47,547 bases of DNA from Planctomycetota bacterium (GTDB lineage Bacteria; Planctomycetota; UBA1135): positions 1-47,547 of the forward strand of contig JAPKEZ010000001.1 of the NCBI GenBank assembly GCA_028821845.1. Reading direction: 5' to 3'. Positions 1-47,547 of this stretch are shown piece by piece. A program made the translations under genes and the position numbers. Position 1 is the stretch's first letter, and every line of letters starts with the position of its first letter. Below the pieces are notes generated by a model, which saw only the letters and a list, made by a program, of their open reading frames with translations, searched no databases and had not been told where the DNA came from.

Positions 1-1
1 T

Positions 2-151
2 TTACTAGTACGCTACAAAGACGCCAACGGGAAAACAGTGAGTGAGACTTTTTCAGTGCCAGGCACTTGCGAGACAATTTATAGCCTCGGTGAAGGTGCA
101 CACGATTTAGAAATAGACCCCGATGTGCAATTGTTGTTTATTCTAGAGTAA
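2..151 (+). CDS. 3' end of a CDS truncated by the window edge; product unknown
   Basis: Frame 2 is open from the window edge to TAA at 149-151 (..VRYKDANGKTVSETFSVPGTCETIYSLGEGAHDLEIDPDVQLLFILE*). It is too short for the ORF track and has no recognisable motif. Confidence 0.3.
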   Translation, partial: LLVRYKDANGKTVSETFSVPGTCETIYSLGEGAHDLEIDPDVQLLFILE

Positions 152-322
152 CTGTAATTGCGCTCAAGCGAAGAGGGTGCTGAACCAGAAATTTCGCAGT
201 GAGTAAATAAATGCCAATAATTCATTCCGGCAGGGTAATCTAGTGAATCGCTAATGAAAGTTTTGTAAATCTGATAGTTATTTATCTACCGCAAGTGGTC
301 GGGTGGCGTAGAATATTCGAGT

Positions 323-3184
323 ATGAAAATTAGCCTACCGATTATTTTTGTTTTTGCTGTTTTCGGTGCTTCGGCAAGCCTCTTTGCGCAAGACACTCGT
401 CCTGCGCACAGCGTAACTCCGTGGTCCCACGATAGCTCCGACCTCGAGGTTGACGGTCGTATTCACTATGGTTCTTTCAAGAACGGTATGCGCTTTGCGT
501 GGGCGGATTTGCCGAAGCCAGAAGATCGTGTTTACCTACGTTTGCATGTTGACGCTGGTTCGTTTGGTGAGACCGATAGTCAAGCTGGCATGGCGCACTT
601 CCTCGAGCACATGGCCTTTAATGGCAGTGATAATTTCGAGGCGGGCACTCTGATTGAGTGGTTTCAAGACCACGGCATGAGCTTTGGCGCCGATACAAAC
701 GCCCACACCTCTTTTTCAGAAACTGTTTATAAGCTCGACCTCCCAAACCGCGATGAAAAGACATTGCGTGAAGGCATGTTGGTGATGAGCGATTTTGCCA
801 GGGGTATGACAATCTCCGATAACGAAGTGCAGTCTGAGAAGGGTGTCATCGATGGCGAGCAGCGCGAACGAGATTCAGCTGGTTACCGTGTTTTGGTCGA
901 AGGCCTCGAGCGGCAATACAAAGGTACTTTGCTGGCGACAAGATTGCCGATTGGCACCAAGCCAGTGCGCGACGAATTTACTGGCGAATCTGTTCGCGAG
1001 TTTTACACCAAGTGGTATCGTCCTGAAAACATGACTATGGTTATCGTTGGCGATCTACGCGGATACAATCCAGAAGAGCTAATCGCTGAATTCTTCGAAG
1101 GATTCGCCGGCCCTGGTACTGCGGTTGATAACGAACCGGCAATGGGTAAGCCGAAGCAAGACGATTTGACTTTCTTGGTTAGTGATGCAGAAATTCCGTC
1201 ACTGCAACTTACAATCGCTAATTTAAAGCCGTATGTCCATCACAATGATACAGTTGCTCAGCGATCGAATGACATTGCTTTAATGGTAGCGCATTCAATG
1301 CTTGGCCAGCGCTTCTCCGAGGCAGTGAAGTTGCCAGAAACAAAATACCTGTCTGCGTCAGTGCGCACTGTTGACGGCATGAAAGTCTTTGAAGGTGGCG
1401 ATTTGTCGCTTATCTGCGCACCAGCCGATTGGCAAGATGCCACTACACAAGCTTATGTCGCTTTGCGAGTGGCATTAAACTTTGGTTTCCAAAATGTCGA
1501 GCTTAATGAAGTACGAGCAAACTTGCAGCGTTCGCTCACCGAGGCTGTGGCGCGCGAGGCTACGGCTCATAGTTCTGGATTGCGCGAAGCTATCTTGTTA
1601 GAAATAGAAGACGGCCAGGTGCCAACAGACGCGGCTTACGATTTAAAGATGTACAGCCCAGTTCTCGAGGCTTTAACTGTGGAAGATTGTCTCACTGCTT
1701 TGCGTAACAATTGGCGCGATGGTGTGTTGTCGATTACTGCTGCTGGCAACTTAGAATTAGAAGATGCTGCAAAGGATTTCTACCAAATTTATGCTGATGC
1801 GCGCAAAGTTGAGATTGAACGCCCAGTTGATAAAAACATTAAGCCTTTTGCCTACACATCTTCAGCGGATAATGCTGGTAAGGTCATGTCGCAAAATAAA
1901 ATTGAAGATCTTGATATGTGGGCTGTAGAGTTGTCGAACGGTGTTCGTCTAAACATCAAAAAGACCGATTTCAAGGCCAATCAAATATTGATTACCTCTC
2001 GCCTAGGCGAGGGCAGTTTGGCAGTGCCTAGTGGCAAAGAGATTGTCGCAGCTGTCGCAGGTTTCGCTTACAGCGGCGGTGGGTTAGCCGAACACAGCGT
2101 CGACGATATGCGCCGCTTGTTTGCTGGCAAAGAGGTGGGTACTGGTTTAGAGATTGGTGAAGATGCATTCGGCTTCTCTGGTCAAACAACCAGCGAAGAC
2201 TTGCTGTTGCAGTTCGAGCTAATGGTCGCCTCAATCGAGCACCCTGGCTACCGCAGCGACATGCTTGACATGATAAAGAAGCAGTTGCCATTGATTTACC
2301 AACAACTCGAGCACAGTACTCAAGGGCCGCTGGCCTTCGATTTCGTGCCCGCAGTACTTGAAGGCTATTTGCGCGGCTCCATTCTGGGCCTAGACTACAT
2401 GCCACCACGCGAAGAATTAGCTAGCGTAGATATGGTGCAGATAGAAGAGTTGCTTGCCCCTTTGCTCAAAGATGCTCCGCTTGAAGTAACGGTAGTCGGT
2501 GACGTCGACGTTACGCAAGTCATTGAATACGCGGCTCAAACTTTTGGCGCAATGCCTGATCGCCGCGCCGCTGTTGATATGTCGGAGGTCGCCACCGGCG
2601 TAAAGATTAAATCAGGTGTTATTCTCGAGCGCAGTATCGATACTGCTGACGAGAAGGGAAGTTTGCTGATGTTCTTCCCGACCAGCGATGGCTTCGATGA
2701 CGCACGCCGCCGTAACATCTCATTCTTGGGCCGAGTAGTTGACGATCGTTTACGCATCGAAGTTCGCGAGCGCCTAGGCGCAGCTTATTCTCCTGGAGCA
2801 GGTGGTCTGGCGTCAACAGTTTTTGAAGGTCTTGGGGCTGTTAAAATTCAGGCTGCTGGCAACCCGGCTGACATGCAAGTGCTTATCGATGCTTGTTTGG
2901 GCGTTGCTCAAGACTTGGCTGAAAACGGTATCACCCAAGGCGAGGTCGACCGTTTGGCCGAGCCGGTGCTTAATCAGGTTCGCGATGCAATGCGGACTAA
3001 CGGCTTCTGGTTATCAAACATTAACGCCGCGCAATCAGATGCAGAAGGCTTGCACAGCTTGCGTACTATCGAAGAATTTTACGCCAACATCTCAGTCGAA
3101 GATTTGTCGTCACTGGCCGCAGAATACTTGCAGCCAGCTAAGGCGAGCTACTTAGTGGTAACTCCTAATTCAGCAACAGAATAA
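323..3184 (+). CDS. secreted M16-family (pitrilysin/insulinase-like, PqqL-type) zinc metallopeptidase, two-unit 953 aa
   Basis: N-terminal signal peptide (MKISLPIIFVFAVFGASASLFA/QD). Inverted zinc motif HxxEH (HFLEH, nt 596-610) followed by MAFNGS. The length fits a tandem active/inactive M16 domain architecture. Confidence 0.9.
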   Translation: MKISLPIIFVFAVFGASASLFAQDTRPAHSVTPWSHDSSDLEVDGRIHYGSFKNGMRFAWADLPKPEDRVYLRLHVDAGSFGETDSQAGMAHFLEHMAFNGSDNFEAGTLIEWFQDHGMSFGADTNAHTSFSETVYKLDLPNRDEKTLREGMLVMSDFARGMTISDNEVQSEKGVIDGEQRERDSAGYRVLVEGLERQYKGTLLATRLPIGTKPVRDEFTGESVREFYTKWYRPENMTMVIVGDLRGYNPEELIAEFFEGFAGPGTAVDNEPAMGKPKQDDLTFLVSDAEIPSLQLTIANLKPYVHHNDTVAQRSNDIALMVAHSMLGQRFSEAVKLPETKYLSASVRTVDGMKVFEGGDLSLICAPADWQDATTQAYVALRVALNFGFQNVELNEVRANLQRSLTEAVAREATAHSSGLREAILLEIEDGQVPTDAAYDLKMYSPVLEALTVEDCLTALRNNWRDGVLSITAAGNLELEDAAKDFYQIYADARKVEIERPVDKNIKPFAYTSSADNAGKVMSQNKIEDLDMWAVELSNGVRLNIKKTDFKANQILITSRLGEGSLAVPSGKEIVAAVAGFAYSGGGLAEHSVDDMRRLFAGKEVGTGLEIGEDAFGFSGQTTSEDLLLQFELMVASIEHPGYRSDMLDMIKKQLPLIYQQLEHSTQGPLAFDFVPAVLEGYLRGSILGLDYMPPREELASVDMVQIEELLAPLLKDAPLEVTVVGDVDVTQVIEYAAQTFGAMPDRRAAVDMSEVATGVKIKSGVILERSIDTADEKGSLLMFFPTSDGFDDARRRNISFLGRVVDDRLRIEVRERLGAAYSPGAGGLASTVFEGLGAVKIQAAGNPADMQVLIDACLGVAQDLAENGITQGEVDRLAEPVLNQVRDAMRTNGFWLSNINAAQSDAEGLHSLRTIEEFYANISVEDLSSLAAEYLQPAKASYLVVTPNSATE

Positions 3185-3212
3185 GGGTAGTCTTTTTTCC
3201 ATAACTACTCTT

Positions 3213-3250
3213 GGGTCTAGAGTCCTTGGGTAACCAAGGCTTCTAGGCCC
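3213..3250 (+). terminator. strong hairpin downstream of the M16 gene, possible terminator without a U-tract
   Basis: GGGTCTAGAGTCCTTGG-GTAA-CCAAGGCTTCTAGGCCC forms a 17-position stem with 1 mismatch and 2 G.U pairs. No T-run follows it. Confidence 0.35.
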
Positions 3251-3350
3251 GTTGCAATTATGTCACTGCTTTGGACAGCCTGCTCGTGGTTAAGGTTTAG
3301 CGCAAAGAGCCGAACTATTTTCTATATTAGGTTCTATGGCATGTTAGAAT

Positions 3351-5222
3351 TTGCGCATGATTACTTTCATCATGTCGCTTACTTGTAGCTTACAGATGCT
3401 TGGGGCGTCACCTCAATCACAAGAACTGAGTTACTCGCAACTTCTCAAACAAACGTACGATTTACGCCACCTTTGCGAGTTGCCAGCTGCCGACGAGCGT
3501 AGCGAGCAGTTGCGCCTGATTGTTGAAGACGGCCAACTTGAATATGAGATTGTTGGCCCAGCTGTTGTGACCCGTCTTTTCATCGATGCTGCAGCGGGCA
3601 AGATAAATCTTGACTTTGCTGAAAACAGCCTTGTTATTGATTTGTCTGACACTAGTAAATTGGCAACAGCGCCATTAGTGGCTGACTATGGTAATGCAAC
3701 TTCAATCACGTTGCCACTGACGGTAGCGGCAAACGCTACTTTGCGAGTAAAGTCTTCTGCGGCAAGCTATGTTGAATTAGATGTCTGGTATCCAGGGCTC
3801 TCGTTCTCTCTGCCAGACAGCAGCAGTAAATTTTTGCGCAGCCAACGCGATGCGATAAAGAGAACAATTGAAGTATTCGTGCTAAATCAGCACCCAGTTA
3901 CTAGCCTAAGCCCCAACCCTAAAAAAATTGGTGCAGCTTATTTTCGTTCTAAAGATTTGCCGCCATCCACCACTAATGGCGAGTTCCGTTGGTTGATTCG
4001 TGGCTCAGGGATTGTACGCTGGTTCGAGCTAGAATTTGTGCATAAAGTAGCGCCTGCTGATGCAGTAGAATTATTACGTTCTTTAGTGTTAAGGATCGAG
4101 CACGGTTGTGAGTCTATCGATGACGAAGGCACCACTGTCGCCGAAATACCTCTTGGAGACTTCTTCGCTGCCTATCGCGATGCCTCCGCGAACAACAATT
4201 ATTTTTTAGGATATAACGAGCAATCGCAAAAATTTTATTGTCGACTGCCAATTACGTTTAAGAAAAACTTGCGCTTAACCATCGCCAGCGACATCGTCGG
4301 AATGTCACGATTGGCGATGGTAGCAGGGATAGACAAGATGTCGCCAGACACTGTGCCGGCACTGACGCTGCGTTCTAATTTTGTGCGCGCAGTTGGCAGT
4401 GGCTCTGCAGAATCAGCGCAATTGAATGTAGAGGGTGCAGCTCGCTTAGTCGCATCGATGTTTTCATTTACATCTCCGAGCAGCTCTCAAGTAATTCAAG
4501 ATCAAGATTTCAGCTTTGCCTCCGCAAGTCACTTTCCTGACTTAACTCACGGCGAACAAATATTGCGCCGCGAGGGTCCAGGTGTATTTGGTAATAACAG
4601 TTTTATGCGTTGGTATCTGAACGCGGCTCCGTTGTCAGCGACTGAGCTTTCATACAATCCTAACCTTAAACTGGCAGACGATGAAAAGACAAATTATTGT
4701 CTAAGCACTTGGTGGTTCGGTAGCCTTGATGCTCAGGTTGCTGGCGCAGTCACTTACCCGCACGCCCAGCGCTTGCATGACGCAAACCCACGGCCTAGTT
4801 TCTTTATTTTTGAGGGTGCGTATGAAGCAGAGCACGTGGCTAAGCCACGCATGTCACCAGGCTCGACAATCGAAGTTGTGCAGGTAGACTCTTCCCGTGA
4901 GGTAAGCAGTCTTCAATTCACGAAATGGATGCCATCCGCGTTGATGCAGGCTATTCTGTTTGACTACAGCATCGCCGAGTCTGGTAAATATGGCTTCGAA
5001 GTGCAGTTGATGACCGGCCCAGAGTTCGGCAAAGTGCAAGTATTGATTGATGGCGCGGCCACTGGAGAAGTGGTTGATTGTAATTCCGATGATGTTGGCA
5101 CTAGTGGCTTGATCGAAATAGGAACAGTACGCATGATGGCACGCGATTCACATGCTATAGGTTTCCGTAGTGTCGACGAAAAAGCAGTTGGTATCGACTG
5201 TTACGTAATTAAAAAACTGTAA
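3351..5222 (+). CDS. hypothetical, probably exported protein (623 aa), no confident family assignment
   Basis: Long uninterrupted ORF with a hydrophobic N-terminus. The track start is TTG at 3351, and ATG at 3357 is equally possible. The stop lies 4 nt before the M32 gene start. Confidence 0.7.
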   Translation: MRMITFIMSLTCSLQMLGASPQSQELSYSQLLKQTYDLRHLCELPAADERSEQLRLIVEDGQLEYEIVGPAVVTRLFIDAAAGKINLDFAENSLVIDLSDTSKLATAPLVADYGNATSITLPLTVAANATLRVKSSAASYVELDVWYPGLSFSLPDSSSKFLRSQRDAIKRTIEVFVLNQHPVTSLSPNPKKIGAAYFRSKDLPPSTTNGEFRWLIRGSGIVRWFELEFVHKVAPADAVELLRSLVLRIEHGCESIDDEGTTVAEIPLGDFFAAYRDASANNNYFLGYNEQSQKFYCRLPITFKKNLRLTIASDIVGMSRLAMVAGIDKMSPDTVPALTLRSNFVRAVGSGSAESAQLNVEGAARLVASMFSFTSPSSSQVIQDQDFSFASASHFPDLTHGEQILRREGPGVFGNNSFMRWYLNAAPLSATELSYNPNLKLADDEKTNYCLSTWWFGSLDAQVAGAVTYPHAQRLHDANPRPSFFIFEGAYEAEHVAKPRMSPGSTIEVVQVDSSREVSSLQFTKWMPSALMQAILFDYSIAESGKYGFEVQLMTGPEFGKVQVLIDGAATGEVVDCNSDDVGTSGLIEIGTVRMMARDSHAIGFRSVDEKAVGIDCYVIKKL

Positions 5223-5226
5223 TAAG

Positions 5227-6717
5227 ATGACTAGTGCATACCAAAAAATGCTCGCACTGTGGGGCGAGGTGTCTGATCTAGAGGATGCTACGTCGGTTCT
5301 CAGATGGGATCAAGAAACATATATGCCAGCGAAAGGTGCTACTGCCCGCGGTAAAATTATTTCCACTTTGACAGGCGTGCGGCACGCCAAATTGAATGCG
5401 CCTGAATTGCGCGCGGCTATCGAAGGCGCGTTGATAGAAGCTGAAGATGGTAGTGTTGAACACGCACAAGTTTTACGTGCACAGAAAAAAGTTAATGAAG
5501 CGAATTGTATTCCTGTTGACCTGGCAACAGCGATTGCCGAAGCCGAATCAAACGGTTTGGTGGCGTGGCAGAATGCGCGCAAAGAATCTGATTTCTCGCT
5601 GTTCGAATCGCAGTTGACTGAATTGGTTGAGCTTAACCGCGAAAAAGCAGCTGCTTTAAATCCAGATTCTCCGGCTTACGATGTAATGCTTAACCTTTAC
5701 GAAGAGGGCGTTACCGAAGCGCAGTTAGTACCAATTTTCGATGAATTGCGAGGCGAATTGGCGCCATTGATTAAAGCAGCTAACGCTGCCGCGCCTGTTG
5801 ATGAGTCATGCGCAATGGGAAATTTCCCCGCCGAGGCGCAACGTGATTTTGCGATGTTGATTGCAAGTAAAATGGGATACGACACCGAAGCCGGGCGTTT
5901 AGATAAGACGACGCATCCGTTTTGTACAACTTTTGGCGCCGGTGATGTGCGGATTACTTGGCGTTGGCTTGATGATGATTTCCGTTCTGGTTTGAGCGGG
6001 GTGATGCATGAAGCCGGACATGCTTTGTATGAGCAAGGTTTCTCGAGTGATTTAGCGCGCACACCGTTGTTTAATGCGACTGGTTTGGGCATGCACGAAT
6101 CACAATCACGGATGTGGGAAAACATGGTTGGCCGTAGTGCAGGATTCTGGGAGTGGGCTATGCCACATTTCCGAACAGCTTTCCCTGAGCAGGCGCACTG
6201 TTCAGTTGAGCAGATGGTGAAGGCGCAGAATACTAGCCGTCCATCTCTGATTCGTGTTGAGGCTGACGAGGCTACATATAACTTACATGTGGCGGTGCGT
6301 TTCGAGATCGAGCGCAAGTTGTTCTCTAATCAAGTCGAGGTTGGCGATTTACCCGAGTTGTGGGATAACACGTACCGAGAGTTGCTCGGGGTTAACGCCG
6401 ATAATGTGGCTGACGGGGTGTTGCAAGACATTCACTGGGCGATGGGTGCTTTCGGGTACTTTCCTACTTACTCTTTGGGCAACATAATTTGTGCGCAGCT
6501 CTACCAGGCTGCCGAGGCCGAGTTGGGTGACCTGCAGGCGTCTTTTGCTAAAGGTGAATTCGCACCGTTATTAGGCTGGTTGCGCAGCAATATCCACCAA
6601 CATGGGAATCGCTATTCGACCTTCGAATTGCTAAAGCGTGCCACCGGCGAAGAACTCTGCGCGGGTCCGTTATTAAAACACCTAAAAGACCGCGTCTCTT
6701 CGGCTTATGGCTTGTAG
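5227..6717 (+). CDS. M32 carboxypeptidase Taq-type metallopeptidase
   Basis: HEXXH zinc motif (HEAGHALYEQG), HPF (TTHPFCT), HESQSR, IRVEADE and DIHW...GYFPTYSLGN motifs, all in the order typical of family M32. Length ~500 aa. Confidence 0.92.
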   Translation: MTSAYQKMLALWGEVSDLEDATSVLRWDQETYMPAKGATARGKIISTLTGVRHAKLNAPELRAAIEGALIEAEDGSVEHAQVLRAQKKVNEANCIPVDLATAIAEAESNGLVAWQNARKESDFSLFESQLTELVELNREKAAALNPDSPAYDVMLNLYEEGVTEAQLVPIFDELRGELAPLIKAANAAAPVDESCAMGNFPAEAQRDFAMLIASKMGYDTEAGRLDKTTHPFCTTFGAGDVRITWRWLDDDFRSGLSGVMHEAGHALYEQGFSSDLARTPLFNATGLGMHESQSRMWENMVGRSAGFWEWAMPHFRTAFPEQAHCSVEQMVKAQNTSRPSLIRVEADEATYNLHVAVRFEIERKLFSNQVEVGDLPELWDNTYRELLGVNADNVADGVLQDIHWAMGAFGYFPTYSLGNIICAQLYQAAEAELGDLQASFAKGEFAPLLGWLRSNIHQHGNRYSTFELLKRATGEELCAGPLLKHLKDRVSSAYGL

Positions 6718-6756
6718 AGGCTAGTTGTGCAGCAAGGCTCGCACTCTACTAAATAC

Positions 6757-7575
6757 TTATTTCCAGGCCACTAAATAAGCTACCCAAGACTCTTCGTTTT
6801 CAGCAGCCGTTTCGAGCGTGTAGTTGCCATCACCTTCTCCGTCTTCGTCGGTGCCTTCCCAATGAGTGTCAGTAGACTGGAAACCGGCATCAGCCATGAT
6901 GTCGCGCAATTCAGATAAAGACCACAGCCGCCAATCATAAGTAAATGCTTTTTCAAGCTTGGTGCCATCATTAAAATTGTAATGGATATAGCATTTGATG
7001 TCGTTGGTAATGGCGCACATATTTTCTTGCTCCCACACATAATTAAATCCGTCCTCTTCACGCTCTTCTTCGCACTCCGATTGACTGCTGGGGCCGCCCA
7101 TTAGATCAATCGCGAACATGCCGTCATCCTTTAAAATTGCATGAACTTTTTTGAAGTAGTCAACCATCAAGCCGCGATCTTTAAAGCACCAGTAAGAAAA
7201 ATTGAATGCCGTGAGCACATCAACCGCCGGGGTCTCTACATCAAGCACATTCGCTTCAACTTGTGTGACGCGCGGCTGCTCTTGAGGGTTAAGCTTGTCC
7301 AGGTGTTGCTCTTTGCCCCAAGCAAGCGGCTCGGGGTCTAGATCAACGGACCACGCCTGAGAGTCGCGATGACGTTGCACCCACATTGCTGATAACAATG
7401 ATGTGCCAGCAAAATCTTCCCTCAATAGCAGCGGACGGCATCCGCGTTTTGTTTTATAGGTGTCGACTAAGAAATTGTGATCGGCGTCCGGGTCATAAAC
7501 CGAGGCTTCATACAACGCATATCGGTTAGCAGTTGCTGCTGTAACTTTTTCTTTCTTCGTGCGGGTAGTCGACAT
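6757..7575 (-). CDS. class I SAM-dependent methyltransferase
   Basis: Motif I-like LREDFAGTS, post-I acidic VDLD, and motif IV-like region (VLTAFNFSY). Rossmann-like spacing. Substrate unknown. Confidence 0.7.
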   Translation of the reverse strand: MSTTRTKKEKVTAATANRYALYEASVYDPDADHNFLVDTYKTKRGCRPLLLREDFAGTSLLSAMWVQRHRDSQAWSVDLDPEPLAWGKEQHLDKLNPQEQPRVTQVEANVLDVETPAVDVLTAFNFSYWCFKDRGLMVDYFKKVHAILKDDGMFAIDLMGGPSSQSECEEEREEDGFNYVWEQENMCAITNDIKCYIHYNFNDGTKLEKAFTYDWRLWSLSELRDIMADAGFQSTDTHWEGTDEDGEGDGNYTLETAAENEESWVAYLVAWK

Positions 7576-7580
7576 ATAGC

Positions 7581-8435
7581 TTAAGATTTTAAGTCATTCA
7601 GCACCAATTTGTCCCACATTTTGTCGCTCAATAAAAATCTGCGGAAAAACATAAGTAACTTGGCATCTCGGCCGACAGCATAGCGAGTACGCGGACGCCT
7701 TGCGGTAAGAGCGGCATAAATAGCTTTGGCGCATAACACCGGCGATGCGCCATTTAGCTCAGCACCACTTACTGATTTGGCTACGGCATCCATAAGCTTT
7801 TTATAGGGCGCTAATTTCTCTGCCGGCATGCGCTGCAACAATGCGTCGGCGGTACTACGCGAACTCTGCCAAATCGGAGTAGCGATGCGTCCTGGCTCAA
7901 TGATGCTGACTTTTATACCGCCGCTCTTTAATTCTAGGCGCAATGTATCACTGATTGCTTCGACTGCGTGCTTCGAGGCGTGGTAAGCACCTAATCCAGG
8001 AAATGAAACCTTGCCCGCCATTGACGACACATTCACCAGGCGTGAACCGGGTCGCATCAAAGGAATAAACGCCTGAGTGATACGTAACAAACCGGTGACG
8101 TTGACATCTATCTGCTGTTCAAAGGCGTCTATTGGAATAATTGCGAGCGGGGCGGCCACCGCAATGCCAGCGTTGTTTACCAAGCCGTGAATGCCTTCAG
8201 GATGCTCACGCGCAACCTGTTCGGCGGCCGCGGAAATTTGTGCGGCGTCACATACATCTAGCATAAGCGGGTGTACGCCCTCAATGCCGGACCACTTGTC
8301 AAAGTCACTTTGCTTGCGCACACCCGCATAAACGGTAATGCCCCGGCCAGCGAGGTCCATGCAGGTAGTGTGACCGATGCCAGTCGAGGCACCGGTGACG
8401 ACAACCGGAGAAGAGTTAGGTATATTTTCTTTCAT
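7581..8435 (-). CDS. SDR-family (short-chain dehydrogenase/reductase) oxidoreductase
   Basis: TGASTGIGH cofactor motif, NNAG, and catalytic YHASKHAVE (YxxxK). Confidence 0.9.
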   Translation of the reverse strand: MKENIPNSSPVVVTGASTGIGHTTCMDLAGRGITVYAGVRKQSDFDKWSGIEGVHPLMLDVCDAAQISAAAEQVAREHPEGIHGLVNNAGIAVAAPLAIIPIDAFEQQIDVNVTGLLRITQAFIPLMRPGSRLVNVSSMAGKVSFPGLGAYHASKHAVEAISDTLRLELKSGGIKVSIIEPGRIATPIWQSSRSTADALLQRMPAEKLAPYKKLMDAVAKSVSGAELNGASPVLCAKAIYAALTARRPRTRYAVGRDAKLLMFFRRFLLSDKMWDKLVLNDLKS

Positions 8436-8467
8436 AAGGCTCTGGCTATTTTAGAATATCCGCCACT

Positions 8468-9403
8468 ATGGTTTACAACGTCGCAATCATCGGTTCCGGT
8501 CCAGCAGGTTACACTGCTGCCATCTACAATTCTCGTGCTGGTCTCAAGCCACTGCAATTCGAGGGTATGCAGCCTGGTGGTCAGCTGACTATCACTACCG
8601 ATGTCGAGAACTATCCAGGTTTTCCAGATGGCGTGATGGGTCCTGAGCTGATGGCTGATTTCCGTAAGCAAGCCGAGAAATTCGGCACGGAGTTCATTGA
8701 ATTCAAGAATATAAAATCTATTGACACTTCCAATCGCCCCTTTGTTCTCGAAGATGACTTCGGCACGACCTACGAAGCGCACACCGTGATATTGGCAACC
8801 GGCGCACGCGCAAAGTTGTTAGGTCTCGATCGCGAGTCCGAACTGATGGGCTTTGGCGTTTCTGCTTGTGCGACTTGTGACGGCGCATTTTTTGTCGACA
8901 AAGAACTCATTATCGTCGGAGCTGGAGACACCGCCATGGAGGAAGCGACATATCTAACACGCTTCGCTTCAAAAGTGACCGTGATTCACCGTCACGATGT
9001 GTTCCGCGCTTCGAAAGTAATGGAAGACCGCGCTCGGGCCAATGAGAAGATAGAATGGAAACTGTGGCGTCAAGTGTCAGAAATATATACTGGTGAAAAC
9101 GGCAAATTGTCTGGTGTAAAATTAGAAAACACCAAGGACGGAAGTTTCGAAGATCTAATATGCGAGGGTATGTTCGTTGCGATTGGTCACAAACCTAATA
9201 CTGAGTTCTTAGGTGACGAATTCGACAAAGACGCCGTAGGTTACCTTAAAGTAACTAATGGCACCCGCACCTCCGTAGAAGGAGTCTTTGCCGCCGGAGA
9301 CGTTCACGACCCTATTTACCGTCAGGCAGTTACTGCCGCAGGTATGGGCTGTGCCGCCGCTCTAGATGCGCAAAATTACTTGACCGAAGAAGGCCTGGCC
9401 TAA
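8468..9403 (+). CDS. trxB: thioredoxin-disulfide reductase
   Basis: GSGPAGYTAA FAD motif, redox-active CATCDG, GAGDTAMEEA NADPH motif, and C-terminal GDV..D FAD motif. 311 aa. Confidence 0.95.
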   Translation: MVYNVAIIGSGPAGYTAAIYNSRAGLKPLQFEGMQPGGQLTITTDVENYPGFPDGVMGPELMADFRKQAEKFGTEFIEFKNIKSIDTSNRPFVLEDDFGTTYEAHTVILATGARAKLLGLDRESELMGFGVSACATCDGAFFVDKELIIVGAGDTAMEEATYLTRFASKVTVIHRHDVFRASKVMEDRARANEKIEWKLWRQVSEIYTGENGKLSGVKLENTKDGSFEDLICEGMFVAIGHKPNTEFLGDEFDKDAVGYLKVTNGTRTSVEGVFAAGDVHDPIYRQAVTAAGMGCAAALDAQNYLTEEGLA

Positions 9404-9405
9404 CT

Positions 9406-10410
9406 TTAGTTCGCGCCTTTAGTAAGCGTAAGCAATAAGCGGTCCCATGCCAATGACTCGGCACTGAGGCCATGCTTGAAACGCACTTTCTCTTCGAGCT
9501 TGCGCGTGGTTAGCATCGCAGCCTGCGGATCTTCTAAAATAGACCGCACTAAACGACGCATCTCTTTGCCGAATCTAAAGCAGTTTTCTTTGCCAAGTAG
9601 CTCGCGGTGCGGCGCAATTTCACTGCCAAGAGCAGGACGTCCTGCTGCAATGCACTCAAGTAAGGCATTCGGTGCACCGCCTTCAGAGTGACTTGAACTT
9701 ACCGCGATTTTACTCGCGTTAATTACTGCCGATAATTCGATACGACTCAGGTTGCCTAGATAATGCGCCCAACCGTGCTTCGCCAATTCAATGTGAAACT
9801 CTTTAGAATACTTGCCACCGAAATCATGTCCGGCAAAACAGACCACCAGTTGTGGCCGTTCATTTGCCAACGCTGCCATCTCGTAGAGAGTCTCGCTAAC
9901 ATTCTTTATCGCCCGTATGCCGTTTGGGACGATTACCAATTCACTTTCATTGGTCAGCGCTGGCATGCCTTCTGGCAAGTCACCTCTAGTGGATCGTGGC
10001 AAAGATAAAACGGCCTGTGGGATAATGGTAGTTTTACCGCGTGCGCACTCAAACAAATCTTTGGCGCGCCGCCCTGGACCAGAACCCAAGCTAATGCAAT
10101 GTTCTGCTGCGTCAACCGCTGCGTTTACATGTGCAGGCGGCTTGCCATTTAAGTCAGTGCCAGTAAACAGTACCACGTATTGCGAATTGTTTTCTACGCA
10201 CCAAGCCTGAACAAGCGGCGCGGTGTCAATGGCATGACAAGCAATAAGCAAATCAAACTTTTCGCTGATATCGTTTAGAGCATTGATGTCAATGACTGTA
10301 ACTTGATGCTTGCGCGCCCTTAGGCCGTCAGCCAAACGTCTTGCAGTCGTAGTATTGCCCCGCGAGGCATTTACAGCGCACGGCAGCACAACAAGTAATT
10401 TTAATTTCAT
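9406..10410 (-). CDS. GT-B fold glycosyltransferase (GT4/GT1-like)
   Basis: C-terminal SSSHSEGGAPNALLECIAAGRPALGSEI resembles the GT4 EX7E region. The ATG directly abuts the rho stop codon (10411-10413). Confidence 0.7.
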   Translation of the reverse strand: MKLKLLVVLPCAVNASRGNTTTARRLADGLRARKHQVTVIDINALNDISEKFDLLIACHAIDTAPLVQAWCVENNSQYVVLFTGTDLNGKPPAHVNAAVDAAEHCISLGSGPGRRAKDLFECARGKTTIIPQAVLSLPRSTRGDLPEGMPALTNESELVIVPNGIRAIKNVSETLYEMAALANERPQLVVCFAGHDFGGKYSKEFHIELAKHGWAHYLGNLSRIELSAVINASKIAVSSSHSEGGAPNALLECIAAGRPALGSEIAPHRELLGKENCFRFGKEMRRLVRSILEDPQAAMLTTRKLEEKVRFKHGLSAESLAWDRLLLTLTKGAN

Positions 10411-11859
10411 CTACTTGCCACCAGACAACTGATCAAGGAACTCTACATTATCAGCAGAAGTCTCGATGCGTTGCACTAATAATTCCATGGCTTCAACGGG
10501 GTTCATCTCGTTCAATACCTTGCGCATTAAATAAACTCGTTGCAACTCATCTGAGCTAAACAACAAATCTTCTTTACGCGTGCCTGATGGGTTGATGCCA
10601 ATCGCTGGCCAAACTCGACGCTCAGCTAAAGTGCGATCAAGGACTAATTCCATGTTACCGGTACCCTTAAATTCTTCGAAAATGACTTCATCCATTTTTG
10701 AATTAGTATCAATTAATGCAGTTGCCAAGATAGTTAGTGAACCGCCGTTCTCGATGTTGCGGGCTGCGCCAAAGAACCGTTTCGGCTTCAACAACGCATC
10801 GGACACCAAGCCACCGGTCATTATCTTTGAGTTGGACGTGGCGCAATTATTGTAAGCACGTGCTAGTCGGGTAATCGAATCTAACAACACCACGACATCT
10901 TGTCCTTGTTCGACACGTGCCTTAGCTTGTTCAATAACGCGCTCGGCCACTTGAATATGGCGCTCAGGAGGCTCGTCGAAGGTACTCGCTGCAATCTCGC
11001 GATTTTCACCTATCACCGAACGTTCGAAATCAGTCACTTCTTCAGGGCGTTCGTCAACCAGCAAAATCATCAGGTGACATTCGGGGTAGTTGGTGCAAAT
11101 AGCATTGGCAATCAGTTGCAGCAATACTGTTTTGCCAGTGCGCGGCGGCGCCACAATCAAACCACGCTGACCTTTTCCAACCGGCGATACCAAGTCAATA
11201 ATGCGCGTTTCTGTGACATCTTTGTCAGTCTCAAGGCGCAAACGATCTTCAGGATAAAGTGGGGTGCAGTCGTGAAACGGAACATTTGAAAACTGCTTTT
11301 CAGGATCGTCACCAAACACCGCTAGTACTTCGTGCAGCACCAACATATCCTCTTTACCTTCTTCTTCTGGCAAGGGCATCAACACGCCCGAAACAATTTG
11401 CCCTGCTTGCAAGTGATGCTTTTCAATTAAGCATTTGTGCAGCAATGCATCGGTGTCGAAGTTAGGCGTATAGTCGTTCTCGTTGTGGCGCAAAAAGCCA
11501 TGACCTTCAGCGGTGACTTCAAGCGCACCCTCAGTGAAGAACACTTGCCCTTCATTAAATTGCGCGCGAATCAAACGGCGCAACAATTCTCCTCGCTGTA
11601 GTCCAAGCGCATCTTCAACGCCAGCCTTGTCTGCCAAGTCTTGCAAGTCAGGCAAATCTAATTTAATGAAGGTAGATAAGTGAAATTCGGCTTTCTCGCG
11701 TTTTGTCGCAAACGAGGTCACTTCTTTTTGCACCCACTCGTTTTCAGGAGCAGGCGGCAGTTGAGTTGCCACAAAAGATTGGTTATTCGGGCGTTGCTGA
11801 GTAGCTCGGCGACGGCGCCGACGACGTGGTTTACGTCTGCGTTGATTGGATGCGGCCAT
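10411..11859 (-). CDS. rho: transcription termination factor Rho with a basic N-terminal extension
   Basis: Walker [13 protein letters not shown], Walker B LLVDE, Q/R-loop regions, and C-terminal ...ERRVWPAI... There is an extra ~60-aa N-terminus starting [22 protein letters not shown]. Confidence 0.95.
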
Positions 11860-11874
11860 GTGTTGGTGCGGTTT

Positions 11875-12567
11875 TTAGTTTTCTGGCCAGCGCGAAGATA
11901 AAGTGCGCGGCGTCAGGTTCTTAAGGCGCGGAACTAAAAGTTCTACTTGATCACGAAGCGCGCTTAAGGATGAGTCGTTACATAGAATAGCATCTGCCAA
12001 CGACTTCTTGGACGCAATTGGCATCTGCATTTTTTCTCGTGCTTGCCAATGGCCGATATCCCAGGAGTGGCGTTCGCAAGCACGCGCTGAGCGTTGTTCC
12101 TCAGGAGTGTCGACAAAAATAACGAAATCGCACAATTTGTCGAGGCCCCCTTCGTGGAGCAGCGGGATATCGAGGACGAGTGCTAAATTTTGCTGCTGTT
12201 CCGTTAAAAACTTTATTTCTGCGAAAATAATTTCCCGGACTTTCGGGTGAAGGATTTCCTCGAGCAGCAAGCGACTACCCTCGTCTCGGAATACCACGGA
12301 ACCGAGCTTGTTGCGGTTTAGAGTGCCCATTTCATCGCAGACTCCTTCTCCTAGTGCAGATATTATCTCATTTACAACACTTTCGCGTTGTAATAATTCA
12401 GAGACGATATCATCTGCGTTGATGTGCTGGGCGTTAAGGGCAATGCAAATCTCGCGGGCGGCGGTCGATTTACCGGAACCGATGCCGCCAGAAACGCCGA
12501 TGCTGACGAAATTAGGGCGTTGGGGTGGTGTAGTCATAAATGCTTCCCTTATAGTGCCTTGACCCAT
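11875..12567 (-). CDS. coaE: dephospho-CoA kinase
   Basis: P-loop GVSGGIGSGKST and typical CoaE length. An alternative ATG 10 codons downstream (12537, MTTPPQ...) is possible. Confidence 0.85.
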   Translation of the reverse strand: MGQGTIREAFMTTPPQRPNFVSIGVSGGIGSGKSTAAREICIALNAQHINADDIVSELLQRESVVNEIISALGEGVCDEMGTLNRNKLGSVVFRDEGSRLLLEEILHPKVREIIFAEIKFLTEQQQNLALVLDIPLLHEGGLDKLCDFVIFVDTPEEQRSARACERHSWDIGHWQAREKMQMPIASKKSLADAILCNDSSLSALRDQVELLVPRLKNLTPRTLSSRWPEN

Positions 12568-12634
12568 CTTAGGCGCAAGCGTAAATTCTATGCAATCCTT
12601 TCCGGGGTTACTACTCTAAAAGCACAATAGCTAA

Positions 12635-13855
12635 ATGTACCAATCAAATCGAGGCGCTGCTCAAGTCAGCTTAATGTGGATAATCGCTTTTGCGGTTATC
12701 ATGTTCCTGTCATTAGGTTTTGGATTTGTCCAAAACGACCAACTTACTTTAATGACCCAAAGGGTCGAGACTTCTGATGCTGTTGCAACAGACCTTAAAG
12801 CTCAACTTGCCGAGTTACGCCTTACGCGTGCCGCCGATTACCAGCATTTAGGTTTTGGTGACACCGAAGGGAAAAACGTCTCTGTTGAAGCTATCGATCG
12901 TCAAGTAGCTGAATACGTTGTACGTTTTGGCTTAGATGAGACCAATGTCACTAAAATAGAACACGTTGCTGCACCAGTAATTGCTAAATACGAAAGTGAG
13001 GTTTCTACTAACGAGTCAAAGCAAGTAGAAATCGATGGCTTGCGTAACTCAATCCGCGAAAAAGACGCTGCTGCCAAAACTGTGCAGCGCGAGCGTGACA
13101 TGACTATCAATAACCTACGCACTGAAAAAGAAGACATGCGTAACTCGAAAGATAATCAAATCAGCGACCTCGAACGCCAACGCGATGGTTTGCGCGATCA
13201 AATGCGCGACCTTCAAGGTGAAATCACCGACTTGCGCGACCTTAACGATCAGCAAGCTCGTGACTCACGCAAATCTCTTGCGCACCTAACTCAACGCAAC
13301 GATATTTTGTCTGGCCGCTTGAATATAGTCGAGCGTCGCGCAGATGCTAACGATGGTTCAGTTCTTGCTGTTGGCCCAGAAAATGTATGGATTGACCTTG
13401 GTCACAACCAACGCCTTGCAGCTGGAATGGAATTCGAAGTACGTAACGCCAATACCAACCGCGTTAAAGGTCGCGTCCGCGTTGTTGCAGTTGAGGCTAA
13501 GAAGTCACGCGCAACAATCCTTACAACAGCCGACAAGTACGACCCAATTCGTGCTAACGATGTCTTGGTTAATGCAGTCTTCGACCCAAGCCGCAAGCTG
13601 ATTGTTTCATTGCTGGGCGCTGGTTTTGGCCTTTACAACAAAAACGATATGCGCTCAAAGCTTGAAGCAATTGGCATCGAGGTTCGCGAGGGCGTTAGTG
13701 TTGAAACCGATTTCTTGCTTCTAGGGACAGCATTCTTTGATGAAGATACTGGAGAAGTAATGCCATGGGGCACCTACACTTCCCACAAGGCAGCGAAATC
13801 AATGTCTGTTGAGATTGTCCCACAACGTGATTGGGGCCAGTGGTTAGGTCTGTAA
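12635..13855 (+). CDS. membrane-anchored coiled-coil protein with small C-terminal globular domains; function unknown
   Basis: One N-terminal TM helix (VSLMWIIAFAVIMFLSLGFGFV). A ~200-aa charged heptad-like region follows (EKDAAAKTVQRERDM...RDLQGEITDLRDL). Then comes a beta-rich segment and a BRCT-like tail (LIVSLLGAG...VSVETDFLLLG). Confidence 0.75.
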   Translation: MYQSNRGAAQVSLMWIIAFAVIMFLSLGFGFVQNDQLTLMTQRVETSDAVATDLKAQLAELRLTRAADYQHLGFGDTEGKNVSVEAIDRQVAEYVVRFGLDETNVTKIEHVAAPVIAKYESEVSTNESKQVEIDGLRNSIREKDAAAKTVQRERDMTINNLRTEKEDMRNSKDNQISDLERQRDGLRDQMRDLQGEITDLRDLNDQQARDSRKSLAHLTQRNDILSGRLNIVERRADANDGSVLAVGPENVWIDLGHNQRLAAGMEFEVRNANTNRVKGRVRVVAVEAKKSRATILTTADKYDPIRANDVLVNAVFDPSRKLIVSLLGAGFGLYNKNDMRSKLEAIGIEVREGVSVETDFLLLGTAFFDEDTGEVMPWGTYTSHKAAKSMSVEIVPQRDWGQWLGL

Positions 13856-13872
13856 TCTAGACCGAACATTAG

Positions 13873-13906
13873 GGCTGTCGATTTCCAATCGACAGCCTTT
13901 TTTTTT
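13873..13906 (+). terminator. rho-independent terminator
   Basis: GGCTGTCGAT-ttcca-ATCGACAGCC followed by a 9-T run, 17 nt after the stop codon. Confidence 0.85.
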
Positions 13907-13927
13907 CTGAACACATACTTTTGTCGA

Positions 13928-14698
13928 ATGTCTGAATTAAATACCGAGCATAAAATGTCCCTTGGCGGACATCTAGACGAGTTGCGTAAGCGACTCGGCT
14001 ATAGCTTGGTATTACTGTTTGTGCTGTTCATCGTCTTCTGGGCTGGCCTCGGCGATCAACTAAAAGAGTTGTTCATGGCGCCGCACCTATCTGCTGTTGA
14101 GGCGCTCAAGCATCATGACCCACCGGTTGATGTCGAGGCAAAGTTGACCCTGCTTTCGCCGCTAGAAGATGTGTTTTACACTTTGAAGGTATGTTTCTTA
14201 TCTTCAATGTTGGTCTCCCTGCCATTCTTACTGTTTCAGTTGTGGCGATTTATCTCGAGTGGCTTGTACAAGAATGAGAAGATTGCTGTATTCAAGTACG
14301 TGCCGTTTTCGCTTTGCTTCTCAGTAGCCGGAATGGCCTTCGGATACATTTTCATTATCCCTACCATCCTCGAATTCTTATACGCGATGCCAAACCCAGA
14401 TTTGGTAATTCCGTCGTATCGTCTCGAGTCTTATTTTTCACTGTTCATGCTGTTCACCATTGCTTTGTCGTTGATATTTCAACTACCAGTATTGATGTTA
14501 GGGCTAGGGGCCACAGGTTTGGTGACGGCAGAGTTTTTCGCTAAGTACCGTCGACACTTTATCCTTGGCGCCTTTGTGCTTGCCGCGATGTTTACTCCGC
14601 CTGAGCCAGTAAGCCAACTAATGATGGCGATGCCGACAATCCTTTTATTCGAAGTAGGACTATTGTTGATGCGCTTTCAGAAAAAGAAAAATGATTGA
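13928..14698 (+). CDS. tatC: twin-arginine translocase subunit TatC
   Basis: N-terminal HLDELRKRL motif, six predicted TM segments, ~255 aa. Confidence 0.9.
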   Translation: MSELNTEHKMSLGGHLDELRKRLGYSLVLLFVLFIVFWAGLGDQLKELFMAPHLSAVEALKHHDPPVDVEAKLTLLSPLEDVFYTLKVCFLSSMLVSLPFLLFQLWRFISSGLYKNEKIAVFKYVPFSLCFSVAGMAFGYIFIIPTILEFLYAMPNPDLVIPSYRLESYFSLFMLFTIALSLIFQLPVLMLGLGATGLVTAEFFAKYRRHFILGAFVLAAMFTPPEPVSQLMMAMPTILLFEVGLLLMRFQKKKND

Positions 14699-15863
14699 TG
14701 CCCCACGAGTCTGCGTGCTATCAATTGGTGACGAAATATTAAATGGTCGCATCATCGATACTAATGCTGCATTCCTCAGTGCCGAGCTGCTGAAACTATC
14801 AATGCCCGTCAGCCATCAGCGCTGCACTTCTGATTCACCACAGCAACTTACGGCGCAGCTCATGCAACTCGCCACTCAATTCGATTTGATAATTTCAAGC
14901 GGGGGGCTAGGTCCCACTGCTGACGACCGTGTCTACGGCGAGGTTGAAGCTCTGCAACTAGAGATTACTTCCATTGAGAACCCAGCCGGAAGTGCCGACG
15001 GTATTATGGTGCAATTCTCTAGCGGCTGCCATTATCTGGCGCTGCCTGGGCCACCTATTGAGTGTCAGCAAACATTCATGCAAGGTGTAGTACCACTAAT
15101 CAGCGACATGTTCAGCGATCTCCCACAGATGGCTTATCACACCATGCATTTCATTGGCGCCAAAGAAGCCAATCTTGAAAACGCCATCAGCGAGTTGTTT
15201 GATGCCAATACTAACCCTCAGCTCGGAATCACCGCTAGCGAGCAAGGCGTGACCATTTCATTGTTGGCCCGCCCCGATACCGAGAATCCCGCTGACCACT
15301 ATTTGCAACACTGCCGCGACATCATCGCTGACAAACTAGGGCAATGGCTTTGGGGGGAGGGCGACGTAAGTTTGGCTGCTAGTGTTGTTGAGTTGGCTAT
15401 AGAAAACAATATCACTTTGGCCTGTGCCGAGTCATGCACCGGCGGTCAAGTAGCATCGGCTATAGTTGATATTCCTGGCGCGTCAGCGGTGCTGAACTGT
15501 TCTTGGGTTACATATTCAAACGATGCTAAACAGCGCCAATTGGGCGTTGCTGATGCGCTGCTGCAACAACACGGCGCGGTCTCAGAAGAGGTGGCGAAAG
15601 CGATGGCCATCGGCGCATTACAAAAATCTCAGGCTGATTACGCAGTCGCAATTACTGGCATCGCAGGACCATCCGGAGGCAGCGTCGATAAGCCAGTTGG
15701 CACAGTGTGTTTTGCGATTGCCGGAGCAGATGGCGTCCATAGTGTGACTCGTCAACAATACACTTTAGGTGGACGGTTGCGCATTCAGCGTCAGTCAGTT
15801 CGCGATGCATTGCATTTGTTTTTCTTGGCAATGAATGGGCGCTTGGTGTTGCGCGATAGATAG
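14691..15863 (+). CDS. cinA: CinA-family protein (MoCF-like domain + nicotinamide-nucleotide amidase PncC domain)
   Basis: N-terminal VLSIGDEILNGRIIDTNAAFLS and C-terminal CAESCTGG ... GIAGPSGG motifs. Overlaps tatC by 8 nt (ATGATTGA). Confidence 0.88.
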   Translation: MIDAPRVCVLSIGDEILNGRIIDTNAAFLSAELLKLSMPVSHQRCTSDSPQQLTAQLMQLATQFDLIISSGGLGPTADDRVYGEVEALQLEITSIENPAGSADGIMVQFSSGCHYLALPGPPIECQQTFMQGVVPLISDMFSDLPQMAYHTMHFIGAKEANLENAISELFDANTNPQLGITASEQGVTISLLARPDTENPADHYLQHCRDIIADKLGQWLWGEGDVSLAASVVELAIENNITLACAESCTGGQVASAIVDIPGASAVLNCSWVTYSNDAKQRQLGVADALLQQHGAVSEEVAKAMAIGALQKSQADYAVAITGIAGPSGGSVDKPVGTVCFAIAGADGVHSVTRQQYTLGGRLRIQRQSVRDALHLFFLAMNGRLVLRDR

Positions 15864-15877
15864 ATTATCGCTATAAT
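15849..15877 (+). promoter_or_regulatory. putative sigma70-type promoter for tRNA-Gln
   Basis: TTGCGC (-35), 17-nt spacer, and a perfect TATAAT (15872-15877) 10 nt upstream of the mature tRNA 5' end. Confidence 0.5.
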
Positions 15878-15887
15878 TTCCGCTTCT

Positions 15888-15962
15888 AACCTGGTGGTGT
15901 AATCGGTAACACATCTGTTTTTGGTACAGACATTCAAGGTTCAAGTCCTTGCCGGGTTGCCA
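15888..15962 (+). tRNA. tRNA-Gln (anticodon UUG)
   Basis: Cloverleaf folded by hand. Acceptor AACCTGG/CCGGGTT, D-arm GTGT/ACAC, anticodon stem TCTGT/ACAGA with loop TT-TTG-GT, T-arm CAAGG-TTCAAGT-CCTTG, encoded CCA. Confidence 0.9.
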
Positions 15963-15966
15963 AATC

Positions 15967-15999
15967 ACTGCTGAAAGCTTCGTGCTCTCAGCAGTTTTT
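15967..15999 (+). terminator. rho-independent terminator after tRNA-Gln
   Basis: ACTGCTGA(a)AGC-ttcgt-GCT(c)TCAGCAGT followed by TTTTT. It lies between the tRNA and the convergent lectin gene. Confidence 0.75.
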
Positions 16000-16016
16000 C
16001 TTATTTATGGCTACGA

Positions 16017-17252
16017 TTAATTAATCGGTATGGCGATTGGGTTCGATATGGTCACGTCACCGTCGGGCTCAAAGACTACTACCTGAGAATATAGCGTTCT
16101 TCCTCCGAGGCTTCCCGGAATGTAGGTGCTTATACTATGGCTACCGTCGCTGTCTTGGAATATCGGCGAGATAATATCTAGGTCGACTTCTAGCACAAGA
16201 CCGAATGGTGTATTAGATGGTCCTGGACCGTTAATCGATACCACGTAGGCGAGCCTAGAACCTGCCGGGAAGCTGGCGGTGTCGAAAGTGGCAAGTTGTC
16301 CGGCCACCATTGGAGTGATTTGTAAACTTGGTTCTGAAATTTCTACAATGCCATGGCCCATTACAGTGCCGGTGGTGTCATTCCATTTACCAGTAGTAGT
16401 CATTTGGACATAGTCTTCGTTACCAGCGTTATTAGGTTCGCCGGTATTCCAGTTTTCGTAATTAGTTACTTCGCCGTTCGACCATACAAAGTTGCCTTCG
16501 CTTTGCACATCGTTATAGCCTAACCAGAAATCGTTTGAGACGCCAGAGACGCTGCTGAACTGAGTGCGGATCCAATCGTTTTCCGACAAGTCAGTAATCG
16601 AAACAAGATGGCCTCCCATATCTTGGGCCACTGCCTCTGCTGCTGCCAAATCAGATGCGCCAAGTAGGGCGTAGGGATGGCCATTATTGGGATTCGTTGC
16701 TGTCGACAGTGTTGGCACGGGAGTGTCGTCAACAATAAAGTAGTCAACCCACCACTCGTGAGCATATGTGCCGTAGTAATGCATGCTAATGTTCACGGTC
16801 GCGCTTCCAATGAAAGCATTCAGCCCTAGATTAGGGGCATAAGGAGTATTATCGACAGTGGTGGTATCAGTCCATATAACTGTCCAGCTTACTCCGCCGT
16901 CAGTTGTCACCTCAATCGTACTAACGCCGTCACCAAATGCATTAGGGTGGTTTGCCATGTATGAAGAAAAGTAGGTCTCTCCAGCAAAATGCAAATAGGC
17001 GACAGTTGCGGTCGATAAATCTATGACAGGGCTAATTAAATAGGAGTCGCAAGTAATGCCACCGGCTTCATCTTCGTGCCATGCCCGTGTGCCTGCTGCT
17101 TGATGCCATCCCATCGTGCCAGAAGATAGAGTATTCGACCATCCTGCTGGCGGTACGCCATTGGTGAAATCTTCGGATAGATATGTTGTTTGCGCTAACA
17201 ACGTAGACGTCATTAGGCAAGAGAGTGTGGCAAGAGCGCGGAAGGAAAGCAT
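16017..17252 (-). CDS. secreted protein with a C-type lectin-like domain (EPN/WND motifs), an N-terminal jelly-roll-like domain and a C-terminal Ig-like domain
   Basis: Signal peptide MLSFRALATLSCLMTSTLLA/QT. CTLD signature GGHLVSI..ENDW...FWLGYND...EGNFVWSNG...NWNTGEPNN...EDYVQM...GKWNDT (about 16338-16685; EPN at 16431-16439). Confidence 0.8.
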   Translation of the reverse strand: MLSFRALATLSCLMTSTLLAQTTYLSEDFTNGVPPAGWSNTLSSGTMGWHQAAGTRAWHEDEAGGITCDSYLISPVIDLSTATVAYLHFAGETYFSSYMANHPNAFGDGVSTIEVTTDGGVSWTVIWTDTTTVDNTPYAPNLGLNAFIGSATVNISMHYYGTYAHEWWVDYFIVDDTPVPTLSTATNPNNGHPYALLGASDLAAAEAVAQDMGGHLVSITDLSENDWIRTQFSSVSGVSNDFWLGYNDVQSEGNFVWSNGEVTNYENWNTGEPNNAGNEDYVQMTTTGKWNDTTGTVMGHGIVEISEPSLQITPMVAGQLATFDTASFPAGSRLAYVVSINGPGPSNTPFGLVLEVDLDIISPIFQDSDGSHSISTYIPGSLGGRTLYSQVVVFEPDGDVTISNPIAIPIN

Positions 17253-17287
17253 TTTAAGAATGAGCTACCCTAAATGTTACCTTCTAT

Positions 17288-17791
17288 TTAAACACGCCAC
17301 TTGCAAAATTTGAAAGAAATATTGCCTTCTGTGAGGGTATCTTGCCCTGAAACTAGCTTAAATCGCGAATAATCGGGGAAGAATACATCGCAGCCTGCTT
17401 TTGCATCGACGTGGGTAATGAATAAATCTCCACAATCTGGGTGTTTCAGTGCCTCGGTGTATATTTGCCCGCCCCCAATGACGTAAATAGGAGCCGCGTC
17501 TGCCGCCACCAAATCAAGCGCCGCTTGTAAAGAGTGAGCGACCTCGGCGCCAGCATAATCTAAGTCGGTTTGGCGACTAATGACAACGTTTCGTCGCTGC
17601 GGTAATGGACGAAACTTTTTCGGGATTGAATCGTAAGTTTTGCGTCCCATGATCACCGTAGGCGGTAAACCGTCGGTCTGCTTAGTTAGCTGCGCAAAAT
17701 ATTTAAGGTCGGCAGGCAAGCGCCATGGCAAATCGCCATTTTTGCCAATGCCATTTTCGTTATCGACAGCAACTACGATTGCAAAACTCAT
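17288..17791 (-). CDS. folA: dihydrofolate reductase
   Basis: [36 protein letters not shown] and VIGGGQIY motifs. Overlaps the thyA stop by 4 nt (ATGA). Confidence 0.93.
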
Positions 17792-18567
17792 ACCGCGACT
17801 TCGAATTTAATGAAGGGGTGGTGAGTGTAGTTATGCAACTCGATATCTTCGTAGCAGATGTCATCGATGTCTTTGTCGGCTATAGTTACTTGCGGCAAAT
17901 CGAAGGTGTCACGCGTTAGTTGTTGTTGCACGCCATCGAGGTGGTTTAGGTAAAGATGAGCATCGCCGATGGTATGAGTGAAGATTCCGGGCTCGAGGTT
18001 AGCTGAGCGCGCCATCATCATCATTAGTAAAGCATAACTTGCGATGTTGTAAGGCACACCAAGTGCAACATCAGCAGAGCGCTGGTAAAGCTGGCAATCG
18101 AGGCGCCCATTCACCACGTAAAACTGAAAGAGTAAATGGCACGGCGGCAATTTCATGTCGGGTATGTCACCGACGTTCCAGGCATTGACGATGATGCGTC
18201 GCGAGTTAGGATTGTTCTTAATCTCGTTCATTGCATTACGGATTTGGTCTATGCCAAGTCCGCCCCAGTTACGCCATTGGTGACCATAAATGGGACCAAG
18301 GTCGCCGTTGTCGTCTGCCCAGGCATCCCAGATTGGAGTGTGCTGAGTTAGCTCGTCGTTGATGTTGGTAGAGCCTTTCAAGAACCACAACAGCTCGCGC
18401 ACGATGCCACTGAATAATACCTTTTTGGTCGTGAGCAGCGGGAAGCCTTCGCGCAAATCATATTTAGTTTGCGTGCCAAAAATGGAACGCGTGCCAACCC
18501 CGGTGCGATCTTGTCGATCTTCACCATTTTCGAGGATGTCTTTTACCAAGTCAATATATGCTTGCAT
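17788..18567 (-). CDS. thyA: thymidylate synthase (ThyA type)
   Basis: DRTGVGT, LPPCH (active-site Cys), [22 protein letters not shown] and GDAHLY motifs. Confidence 0.96.
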
Positions 18568-18595
18568 AACTAAATTCTACCAATGCGCAGGGTGA

Positions 18596-19318
18596 TTATC
18601 TCTTGTGTAAGAACTCTTCTGTAGCGTATTTTTCGGTGGCAATGCTGTTGCCCAAGCTAATCTCATCAGGCGTCCATTCACCGGCGGTGAAATCAATGCC
18701 GAGAGCTGCCGCAAGCGCGCCGGCGCAAGCACTAATGTTCGGCTCAAAGCCTAGCGCAGCAATTTCTGGAGTTTCGCTTGGTACCTCCAACACCAAAGAA
18801 CCATGAAATAAAATCCAGTTGTTCTTGCGTCGTGCGGCGCTGCCTAATAGCTTTTTACCATCCAAGCAAATGTCTAAGGACGACGAGTCTTCAAAGCACC
18901 ATGCACTGCCAGCGACGTCAGATTGCAGAGCCGATTGCTGGCGAATAAATACATTTTTCTCGGACTGCGAACTCAACTCTCTAGCAAAAGCCTGGTGGAT
19001 GGCTTGCATCGCCGCAGCAGGACCGCCGGCGAGGGCTCCAACTTCAGGAGCGCATAACGAATAAGTTAATTCATGCTCATGCAAAATAGCTTTACCGCCC
19101 GTCGATCGGCGGACGACATCGCATCCACGTTGGTTGGCTGCGGCTATGTCTATGTCAGCAGCATCTTGAAAATAACCTAATGACAAAGTGGGCTTTTGCC
19201 ACCGATAAAAACGCAGCGTCGGCACGCTTTGCAGCTCGAGCAAAGCTTCGTCGCGACCCATGTTGACGGCACCAGTAATGGCACCGTCAACAATTAAGCG
19301 ACCTTGGGGTTTAGTCAT
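18596..19318 (-). CDS. lipoate-protein ligase / octanoyltransferase family protein (LplA/LipM-like catalytic domain)
   Basis: RRSTGGKAILHEHELTYS and GKKLLGSAARRKNNWILFHGSLVL (catalytic Lys region). The ATG abuts the gcvPB stop, an appropriate position for lipoylating GcvH. Confidence 0.75.
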   Translation of the reverse strand: MTKPQGRLIVDGAITGAVNMGRDEALLELQSVPTLRFYRWQKPTLSLGYFQDAADIDIAAANQRGCDVVRRSTGGKAILHEHELTYSLCAPEVGALAGGPAAAMQAIHQAFARELSSQSEKNVFIRQQSALQSDVAGSAWCFEDSSSLDICLDGKKLLGSAARRKNNWILFHGSLVLEVPSETPEIAALGFEPNISACAGALAAALGIDFTAGEWTPDEISLGNSIATEKYATEEFLHKR

Positions 19319-20773
19319 TTACTGACAGCGAAAACAAAGTTGTGGATCTTTCACCGCCTTCGCTTCGTCAACACGTGACACCGGCATGTTGCGCGGCGCC
19401 TGGTGCAAGAAGTCTTCTCCGGCAGCGGCTTCTTTGGCTACTTGAATGAGCGCTTCAATAAACGCATCAAGGGTTTCCTTTGATTCCGTTTCGGTAGGCT
19501 CAATCATGATCGCTTCAGCAACAACCAGCGGGAAGTAGACGGTCGGTGGGTGGTAGCCCAATTCGATTAGACGTTTGGCGATATCTATAGTGTGAATACC
19601 AGCCTCGCGCATTTCTTTAGTCGGGCGTGCTACAAACTCGTGCATACAAATACGGTCGAATGGCACGCGCCAATGATCGCTAACTTTTACACGAATGTAA
19701 TTTGCATTTAGCACCGCATTTTCAGCAACGCGCTTAATGCCTTCAGCACCCAAACGTTTCATGTAAGCATAAGCGCGTACCAACACCAAGAAGTTGCCAT
19801 GGAAACCACGGACGCGACCGATGCTTGATTCGGGTGTGCTTAGCTCAAAGCCATTCTCGCCTTGTATAACTGATGGAGTAGGTAAGTACTTAGTGAGTTC
19901 TTCAGTAACACAAATCGGTCCAGAGCCTGGTCCGCCGCCTCCGTGCGGAGTACTGAATGTTTTGTGTAAGTTAAGGTGCATCATGTCGATGCCAAAATCA
20001 CCAGGGCGGGTAATGCCCATGATGGCGTTGAAGTTGGCGCCGTCCATATAAACTTTGCCGCCGGCTTCGTGAACTAAGCCACAAATTTTGACGACATCTT
20101 CTTCGAACAAGCCTAGCGTGCTTGGGTTAGTAATCATCATACCAGCCGTGTCGTCACCAAGGTGTTCAACCAAGTCGCTGACCGCGCATAATCCGCGATC
20201 GTTTGACTTGACGGTAACCACATCGAAACCTGCAAGCGTACATGACGCCGGGTTGGTGCCGTGCGCGCTATCCGGAATCAAAATCTTGCGCCGCTGGTTT
20301 TGCCCTTGGTCATCTAGCCAAGCGCGCAATACCATCAACGCTGTAAGCTCGCCATGCGCGCCTGCAGCAGGATGTAAAGTCACACCTGGTAAGCCAGTAG
20401 CTTCGCCTAAGTCGGCAGCCAAATTATGCATCAATTCGAGCGCACCTTGAACAGTGTCATCGTCTTGATAAGGATGCAAGTTGTACCACTGTGGGTCAGC
20501 GGCAATTCTTTCGTTAACCACAGGGTTGTACTTCATAGTGCATGAACCAAGTGGGTAGAAATTAGTAGAGATCGCGTAGTTCTTTTGACTTAAACGCGTG
20601 AAGTGACGAATCAAATCTAGTTCGCCTAATTCAGGCAAAGCCGGAGCTTTCTCGCGCACCATATGTGCCGGCAGGTCGGCAGTCGCAACGCCGCGGTCTG
20701 CACCAGGTGTCTGCCAATTGCGGCGACCTGGACGTGATTCTTCAAAGAGCAATTGAACAGGGGCTAAGTACAT
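19319..20773 (-). CDS. gcvPB: glycine dehydrogenase (decarboxylating) subunit 2
   Basis: Typical P-protein beta subunit sequence, with the PLP-Lys region NLHKTFSTPHGGGGPG. The start overlaps the gcvPA stop (TAATG). Confidence 0.95.
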   Translation of the reverse strand: MYLAPVQLLFEESRPGRRNWQTPGADRGVATADLPAHMVREKAPALPELGELDLIRHFTRLSQKNYAISTNFYPLGSCTMKYNPVVNERIAADPQWYNLHPYQDDDTVQGALELMHNLAADLGEATGLPGVTLHPAAGAHGELTALMVLRAWLDDQGQNQRRKILIPDSAHGTNPASCTLAGFDVVTVKSNDRGLCAVSDLVEHLGDDTAGMMITNPSTLGLFEEDVVKICGLVHEAGGKVYMDGANFNAIMGITRPGDFGIDMMHLNLHKTFSTPHGGGGPGSGPICVTEELTKYLPTPSVIQGENGFELSTPESSIGRVRGFHGNFLVLVRAYAYMKRLGAEGIKRVAENAVLNANYIRVKVSDHWRVPFDRICMHEFVARPTKEMREAGIHTIDIAKRLIELGYHPPTVYFPLVVAEAIMIEPTETESKETLDAFIEALIQVAKEAAAGEDFLHQAPRNMPVSRVDEAKAVKDPQLCFRCQ

Positions 20774-22122
20774 TACGCGACCTCCGGAATAAATGTTTGC
20801 CTGGCAATAGTGCTAAGCGCAATTAAATCTTCTGGCATGGTCCTCTCGGTGCAAGCCAAAGTGAAGCAGCCATCCATGTCGTCGTACCATGCAGACATCG
20901 CCAACACACCTTGCACGCCTTGTGCCCTTAGGTTTTGTTTAAACAGCGCAACCATTTCATCGTTATCCACCTGGAAACAAACCTCGTTGAAGAAGTGTTG
21001 GTCAGGGAAAGCACGACGAATGCCGGCTAAGTCAAGCAACTCAACCATTTCTAGAGCGCGTTGACGAGAAACACAAGCAACTTCCTCAAGACCCTGCGGG
21101 CCTAAAGCAGCCATGTGGATGCATCCGCGTAAGGCGATCAAAGCGTTGTTAGTGCAAATGTTTGACGTAGCTTTTTCGCGACGGATATGTTGCTCGCGTG
21201 TTTGAAAGGTAAGCGTGAAAGCACGGCGCCCTTCGGTGTCATTTGAAATGCCGACTAGGCGACCTGGCAATTTACGTACGGATTTTTGCTGAGCCGCGAA
21301 GAAGCCGAATGACGGTCCACCGAATGCCATTGGTACGCCAAGTGATTGTCCGTCGCCGACTACGATGTCGATACCTTGTTTGCCTGGTGAGGCCAAGATG
21401 CCTGTAGCAACAGGATATAGTGAAGCAACTGAAAGAGCTTTTACCTCTTTTGCTGCTTCAGCAACTGCCGCAATGTCTTCGATGTTGCCGAAGAAGTTTG
21501 GCTGCTGCACCATGACCGCTGCAGTCTTGTCGTCGATTAAGCCGCTGAAATCTGTCACACCATCTACTATTGGCGCTTCAACCATTTCGGCGTCGATGTG
21601 CTTAAGGTAAGTATGAATGGTTTCGCGAGTTTCAGGATGCATTGCCGCCGATACTATAACTTTTTTGCGGCGTGTTTGACTCATCGCCATCATGGCAGCT
21701 TCAGCGGCTGCAGAGGCGCCGTCGTACATCGATGCGTTAGCTATTTCGCAACCGCATAGCTCGGCAATCATCGACTGGAATTCGTAGATTGCTTGTAGCG
21801 TACCTTGCGAACACTCGGGCTGGTAAGGAGTATAAGCTGTTAAGAACTCGCTACGTGACATTAAGTGATCAACAGTAGTTGGCCACGAGTGGTCGTAAAT
21901 GCCACCGCCAAGAAAATTCACACCAGCGGAAGCTTGATTGCCGCTAGAGAGTTCTTGCATGTGACGCATCAGCTGGTCTTCGGAAAGACCAGCGCTTAAG
22001 TTGAGGCTTTCGTTAAGACGAACTTCTTCGGGGATGGATGTAAATAAATCAGCGATTGACTTGACGCCAACAGCTGCCAACATCTCACTTCTATCGGCAT
22101 CAGAATTTTGAATGTATGGCAT
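20773..22122 (-). CDS. gcvPA: glycine dehydrogenase (decarboxylating) subunit 1
   Basis: Typical P-protein alpha subunit (TAYTPYQPE.SQG.LQ..YE.Q). Lies directly downstream of gcvH. Confidence 0.95.
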   Translation of the reverse strand: MPYIQNSDADRSEMLAAVGVKSIADLFTSIPEEVRLNESLNLSAGLSEDQLMRHMQELSSGNQASAGVNFLGGGIYDHSWPTTVDHLMSRSEFLTAYTPYQPECSQGTLQAIYEFQSMIAELCGCEIANASMYDGASAAAEAAMMAMSQTRRKKVIVSAAMHPETRETIHTYLKHIDAEMVEAPIVDGVTDFSGLIDDKTAAVMVQQPNFFGNIEDIAAVAEAAKEVKALSVASLYPVATGILASPGKQGIDIVVGDGQSLGVPMAFGGPSFGFFAAQQKSVRKLPGRLVGISNDTEGRRAFTLTFQTREQHIRREKATSNICTNNALIALRGCIHMAALGPQGLEEVACVSRQRALEMVELLDLAGIRRAFPDQHFFNEVCFQVDNDEMVALFKQNLRAQGVQGVLAMSAWYDDMDGCFTLACTERTMPEDLIALSTIARQTFIPEVA

Positions 22123-22127
22123 GACTC

Positions 22128-22508
22128 TTAACTTTGTGAGCTAACTAATTCTTCGTAAGCGGCTAGATCAAGCATCCCGTCGAGGTTATCGCCTTCGATT
22201 TTAACTTTCATTAACCATCCACTTTCGAATGGATTGTTTTGTAAATCTTCGAGGTTGTCGCACAATCCAGAATTGACTTCGAGAACTTCACCAACAACTG
22301 GGCAGTTGAGGTCCGACACAGCCTTTACAGATTCAACTTCACCGAATGCTTCTCCAGCAATAAAAGTTGCACCAGCTTCTGGAAGGTCAAGGTAAACAAG
22401 TTCACCAAGTTGCTCGACAGCAAAATCGGAAATGCCAACAGTTACAATGTTGCCATCAATTTTAGCCCACTCGTGTGAGTCTAGGTAAGAACGATCGTTA
22501 GGACGCAT
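22128..22508 (-). CDS. gcvH: glycine cleavage system H protein
   Basis: Lipoyl-lysine motif VESVKAVSD. I place the start at ATG 22508 (MRPNDRSYLDSHEWAK...). The track's 17-codon upstream extension would overlap gcvT and has no homologous content. Confidence 0.92.
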   Translation of the reverse strand: MRPNDRSYLDSHEWAKIDGNIVTVGISDFAVEQLGELVYLDLPEAGATFIAGEAFGEVESVKAVSDLNCPVVGEVLEVNSGLCDNLEDLQNNPFESGWLMKVKIEGDNLDGMLDLAAYEELVSSQS

Positions 22509-22516
22509 AGTATTAA

Positions 22517-23602
22517 TTAGTCGCGAGAGCGATGAGGAACAAAAGGCAAGTCGACACAATTGGCCGCATGAGGTTTGCCTCGGAAATCGATGCTGAATTC
22601 ACCATCGACGTTTTTAGGGACATAAGCCGTAGCGATAGGCTTGCCAAGTGCTACGGACATTGCACCACTACAAATGGTGCCTACAATTTCTCCGTCACAA
22701 AGTACGTTATAGCCTTCACGCGGAATTCGCTTCTCGCATGTGAAGCCAATAAGATGTTTGTCTGGTTCCGGCAGGGCGCGGAGAGCGTCGCCACCGATGA
22801 AGTCGCGGGTTTTCCATCCGCGTACACCGAAGCGCAAGCCGGCATCAAACGGAGTGATGCTTTCATGGATTTCGTGGCCATAAAGAGGCAATGCTGCTTC
22901 GAGGCGTAAAATATCGCGAGAACCAAGGCCAACAGGTGTGACGTCGAGGCTCATAAGAGCCATCCATAGTGGTACTATTTGCTCGGCGCTAGGAAACAAC
23001 TCATAGCCATGCTCTCCGGTATAGCCAGTGCGTGCAAAGAATAAGGTGCCGAAGTCCGTTTCTATTTCGCCGAGACCTAAGAAAGCCGGAGCAAAGTTGT
23101 CGTCACCACTAAGCTGGCGCAACACGTTTAAGGATTCAGGACCCTGCAAAGCGAGGATGCCGCCGCCGTCTTCAGTTAGGTCGCTACACTCAACACCATT
23201 GAGACGCTCGGTAAGTAAATCCCAGTCACGATCGCGGTTGGACGCGTTCACGACTAACATAAACTCGTCGTCAGCTAAACGGTAAGTGAGTAAGTCATCG
23301 AGGATGCCGGCATCGTCTTGCAACAACATGGTGTAGCGCGCCACACCTACTAGTTGATCAGTGATACATCCGCCGAGCGCATAATCTAATTTATTGGCTA
23401 CATCTTCACCGCGAAAAACAAATCGTGCCATGTGCGATACATCAAACACGCCTGATCCTTCACGAACAGCCTTCGCTTCGTTAAGGATTGAACCGTAATC
23501 AACAGGCATTGACCAACCTGCAAACGGGACAATTTTGCCACCGAGGTCTATGTGTTGTTGATGAAGTGGGGTAGAAAGTAGTTGGGATGTAGTTGTAGAC
23601 AT
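22517..23602 (-). CDS. gcvT: glycine cleavage system aminomethyltransferase T protein
   Basis: Typical GcvT sequence (TPLH..H...G.K.V.FAGW.MP..Y). I place the start at ATG 23602 (MSTTTSQ...). The track's TTG at 23617 lies inside the terminator hairpin. Confidence 0.93.
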   Translation of the reverse strand: MSTTTSQLLSTPLHQQHIDLGGKIVPFAGWSMPVDYGSILNEAKAVREGSGVFDVSHMARFVFRGEDVANKLDYALGGCITDQLVGVARYTMLLQDDAGILDDLLTYRLADDEFMLVVNASNRDRDWDLLTERLNGVECSDLTEDGGGILALQGPESLNVLRQLSGDDNFAPAFLGLGEIETDFGTLFFARTGYTGEHGYELFPSAEQIVPLWMALMSLDVTPVGLGSRDILRLEAALPLYGHEIHESITPFDAGLRFGVRGWKTRDFIGGDALRALPEPDKHLIGFTCEKRIPREGYNVLCDGEIVGTICSGAMSVALGKPIATAYVPKNVDGEFSIDFRGKPHAANCVDLPFVPHRSRD

Positions 23603-23629
23603 AAAAAAAGGCGCCAATTCTTTGGCGCC
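23603..23629 (-). terminator. intrinsic terminator forming the expression platform of the glycine riboswitch
   Basis: On the minus strand: GGCGCC-aaagaatt-GGCGCC followed by TTTTTTT, which runs directly into the gcvT ATG. Confidence 0.75.
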
Positions 23630-23663
23630 TGTAAGTTTTTTTGGGAACTGTCAGGGTTCGTCG

Positions 23664-23747
23664 AGCAGTAGTCCTTTGTACCTGAGAGTTTGGTTGCTGT
23701 TGCAACTTGCCCCTTCGGTGTCATGTAAAATGAACTCTCCTATTGCT
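23664..23747 (-). promoter_or_regulatory. glycine riboswitch aptamer (single aptamer)
   Basis: Minus-strand read: agcaataGGAGAGttcattttacatgaCACCGAAGGGGCAAgttgcaacagcaaccaaaCTCTCAGGtacaAAGGACtactgct. The conserved GGAGAG, CACCGAAGGGGCAA and CUCUCAGG..AAGGAC blocks are all present. P1 is agcaata/tactgct and the P3 hairpin is GTTGC-aaca-GCAAC. Its location upstream of gcvT is canonical. Confidence 0.88.
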
Positions 23748-23762
23748 GTCTTCCGAGGTGGT

Positions 23763-23791
23763 ATTTTCGCAATTTCTTAACGATTAGTCAA
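23763..23791 (-). promoter_or_regulatory. putative sigma70-type promoter for the riboswitch-gcv transcript
   Basis: Minus strand: TTGACT (-35; 23786-23791), 17-nt spacer, GAAAAT (-10; 23763-23768). This puts the TSS about 10 nt before aptamer stem P1. Confidence 0.45.
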
Positions 23792-23794
23792 GTA

Positions 23795-23823
23795 TTGACG
23801 GCAGCTAATGGCGCGCTTACAAT
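23795..23823 (+). promoter_or_regulatory. putative sigma70-type promoter for rpmB
   Basis: TTGACG (23795-23800), 17-nt spacer, TACAAT (23818-23823), about 30 nt upstream of the rpmB ATG. AAGAGG Shine-Dalgarno at 23841-23846. Confidence 0.55.
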
Positions 23824-23854
23824 GCTTGACCCTTCTAACAAAGAGGTACTAATA

Positions 23855-24163
23855 ATGGCAAGAACATGTGAAGTTTCAGGTAAGCGCACGAGAGTAGGTA
23901 AGTCTATTGCTCGACGTGGTTTACCGAAGAAAAAAGGTGGCGTTGGTCTCAAGACTACCGGCCATACTAAGCGGACATTTAAATCAAATGTGCAAAAGGT
24001 GCGAGTGCTACTGCCTAACGGCACAGTACGTCGTATGCACTTGGCCACATCTGTAATAAAGAAAGGTGAAATCACCGTTAAGATCGACGGTCGTATGCAG
24101 AAAATCCCACTGGTAAAAGCTCTTCGTGGTCGCCATCGTGACTACATGGCGGCAAACGCTTAA
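23855..24163 (+). CDS. rpmB: 50S ribosomal protein L28 (long form, 102 aa)
   Basis: MARTCEVSGKR..VG....H..KRTFK.N.Q.V matches the L28 N-terminus. ATG at 23855 has a good SD, and the track's upstream extension is unsupported. It carries an internal basic insertion and a C-terminal extension relative to the 78-aa E. coli protein (from memory). Confidence 0.85.
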   Translation: MARTCEVSGKRTRVGKSIARRGLPKKKGGVGLKTTGHTKRTFKSNVQKVRVLLPNGTVRRMHLATSVIKKGEITVKIDGRMQKIPLVKALRGRHRDYMAANA

Positions 24164-24178
24164 TAAATTTCTTTTCGT

Positions 24179-24230
24179 AATTCTCTCGAAAACATCAAAA
24201 TAATGATTGTTTTCGAGAGAATTTCTATTT
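24179..24230 (+). terminator. terminator hairpin after rpmB
   Basis: Perfect 16-bp inverted repeat AATTCTCTCGAAAACA / TGTTTTCGAGAGAATT (24179-24194 / 24208-24223) with a 13-nt loop, followed by a T-rich TCTATTT. Confidence 0.7.
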
Positions 24231-24365
24231 AATCTGTCGATGTGAGTAATTCAGCGACTAGATGTTGTATGTGAAAACATAAAACAAAAGTTGTTGCTCT
24301 CCATCGGCATCTCGTTCTTAAGCCAGCGAGTTTGCTGTTTCTAAGGATCCTGAATCGGAGTCAAA

Positions 24366-24707
24366 ATGGCTGCAAGAAAAAAAACAACTAAAAAGAAAGC
24401 TGCTAAAAAGAAAGCTGCTAAAAAGAAGCCTGCCAAGAAAAAGGTAGCAAAAAAGAAGCCTGCGAAAAAGAAGGCCAAGAAAAAGGTAGCGAAAAAGAAA
24501 GCTGCTAAAAAGAAGCCTGCGAAAAAGAAGGCCAAGAAGAAAGTAGCTAAGAAGAAGCCTGCGAAAAAGAAGGCCAAGAAGAAAGTAGCTAAGAAGAAAG
24601 CTGCTAAAAAGAAGCCTGCGAAAAAGAAGGCCAAGAAGAAAGTAGCTAAGAAGAAAGTAGCTAAGAAGAAAGCTGCCAAGAAGAAAGTCGTCCGCAAGAA
24701 AAAGTAG
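24366..24707 (+). CDS. Lys/Ala/Pro-rich histone H1-like basic protein (113 aa, AKKKPAKKK repeats)
   Basis: GGAG 7 nt upstream of the ATG. The composition is almost exclusively K, A, P and V in KKPAKKKAKKKVAKKKAA units. It resembles bacterial H1-like/AlgP/Hc1-type nucleoid proteins. Confidence 0.75.
   Translation: MAARKKTTKKKAAKKKAAKKKPAKKKVAKKKPAKKKAKKKVAKKKAAKKKPAKKKAKKKVAKKKPAKKKAKKKVAKKKAAKKKPAKKKAKKKVAKKKVAKKKAAKKKVVRKKK
24455..24649 (+). repeat. imperfect in-frame tandem repeats inside the H1-like gene
   Basis: The core GAAGCCTGCGAAAAAGAAGGCCAAGAA starts at 24455, 24512, 24554 and 24611 (spacings 57, 42, 57 nt). The last three copies share an identical 39-mer GAAGCCTGCGAAAAAGAAGGCCAAGAAGAAAGTAGCTAA. 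Confidence 0.9.
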
Positions 24708-24805
24708 ACTAGACGCTTCTTAATAAAAACAGCCGGCTCTGGTTCGCTGGGGCTGGCAACTCTTCAGAAATAACCTCTCTCGAACTCCCAAACACCCTGA
24801 TAATC

Positions 24806-25084
24806 ATGAATAAGCGCGAATTAATTGAAGCTGTCTGTGCAGAACTAGAAACTACTAAGTCGGCCGCAGAAGAAACTGTAAACATCGTACTCCAAGCAAT
24901 AAAATGGGGCGTCGCATCCGACGACCAAGTATCTATTGCAGGATTCGGCACTTGGTCGAAGCGCAGCCGCGCTGCACGTACCGGTCGCAATCCTCAAACA
25001 GGCGAAACTATGCAAATTAAAGCAAGTAAGTCTGTTGGTTTCAAGCCCGCTAAGGCTTGGAAGGACTCAGTAAACGGCAAGTAA
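24806..25084 (+). CDS. hup: HU-family DNA-binding protein
   Basis: MNKRELIEAV...V.IAGFGTW..R.RAARTGRNPQTGE.M.I.AS..V.FKP. Classical HU/IHF fold signature, 92 aa. Confidence 0.93.
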   Translation: MNKRELIEAVCAELETTKSAAEETVNIVLQAIKWGVASDDQVSIAGFGTWSKRSRAARTGRNPQTGETMQIKASKSVGFKPAKAWKDSVNGK

Positions 25085-25102
25085 CTCTTTTCGTTTACCC
25101 TT

Positions 25103-25135
25103 AGCCTCGGTTCATGGCGAATCGGGGCTTTTTTT
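25103..25135 (+). terminator. rho-independent terminator after hup, overlapping the metG stop codon
   Basis: AGCCTCG-13 nt loop-CGGGGCT (one G.U pair) followed by a 7-T run (25129-25135). Confidence 0.65.
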
Positions 25136-26867
25136 ATTCACCACCCAGTTTGCCGATCTCGGCAACGATGGCATCGCTGTCAATTTTAGCAAAGAGAACT
25201 TCAGCAGTTCCCAGTTCGGTGCCCGCCGCAAGTACTTCAGTGACATCGTCTATGCCCCATGAGCTGCCGCTGCCGCTAGAAGCGTCGCCGAGCATTTCTG
25301 ACAGCTTTGCTGATGAGCGCGGGCAGAACGGTGAAAGGCGACGGCTTAATAAGTCTAAGTGAGCAATGCAGCGTTCGACCGCTTGTGCGCATAACATCTG
25401 CGTGGCTGGGTCATCGGACTTTATCTTTTTCCAGGGCTCTAGCTTATCAAAGAACTGGTTGAGTGCAGAACACCCAGCTATTAATGCTTGGGCTGCCTTG
25501 CGTAATTCGTGGTTTTCAATGAGTCCACCAATCTGTGCAAAACTTTCGCGAGATGCTGTCAAAAACTCGTCTTCGAGTACACCATCTACCTCTGGAATTT
25601 TATTATCGAACCTCTTATTGGCGAATTTCAAGACACGACTAGCTAAATTGCCAATCTTATCGGCCAGCAGTGAGTTGTTTGTTGACAGGAATTCGTTCCA
25701 GTTGAATTCACTATCGGATGTCTCTGGCGCTGACAACAACAAATGAAAGCGTGCTGCATCAGAGTTGTAGTTCTCGAAGAAACTTGCGTTATCGATATAC
25801 CAACCATCGGAAGTACTGAATTTCTTGCCTTGAAGATTGTAAAACTCGTTTGCTGGGACTGACCATGGTAAGACGAAATTCTTGCCACCCCAGGAATCGC
25901 CTTGGCCGAGTAACATGCTCGGGAAAACAACAGTATGGAAAGCGATATTGTCTTTTCCGATGAAGTGCACCAAACGAGTGTCGTCATTCTGCCACCAATC
26001 TTTCCATGCGTCTGGATTACCGTTGTTATGCGCCCATTCCATTGTGGCGCTCACGTAACCAATTGGCGCATCAAACCATACATACAGCACTTTCCCTCCA
26101 GCATCTTCGACGCTATCTGGCAATGGCACACCCCAAGGCAAGTCGCGCGTGATAGGACGGTCGTGCAGGTCACGCAACATCGCTTTTACATAGCCATCCA
26201 CATTAGACTTCCAGCCTTTGATTGGGTGTTCGGTGTGCGTAGCTGCGTACCAATCTTTCAATCCAGCCTTTTGCAAGGCAGGTAAGTCGATATACCAATG
26301 AGTGGTGTCTTTCAGAACTGGCTTTGAACCATCAATTAAACTTACCGGATTGCCTAATTCACGTGCGTCAACCCATGACCCACATTTAGGGCATTCGTCA
26401 CCGCGAGCTTTTTCAAAACTGCAGTCAGGACAAGTGCCCTGCAGATAACGGTCGGGTAGGAAGCGTAGACTCTCTTCAGAAAACCATTGCTGCTCTGTGC
26501 GCTTAATAATGAAATCATTGTCGAGCAGCACTTGAAAAAACTTTTGGCAGGCTTCTTTGTGAAATTCGCAACGCGCCGTCCCTGAGAAGATGTCGAAATT
26601 TATCGCAAAGCTATCAAATAAATCGCTAATCTCTTTGTGCCACTTGTCGACGTAATCACGATAGTCACTGCCTTCGGCCTCAGCTTTCATGGTGATAGCA
26701 ACTCCGTGTTCGTCGGTGCCGCAAACGTACAAAACGTTTTCCTCGCCTTTAGCCATTTTCAGGTAACGCACATAAACATCAGCGGGCAAATAAGCGCCTG
26801 CAATATGCCCAAAGTGAATCGGACCGTTAGCGTAAGGCAGGGCCGAAGTTACGAGGTAGCGTGTCAT
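25134..26867 (-). CDS. metG: methionine--tRNA ligase
   Basis: HIGH-type motif (PIHFGHIAG), zinc knuckle CPDC...CPKCG, and KMSKS-type motif KFSTS. Confidence 0.95.
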   Translation of the reverse strand: MTRYLVTSALPYANGPIHFGHIAGAYLPADVYVRYLKMAKGEENVLYVCGTDEHGVAITMKAEAEGSDYRDYVDKWHKEISDLFDSFAINFDIFSGTARCEFHKEACQKFFQVLLDNDFIIKRTEQQWFSEESLRFLPDRYLQGTCPDCSFEKARGDECPKCGSWVDARELGNPVSLIDGSKPVLKDTTHWYIDLPALQKAGLKDWYAATHTEHPIKGWKSNVDGYVKAMLRDLHDRPITRDLPWGVPLPDSVEDAGGKVLYVWFDAPIGYVSATMEWAHNNGNPDAWKDWWQNDDTRLVHFIGKDNIAFHTVVFPSMLLGQGDSWGGKNFVLPWSVPANEFYNLQGKKFSTSDGWYIDNASFFENYNSDAARFHLLLSAPETSDSEFNWNEFLSTNNSLLADKIGNLASRVLKFANKRFDNKIPEVDGVLEDEFLTASRESFAQIGGLIENHELRKAAQALIAGCSALNQFFDKLEPWKKIKSDDPATQMLCAQAVERCIAHLDLLSRRLSPFCPRSSAKLSEMLGDASSGSGSSWGIDDVTEVLAAGTELGTAEVLFAKIDSDAIVAEIGKLGGE

Positions 26868-27127
26868 TACTTACTTAGCTGTTCTACCTGCTGCTGCAAA
26901 TCGGTAATAAACTTATCGAGAGTAAGCGCTTCGCCATTGTCAAGGTTACTGGCGCACTTGTCACGCAGCATAATCAGATCTTCGATCACGCCATTTGCCA
27001 TTTGCGGGTTTGGATCTTGTTTCGGAGCGCCAGGAACTTCGATTAAACCGAGTGCGAAGAAGCCTTGCATGGCAATCTTCTGAACGAAAATACGGAAATC
27101 TCCGCTAGGGATTTGTTGGTCAGTCAT
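26867..27127 (-). CDS. DUF1844 domain-containing small protein
   Basis: 86 aa. The pattern FF.LGL......P..DP.....A...ID.L..L..K resembles DUF1844 (from memory). Its stop overlaps the metG start (TAATG). Confidence 0.6.
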   Translation of the reverse strand: MTDQQIPSGDFRIFVQKIAMQGFFALGLIEVPGAPKQDPNPQMANGVIEDLIMLRDKCASNLDNGEALTLDKFITDLQQQVEQLSK

Positions 27128-27129
27128 TA

Positions 27130-29496
<2,367 letters not shown>

Positions 29497-29500
<4 letters not shown>

Positions 29501-30150
29501 TGGCGGCGAGGCTTGACGCGTTGCAGTGCGTTTTCTTTGTTGATGCGATCGCTTTCTTCTTGGAAGAAATCTCCTCCGCTAGTATTACCAATCACTTGAA
29601 TAGAACGAGTGGTGTCATACATGACACGAATACTATCAGCCGACACATTAGTCACTTTATATAAATCTTCGTTTACGCTTGGTCCCCAGGCCAAGCTGTA
29701 GCTTTTGCTACCATTGCGAATAATAATCGATACGCTAGCGCCAGTATAACGCTTGATACCATCAGTGGCATCCTCGAAGAAGTCGCCATCGGTTAGCGCC
29801 TTAAGTAAAGCACCCATCTTCATATCTGGGATAACTTTGTAGACCGCGCTACTACGTTCCTGCTGATAGTAATCAGTTTGGGAGATATAGGACTCGTTGT
29901 AAAGTCCAATGGTCAAGCCAGAACGGTGATACTTGACAGTAATTTGAGTTGGAGTGGTTTCAGGGTATATACCCTCGCTTGCCATTTCGTTGATAAACTC
30001 TTGTTCTGCTTCAATCGCCGCCTTCTCGGAAGGTCTAATGGTAACCATTTCGGCAGGGTCTTGGCTTTGAGGCGCGATAGGAGTCTCTACTTGTTGAGGC
30101 TCACCCGCGCATGATGCTAAGGCTAAAAGTGCAATTATGAGGAATTTCAT
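29497..30150 (-). CDS. hypothetical lipoprotein
   Basis: ATG at 30150 gives MKFLIIALLALAS-C-AG, with lipobox LASC. The track start (TTG, 30174) is less likely. The stop overlaps the kdsB start (ATGA). Confidence 0.7.
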
Positions 30151-30217
30151 GTTGATGGTTGAATGGAGTAGCAACTATGCGACAATTATCTAGTACGCGG
30201 CCCGAACCCGCAATACC

Positions 30218-30823
30218 ATGAACTCTAACAACCGCGCATCTAAAAAAATAACTTGGCGAAAAGCTGCTGTCTACGTCAGCTCTCTCGCTCTAATATCTCT
30301 AGCCGACCCACGACCAATAATCTTCTGTGTGGGGGCGTGTTTGGTTTTGTTGGCGTGGATGTTGCGGCTGTGGGCTTTTGGCTATCTAGACAAAAATGCG
30401 CTGATGGTGACAACTGGCCCTTATGCTCATACACGTAATCCGGCCTACCTAGGCAGTTTTGTGGCATTAGTCGGTATTTCGCTTGCTTCCGGAAACATCG
30501 AGAGCCCTCGCGGACAATTAGTTTGGGGATTTGCTCTATTGCTAATCGTATGCTTCTTTGGCTTCTATTTCCCACGGAAAATGAACCGCGAATACCCACG
30601 TTTGCAAAAATTGTTCGGCGATCAACTAGAAGAGCACGCTGCCAACGTACCAAATTTCTGGCCACGCATCACTCCATGGTGCAGTGGCCAAGAACGGAGA
30701 TTCTCGCCCTCATTACTGAAAGAAAACCACGAACTGTCGTGGGGGGTAGCGTTCGCTATTGCCCTGACTGCAATTTACTCTGTAGAAATCTGGAGCCCTT
30801 TTTTTCCAGTAGCTGTGCCGTAA
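30218..30823 (+). CDS. ICMT/PEMT-family membrane methyltransferase (isoprenylcysteine carboxyl methyltransferase-like)
   Basis: Multiple TM helices. The motif LMVTTGPYAHTRNPAYLGSF (compare GPY..vRHP.YlG) plus a downstream ...R.EYPRLQKLFGDQLEEH... region. Confidence 0.7.
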   Translation: MNSNNRASKKITWRKAAVYVSSLALISLADPRPIIFCVGACLVLLAWMLRLWAFGYLDKNALMVTTGPYAHTRNPAYLGSFVALVGISLASGNIESPRGQLVWGFALLLIVCFFGFYFPRKMNREYPRLQKLFGDQLEEHAANVPNFWPRITPWCSGQERRFSPSLLKENHELSWGVAFAIALTAIYSVEIWSPFFPVAVP

Positions 30824-31546
30824 ATGGTCAGGATGGCAGTACACGACTGGTCGCGGGAACAACTGCAGGCCACCCAGCTTTCTAAGCTTAGTCGTGAGTC
30901 GCGCGTGAAGCCCTCTGTATGGTTGTCAGTAGACGCCAGCGGCGATCGGAGGATAGTAAAAGACTGTTATGGCTTGCCGTTTTATAGCCGGTGGCTCGCC
31001 AAAATTTTGATGTGGCGTGAATATCGGATTCTGCTCAAGATCGATGGCCTGGCGCAGCTGCCGCAAGTCCGCGAAACTATCGATGGGGACGCATTCAGCA
31101 TGAATTTCATAGCTGGCGAACCTTTGTCCTCCGAGAACTACGCATTTGCGCCGCGGCGTATCGCCGACGACCTCTTGGAGCTGGTAGAAAAACTGCACCA
31201 GCGCAAAGTTTTCCATCTAGATTTGCGCCAACGCCAGAATATTTTGCTTGGTGACGGATTAAAAGTGCAAATTGTCGACTTTGGGGCATCTTGGGCGCCA
31301 TCCTTGTTGCCGCGACTGGTGTTTGGGAAATTGCTGGCGAATATCGATCGCTCTGCAGCACTTAAATATTTAGCTAGATTCGCCCCAGAAGAGATGACTT
31401 ACGGCGAAGCTAAGCAACTTCTGCGCGGGCTTTGGTTGCGCCGCTTATGGGTGTTTTCTCCATACCGCTCACATGGGATTGCAGACACCTTAAAAAGTAT
31501 TGTGTCGGACGGTGTGCAATCGAAAGAAAGTGACCACAATATATAG
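30824..31546 (+). CDS. small protein-kinase-like fold protein (Kdo/WaaP lipopolysaccharide kinase or RIO/Bud32-like)
   Basis: 240 aa. Catalytic-loop-like VFHLDLRQRQNILL and a DFG motif (QIVDFGAS), preceded by a conserved Lys region (RIVKDCYG). The ATG immediately follows the ICMT-like stop (TAAATG). Confidence 0.6.
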   Translation: MVRMAVHDWSREQLQATQLSKLSRESRVKPSVWLSVDASGDRRIVKDCYGLPFYSRWLAKILMWREYRILLKIDGLAQLPQVRETIDGDAFSMNFIAGEPLSSENYAFAPRRIADDLLELVEKLHQRKVFHLDLRQRQNILLGDGLKVQIVDFGASWAPSLLPRLVFGKLLANIDRSAALKYLARFAPEEMTYGEAKQLLRGLWLRRLWVFSPYRSHGIADTLKSIVSDGVQSKESDHNI

Positions 31547-31610
31547 TGGTACCATATTTTTACTTGGATTTTCATTTTAATACTATATATTGTATAGAAC
31601 AAAGGAACAC

Positions 31611-32267
31611 ATGGGACATCTAGAAAAACGAATCATCATCGGGGCACTCGGCTTAGTCGCCGTGCTTCTTACCGTAGTCATCTTCAAAGGATTGACGCCA
31701 TCTGAGCAAGAGGTACTTTATATACCACTAGAAGAGCAAACGTGGCCAACAAAAACCACTCAGCAAGATGATGCCGAAACGCCACCTGTAGAAACACAAG
31801 ACTTCGTTGTTTCCCCTAAACCAGAAGAGGCGCTTTATGTTTCTGAGCCAATGGTTGAAGAGGTTGTTGCAACGGAAGATCGGCCAAAAGTAATAGAGTA
31901 CATCATTAAACTCCATGACACACTCACCGATATCGCGGAAACAGAATTAGGAGGCGTGCGTTACTTAGAAAACATTGAAGTACTTAATCCGAATTTAAAC
32001 GCCTCTGAACTAGCTATTGGAGCTGTTTTGTATCTTCCTGCCAAACATACTTTAGAGGAAAAAGGCAACCCAAAGGAGTTTGCTGCAAGCTCAGAGAAAA
32101 TCCACGTTGTTGTTGCTGGCGATTCACTTTCTAAAATATCCGAAAAGTACTACCCTGACAAATGGCACGAATACATGGAAAAAGTTGTCAGTGCAAATCC
32201 TAAGTTATTAGTGGACGGTAATAACACAGTGTTACATATCGGTGACAAGCTGAATCTTCCAGAGTAG
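31611..32267 (+). CDS. membrane-anchored protein with two LysM domains
   Basis: ATG at 31611 is preceded by AAGGAA. One TM helix (IIIGALGLVAVLLTVVIF). Two LysM-like repeats (YIIKLHDTLTDIAE...LYLP and HVVVAGDSLSKISEKYY...IGDKLNLP). Confidence 0.8.
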   Translation: MGHLEKRIIIGALGLVAVLLTVVIFKGLTPSEQEVLYIPLEEQTWPTKTTQQDDAETPPVETQDFVVSPKPEEALYVSEPMVEEVVATEDRPKVIEYIIKLHDTLTDIAETELGGVRYLENIEVLNPNLNASELAIGAVLYLPAKHTLEEKGNPKEFAASSEKIHVVVAGDSLSKISEKYYPDKWHEYMEKVVSANPKLLVDGNNTVLHIGDKLNLPE

Positions 32268-32268
32268 T

Positions 32269-33393
32269 ATGCTGGACAATAGTTCGCGTCTCATTTTAGG
32301 TATGAGCTCGGGAACGTCTGCCGACTCCGTTGACATGGCATTAGTTCGAATTAGCGGGCGAGGCCAACAGCGCGAAGTAAGCGTCGAGTGCTCAGGCGAG
32401 TTGACATTCGCCACCGAGTTGCAGGACGCGGTGCACCATTTCGTTGCGCATTATGACCAACCTTTGGCCCCACTCGACAAAAAGCTAGCACTTTTTTTCG
32501 GAGATTGCGTAAATATTTTTTTAAGAGAAAATGGTGTTGCGGTTTCTGAAGTTGATTGTGTGGCCAGCCACGGACAAACAGTTTTCCATCACGATGGTGA
32601 TCCGCGTCAAGGAAGCTTGCAGTTAGGTGATTTACAAACTATTGCAGATAGATGCGGAGTGAGTGTTATTGGTGACTTCCGCCAAGCAGATTTGCATGCC
32701 GGGGGGCAGGGAGCACCTATTTCGGTGTTTTCAGATTGGGTTTTGCACTCGGATGGGGAAAAAGAGTGCGCGATATTAAATTTAGGGGGAATTGCCAATA
32801 TAAGTTACCTCCGACATAGTGAACCACCTCTTGCCTGGGATTGTGGTCCAGCAAATGGTCCTCTCGATGCTTTAATGCGGCTGAAGGTGGGACAGCATTG
32901 CGATATTGATGGCAAATTGGCTTTATCCGGAACAGTCAACCATGAGTTGTATCAATTACTCACATCCAATCCATATTTCAGCAAAACACTGCCGAAAAGT
33001 ACTGGGCTAGAGCTTTTTGGCAGCCGATGGTTGGCTGAAATATGCAATTCCAACCCACAACTGTTAAATGAAGATATTCTTGCAACACTCTGTTCAGTAG
33101 CAGCTTATGGCGTTTCCTCATCATTGGTCAGTGCTGATTTGGCTCCTTCTACTATATACCTTTGTGGCGGTGGTCGCCACAATCGCGCTTTAGTGAAGGC
33201 ATTAAGGTCTGAGATGCCAAAAGTAGTGTTTGGAGACTATTCTCAGCTAGGATTTGACGCTGATTTGCGTGAAGCCATAGCCTTCGCTTTGCTCGCCGAT
33301 GCCAAGTTATTAGGAGAATGTTCGACCTGGCCATCGACCACCGGAGCTGTAAAACCTTCGGTACTCGGAAATGTAGTGCATTCTCGCACTTGA
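32269..33393 (+). CDS. anmK: anhydro-N-acetylmuramic acid kinase
   Basis: N-terminal GMSSGTSADSVDMALV (compare G.MSGTS.DG.D). ~370 aa with an internal ...NLGGIAN... region and C-terminal ...GGG..N..L... motifs. Confidence 0.88.
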   Translation: MLDNSSRLILGMSSGTSADSVDMALVRISGRGQQREVSVECSGELTFATELQDAVHHFVAHYDQPLAPLDKKLALFFGDCVNIFLRENGVAVSEVDCVASHGQTVFHHDGDPRQGSLQLGDLQTIADRCGVSVIGDFRQADLHAGGQGAPISVFSDWVLHSDGEKECAILNLGGIANISYLRHSEPPLAWDCGPANGPLDALMRLKVGQHCDIDGKLALSGTVNHELYQLLTSNPYFSKTLPKSTGLELFGSRWLAEICNSNPQLLNEDILATLCSVAAYGVSSSLVSADLAPSTIYLCGGGRHNRALVKALRSEMPKVVFGDYSQLGFDADLREAIAFALLADAKLLGECSTWPSTTGAVKPSVLGNVVHSRT

Positions 33394-33489
33394 CCACAGC
33401 TAAGTGTTGTTTATCATGTGGCCTACGCATGTTGGTGTATCCACCTCATGCCTTGTTCATCCCGCATTAGCAGAACTCACAAACATCAA

Positions 33490-35430
33490 ATGAGCTTCAT
33501 TCGCGTCTCGTCTAGCCTAGTTTTAGGTGCAGCACTTTTCTTTACCCCAGCAACACAATTGTCTGCCCAGGAAGATTCAAATCTTTTTGAGCAAGGCATG
33601 GTTGCTTTCCATAATGGCAACTTCGATTTAGCGCAGTCTAAATTCCGCCAGGTCATTTCCGAGAACCCAAGTAACGCCGATGCGCTACTTCTTCTTCACC
33701 AAAGCGAAGACGCACTCTTAGAGTTGCTTATCGCTGGTGGCGAGTTCGAGACCTTTGCTCGTGAAATGCTTGCCTCGGCTCGTACTGAAGGACGCACTGC
33801 AATGCGCGACACCGATGCTGCTGCTGAAGCTGCCGAAGGTTGTTTTGGCGAGTCATACCAAGATCGCGCTAAAGCCATTTTCGCCTTGCATCAAAACTAC
33901 GGTCCATTTGCAGCAGTGCCTTTGGTGCACGCTCTCGGCGATGCAAATGAAAGTCGTCGTCTAGCTGCAGTGTATGCACTATCTCGTATGGGAGCAAATG
34001 TTGTAATGCCTTTGATGGCGGCCGCTCGTTCTTCTAATACTGAAGTTCGCCTCGGCTCTCTCCATGCGTTAAACGTTCTAAACGACGGTCGTGCTTCTGC
34101 TTTAATCTCAGATTTAGCAGCCAACGATGCTGATGGCTCAGTTCGTGCACTTGCTTCAGAAATGTTGCAGTCACGCGCCTCGGCTTCATCGCAGTTAGTC
34201 GCACAAGCATGGTCATTCTTTAACAACGATGCCAACGGTTTGTCTTCCATCGAAAATCACGGCGCGATGTTTTCTATTGATGGCCGCAACTTAGTTGCAT
34301 ACGATGTGCCACAATCATTAGTCGCCGCTGAATGGGCAAAGCGCTTTATGTTGCGCGCCGGCGAACTCGGCGCTGACACGTCTGCAGCACTCGCGGTAAT
34401 CTACGCCAGCGAAGTTGCAATTCTTGACGGCATTGATGGTGGCGAAGAGCAAGCAGCTGCACAACGCAATGCATTGTTGACACTATCTACAGCTTCAATT
34501 AACTCTGGACTCGAGCAAGCTGTTGCAAACAACATGATCGCTGCAGCGCAGCAATTAATCTCTGCACTTGATGGCGCTGGCAACAGCGATTGGGGCGGAC
34601 TTTACAACGCAATGGATAGCAACGTGCCTATGATCAGTCACTCGGCTGCTGTTGCTCTGTCAAACCGCGGTCAGCACGGCTCTGATGTAGTCCAAAATTT
34701 GGCTGCTGCTGTGCGTCTAGAATCTAAGCGTATTGTTCATATTATAGATGGCGATAGTTCTCGCGCTAACAGCATGAAGATGGCTTTCTCCGACATGGGT
34801 GTGTCAGCAATCGTTTCTAGCGATGGTGCTTCTGGCCTTGTAAACATGCACCTTGCTTCAAACGTAGATGCTTTTGTTATCGCTGAAGTGTTGCCAGATC
34901 TTTACGCCTCTCGGGTTAGCAAGAATATCAAAAACGACCCGCGCTTCTCAGATGTATCCATTTATATCGTGGGTGAAGAGGGGTTGACGGCAATCGATGT
35001 TATAGACGGCTTTGGCGGCCTAAGTTCAGCGCGCCAGGCTTACGCAAACATGGCTGCTGCTGCCGCGACAGCTCTTTTGCACCCAGCACACGCTGGTGTC
35101 GCAGATAGCGCAGTCGGTTCATTGGTCGGGGCTCTAAACCGCCAGGACTCGGTGGCAGTGCCATCAGCAATGGCGCTAGGTTTCGCTGGCGCATCGAGTG
35201 ATGTCGCCGATGCGTTGCTAAGTGTTTTGGCCGACACTGAACGCAGTTCAGAAGTGCGTGTCGCCGGTGCTAACGCTCTGTCAAACATGTTTGCTCGCAC
35301 AGGTGTTGCTGCCGATGCTGCTTACTTCCAGTCCGCAATGACTGAAGGTGATGCTGCTCTTAGCGAAGCATGCGCCCGGGCAATCGGCGTAATGTCCGCT
35401 GGTCACATTTCTGCAGGCGTCTCTCTGTAA
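33490..35430 (+). CDS. exported TPR/HEAT-repeat protein with an internal receiver-like (pseudo-REC) segment
   Basis: ATG at 33490 gives the signal peptide MSFIRVSSSLVLGAALFFTPATQLSA/QE. A TPR-like N-terminus is followed by HEAT/PBS-lyase-type repeats (VPLVHALGDANESRRLAAVYALSRMG..., NTEVRLGSLHALN...). The track's upstream extension is not needed. Confidence 0.7.
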   Translation: MSFIRVSSSLVLGAALFFTPATQLSAQEDSNLFEQGMVAFHNGNFDLAQSKFRQVISENPSNADALLLLHQSEDALLELLIAGGEFETFAREMLASARTEGRTAMRDTDAAAEAAEGCFGESYQDRAKAIFALHQNYGPFAAVPLVHALGDANESRRLAAVYALSRMGANVVMPLMAAARSSNTEVRLGSLHALNVLNDGRASALISDLAANDADGSVRALASEMLQSRASASSQLVAQAWSFFNNDANGLSSIENHGAMFSIDGRNLVAYDVPQSLVAAEWAKRFMLRAGELGADTSAALAVIYASEVAILDGIDGGEEQAAAQRNALLTLSTASINSGLEQAVANNMIAAAQQLISALDGAGNSDWGGLYNAMDSNVPMISHSAAVALSNRGQHGSDVVQNLAAAVRLESKRIVHIIDGDSSRANSMKMAFSDMGVSAIVSSDGASGLVNMHLASNVDAFVIAEVLPDLYASRVSKNIKNDPRFSDVSIYIVGEEGLTAIDVIDGFGGLSSARQAYANMAAAAATALLHPAHAGVADSAVGSLVGALNRQDSVAVPSAMALGFAGASSDVADALLSVLADTERSSEVRVAGANALSNMFARTGVAADAAYFQSAMTEGDAALSEACARAIGVMSAGHISAGVSL

Positions 35431-35443
35431 TTTACAGAACAAT

Positions 35444-35482
35444 AAAAAAAGCTCACCATCATGAACGATGGTGAGCTTTTTT
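35444..35482. terminator. bidirectional rho-independent terminator
   Basis: AAAAAAA-GCTCACCATC-atgaac-GATGGTGAGC-TTTTTT, lying between the HEAT-repeat gene (+) and tRNA-Pro (-). Confidence 0.85.
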
Positions 35483-35484
35483 GC

Positions 35485-35565
<81 letters not shown>

Positions 35566-35575
35566 TGTGGCGCAA

Positions 35576-35603
35576 ATAATACACTATTCCCCCAACTAGT
35601 AAA
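35576..35603 (-). promoter_or_regulatory. putative promoter for tRNA-Pro
   Basis: Minus strand: TTTACT (-35), 16-nt spacer, TATTAT (-10; 35576-35581) 10 nt upstream of the tRNA 5' end. Confidence 0.35.
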
Positions 35604-35621
35604 GAGGAAAGACAGGAAAGC

Positions 35622-37373
35622 TTGGCAATGTTATTCTATAAGTCGATGGGTACTACCTCTGACACCTCAAAAAAATCGCAAACTCTATTCGGGCAATCAG
35701 TCTCACCCGGAGTTGCCTACGGCCCAGTATTCTTCAATACTCAAAGTCTCGATTTTACTACCGACCGGCGACTGCGGGACAACGAGGTTGAATCTGAGTT
35801 GGCGCGCGTAGATTCAGTGGCACGTGCAGCTAGAGTCTCTTTGGTGCATCAACGTGACCAGCTTTCTGGTCACTTCACAGAAGAACAACGCAGAGTGTTC
35901 GATACACATCTTACGCTGCTAGAAGACCCAACTATCGAGTCCGACCTACGTTCACGAATCGAAGATGGGCGACTTTACTTCGAGCATGCCTTGCGCGATG
36001 TGGTTGAAGTGTATGAACGTTTGTTTGAAGTAGTAGAGTCCGAGAAACTACGTAACAAATTAGCTGATATGCGTGATGTCGCTTTACGTTTGGTGCGATA
36101 CGCCAAACCTGCTAGCGAGCGTAAAAAAGATGAAGACCGTCAAGGCGGAATTTTGGTGGTGCGCGAATTATCACTAAGTGATTTAACGGAAGCTCTCGAT
36201 CAAGGTTTGACAGGCATCATCGCCGAAGAGGGCAACCTAGAAAGTCATGGCGCAATCCTTACTTCAGCGGCAGGGGTCCCGGCTATTCTTGGGGTTGGAC
36301 CGTTGCAAGATCGCTTGCATGAAGGGCAGCGCGTTATGGTCGACGGCGACAATGGCGTTATTACAATAGAGCCTTCAACTGAGGCTGTTAATTCTGCGCA
36401 AGGCCGCTCGCCCGAGGGCGGATTTGAAATATTGGCGCCACCAATCCTTAGTGATAACTCGACTGTGCATTTGACGGCGGCTGTCGCGTCGCCGTCAGAA
36501 GCGAGGCAGGTTAAGGGTATCGGAATTACCGAAATGGGCCTGTACCGTACTGAGCTGCCAGTCATTCAGCGCCAAGGGCATCCGCGCGAAGACTCGTTGT
36601 CGGTTCTTTATGGTCAAGTGATTACTGCTAGCGATCGCGTTTGCTTCCGCTTGCCAGACTTGAAGTCAACTTCGGGCATTCAGACGTTTTATTCTGAAGA
36701 AGAAACTAACCCGGCGATGGGTCTGCGTGGCGTGCGTTTGTTAATGGAGTACCCCGATTTGCTTAAGCGTCAGTTGCGTGCGATTTTGCGTGCTACCGGC
36801 GATGGTGTGGCTCGAGTGGCAGTTCCATTTGTGATTGATTCAGAAGACGTCGAATTAGTTCGTACTTGTGCCGAATCTGCGCGCGAAGAGTTGCGCCTCG
36901 AAGGATTTAATGTTCCGCACCCAGTCGAGATTGGCGTGGTCATTGAAACACCATCATCAGCATTGCTTGGGCGCGAGCTGATTCAGTGCAGCGATTTCGT
37001 GTCTATCGATTTAGATTCTTTAGCGGAATCGCTAATTATGTGCGAGCGCACTAGCGGCCATCCACGTGTTTATGACCGAACTCGCGAAACTCACCCGGTA
37101 TTGCTGCGCGCGGTTCGTAAGATTGTGGCGCTGACTTTGTCTTTTGAGAAAGAGCTCACTGTTTCTGGCGAGTCATTAGTACAAGAGGGTTTAGCGCAAT
37201 TATTGGTCGGAGTCGGCGTGCGCCGCTTTGCTATTCGTCCGGCCCTATTGCGTGACGCTCACGCAATGTTGTCAGAGATGAATCCAGAGACTTGCGGACG
37301 CATTGCCGAACAGGCGTGTCGTGTTAATACTGCAAAGCAGTTACGCGAATTGTTACCAGCTACCTGGCAGTAA
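35622..37373 (+). CDS. ptsI: PEP-utilising enzyme, PTS Enzyme I-like phosphotransferase (divergent active site)
   Basis: Collinear with Enzyme I. The matches are SPGVAYG, phospho-His region GNLESHGAILTSAAGVPAILG, GLYRTE, NPAMGLRGVR, VIETP and HPVLLRAVRKIV. However, the GTND motif reads DLDS and the MCGE motif reads VSGE. The start is uncertain (TTG 35622, ATG 35628 or 35646). Confidence 0.75.
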   Translation: MAMLFYKSMGTTSDTSKKSQTLFGQSVSPGVAYGPVFFNTQSLDFTTDRRLRDNEVESELARVDSVARAARVSLVHQRDQLSGHFTEEQRRVFDTHLTLLEDPTIESDLRSRIEDGRLYFEHALRDVVEVYERLFEVVESEKLRNKLADMRDVALRLVRYAKPASERKKDEDRQGGILVVRELSLSDLTEALDQGLTGIIAEEGNLESHGAILTSAAGVPAILGVGPLQDRLHEGQRVMVDGDNGVITIEPSTEAVNSAQGRSPEGGFEILAPPILSDNSTVHLTAAVASPSEARQVKGIGITEMGLYRTELPVIQRQGHPREDSLSVLYGQVITASDRVCFRLPDLKSTSGIQTFYSEEETNPAMGLRGVRLLMEYPDLLKRQLRAILRATGDGVARVAVPFVIDSEDVELVRTCAESAREELRLEGFNVPHPVEIGVVIETPSSALLGRELIQCSDFVSIDLDSLAESLIMCERTSGHPRVYDRTRETHPVLLRAVRKIVALTLSFEKELTVSGESLVQEGLAQLLVGVGVRRFAIRPALLRDAHAMLSEMNPETCGRIAEQACRVNTAKQLRELLPATWQ

Positions 37374-38289
37374 ATCGCTGAAACTGCGCGCCTTTGTGCT
37401 GCACAGCCGTAGCAATAACGATGCCGTCGTTACCCCAAAGTCGTTTCACTCGGCTACGCATGCGCGTTTCCAAATTGCTAATTTCTCCGGTTCGTGAAAC
37501 TATTAGCAATGCCGAGCCGGCGCCTGATATGGTTGCGCCGAGCGCACCAGCTTTATAAGCGAAGTCAATAAGTTGGTTAGCGCCCTTTAACAATTTTAGG
37601 CGCGGCGCAACGTGCAAGTCGTCGTCGATACCGGCGCGAATTAATTCTGGTTTCAAGCTGCGTAGGCCTTCAAGCAACAGTGGCGGACGTTGTGCTTGGC
37701 TCACCGCACGGTATAAAGCTACCGATGTTGGCAGGGCATTTCTCGATTTTTTTGTTTCGAGCTGGTAGGGTGGAATGACTAATAAAAAACGCACATTGCG
37801 GTGAATGGTAATAGGTAAGTGCGCGTAACTATCTTTGTCGAGTGGTGCGGACCAATGCGCGCCACCCTTGAACGAAGCGACGGCGTTTTCTGGGTTTCCT
37901 TCAAGGCCGATGGCTTCATTAAGCAGAACTTCGTCAGAGAGAGGTGATCCTAGAAGGCGGTTACCGAGTATTAACCCACCACTTAAGCCAGCTCCGGAAG
38001 CACCTAGCCCACGGCCCGGGGGGAAGCTGGAATCGACTTCAATTTTACCGGCTGGTAGAGGTTTGTTCGCTAAAGAAGCGGCACGGCGCATGCCGCGAAC
38101 TACCGGGTCCTGGCCCAATCTGAGCTTAGATTCGAGTAGAGCGCCAAATCGCTCAAGTTGCGTTTTCTCGCCCGGAATAAAGCGAATGGTAATATCGATG
38201 TTAAGCGCGATGCCAAAAGCATCAAAACCACTACCTAAATTAGAAGTAGATGCAGGAACACGAAGCTTAAGAGGACGACTACTAGCCAT
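37360..38289 (-). CDS. thrB: homoserine kinase
   Basis: GHMP kinase motif PPGRGLGASGAGLSGG and N-terminal VPASTSNLGSGFD. 309 aa. Its 3' end overlaps the convergent ptsI-like gene by 14 nt. Confidence 0.9.
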   Translation of the reverse strand: MASSRPLKLRVPASTSNLGSGFDAFGIALNIDITIRFIPGEKTQLERFGALLESKLRLGQDPVVRGMRRAASLANKPLPAGKIEVDSSFPPGRGLGASGAGLSGGLILGNRLLGSPLSDEVLLNEAIGLEGNPENAVASFKGGAHWSAPLDKDSYAHLPITIHRNVRFLLVIPPYQLETKKSRNALPTSVALYRAVSQAQRPPLLLEGLRSLKPELIRAGIDDDLHVAPRLKLLKGANQLIDFAYKAGALGATISGAGSALLIVSRTGEISNLETRMRSRVKRLWGNDGIVIATAVQHKGAQFQRFTAR

Positions 38290-38398
38290 TTGAGTGAGAT
38301 TAGGTTAAAATGTACGACCCCATTCGGACGCATGCTTCTATTTTAGCGCAGCGTCAATCTTGACAAACCGCGCCTTGGCGCACATCCACATTAAACAA

Positions 38399-40528
38399 AT
38401 GACTACCGAGACTCAGTCTGATCTTTCAAAGTCAGAATTTAGCCGTCTTAGTAACATCCGTAACATCGGCATCATGGCTCACATTGATGCTGGTAAGACT
38501 ACTGTTACAGAACGAATTTTATACATTACTGGTATTACTCATAAAATCGGCGAAGTGCACGACGGTGAGGCAACCATGGACTATATGGAGGACGAGCAAA
38601 AGCGTGGTATTACAATTACCTCAGCTGCTACTCAGTGTATGTGGAATGGTACTCAGATCAATATCATCGATACTCCGGGTCACGTGGACTTTACTATTGA
38701 AGTAGAGCGCTCTTTACGCGTACTTGATGGTGCAGTTGCTGTGTTTGATGGCGTGGCTGGTGTAGAAGCTCAGTCAGAAACAGTATGGCGTCAGGCTGAC
38801 CGTTACGGTGTGCCTCGTATTTGTTTCATCAACAAGCTAGACCGCATGGGTGCAGATTTCGATAAAGCGTTCGGCACAATCATCGATCGTCTTGGTGCAA
38901 ACGCGGTACGTTTCCAAATGCCTTTGGGCATCGAAAAAGAGTTCTATGGTCTAGTTGACCTAGTAGAAATGAAAGCCTGGAGATTCACTGAGGGCGATGG
39001 TCCCGGTGTAGAGCCAATGGATATCCCTGCCGAAGAATTAGCCCGCGCCGAAGAATTGCGTGCCGAAATGATTGAGAACATCGTTGAAATTGACGACGAT
39101 ATGACCGAGCGTTTCCTAGATGGCGAAGAATTGTCAGCTGCCGAAATCAAATCATTAGGTCGTCGTGCGACACTCGAAGGTCACGCTGTACCAGTTTTCT
39201 GTGGTTCTGCCCTTCACGATAAGGGTGTTCACCCACTTCTTGATGCGGTTGTTGACTACATGCCAACACCAATCGATAAGGGTGATTTAGTTGGTCACCA
39301 TCCAAAAAATGAAGATCAAAAAGTCCGTCGTTATGCAAATGCCGACATGCCACTTTCTGGTCTAGCGTTTAAGACAATTTCTGACCCCAATGGAGACTTG
39401 ACTTTCGTGCGCGTTTACTCTGGAATCCTCAAGCGTGGCGATGCGGTTTACAACCCGCGTACTCGCAAGAAAGAGCGTGTCGGCCGTTTGATGTTTATGC
39501 ATGCTGACGAGCGCAAGGCAGTCGATGCCGTAAATGCTGGCGAGATTTGCGCGGTTGTTGGACTAAAGCAAGCTATTACTGGTGACACACTCTGTGATGA
39601 AAAAGATCCGGTGGTTCTCGAGTCAATGGTCTTCCCTGAATCGGTTATCTCGATGTCAATCGAGCCTAAGTCCACTGGCGATCGCGACAAGTTGTCAGAG
39701 ATCCTTGGTAAGATTCACCGTCAAGACCCATCATTTCGTGTAATTACCGACGAAGAAACAGAAGAGACTGTCATTTCTGGCATGGGTGAATTGCACCTAG
39801 AAATTATCACTACCCAGATCGGTCGCGATCACGGTGTTCCAGTGAATGTCGGTGCGCCACGTGTTGCATACCGTCAGTCAATTCTTAATGCTGTTGACAT
39901 CGAAGCTAAGCAAATCAAGCAGTCAGGTGGTTCAGGCCAATATGCTGTGGTTAACATCAAGTTCAGTAATTGGGCGCCAGACCCTACTGACGAAGATCAA
40001 GATCAAGATGCTGTCTACAACTTCATTGATAGCATCAAGAGTGGCACCGTTCCTTCGCAGTATATTCCTTCAGTGCGCAAGGGTTGCCAAGCTGCAGCAA
40101 GCACAGGTGGCAAGCTTGGATGGCCTTTCGTTGGTGTACAAGCCGAACTTCACTTTGGTAAGTACCACGATGTTGACTCTAGTGAATTAGCCTTTACTCT
40201 GGCGGCGCAACGCGCGTTCCGTTCTGCTGTAGAGGGTAACTTCCAAGTTCTCGAGCCTATTATGAAGCTAAATGTTTCTGTGCCCGAAGAATTTTTGGGT
40301 GATGTAATCGGCGACTTGAATACGCGTCGTATTGCAATCGAAGACATGTCCCAAGATGGTGCTATTCGCGAGGTTCGCGGTAGAGTGCCTATTGCCGAGA
40401 TGTTTTCTTACGCCGGTACTTTGCGTGGCATGACTCAAGGACGTGGGGCATTCTCCATGGAACCAGACGGATACGACCCTGTTCCTCCGTATGTGCAAGA
40501 AGAACTAGTTAAAGAGCGTCTTAAGTAA
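38399..40528 (+). CDS. fusA: elongation factor G family GTPase (stand-alone copy)
   Basis: G1 [10 protein letters not shown]3 DTPGH and G4 NKLD. Domains II-V are collinear with EF-G. I place the start at ATG 38399 (MTTETQSD), whereas the track start is TTG 38360. No rpsL/rpsG/tuf genes are adjacent. Confidence 0.9.
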
Positions 40529-40546
40529 GTATTTTTTAACTTCTGA

Positions 40547-40588
40547 ATTGGGCTTAACAATTTGATTTGTTAAGCCCAATTTTTTTTG
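40547..40588 (+). terminator. rho-independent terminator after the EF-G gene
   Basis: ATTGGGCTTAACAA-tttgat-TTGTTAAGCCCAAT followed by an 8-T run. Confidence 0.88.
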
Positions 40589-40611
40589 TTTATGTTATTA
40601 TTTGTGCACTT

Positions 40612-42825
40612 ATGTCTGCATCAGCACTTTCCGGTAGCGATTCTAGGATTGCACGCCATCTCGGGTTAAAAGTCCCGACGTACACTTCTCTGCGTAACTT
40701 CATTGACGTAGGCGAGTATCCAATCTTTCTACGTTGCGCCGAACCTATGTTCGCCAAAACTTTTGAGAGCCCTTTTGGCTTCGAGGTTCTGCTCGAACGC
40801 GTTCGCCATGCCGAGGCGGTCGAGCGTCGTCGTGCGAATTTGGTACGCGCGCTGGCGGAAGTCGAACTCGACGAAGAGCTGTCATCCTTGTTGAAGGACA
40901 GCATGAATGAAGCTGTGCTCGAAGACCTGTCGTTGTTGGATAGCCCAAGTGCTGCACCGGAAGGTTTTGTCGCTCCAGAGCGCGAAGTTTTAGGTGAGTT
41001 TGTCGACAGACTACGTGGTGATGTAAAGTTGGCTTTAAAGTTAACCGAGGCATTCGAGAGTGACGGAGTGATTACAATTACGGCTAACCCAAAAGCCAGT
41101 CCAGAAAGCTCACAGCGTTATAAAGAGTTATTAACTGAGGCAGCGTTGTTGTCAGAGTTTGATATCTCTACATACTTGCACTTGCGTCGCGCCGAACGTG
41201 CCCATGAAGTAGTAGTTGAATTTGCTTTACCACTCCATAGTGTGCAAGAACTTTTCGGAGAATGCGCAGAAGTGCCTCCGCAAGAAAGAGAATCTTACCG
41301 CCCGATATTTTTCGACTTCGTTGCAAACGAGCGTGTCACGCGCATGGTGCACCATATACGTGCACGCTTTAAGCGCCAGGCAGAAGACATTGCTTTGCAA
41401 GCTGGCTGGGAGCAAGCAGAGCGGACTATAGATCGTGGTCAGCAACAACACCTGGTCATTGGCTTAAGCGCAATGACAAAAGAAAAAGCGGTTATTGCGC
41501 TAGCGAATGACAAGTCTGGTACACCACGCACATTAGAGATTCAGCACAAAGACGAGAAGTTCGCTGAAAAGATTAAAGAGTTTATTGGTGATGTCCCAAT
41601 TTCGCTGTTAGCCATTCAGGCAGATAGTAGGTCACGCTCTTTCTCTAAACATTTGGTAAAAGCCTTGCCTGGTCCAAAGCCTCGCATGGTGATAATGCCA
41701 ATGTCGGTGGTAAAAACTATGGTGCGCGAAGTTGCACGTCGTCCGCAAGAAGCTTTGCTGGGGCATGATGCTCGCCAGGCTTATTTGTTGGCTGAGTTGG
41801 CTGCAAACCCTCGTGCCGCTGCTTTTCATGCGCCGCATATTGTGCGTGCCTTTGTGCCGTGCCGTGGCGAGATTAATCCGCGCATCCTCGACGAGTTCGA
41901 GAAAACATTTTTACGTGCTTTATTATCAACGCATGGTTTTGATGTGAACGCCGCAAGTGTTGACATATTGAAGTTGGTGCCCGGTCTTAACTCTAAAGAC
42001 TTACTGGCCGAACGTTCTACCGGCCGCTTTATTTCCTTGCAAGATGTTGAATCGCGCCTTGCATGGACACCACAGTCCTTTAAAGCTGCAGCATGCATGA
42101 TGCGAGTACGCGGTGGGGAGAACCCGCTGGATGCCCGTGTGTTGCATCCGCAATATTACTCAGTGTTTAATCAGGCTTTGTCACAGGTAGATTTCGATCT
42201 CAAAGATTTGCTGAAAACCCCGAAGTTGTTTGATCGATTGCCGCTAGCCGAATTGTTGGCAGATAACGAAAATGCCCAGGGCGCAATTATGCGTATTCGC
42301 AATGGCGTGTTGCGATCGAAGCCAAAGCGTTTACGCTTTCAGGGCGGTGCAGCAAAAGGTAATGGCGGGCGCAAGCTCGAAACTTTGCGAGTTGGTGCTA
42401 CGTTCAAAGGTATTGTCAAAACAATCGCCGAGTACGGTGTATTCGTTGAATTTGGTGCAGAGCGCAATGGTTTGGTCCATGTCAGTCAATGTGCTGTCGA
42501 GTACATTAAGCATCCAGAAGAGGTGCTTAATGTTGGGCAAGAAGTTGAAGTGCGCTTAATGGCAGTTGACCTGTCATCGAAGAAAATTCGTTTGAGCATG
42601 CTTACTGAAGAGCAAGAAGCTACGCGTGACGCTCAAAAGAAAGAGCGCTCGGCTGGTCGGGGCAAAGGTGGCTTCAAGGGAGCAGGTAGGGGTAAAGGCA
42701 AGGATGGTAATCGCGGCAAGCGTCGCGACGATTATGGTCCAGACCCGGCGAAGGAGAAGAAAGAAGAGTTTGATCCAACAAACCCGTTCTATAAATTCTT
42801 TAAAGAAAACGAATCTTCTAAGTAA
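40612..42825 (+). CDS. Tex-like protein with C-terminal S1 RNA-binding domain and basic Gly/Lys/Arg tail
   Basis: Clear S1 domain (GATFKGIVKTIAEYGVFVEFGAERNGLVHVSQ...VEVRLMAVDLSSKKIRLSM, about 42381-42600). Overall length and order resemble Tex/YhgF, but the N-terminal and YqgF-like regions are divergent. ATG 40612 is chosen because the track's TTG 40567 lies inside the upstream terminator stem. Confidence 0.6.
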   Translation: MSASALSGSDSRIARHLGLKVPTYTSLRNFIDVGEYPIFLRCAEPMFAKTFESPFGFEVLLERVRHAEAVERRRANLVRALAEVELDEELSSLLKDSMNEAVLEDLSLLDSPSAAPEGFVAPEREVLGEFVDRLRGDVKLALKLTEAFESDGVITITANPKASPESSQRYKELLTEAALLSEFDISTYLHLRRAERAHEVVVEFALPLHSVQELFGECAEVPPQERESYRPIFFDFVANERVTRMVHHIRARFKRQAEDIALQAGWEQAERTIDRGQQQHLVIGLSAMTKEKAVIALANDKSGTPRTLEIQHKDEKFAEKIKEFIGDVPISLLAIQADSRSRSFSKHLVKALPGPKPRMVIMPMSVVKTMVREVARRPQEALLGHDARQAYLLAELAANPRAAAFHAPHIVRAFVPCRGEINPRILDEFEKTFLRALLSTHGFDVNAASVDILKLVPGLNSKDLLAERSTGRFISLQDVESRLAWTPQSFKAAACMMRVRGGENPLDARVLHPQYYSVFNQALSQVDFDLKDLLKTPKLFDRLPLAELLADNENAQGAIMRIRNGVLRSKPKRLRFQGGAAKGNGGRKLETLRVGATFKGIVKTIAEYGVFVEFGAERNGLVHVSQCAVEYIKHPEEVLNVGQEVEVRLMAVDLSSKKIRLSMLTEEQEATRDAQKKERSAGRGKGGFKGAGRGKGKDGNRGKRRDDYGPDPAKEKKEEFDPTNPFYKFFKENESSK

Positions 42826-42834
42826 GCTACAGCT

Positions 42835-43791
42835 TTAACGTTTGCGGCGTAGAATAGCGCGGTCGATTTGCAACTCGTCGAGGTGCGGCTCGATGTCGGC
42901 TAGCCAGCGCTTGCCGTCGACGCCATAGCCTTTAGTCGGCTTAAGGTTAGGGAACTTTTCACACCAGTAATCGTTGAAGCAATCCATCATGCGTTCGCGC
43001 GACTGTTTTGCGGCAAGCGATGCTAAGGCGACAGGCAAGTGAGATAGGTCGGCGCCACTACTGAAGCGTAGCTGTACAGTGCGCTCTGAGAAATGTAAAC
43101 TGTAAGTAGAGCCTCCAGAGTTTTCGCCATGCACTTCTACTTTTTGCGGATTTAACGCTTTGTTAAGAACGTGTCGATAGTCGGTGCGTCCACCGTGTTG
43201 ATCAAGCTCGATGCGTAGTGGGGCATCGCCGGTGATCTCGATAATGTGGCGTACACACTGCATAGCGATCTCGAAATTTGTCGCGCCCTTATTACCAAGC
43301 GTGTCTAATAAATTATTGTACTCGGCAGCCGGGACCACTCGTGCGCCAAAAGCATTAAGGTTGCATCCGGCGTTGTAAAGATCGCGTTGTACTGACGCGG
43401 CATCAAGCTTGCTACGATCTACAGTTGTCGACGGGCAAAAGGGTATCGCCAAGTCTTTGAACCATGGCGCGTAGTGTAAGTCTTTAGTGGTAGGCGCCGG
43501 TTTTTCTGACAGCCAGGTGTCAAGCATGGTGTCGGTATTTAAAATTTGTCTGAAGGCGGCTACAGTTCTTTCTAGGCGTCCGCGACCGAGAGTGCCTTGA
43601 TGAACTTTCTTTGAGTCATTCACCCATAGTCTCCGTTTGTCGGTGCGTGCAGGCTTACGGTCGCAGCTTGTTGCAAGTTCTGCCCACAATTCGGTGTCGA
43701 AGTCTGGTACTCGAAATAGTGAGTAGCCATGCACCAGTGGGCCGACAAAAGGGCCATAGCCAGCCTCGTCAATGCCTGCCAAAAAAACCAT
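42835..43791 (-). CDS. type 2 RNase H (RNase HII)-like protein with a large internal insertion
   Basis: N-terminal GIDEAGYGPFVGPLV (compare GxDEAGRGxxxGP), DSKK, and C-terminal GADLSHLPVALASLAAKQSRERMM (compare ADs....VaAASI.AK..RD) and KGYG. At 318 aa it is ~100 aa longer than RNase HII. The ATG abuts the lgt stop. Confidence 0.55.
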   Translation of the reverse strand: MVFLAGIDEAGYGPFVGPLVHGYSLFRVPDFDTELWAELATSCDRKPARTDKRRLWVNDSKKVHQGTLGRGRLERTVAAFRQILNTDTMLDTWLSEKPAPTTKDLHYAPWFKDLAIPFCPSTTVDRSKLDAASVQRDLYNAGCNLNAFGARVVPAAEYNNLLDTLGNKGATNFEIAMQCVRHIIEITGDAPLRIELDQHGGRTDYRHVLNKALNPQKVEVHGENSGGSTYSLHFSERTVQLRFSSGADLSHLPVALASLAAKQSRERMMDCFNDYWCEKFPNLKPTKGYGVDGKRWLADIEPHLDELQIDRAILRRKR

Positions 43792-44742
43792 TTACTTTTT
43801 AATCTGCAGACTTGGAATCTTGCGCATCCACAGCAGTAACATTAGGCCAATGCTGAACATTACGATGCCAACTATTTGCGAAGTAGACATTAGTAGCTGG
43901 GGAGCCATGTTATCTGCACCGCTTATTAGCAGTTCGCGATATTTTTCGACGTCGGTTATTCTTCCAAGCTCGTTGGCAATGCCGAGCTCTTGCCAATGTG
44001 CAGTTACGTCTTCTGGAGTGTGACCGCTTTTGTAAATGCCACCACGTGCGACCATGTCGAATCTGAAGAATTCGATAATGTATCGCAGGACTGCGTATCC
44101 CATTAATAATATGGCACTAACTTGGCCGTGAAATTTCTTGGTTTTAAGCAGCCACTTGCCGAGAAAGAATAACGAAAAGGCCTTAGCCGACATATACAGC
44201 TGCGTCGGATGCACAGGAACAGTTGATAGCTCGCTTGGGAAAGCCGAACCCTGAGGTAAGGGGTCAGGGAAAGTAATAGCCCAAGGCAAGTCAGTAGGGG
44301 AGCCGAAATCGTCTCCGACCGCAAGGCATCCGAGGCGACCAATAGCTTGCCCTAGGAAGCCCGCAGTGATCCCGTAGTCGAGAGTTTGCCACTTGCACAT
44401 GCCTAGCTGGTTTGCCTTTATCATGCCGAGGGTGATGGCGCCGATGAGACCGCCGTACATCACTAGTCCGCCTTCCCATATTTTCAGGATATCGCCAGGA
44501 TTTGCCATATAGTGCCCGGCATTTACTAGGACGAAGGCAATTCGAGCACCAAGGATGACTCCGATAAGAACCCACCAACTTACATCAGCGAAGTTCTCAG
44601 GGTCGTTCTTGAGATCGCTGCCGTATTTGCCAGCCAGCTTGGATCCGACTGAGACACCAATAAGGAAACCAGTTGCTACCAACAAGCCAAAGGCGCGAAG
44701 GGGGAAATCAACGAAAGGGATAGTGAAGAGTTCAGGCCACAC
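43792..44742 (-). CDS. lgt: prolipoprotein diacylglyceryl transferase
   Basis: Polytopic membrane protein. Contains the GRLGCLAVGDDFG region (compare GR.GNF.NGE..G) and VHPTQLY, plus a C-terminal extension. Confidence 0.85.
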   Translation of the reverse strand: MWPELFTIPFVDFPLRAFGLLVATGFLIGVSVGSKLAGKYGSDLKNDPENFADVSWWVLIGVILGARIAFVLVNAGHYMANPGDILKIWEGGLVMYGGLIGAITLGMIKANQLGMCKWQTLDYGITAGFLGQAIGRLGCLAVGDDFGSPTDLPWAITFPDPLPQGSAFPSELSTVPVHPTQLYMSAKAFSLFFLGKWLLKTKKFHGQVSAILLMGYAVLRYIIEFFRFDMVARGGIYKSGHTPEDVTAHWQELGIANELGRITDVEKYRELLISGADNMAPQLLMSTSQIVGIVMFSIGLMLLLWMRKIPSLQIKK

Positions 44743-44783
44743 GACGATATTCTACCCAAGTTTTGATTACAATAGGACTAGAG

Positions 44784-46559
44784 ATGCACACCTTTCACAT
44801 ACCGGTCATGGGAACAGGATTCACGGTTGACACTCCTTTAAAAGTAGCGCGATTTGGCATTGCTTCAGTAGTATCTCTGGTTGATGACATATTTCTCGAA
44901 CAGGTTCGCAAGAGGATAGCGCTTGATCACAATAGAACATTCGTTGCTATCGACGATTACGAAGAAGATTCGCGAGCTCGGCGTATCACGGCATATCTAG
45001 ATTTGCTGCAAGAACTTATAGCCGAGCAGTTTGATGCGCTACGTAAGTCGTCATTTGAAGATGACGGTGAAATAGTGCGCTATTGCGAGTTGTTGCCTGA
45101 TTGCGAGTTGCGCAATAAGTACCAGCAGATGCTTGATACTGAAAATTCAGATACGCGTCTGCAATTACAAAGTGAAATACGCGCGTCGATTATTCCAGGT
45201 CCGATTGATGTCAACATAATGACAAAACTCGATCGCGACTTTGATCGTCGTGGTGTTGAGTACCCTAAAAATGGTTCCGATGCTTTAAGTGCACTGCGTG
45301 GCTTTATGAACAGCAAGGTTGATGGTGCAGTAGTTTTGTCTGCGGGAATGAATCGCCGGCTATTTAGCTATATAGCTACTTTCGATGCAGCATACCCAGA
45401 CGCAAGCGGTCATGTTGCTAAGCGTATAATTTTGAAAGTTAGTGATTACCGTTCGGCATTGGTGCAGGGGAAAATGTTCGCGAAGAATGGTTTGCATATT
45501 GCTGAATACCGAGTCGAGTCAGGTCTCAATTGCGGAGGACATGCCTTTGGCGGCAAAGGCCAATTGATGGGGCCCGTGCTAAGCGAGTTTCGTGACAACA
45601 AGCAGCAACTGATAAACACATTGCGCGAAATAATTGTCAAGTCACATGAAATTAGCGAACGCAATAATTGTGGTAAACCGCCAGCAGCGAGGATCACAGC
45701 TCAAGGTGGTATTGGTGACTTCGCAGAAGACTCTTTATTGCGTGAAGTTTATTCGGTAGACGGTACCGGTTGGGGGAGCTCATTTTTGTTCGTCCCAGAA
45801 GTCACCAATGTCGACGATAAAAGTTTGGTCAAAATTATTGCCGCAAAGGCTAAAGATATTTTCTTGAGCCCTTCATCCCCCTTGGGCGTCCCTTTCTGGA
45901 CGATGCGCACTTCAGCAAGTGAAGACCGGCGCCGACAGAAAATAATCGATGGTAAGCCAGGCTCCAGTTGTCCTAAAGGATTTTTGGCTGCCGACACTGA
46001 GTTTACGAAAACTCCGATTTGCACGGCAAGCCATGCTTATCAAAAACGCAAACTTAAGCAGGTTAAAGTAGCTGAAATGGCATTTGACGATCATCAGACG
46101 GCCGAGCAGGCAGTGTTTGAGAAGGCGTGTATTTGCCACGATTTAGCAGGAGTGGCAACTATCTCGATGGACATCGACCCGGATGCTCAGGCTTCGGTTT
46201 GTTGCGGGCCCAATGCCGCTTATTTTGAGGGCACAGCCACACTCAAGCAAATGGCCTCCCATATTTACGGACGCCTACGCTTGCCGTTAAACAGCGAGCG
46301 TCCGCATATGTTCATTAACGAGTTGCATTTGAGTCTAGATTTTTTGCGTGGTGACATTGCGAAGTGCCGCGAAAACTTTTCAGAACGCATGATGAAGTCA
46401 GTTAATGATTGTCTGGAAAACCTTGAGAAGGGCGTCGAGCACTATCGCGAGTTGGCGGCTAATAACCTGTCTAAGAGCCATGAATCTTTTCTGCAGGGCC
46501 TTGAGTTAATTCAACAAGAATTGACCGAAATAAAGTCGAAGTCAGCTTCTTTTGTGTAG
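44784..46559 (+). CDS. uncharacterised protein with an NMO/FabK/PfaD-like (FMN TIM-barrel) core and a Cys-rich C-terminal region
   Basis: HIPVMGTGFTVDTPLKVARFGIASVVS resembles the N-terminal strand/helix of nitronate monooxygenase-type enzymes. ESGLNCGGHAFGG (45516-45551) resembles their E(A/S)GGH.G motif. ITAQGGIGD...VDGTGWGSSF (from 45699) resembles AAGGI....GT.F. Cys cluster at 45969-46205. I prefer ATG 44784 over the track's TTG 44763. Confidence 0.55.
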   Translation: MHTFHIPVMGTGFTVDTPLKVARFGIASVVSLVDDIFLEQVRKRIALDHNRTFVAIDDYEEDSRARRITAYLDLLQELIAEQFDALRKSSFEDDGEIVRYCELLPDCELRNKYQQMLDTENSDTRLQLQSEIRASIIPGPIDVNIMTKLDRDFDRRGVEYPKNGSDALSALRGFMNSKVDGAVVLSAGMNRRLFSYIATFDAAYPDASGHVAKRIILKVSDYRSALVQGKMFAKNGLHIAEYRVESGLNCGGHAFGGKGQLMGPVLSEFRDNKQQLINTLREIIVKSHEISERNNCGKPPAARITAQGGIGDFAEDSLLREVYSVDGTGWGSSFLFVPEVTNVDDKSLVKIIAAKAKDIFLSPSSPLGVPFWTMRTSASEDRRRQKIIDGKPGSSCPKGFLAADTEFTKTPICTASHAYQKRKLKQVKVAEMAFDDHQTAEQAVFEKACICHDLAGVATISMDIDPDAQASVCCGPNAAYFEGTATLKQMASHIYGRLRLPLNSERPHMFINELHLSLDFLRGDIAKCRENFSERMMKSVNDCLENLEKGVEHYRELAANNLSKSHESFLQGLELIQQELTEIKSKSASFV

Positions 46560-46561
46560 CT

Positions 46562-47350
46562 GTGAGCGAGCAACCACATCAGTTTCCGGGTAGCCCACAA
46601 CGATATTTGTTTGAAGGGCGTTACCGCAAGTTGGTGCGCGGTCTGCCGCAGACCATACTCTTCTGTCCTGAGTGCAAAGGGCGTGGCTGCGATCATTGCG
46701 AAGGCTTCGGTCGGCTGGTGCGAGACTCGGTGCAAGATCTAATCGCTCGCGTCGCAATGCCACGGTTTAAGGCGCGCCGCAACAAATTTCATGGCGCGGG
46801 GCGTGAAGATATCGACGTCCTAATGCTTGGCAACGGTCGTCCTTTCGTTTTTGAAATGACTAAGGTGAAGCGCGAGGACATCGACCTCGAAGAATTGTCC
46901 GTCGCAATTAACGAGCGTTCAGAAGGCCGAATAGAGGTTTTTGATCTTAAACCGTGTGCGCGTGAGCGAGTGGCAGAAATCAAACAAGCAACTTGCGAAA
47001 AAGAATATCTAGCGCGCATCGAGTTTAGTGATAGCGACTTGGATTTCACTGCCATCGATGAAAAGCTCGATTCCATCAAAGAGGGTGGCCGCTGGGTTTT
47101 GGCGCAGGGCACTCCGACTCGGGTGATGCATCGTCGCGGTAAAGATATCGTGCGCGAACGTTGGCTAGAGTTGCTATCGTACGAAGCAGATGGCGATGCA
47201 CGGTTGTTGAAATTGCGTTCTCAGCATGGCACTTACATCAAAGAAGCTATTTCTTCTGATGATGGTCGCACTAAAGACTCATTCACTGAGTTGCTCGGAG
47301 TTGCGTGCGTGTGCGCTGAACTAGATGTACTTGGCGTATTTTTAGATTAA
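46562..47350 (+). CDS. Pus10-like pseudouridine synthase catalytic domain protein (no THUMP domain)
   Basis: GRYRKLVRGLPQT, a CPECKGRGCDHC zinc knuckle, FHGAGREDIDVLMLGNGRPFVFE (putative catalytic Asp at 46808-46810) and GTYIKEAISSDDGRTKDSFTELLG all match Pus10 hallmark motifs as I recall them. The GTG start lies 3 nt after the upstream stop. Confidence 0.7.
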   Translation: MSEQPHQFPGSPQRYLFEGRYRKLVRGLPQTILFCPECKGRGCDHCEGFGRLVRDSVQDLIARVAMPRFKARRNKFHGAGREDIDVLMLGNGRPFVFEMTKVKREDIDLEELSVAINERSEGRIEVFDLKPCARERVAEIKQATCEKEYLARIEFSDSDLDFTAIDEKLDSIKEGGRWVLAQGTPTRVMHRRGKDIVRERWLELLSYEADGDARLLKLRSQHGTYIKEAISSDDGRTKDSFTELLGVACVCAELDVLGVFLD

Positions 47351-47547
47351 CTAAAAGGCTGCCCCAGTAATAGTCGCTTGGCAGACAGGTTCGCCAGCAG
47401 CAGTCATCATTTGGCCTTCCCACTTGAAGTAAGGAATGCGCGGAGATGCCTTAACTATTCTCCCGGCGACGATTAGGTCGGTGTTCGACTCAACAGGCTT
47501 TCTAAAGCGAACGCCGTCGACAGCGCCGAAGCCCATGAAAACGTCTT
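47351..47547 (-). CDS. hotdog-fold dehydratase (FabZ/FabA-like), 3' part only; the 5' end is outside the window
   Basis: C-terminal sequence ..DVFMGFGAVDGVRFRKPVESNTDLIVAGRIV...WEGQMMTAAGEPVCQATITGAAF fits the FabZ pattern (..vrFr.pV.pgD.L....). The frame stays open to the window edge. Its stop abuts the Pus10-like stop. Confidence 0.6.
   Translation of the reverse strand, partial: DVFMGFGAVDGVRFRKPVESNTDLIVAGRIVKASPRIPYFKWEGQMMTAAGEPVCQATITGAAF

Follow-up and report, generated by a model that had tools for sequence, protein, structure and literature searches.

Archaeal Pus10 of the M. jannaschii type (MjPus10; TIGR01213, COG1258) forms pseudouridine at positions 54 and 55 of tRNA, and Pus10 has been described as "the only THUMP-related pseudouridine synthase". 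Wild-type MjPus10 forms both Ψ54 and Ψ55 in a 17-mer T-stem-loop (PMC3753934). Its core comprises R273, D275 (catalytic), D277, Y339, I412, K413 and L440 (Joardar et al. 2013, PMC3753934), and the positive determinants of Ψ54 formation lie in two forefinger-loop segments, ffl1 (Cys227-Arg231) and ffl2 (Cys238-Val249), and in the thumb-loop residues His376/Arg377 (PMC3753934). Both determinants are missing from the Pyrococcus furiosus enzyme (PfuPus10), which makes Ψ55 only (PMC3753934). When expressed in E. coli, MjPus10 out-competes TrmA for U54. The THUMP domain is believed to aid binding; the N-terminal domain of archaeal Pus10 is reported to contribute to binding and robustness (Kamalampeta 2013), and the complex of the archaeal enzyme with its tRNA gains stability from nucleotides that lie beyond the T-arm (PMC3753934). 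Human PUS10 does not require the CCA end of its substrate (PMC9957541). According to reviews and papers published as late as 2025, Bacteria have no Pus10 (PMC7912444, PMC9957541, PMC6380271, PMC12710931) and rely on TruB and TrmA, and the preliminary description of the present locus had placed the family in Archaea and Eukarya in agreement with this literature. Among the papers of the literature library searched, none names both Pus10 and Planctomycetota.

The window analysed here, a stretch of 47,547 nucleotides from a Planctomycetota bacterium (contig JAPKEZ010000001.1), encodes near its 3' end a catalytic-domain-only (THUMP-less) Pus10-type pseudouridine synthase, and its bacterial host contradicts the reported distribution of the family (Archaea and Eukarya, none in Bacteria). 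The open reading frame (46562-47350, + strand) runs from a GTG start to a stop codon and specifies a product of 262 aa. A stop codon in the same frame shortly before the GTG prevents any extension in the 5' direction, and the preceding ORF closes with a TAG at 46557-46559. Short N-termini are conserved across the alignment of the clade to which the protein belongs, with 15-17 non-conserved residues ahead of the catalytic domain. An exact-sequence lookup found the protein not to be on record.

By homology and by fold, the catalytic domain is that of Pus10. Pfam returned one strong match, PF21238 (Pus10_C, E=3.5e-52), in which residues 18-259 align to profile positions 3-231 of 232, and the Pus10 equivalog of NCBIfam, TIGR01213, scored 246.4 bits against a cutoff of 200 over profile positions 162-401 of 402. 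Human PUS10 (2v9k) was the sole solved structure matched in a sequence search of the PDB (E=1.5e-25, chain residues 293-522). An AF2 model built on a 30-sequence alignment of the clade (mean pLDDT 85, pTM 0.77) likewise recovered 2v9k as its best Foldseek match in the PDB (E=2e-22, TMq 0.72, 32% identity), 14 orders of magnitude ahead of the next family, TruA (E=4e-8), with TruB/Cbf5 at about 1e-6. Profile-profile comparison (hhalign) of the clade with 25 full-length archaeal Pus10 sequences placed the clade on residues 161-406 of a Methanobacterium protein of 406 aa, with E=2e-84 and 39% identity. A TruB identity is ruled out by the Foldseek score to TruB (about 1e-6, 10-12% identity) and by the lack of any TruB-family match to the window protein in Pfam or NCBIfam. 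The superfamily fold is nonetheless common to Pus10 and bacterial TruB (tRNA Ψ55), and the T-loop target region is likely to be so as well. TruB, by comparison, relies on a His43-type readout and has a PUA domain at its C-terminus.

The assignment made in the preliminary description therefore stands, since Pus10 tops both the profile searches (Pfam, TIGR01213) and the structure search (2v9k), and the catalytic Asp and the RNA-loop residues align with Pus10 in the profiles, in 2v9k and in the multiple alignment. The four motifs on which that description relied were all found in the ORF translation at the positions given for them: GRYRKLVRGLPQT at aa 19-31, CPECKGRGCDHC at aa 35-46 (46664-46699), FHGAGREDIDVLMLGNGRPFVFE at aa 76-98, with D83 at 46808-46810, and GTYIKEAISSDDGRTKDSFTELLG at aa 223-246. 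Its further claim, that the THUMP domain is absent, is borne out by three approaches. Pfam detected no THUMP family (PF22023, PF02926) in the window protein; by hhalign the first ~160 archaeal residues, a Cys4 zinc ribbon followed by THUMP, have no counterpart in the clade; and tblastn of the window and 84 short-clade loci with bacterial and archaeal Pus10 N-terminal modules found none (best E=0.1), in a search that covered ~20 kb per genome and in which the positive control worked. A split THUMP gene nearby is thus rejected within these loci. Overall, the window protein is without about 40% of a canonical Pus10. Charge compensation for the loss of THUMP is not seen either, as net charge is not raised: the catalytic domain averages +7.2 in the short clade and is -2 in the window protein itself, against an average of +8.0 where the protein is full-length.

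Every catalytic and loop residue of the core is conserved. A search of the retrieved sequences for one fitting the published MjPus10 residue numbers gave no match, and for this reason the MjPus10 numbering was transferred by motif and spacing rather than by direct alignment. The forefinger-loop entry motif GRYRKLVRGLPQT (46616-46654, + strand) contains G19, R20, Y21, K23, R26, P29, Q30 and T31, all invariant in the clade and conserved in archaeal and human Pus10. It is followed by a clade-invariant CxxC-x4-CxxC putative zinc knuckle (C35, C38, C43 and C46; 46664-46699, + strand) that matches ffl1/ffl2 of MjPus10 (Cys227 and Cys238 onward) in position, the segments needed there for Ψ54. The four cysteines would presumably coordinate zinc. 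Because 128 of the 150 top representative homologs carry the knuckle, full-length archaeal forms included, it is an ancestral archaeal forefinger feature, and a bacterial innovation is ruled out.

The catalytic motif R81-E-D83-I-D85 (46802-46816, + strand), with catalytic Asp83, corresponds to Mj R273/D275/D277 and aligns to GREDVDV of human PUS10. Y149 (47006-47008, + strand) is the conserved active-site Tyr (Mj Y339, by alignment column), and its column holds Tyr in human PUS10 and in all 283 aligned prokaryotic sequences. The thumb loop, T184-P-T-R-V-M-H190-R191-R192 (47111-47137, + strand), retains the His-Arg "hook" of Mj H376/R377. Further downstream, G-T-Y-I226-K227-E (47228-47245, + strand; Mj I412/K413) supplies the hydrophobic residue and the Lys that salt-bridges the catalytic Asp, and L254-D255 (47321-47326, + strand) the conserved core Leu (Mj L440); the spacing from K227 to L254, 27 residues, equals that from K413 to L440. 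Across the clade, R81, D83, D85, Y149, H190, R191, R192, Y225, I226, K227 and L254 vary little or not at all. They match residues whose importance in MjPus10 was established by mutagenesis, and the Mj-equivalent positions are equally conserved in 165 full-length archaeal representatives.

Comparison with the described enzymes places this core close to the dual-site type. M. jannaschii-type Pus10 is 39% identical over the catalytic domain at the profile level and has in common with the window protein the R-x-D-x-D motif, the Tyr, the Ile-Lys pair, the Leu, the forefinger CxxC-x4-CxxC and the thumb His-Arg. It differs in possessing the first ~160 residues, whereas the window protein is bacterial and its activity is a prediction. 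Human PUS10 (2V9K), the best structural match, aligns at all core residues, but its N-terminus bears a large accessory domain that includes THUMP, and it shows gaps at the C35-C46 columns, with no forefinger zinc knuckle. PfuPus10 belongs to the same family and has the same catalytic core, but it is without the ffl1/ffl2 segments and has Asn-Ser in place of His-Arg in the thumb. The window protein has both the forefinger arrangement (GRYRK..PQT followed by the Cys4 knuckle) and the TPxRVxHRR thumb and is thus Mj-type at both loops, which sets it closer to the dual-site enzymes than to the Ψ55-only one.

We therefore favor, as the probable reading, a functional stand-alone Pus10 catalytic domain of archaeal ancestry that acts on the tRNA T-loop. 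Both the activity and the RNA target of the window protein are read from its sequence; the modified uridine would most likely be U55, and probably U54 as well, the case for Ψ54 resting on the Mj-type forefinger and thumb states that are present and invariant. Under this proposal, the catalytic domain would recognise the T-stem-loop directly. The forefinger loop, stiffened by the Cys4 zinc knuckle, and the His-Arg hook of the thumb loop would pinch the helix, and the target U, flipped with the help of R81, would enter a pocket lined by D83, Y149, I226/K227 and L254. That THUMP could be dispensable is plausible given that MjPus10 modifies a 17-mer T-stem-loop and that human PUS10 needs no CCA end. 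On the other hand, since the N-terminal domain and nucleotides outside the T-arm aid binding, the catalytic domain alone might be weak or less specific. The tRNA-Gln and tRNA-Pro genes of the window encode canonical GUUCRA T-loops.

A bolder version of the same proposal, which we regard as possible yet doubtful, is that the lineage installs archaeal-type Ψ54, with or without Ψ55, in its tRNAs through this minimal THUMP-less Pus10. If so, it would be the first bacterial group with Ψ54 in place of m5U54, TrmA/TrmFO and/or TruB might have been lost, and the catalytic domain of Pus10 alone would suffice for site-specific T-loop modification. If instead the genomes encode TruB and TrmA/TrmFO, Ψ55 would be redundant and Ψ54 would compete with m5U54. 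With E. coli TruB as the query, tblastn found no match in the window and 84 loci, which together cover 1.37 Mb and of which each represents ~0.4% of its genome.

The strongest of the alternatives, which we nevertheless consider unlikely, is a retargeted enzyme, in which the catalytic domain acts on rRNA, tmRNA or T-loop-like hairpins and TruB makes tRNA Ψ55. THUMP-type accessory domains are thought to govern substrate choice, bacteria normally already possess TruB, and the short clade forms a distinct, long-separated branch, all of which would suit a new substrate. The T-arm-reading residues of forefinger and thumb, however, show exactly the conservation found in the tRNA-specific archaeal enzymes, the TIGR01213 score lies above the equivalog cutoff, and the alignments reveal no clade-specific insertion or new domain.

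Alternatively, the docking function of THUMP could be supplied in trans by a separately encoded protein, as the preliminary description had suggested in invoking a partner for substrate recognition; other THUMP systems are indeed complexes (Tan1-Kre33, THUMPD1-NAT10). In the window, the sole co-directional neighbour of pus10 is ORF598 (598 aa; 44763-46559, + strand), whose stop lies 2 nt before the pus10 GTG and to which pus10 is translationally coupled. This gene stands between lgt and pus10 in the sub-lineage of the window only, being present in three of 80 related loci (L005-L007, the three closest, among the best 80 of at least 592). Searches of Pfam, NCBIfam, the PDB and PADLOC returned nothing for it (nor did PADLOC for pus10). 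Its family comprises at least 8,000 clusters from phyla that are not related to one another, and members in Krumholzibacteriia, Gemmatimonadales, Zixibacteria and other groups share 50-60% identity. ORF598 is thus a lineage-specific insertion outside the conserved system, and it is ruled out as a Pus10 partner. Most members of the clade have pus10 by itself, with a divergent gene on one side and a convergent one on the other, so that gene context lends the suggestion no support, and the tblastn search for N-terminal modules described above, which covered ~20 kb per genome, also speaks against it. We judge a two-piece enzyme to be improbable.

The gene belongs to a bacterial chromosome and occupies a conserved place in it. 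The window encodes Rho, TrxB, CoaE, TatC, CinA, FolA, ThyA, LipB, GcvP1/P2/T, MetG and PyrG, along with KdsB, AnmK, EF-G, S1, RnhB and Lgt. Upstream of pus10 lie lgt (prolipoprotein diacylglyceryl transferase; 43792-44742, - strand, assigned by PF01790 in orthologous loci), which is divergently oriented, and the second conserved neighbour rnhB (RNase HII; 42835-43791, - strand); downstream and convergent lies the 3' part of a gene for a FabA/ApeI-like dehydratase (47351-47536, - strand) that extends beyond the window end. Among the best 80 of at least 592 loci, 62 have the divergent lgt within 3 kb upstream of pus10, usually less than 400 bp away, 62 have rnhB beyond it, and 55 have the FabA/ApeI-like gene within 3 kb downstream. 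The rnhB-lgt / pus10 / fabA-like synteny persists down to 45% Pus10 identity. Against the closest ortholog, dN/dS is 0.066 at a dS of 0.56. Together, the conserved synteny and the low dN/dS show that pus10 is old, vertically inherited and selectively maintained in its bacterial host, under purifying selection. The bacterial housekeeping genes of the window and the orthologous bacterial genomes thus bear out what had been said of the host, and the conserved housekeeping locus what had been said of the absence of an island.

Relatives are numerous. A search of 5.8 billion proteins yielded 4,174 homologs, of which the best 120 are 165-339 aa long and match PF21238 only. Every source-named entry among those 120 is a Planctomycetota MAG, and several had been auto-named "tRNA pseudouridine(54/55) synthase Pus10" by PGAP or IMG. 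The THUMP-less Pus10 proposed initially is therefore real, but it is a member of a large, automatically annotated family rather than a single unusual copy. Across GTDB species genomes, at least 592 were found to encode a relative, and the 80 best of these are all bacterial (77 planctomycetes of some rank, one Myxococcota and two labelled "bacterium") and include the closed chromosome of the cultured Rohdeia mirabilis Pla163. Rohdeia represents the deep-branching Saltatorellus lineage, proposed also as "Saltatorellota", whose GTDB classes are UBA1135, UBA8108 and GCA-002687715.

These data bear on the two remaining alternatives. The missing 40% of the canonical protein could mark a decaying relic of a transferred gene, or, since human nuclear PUS10 has non-catalytic roles, an RNA binder with no pseudouridine synthase activity; the dN/dS of 0.066, the invariance of D83 and the rest of the core in an alignment of more than 30 sequences that are 45-92% identical, the intact ORFs in the best 80 species of at least 592 and the confidently predicted fold make either very improbable. 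Finally, the mistaken binning of an archaeal contig with a bacterial MAG, or a gene call cut short at its 5' end, can be dismissed. Most relatives do derive from MAGs, and one full-length Pus10 with the label "Bipolaricaulota", from a contig of 8.5 kb, does look mis-binned; but pus10 here lies among 47 kb of bacterial housekeeping genes, the same syntenic locus occurs in the closed chromosome of the cultured strain (NZ_CP036290.1) and in a 7.06-Mb contig (JADKAF010000001.1), and the upstream in-frame stop and the conserved short N-termini refute truncation.

An exhaustive HMMER search of 1.84 billion representatives returned 2,052 homologs at E<=1e-3, and a neighbor-joining (NJ) tree was built from 296 catalytic domains. 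The short forms (the window protein, 29 from Planctomycetota and seven further short representatives) constitute a clade with 100% NJ bootstrap; its members are ~260 aa long, derive from Planctomycetota/"Saltatorellota" genomes, are 45-92% identical and have their motifs intact. The phylogeny recommended in the preliminary description thus sets the window protein within a bacterial short-form clade. Bootstrap values for the sister group of this clade are at most 2.5% (NJ), and across replicates the sister group consists mostly of forms with ~100 N-terminal residues (mean 75% versus a background of 31%). Such reduced forms are of two kinds, those labelled DPANN Diapherotrites and a second bacterial group of about 340-370 aa. 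Nearly all Archaea have the family, and it is diverse there, which makes an archaeal origin the simplest explanation; we infer a direction of transfer from Archaea to bacteria. We suggest that an ancestor of the Saltatorellus/Planctomycetota lineage acquired the Pus10 gene from Archaea long ago, that the gene was then inherited vertically at a fixed chromosomal position, and that the whole N-terminal accessory region (zinc ribbon and THUMP) would have been lost in the clade of the window protein. The locus may accordingly be an example of an old archaea-to-bacteria transfer of a tRNA-modification enzyme.

In architecture and in phylogenetic range, the bacterial Pus10 proteins add a new variant to an enzyme family that is already known; they do not amount to a system of a new category. 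They correct the accepted phylogenetic distribution of Pus10 by adding a conserved bacterial family under purifying selection, with two architectures, that includes a cultivable organism, Rohdeia mirabilis. Annotation pipelines already assign them to the Pus10 equivalog, although a domain is missing and their function is a prediction. A testable consequence is that Ψ54 may occur in some bacterial tRNAs.

The second bacterial group, comprised of P0288 (labelled Planctomycetota), P0222, P0309 and P0399, occupies mutually syntenic bacterial loci adjoining rho, with rsmG/gidB also near in two. Its members give weak PF22023 matches, their hhalign alignment covers archaeal residues 71-406, and an AF2 model (pLDDT 95) aligns to 2v9k over 417 columns, versus 256 for the short form. 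The group thus keeps a THUMP-type domain, which brings the number of Pus10 architectures in bacteria to at least two. The family then presents zinc ribbon, THUMP and catalytic domain in Archaea, THUMP and catalytic domain in the bacterial intermediates, and the catalytic domain in the clade of the window protein, a natural deletion series through which the roles of zinc ribbon and THUMP in substrate docking and in 54-versus-55 site choice could be approached. Relative to the window protein, the ~345-aa bacterial forms have the bacterial context, the catalytic domain and the zinc knuckle in common, but differ in the THUMP-type domain, in the rho-adjacent locus and in the H190-equivalent, which is mostly Arg.

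The second bacterial group of Pus10 proteins retains the THUMP-type domain without the N-terminal zinc ribbon. Its members, at retrieved genome loci L086 (10001-11032), L087 (10001-11050) and L089 (8001-9101), are 343-366 aa long, and the thumb-loop His position is mostly Arg. Their genomic setting is conserved: pus10 lies downstream of rho at all three loci. Two of them also have rsmG/gidB close by, and genes for acyl-CoA dehydrogenase and ABC transporters lie farther out.

Six further homologs from the search of representative proteins (P0136, P0139, P0190, P0245, P0259 and P0260) consist of Pus10_C only (248-274 aa), and the tree places them outside the planctomycetal clade. These may be THUMP-less forms of separate origin, perhaps archaeal, or else fragments that derive from short contigs. 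Two taxonomic labels are likely wrong. Locus L006 (JBLINB010000001.1), from a MAG labelled Myxococcota, has a Planctomycetota-type syntenic arrangement and a Pus10 that is 87% identical, and homolog P0363, labelled Candidatus Bipolaricaulota, is a Methanobacteriales-like Pus10 of full length encoded on a contig of 8.5 kb.

The 598-aa ORF upstream of the window pus10 (44763-46559, forward strand) belongs to a widespread, strongly conserved and uncharacterised family. Searches of Pfam, NCBIfam, PDB and PADLOC returned no match to it, and the family comprises at least 8,000 clusters of proteins of ~600 aa, with 50-60% identity between phyla as distant as Krumholzibacteriia, Gemmatimonadales, Zixibacteria and Planctomycetota. 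The motif 'SGLNCGGHAFGGKG' is present in the family.

Presumptive substrates of the window Pus10 are tRNA-Gln(UUG) (15888-15962, forward strand) and tRNA-Pro(UGG) (35489-35565, reverse strand), both of which have an encoded CCA end and the canonical T-loop G53-U54-U55-C56-R57-A58.

Elsewhere in the window, a single glycine riboswitch aptamer (23659-23752, reverse strand; Rfam RF00504, 61 bits) was called directly 5' of gcvT (22517-23617, reverse strand), which is followed by the gcvP1/P2 genes. Between this riboswitch and metG, a stretch of ~1.4 kb (23753-25133) contains no ORF of at least 150 aa, and AT skew reaches its window maximum (0.145) in the 2-kb composition window around this gap. 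A 411-aa protein (16017-17252, reverse strand) matches the C-type lectin domain model PF00059 (E=3e-13), a domain more characteristic of animals than of bacteria.
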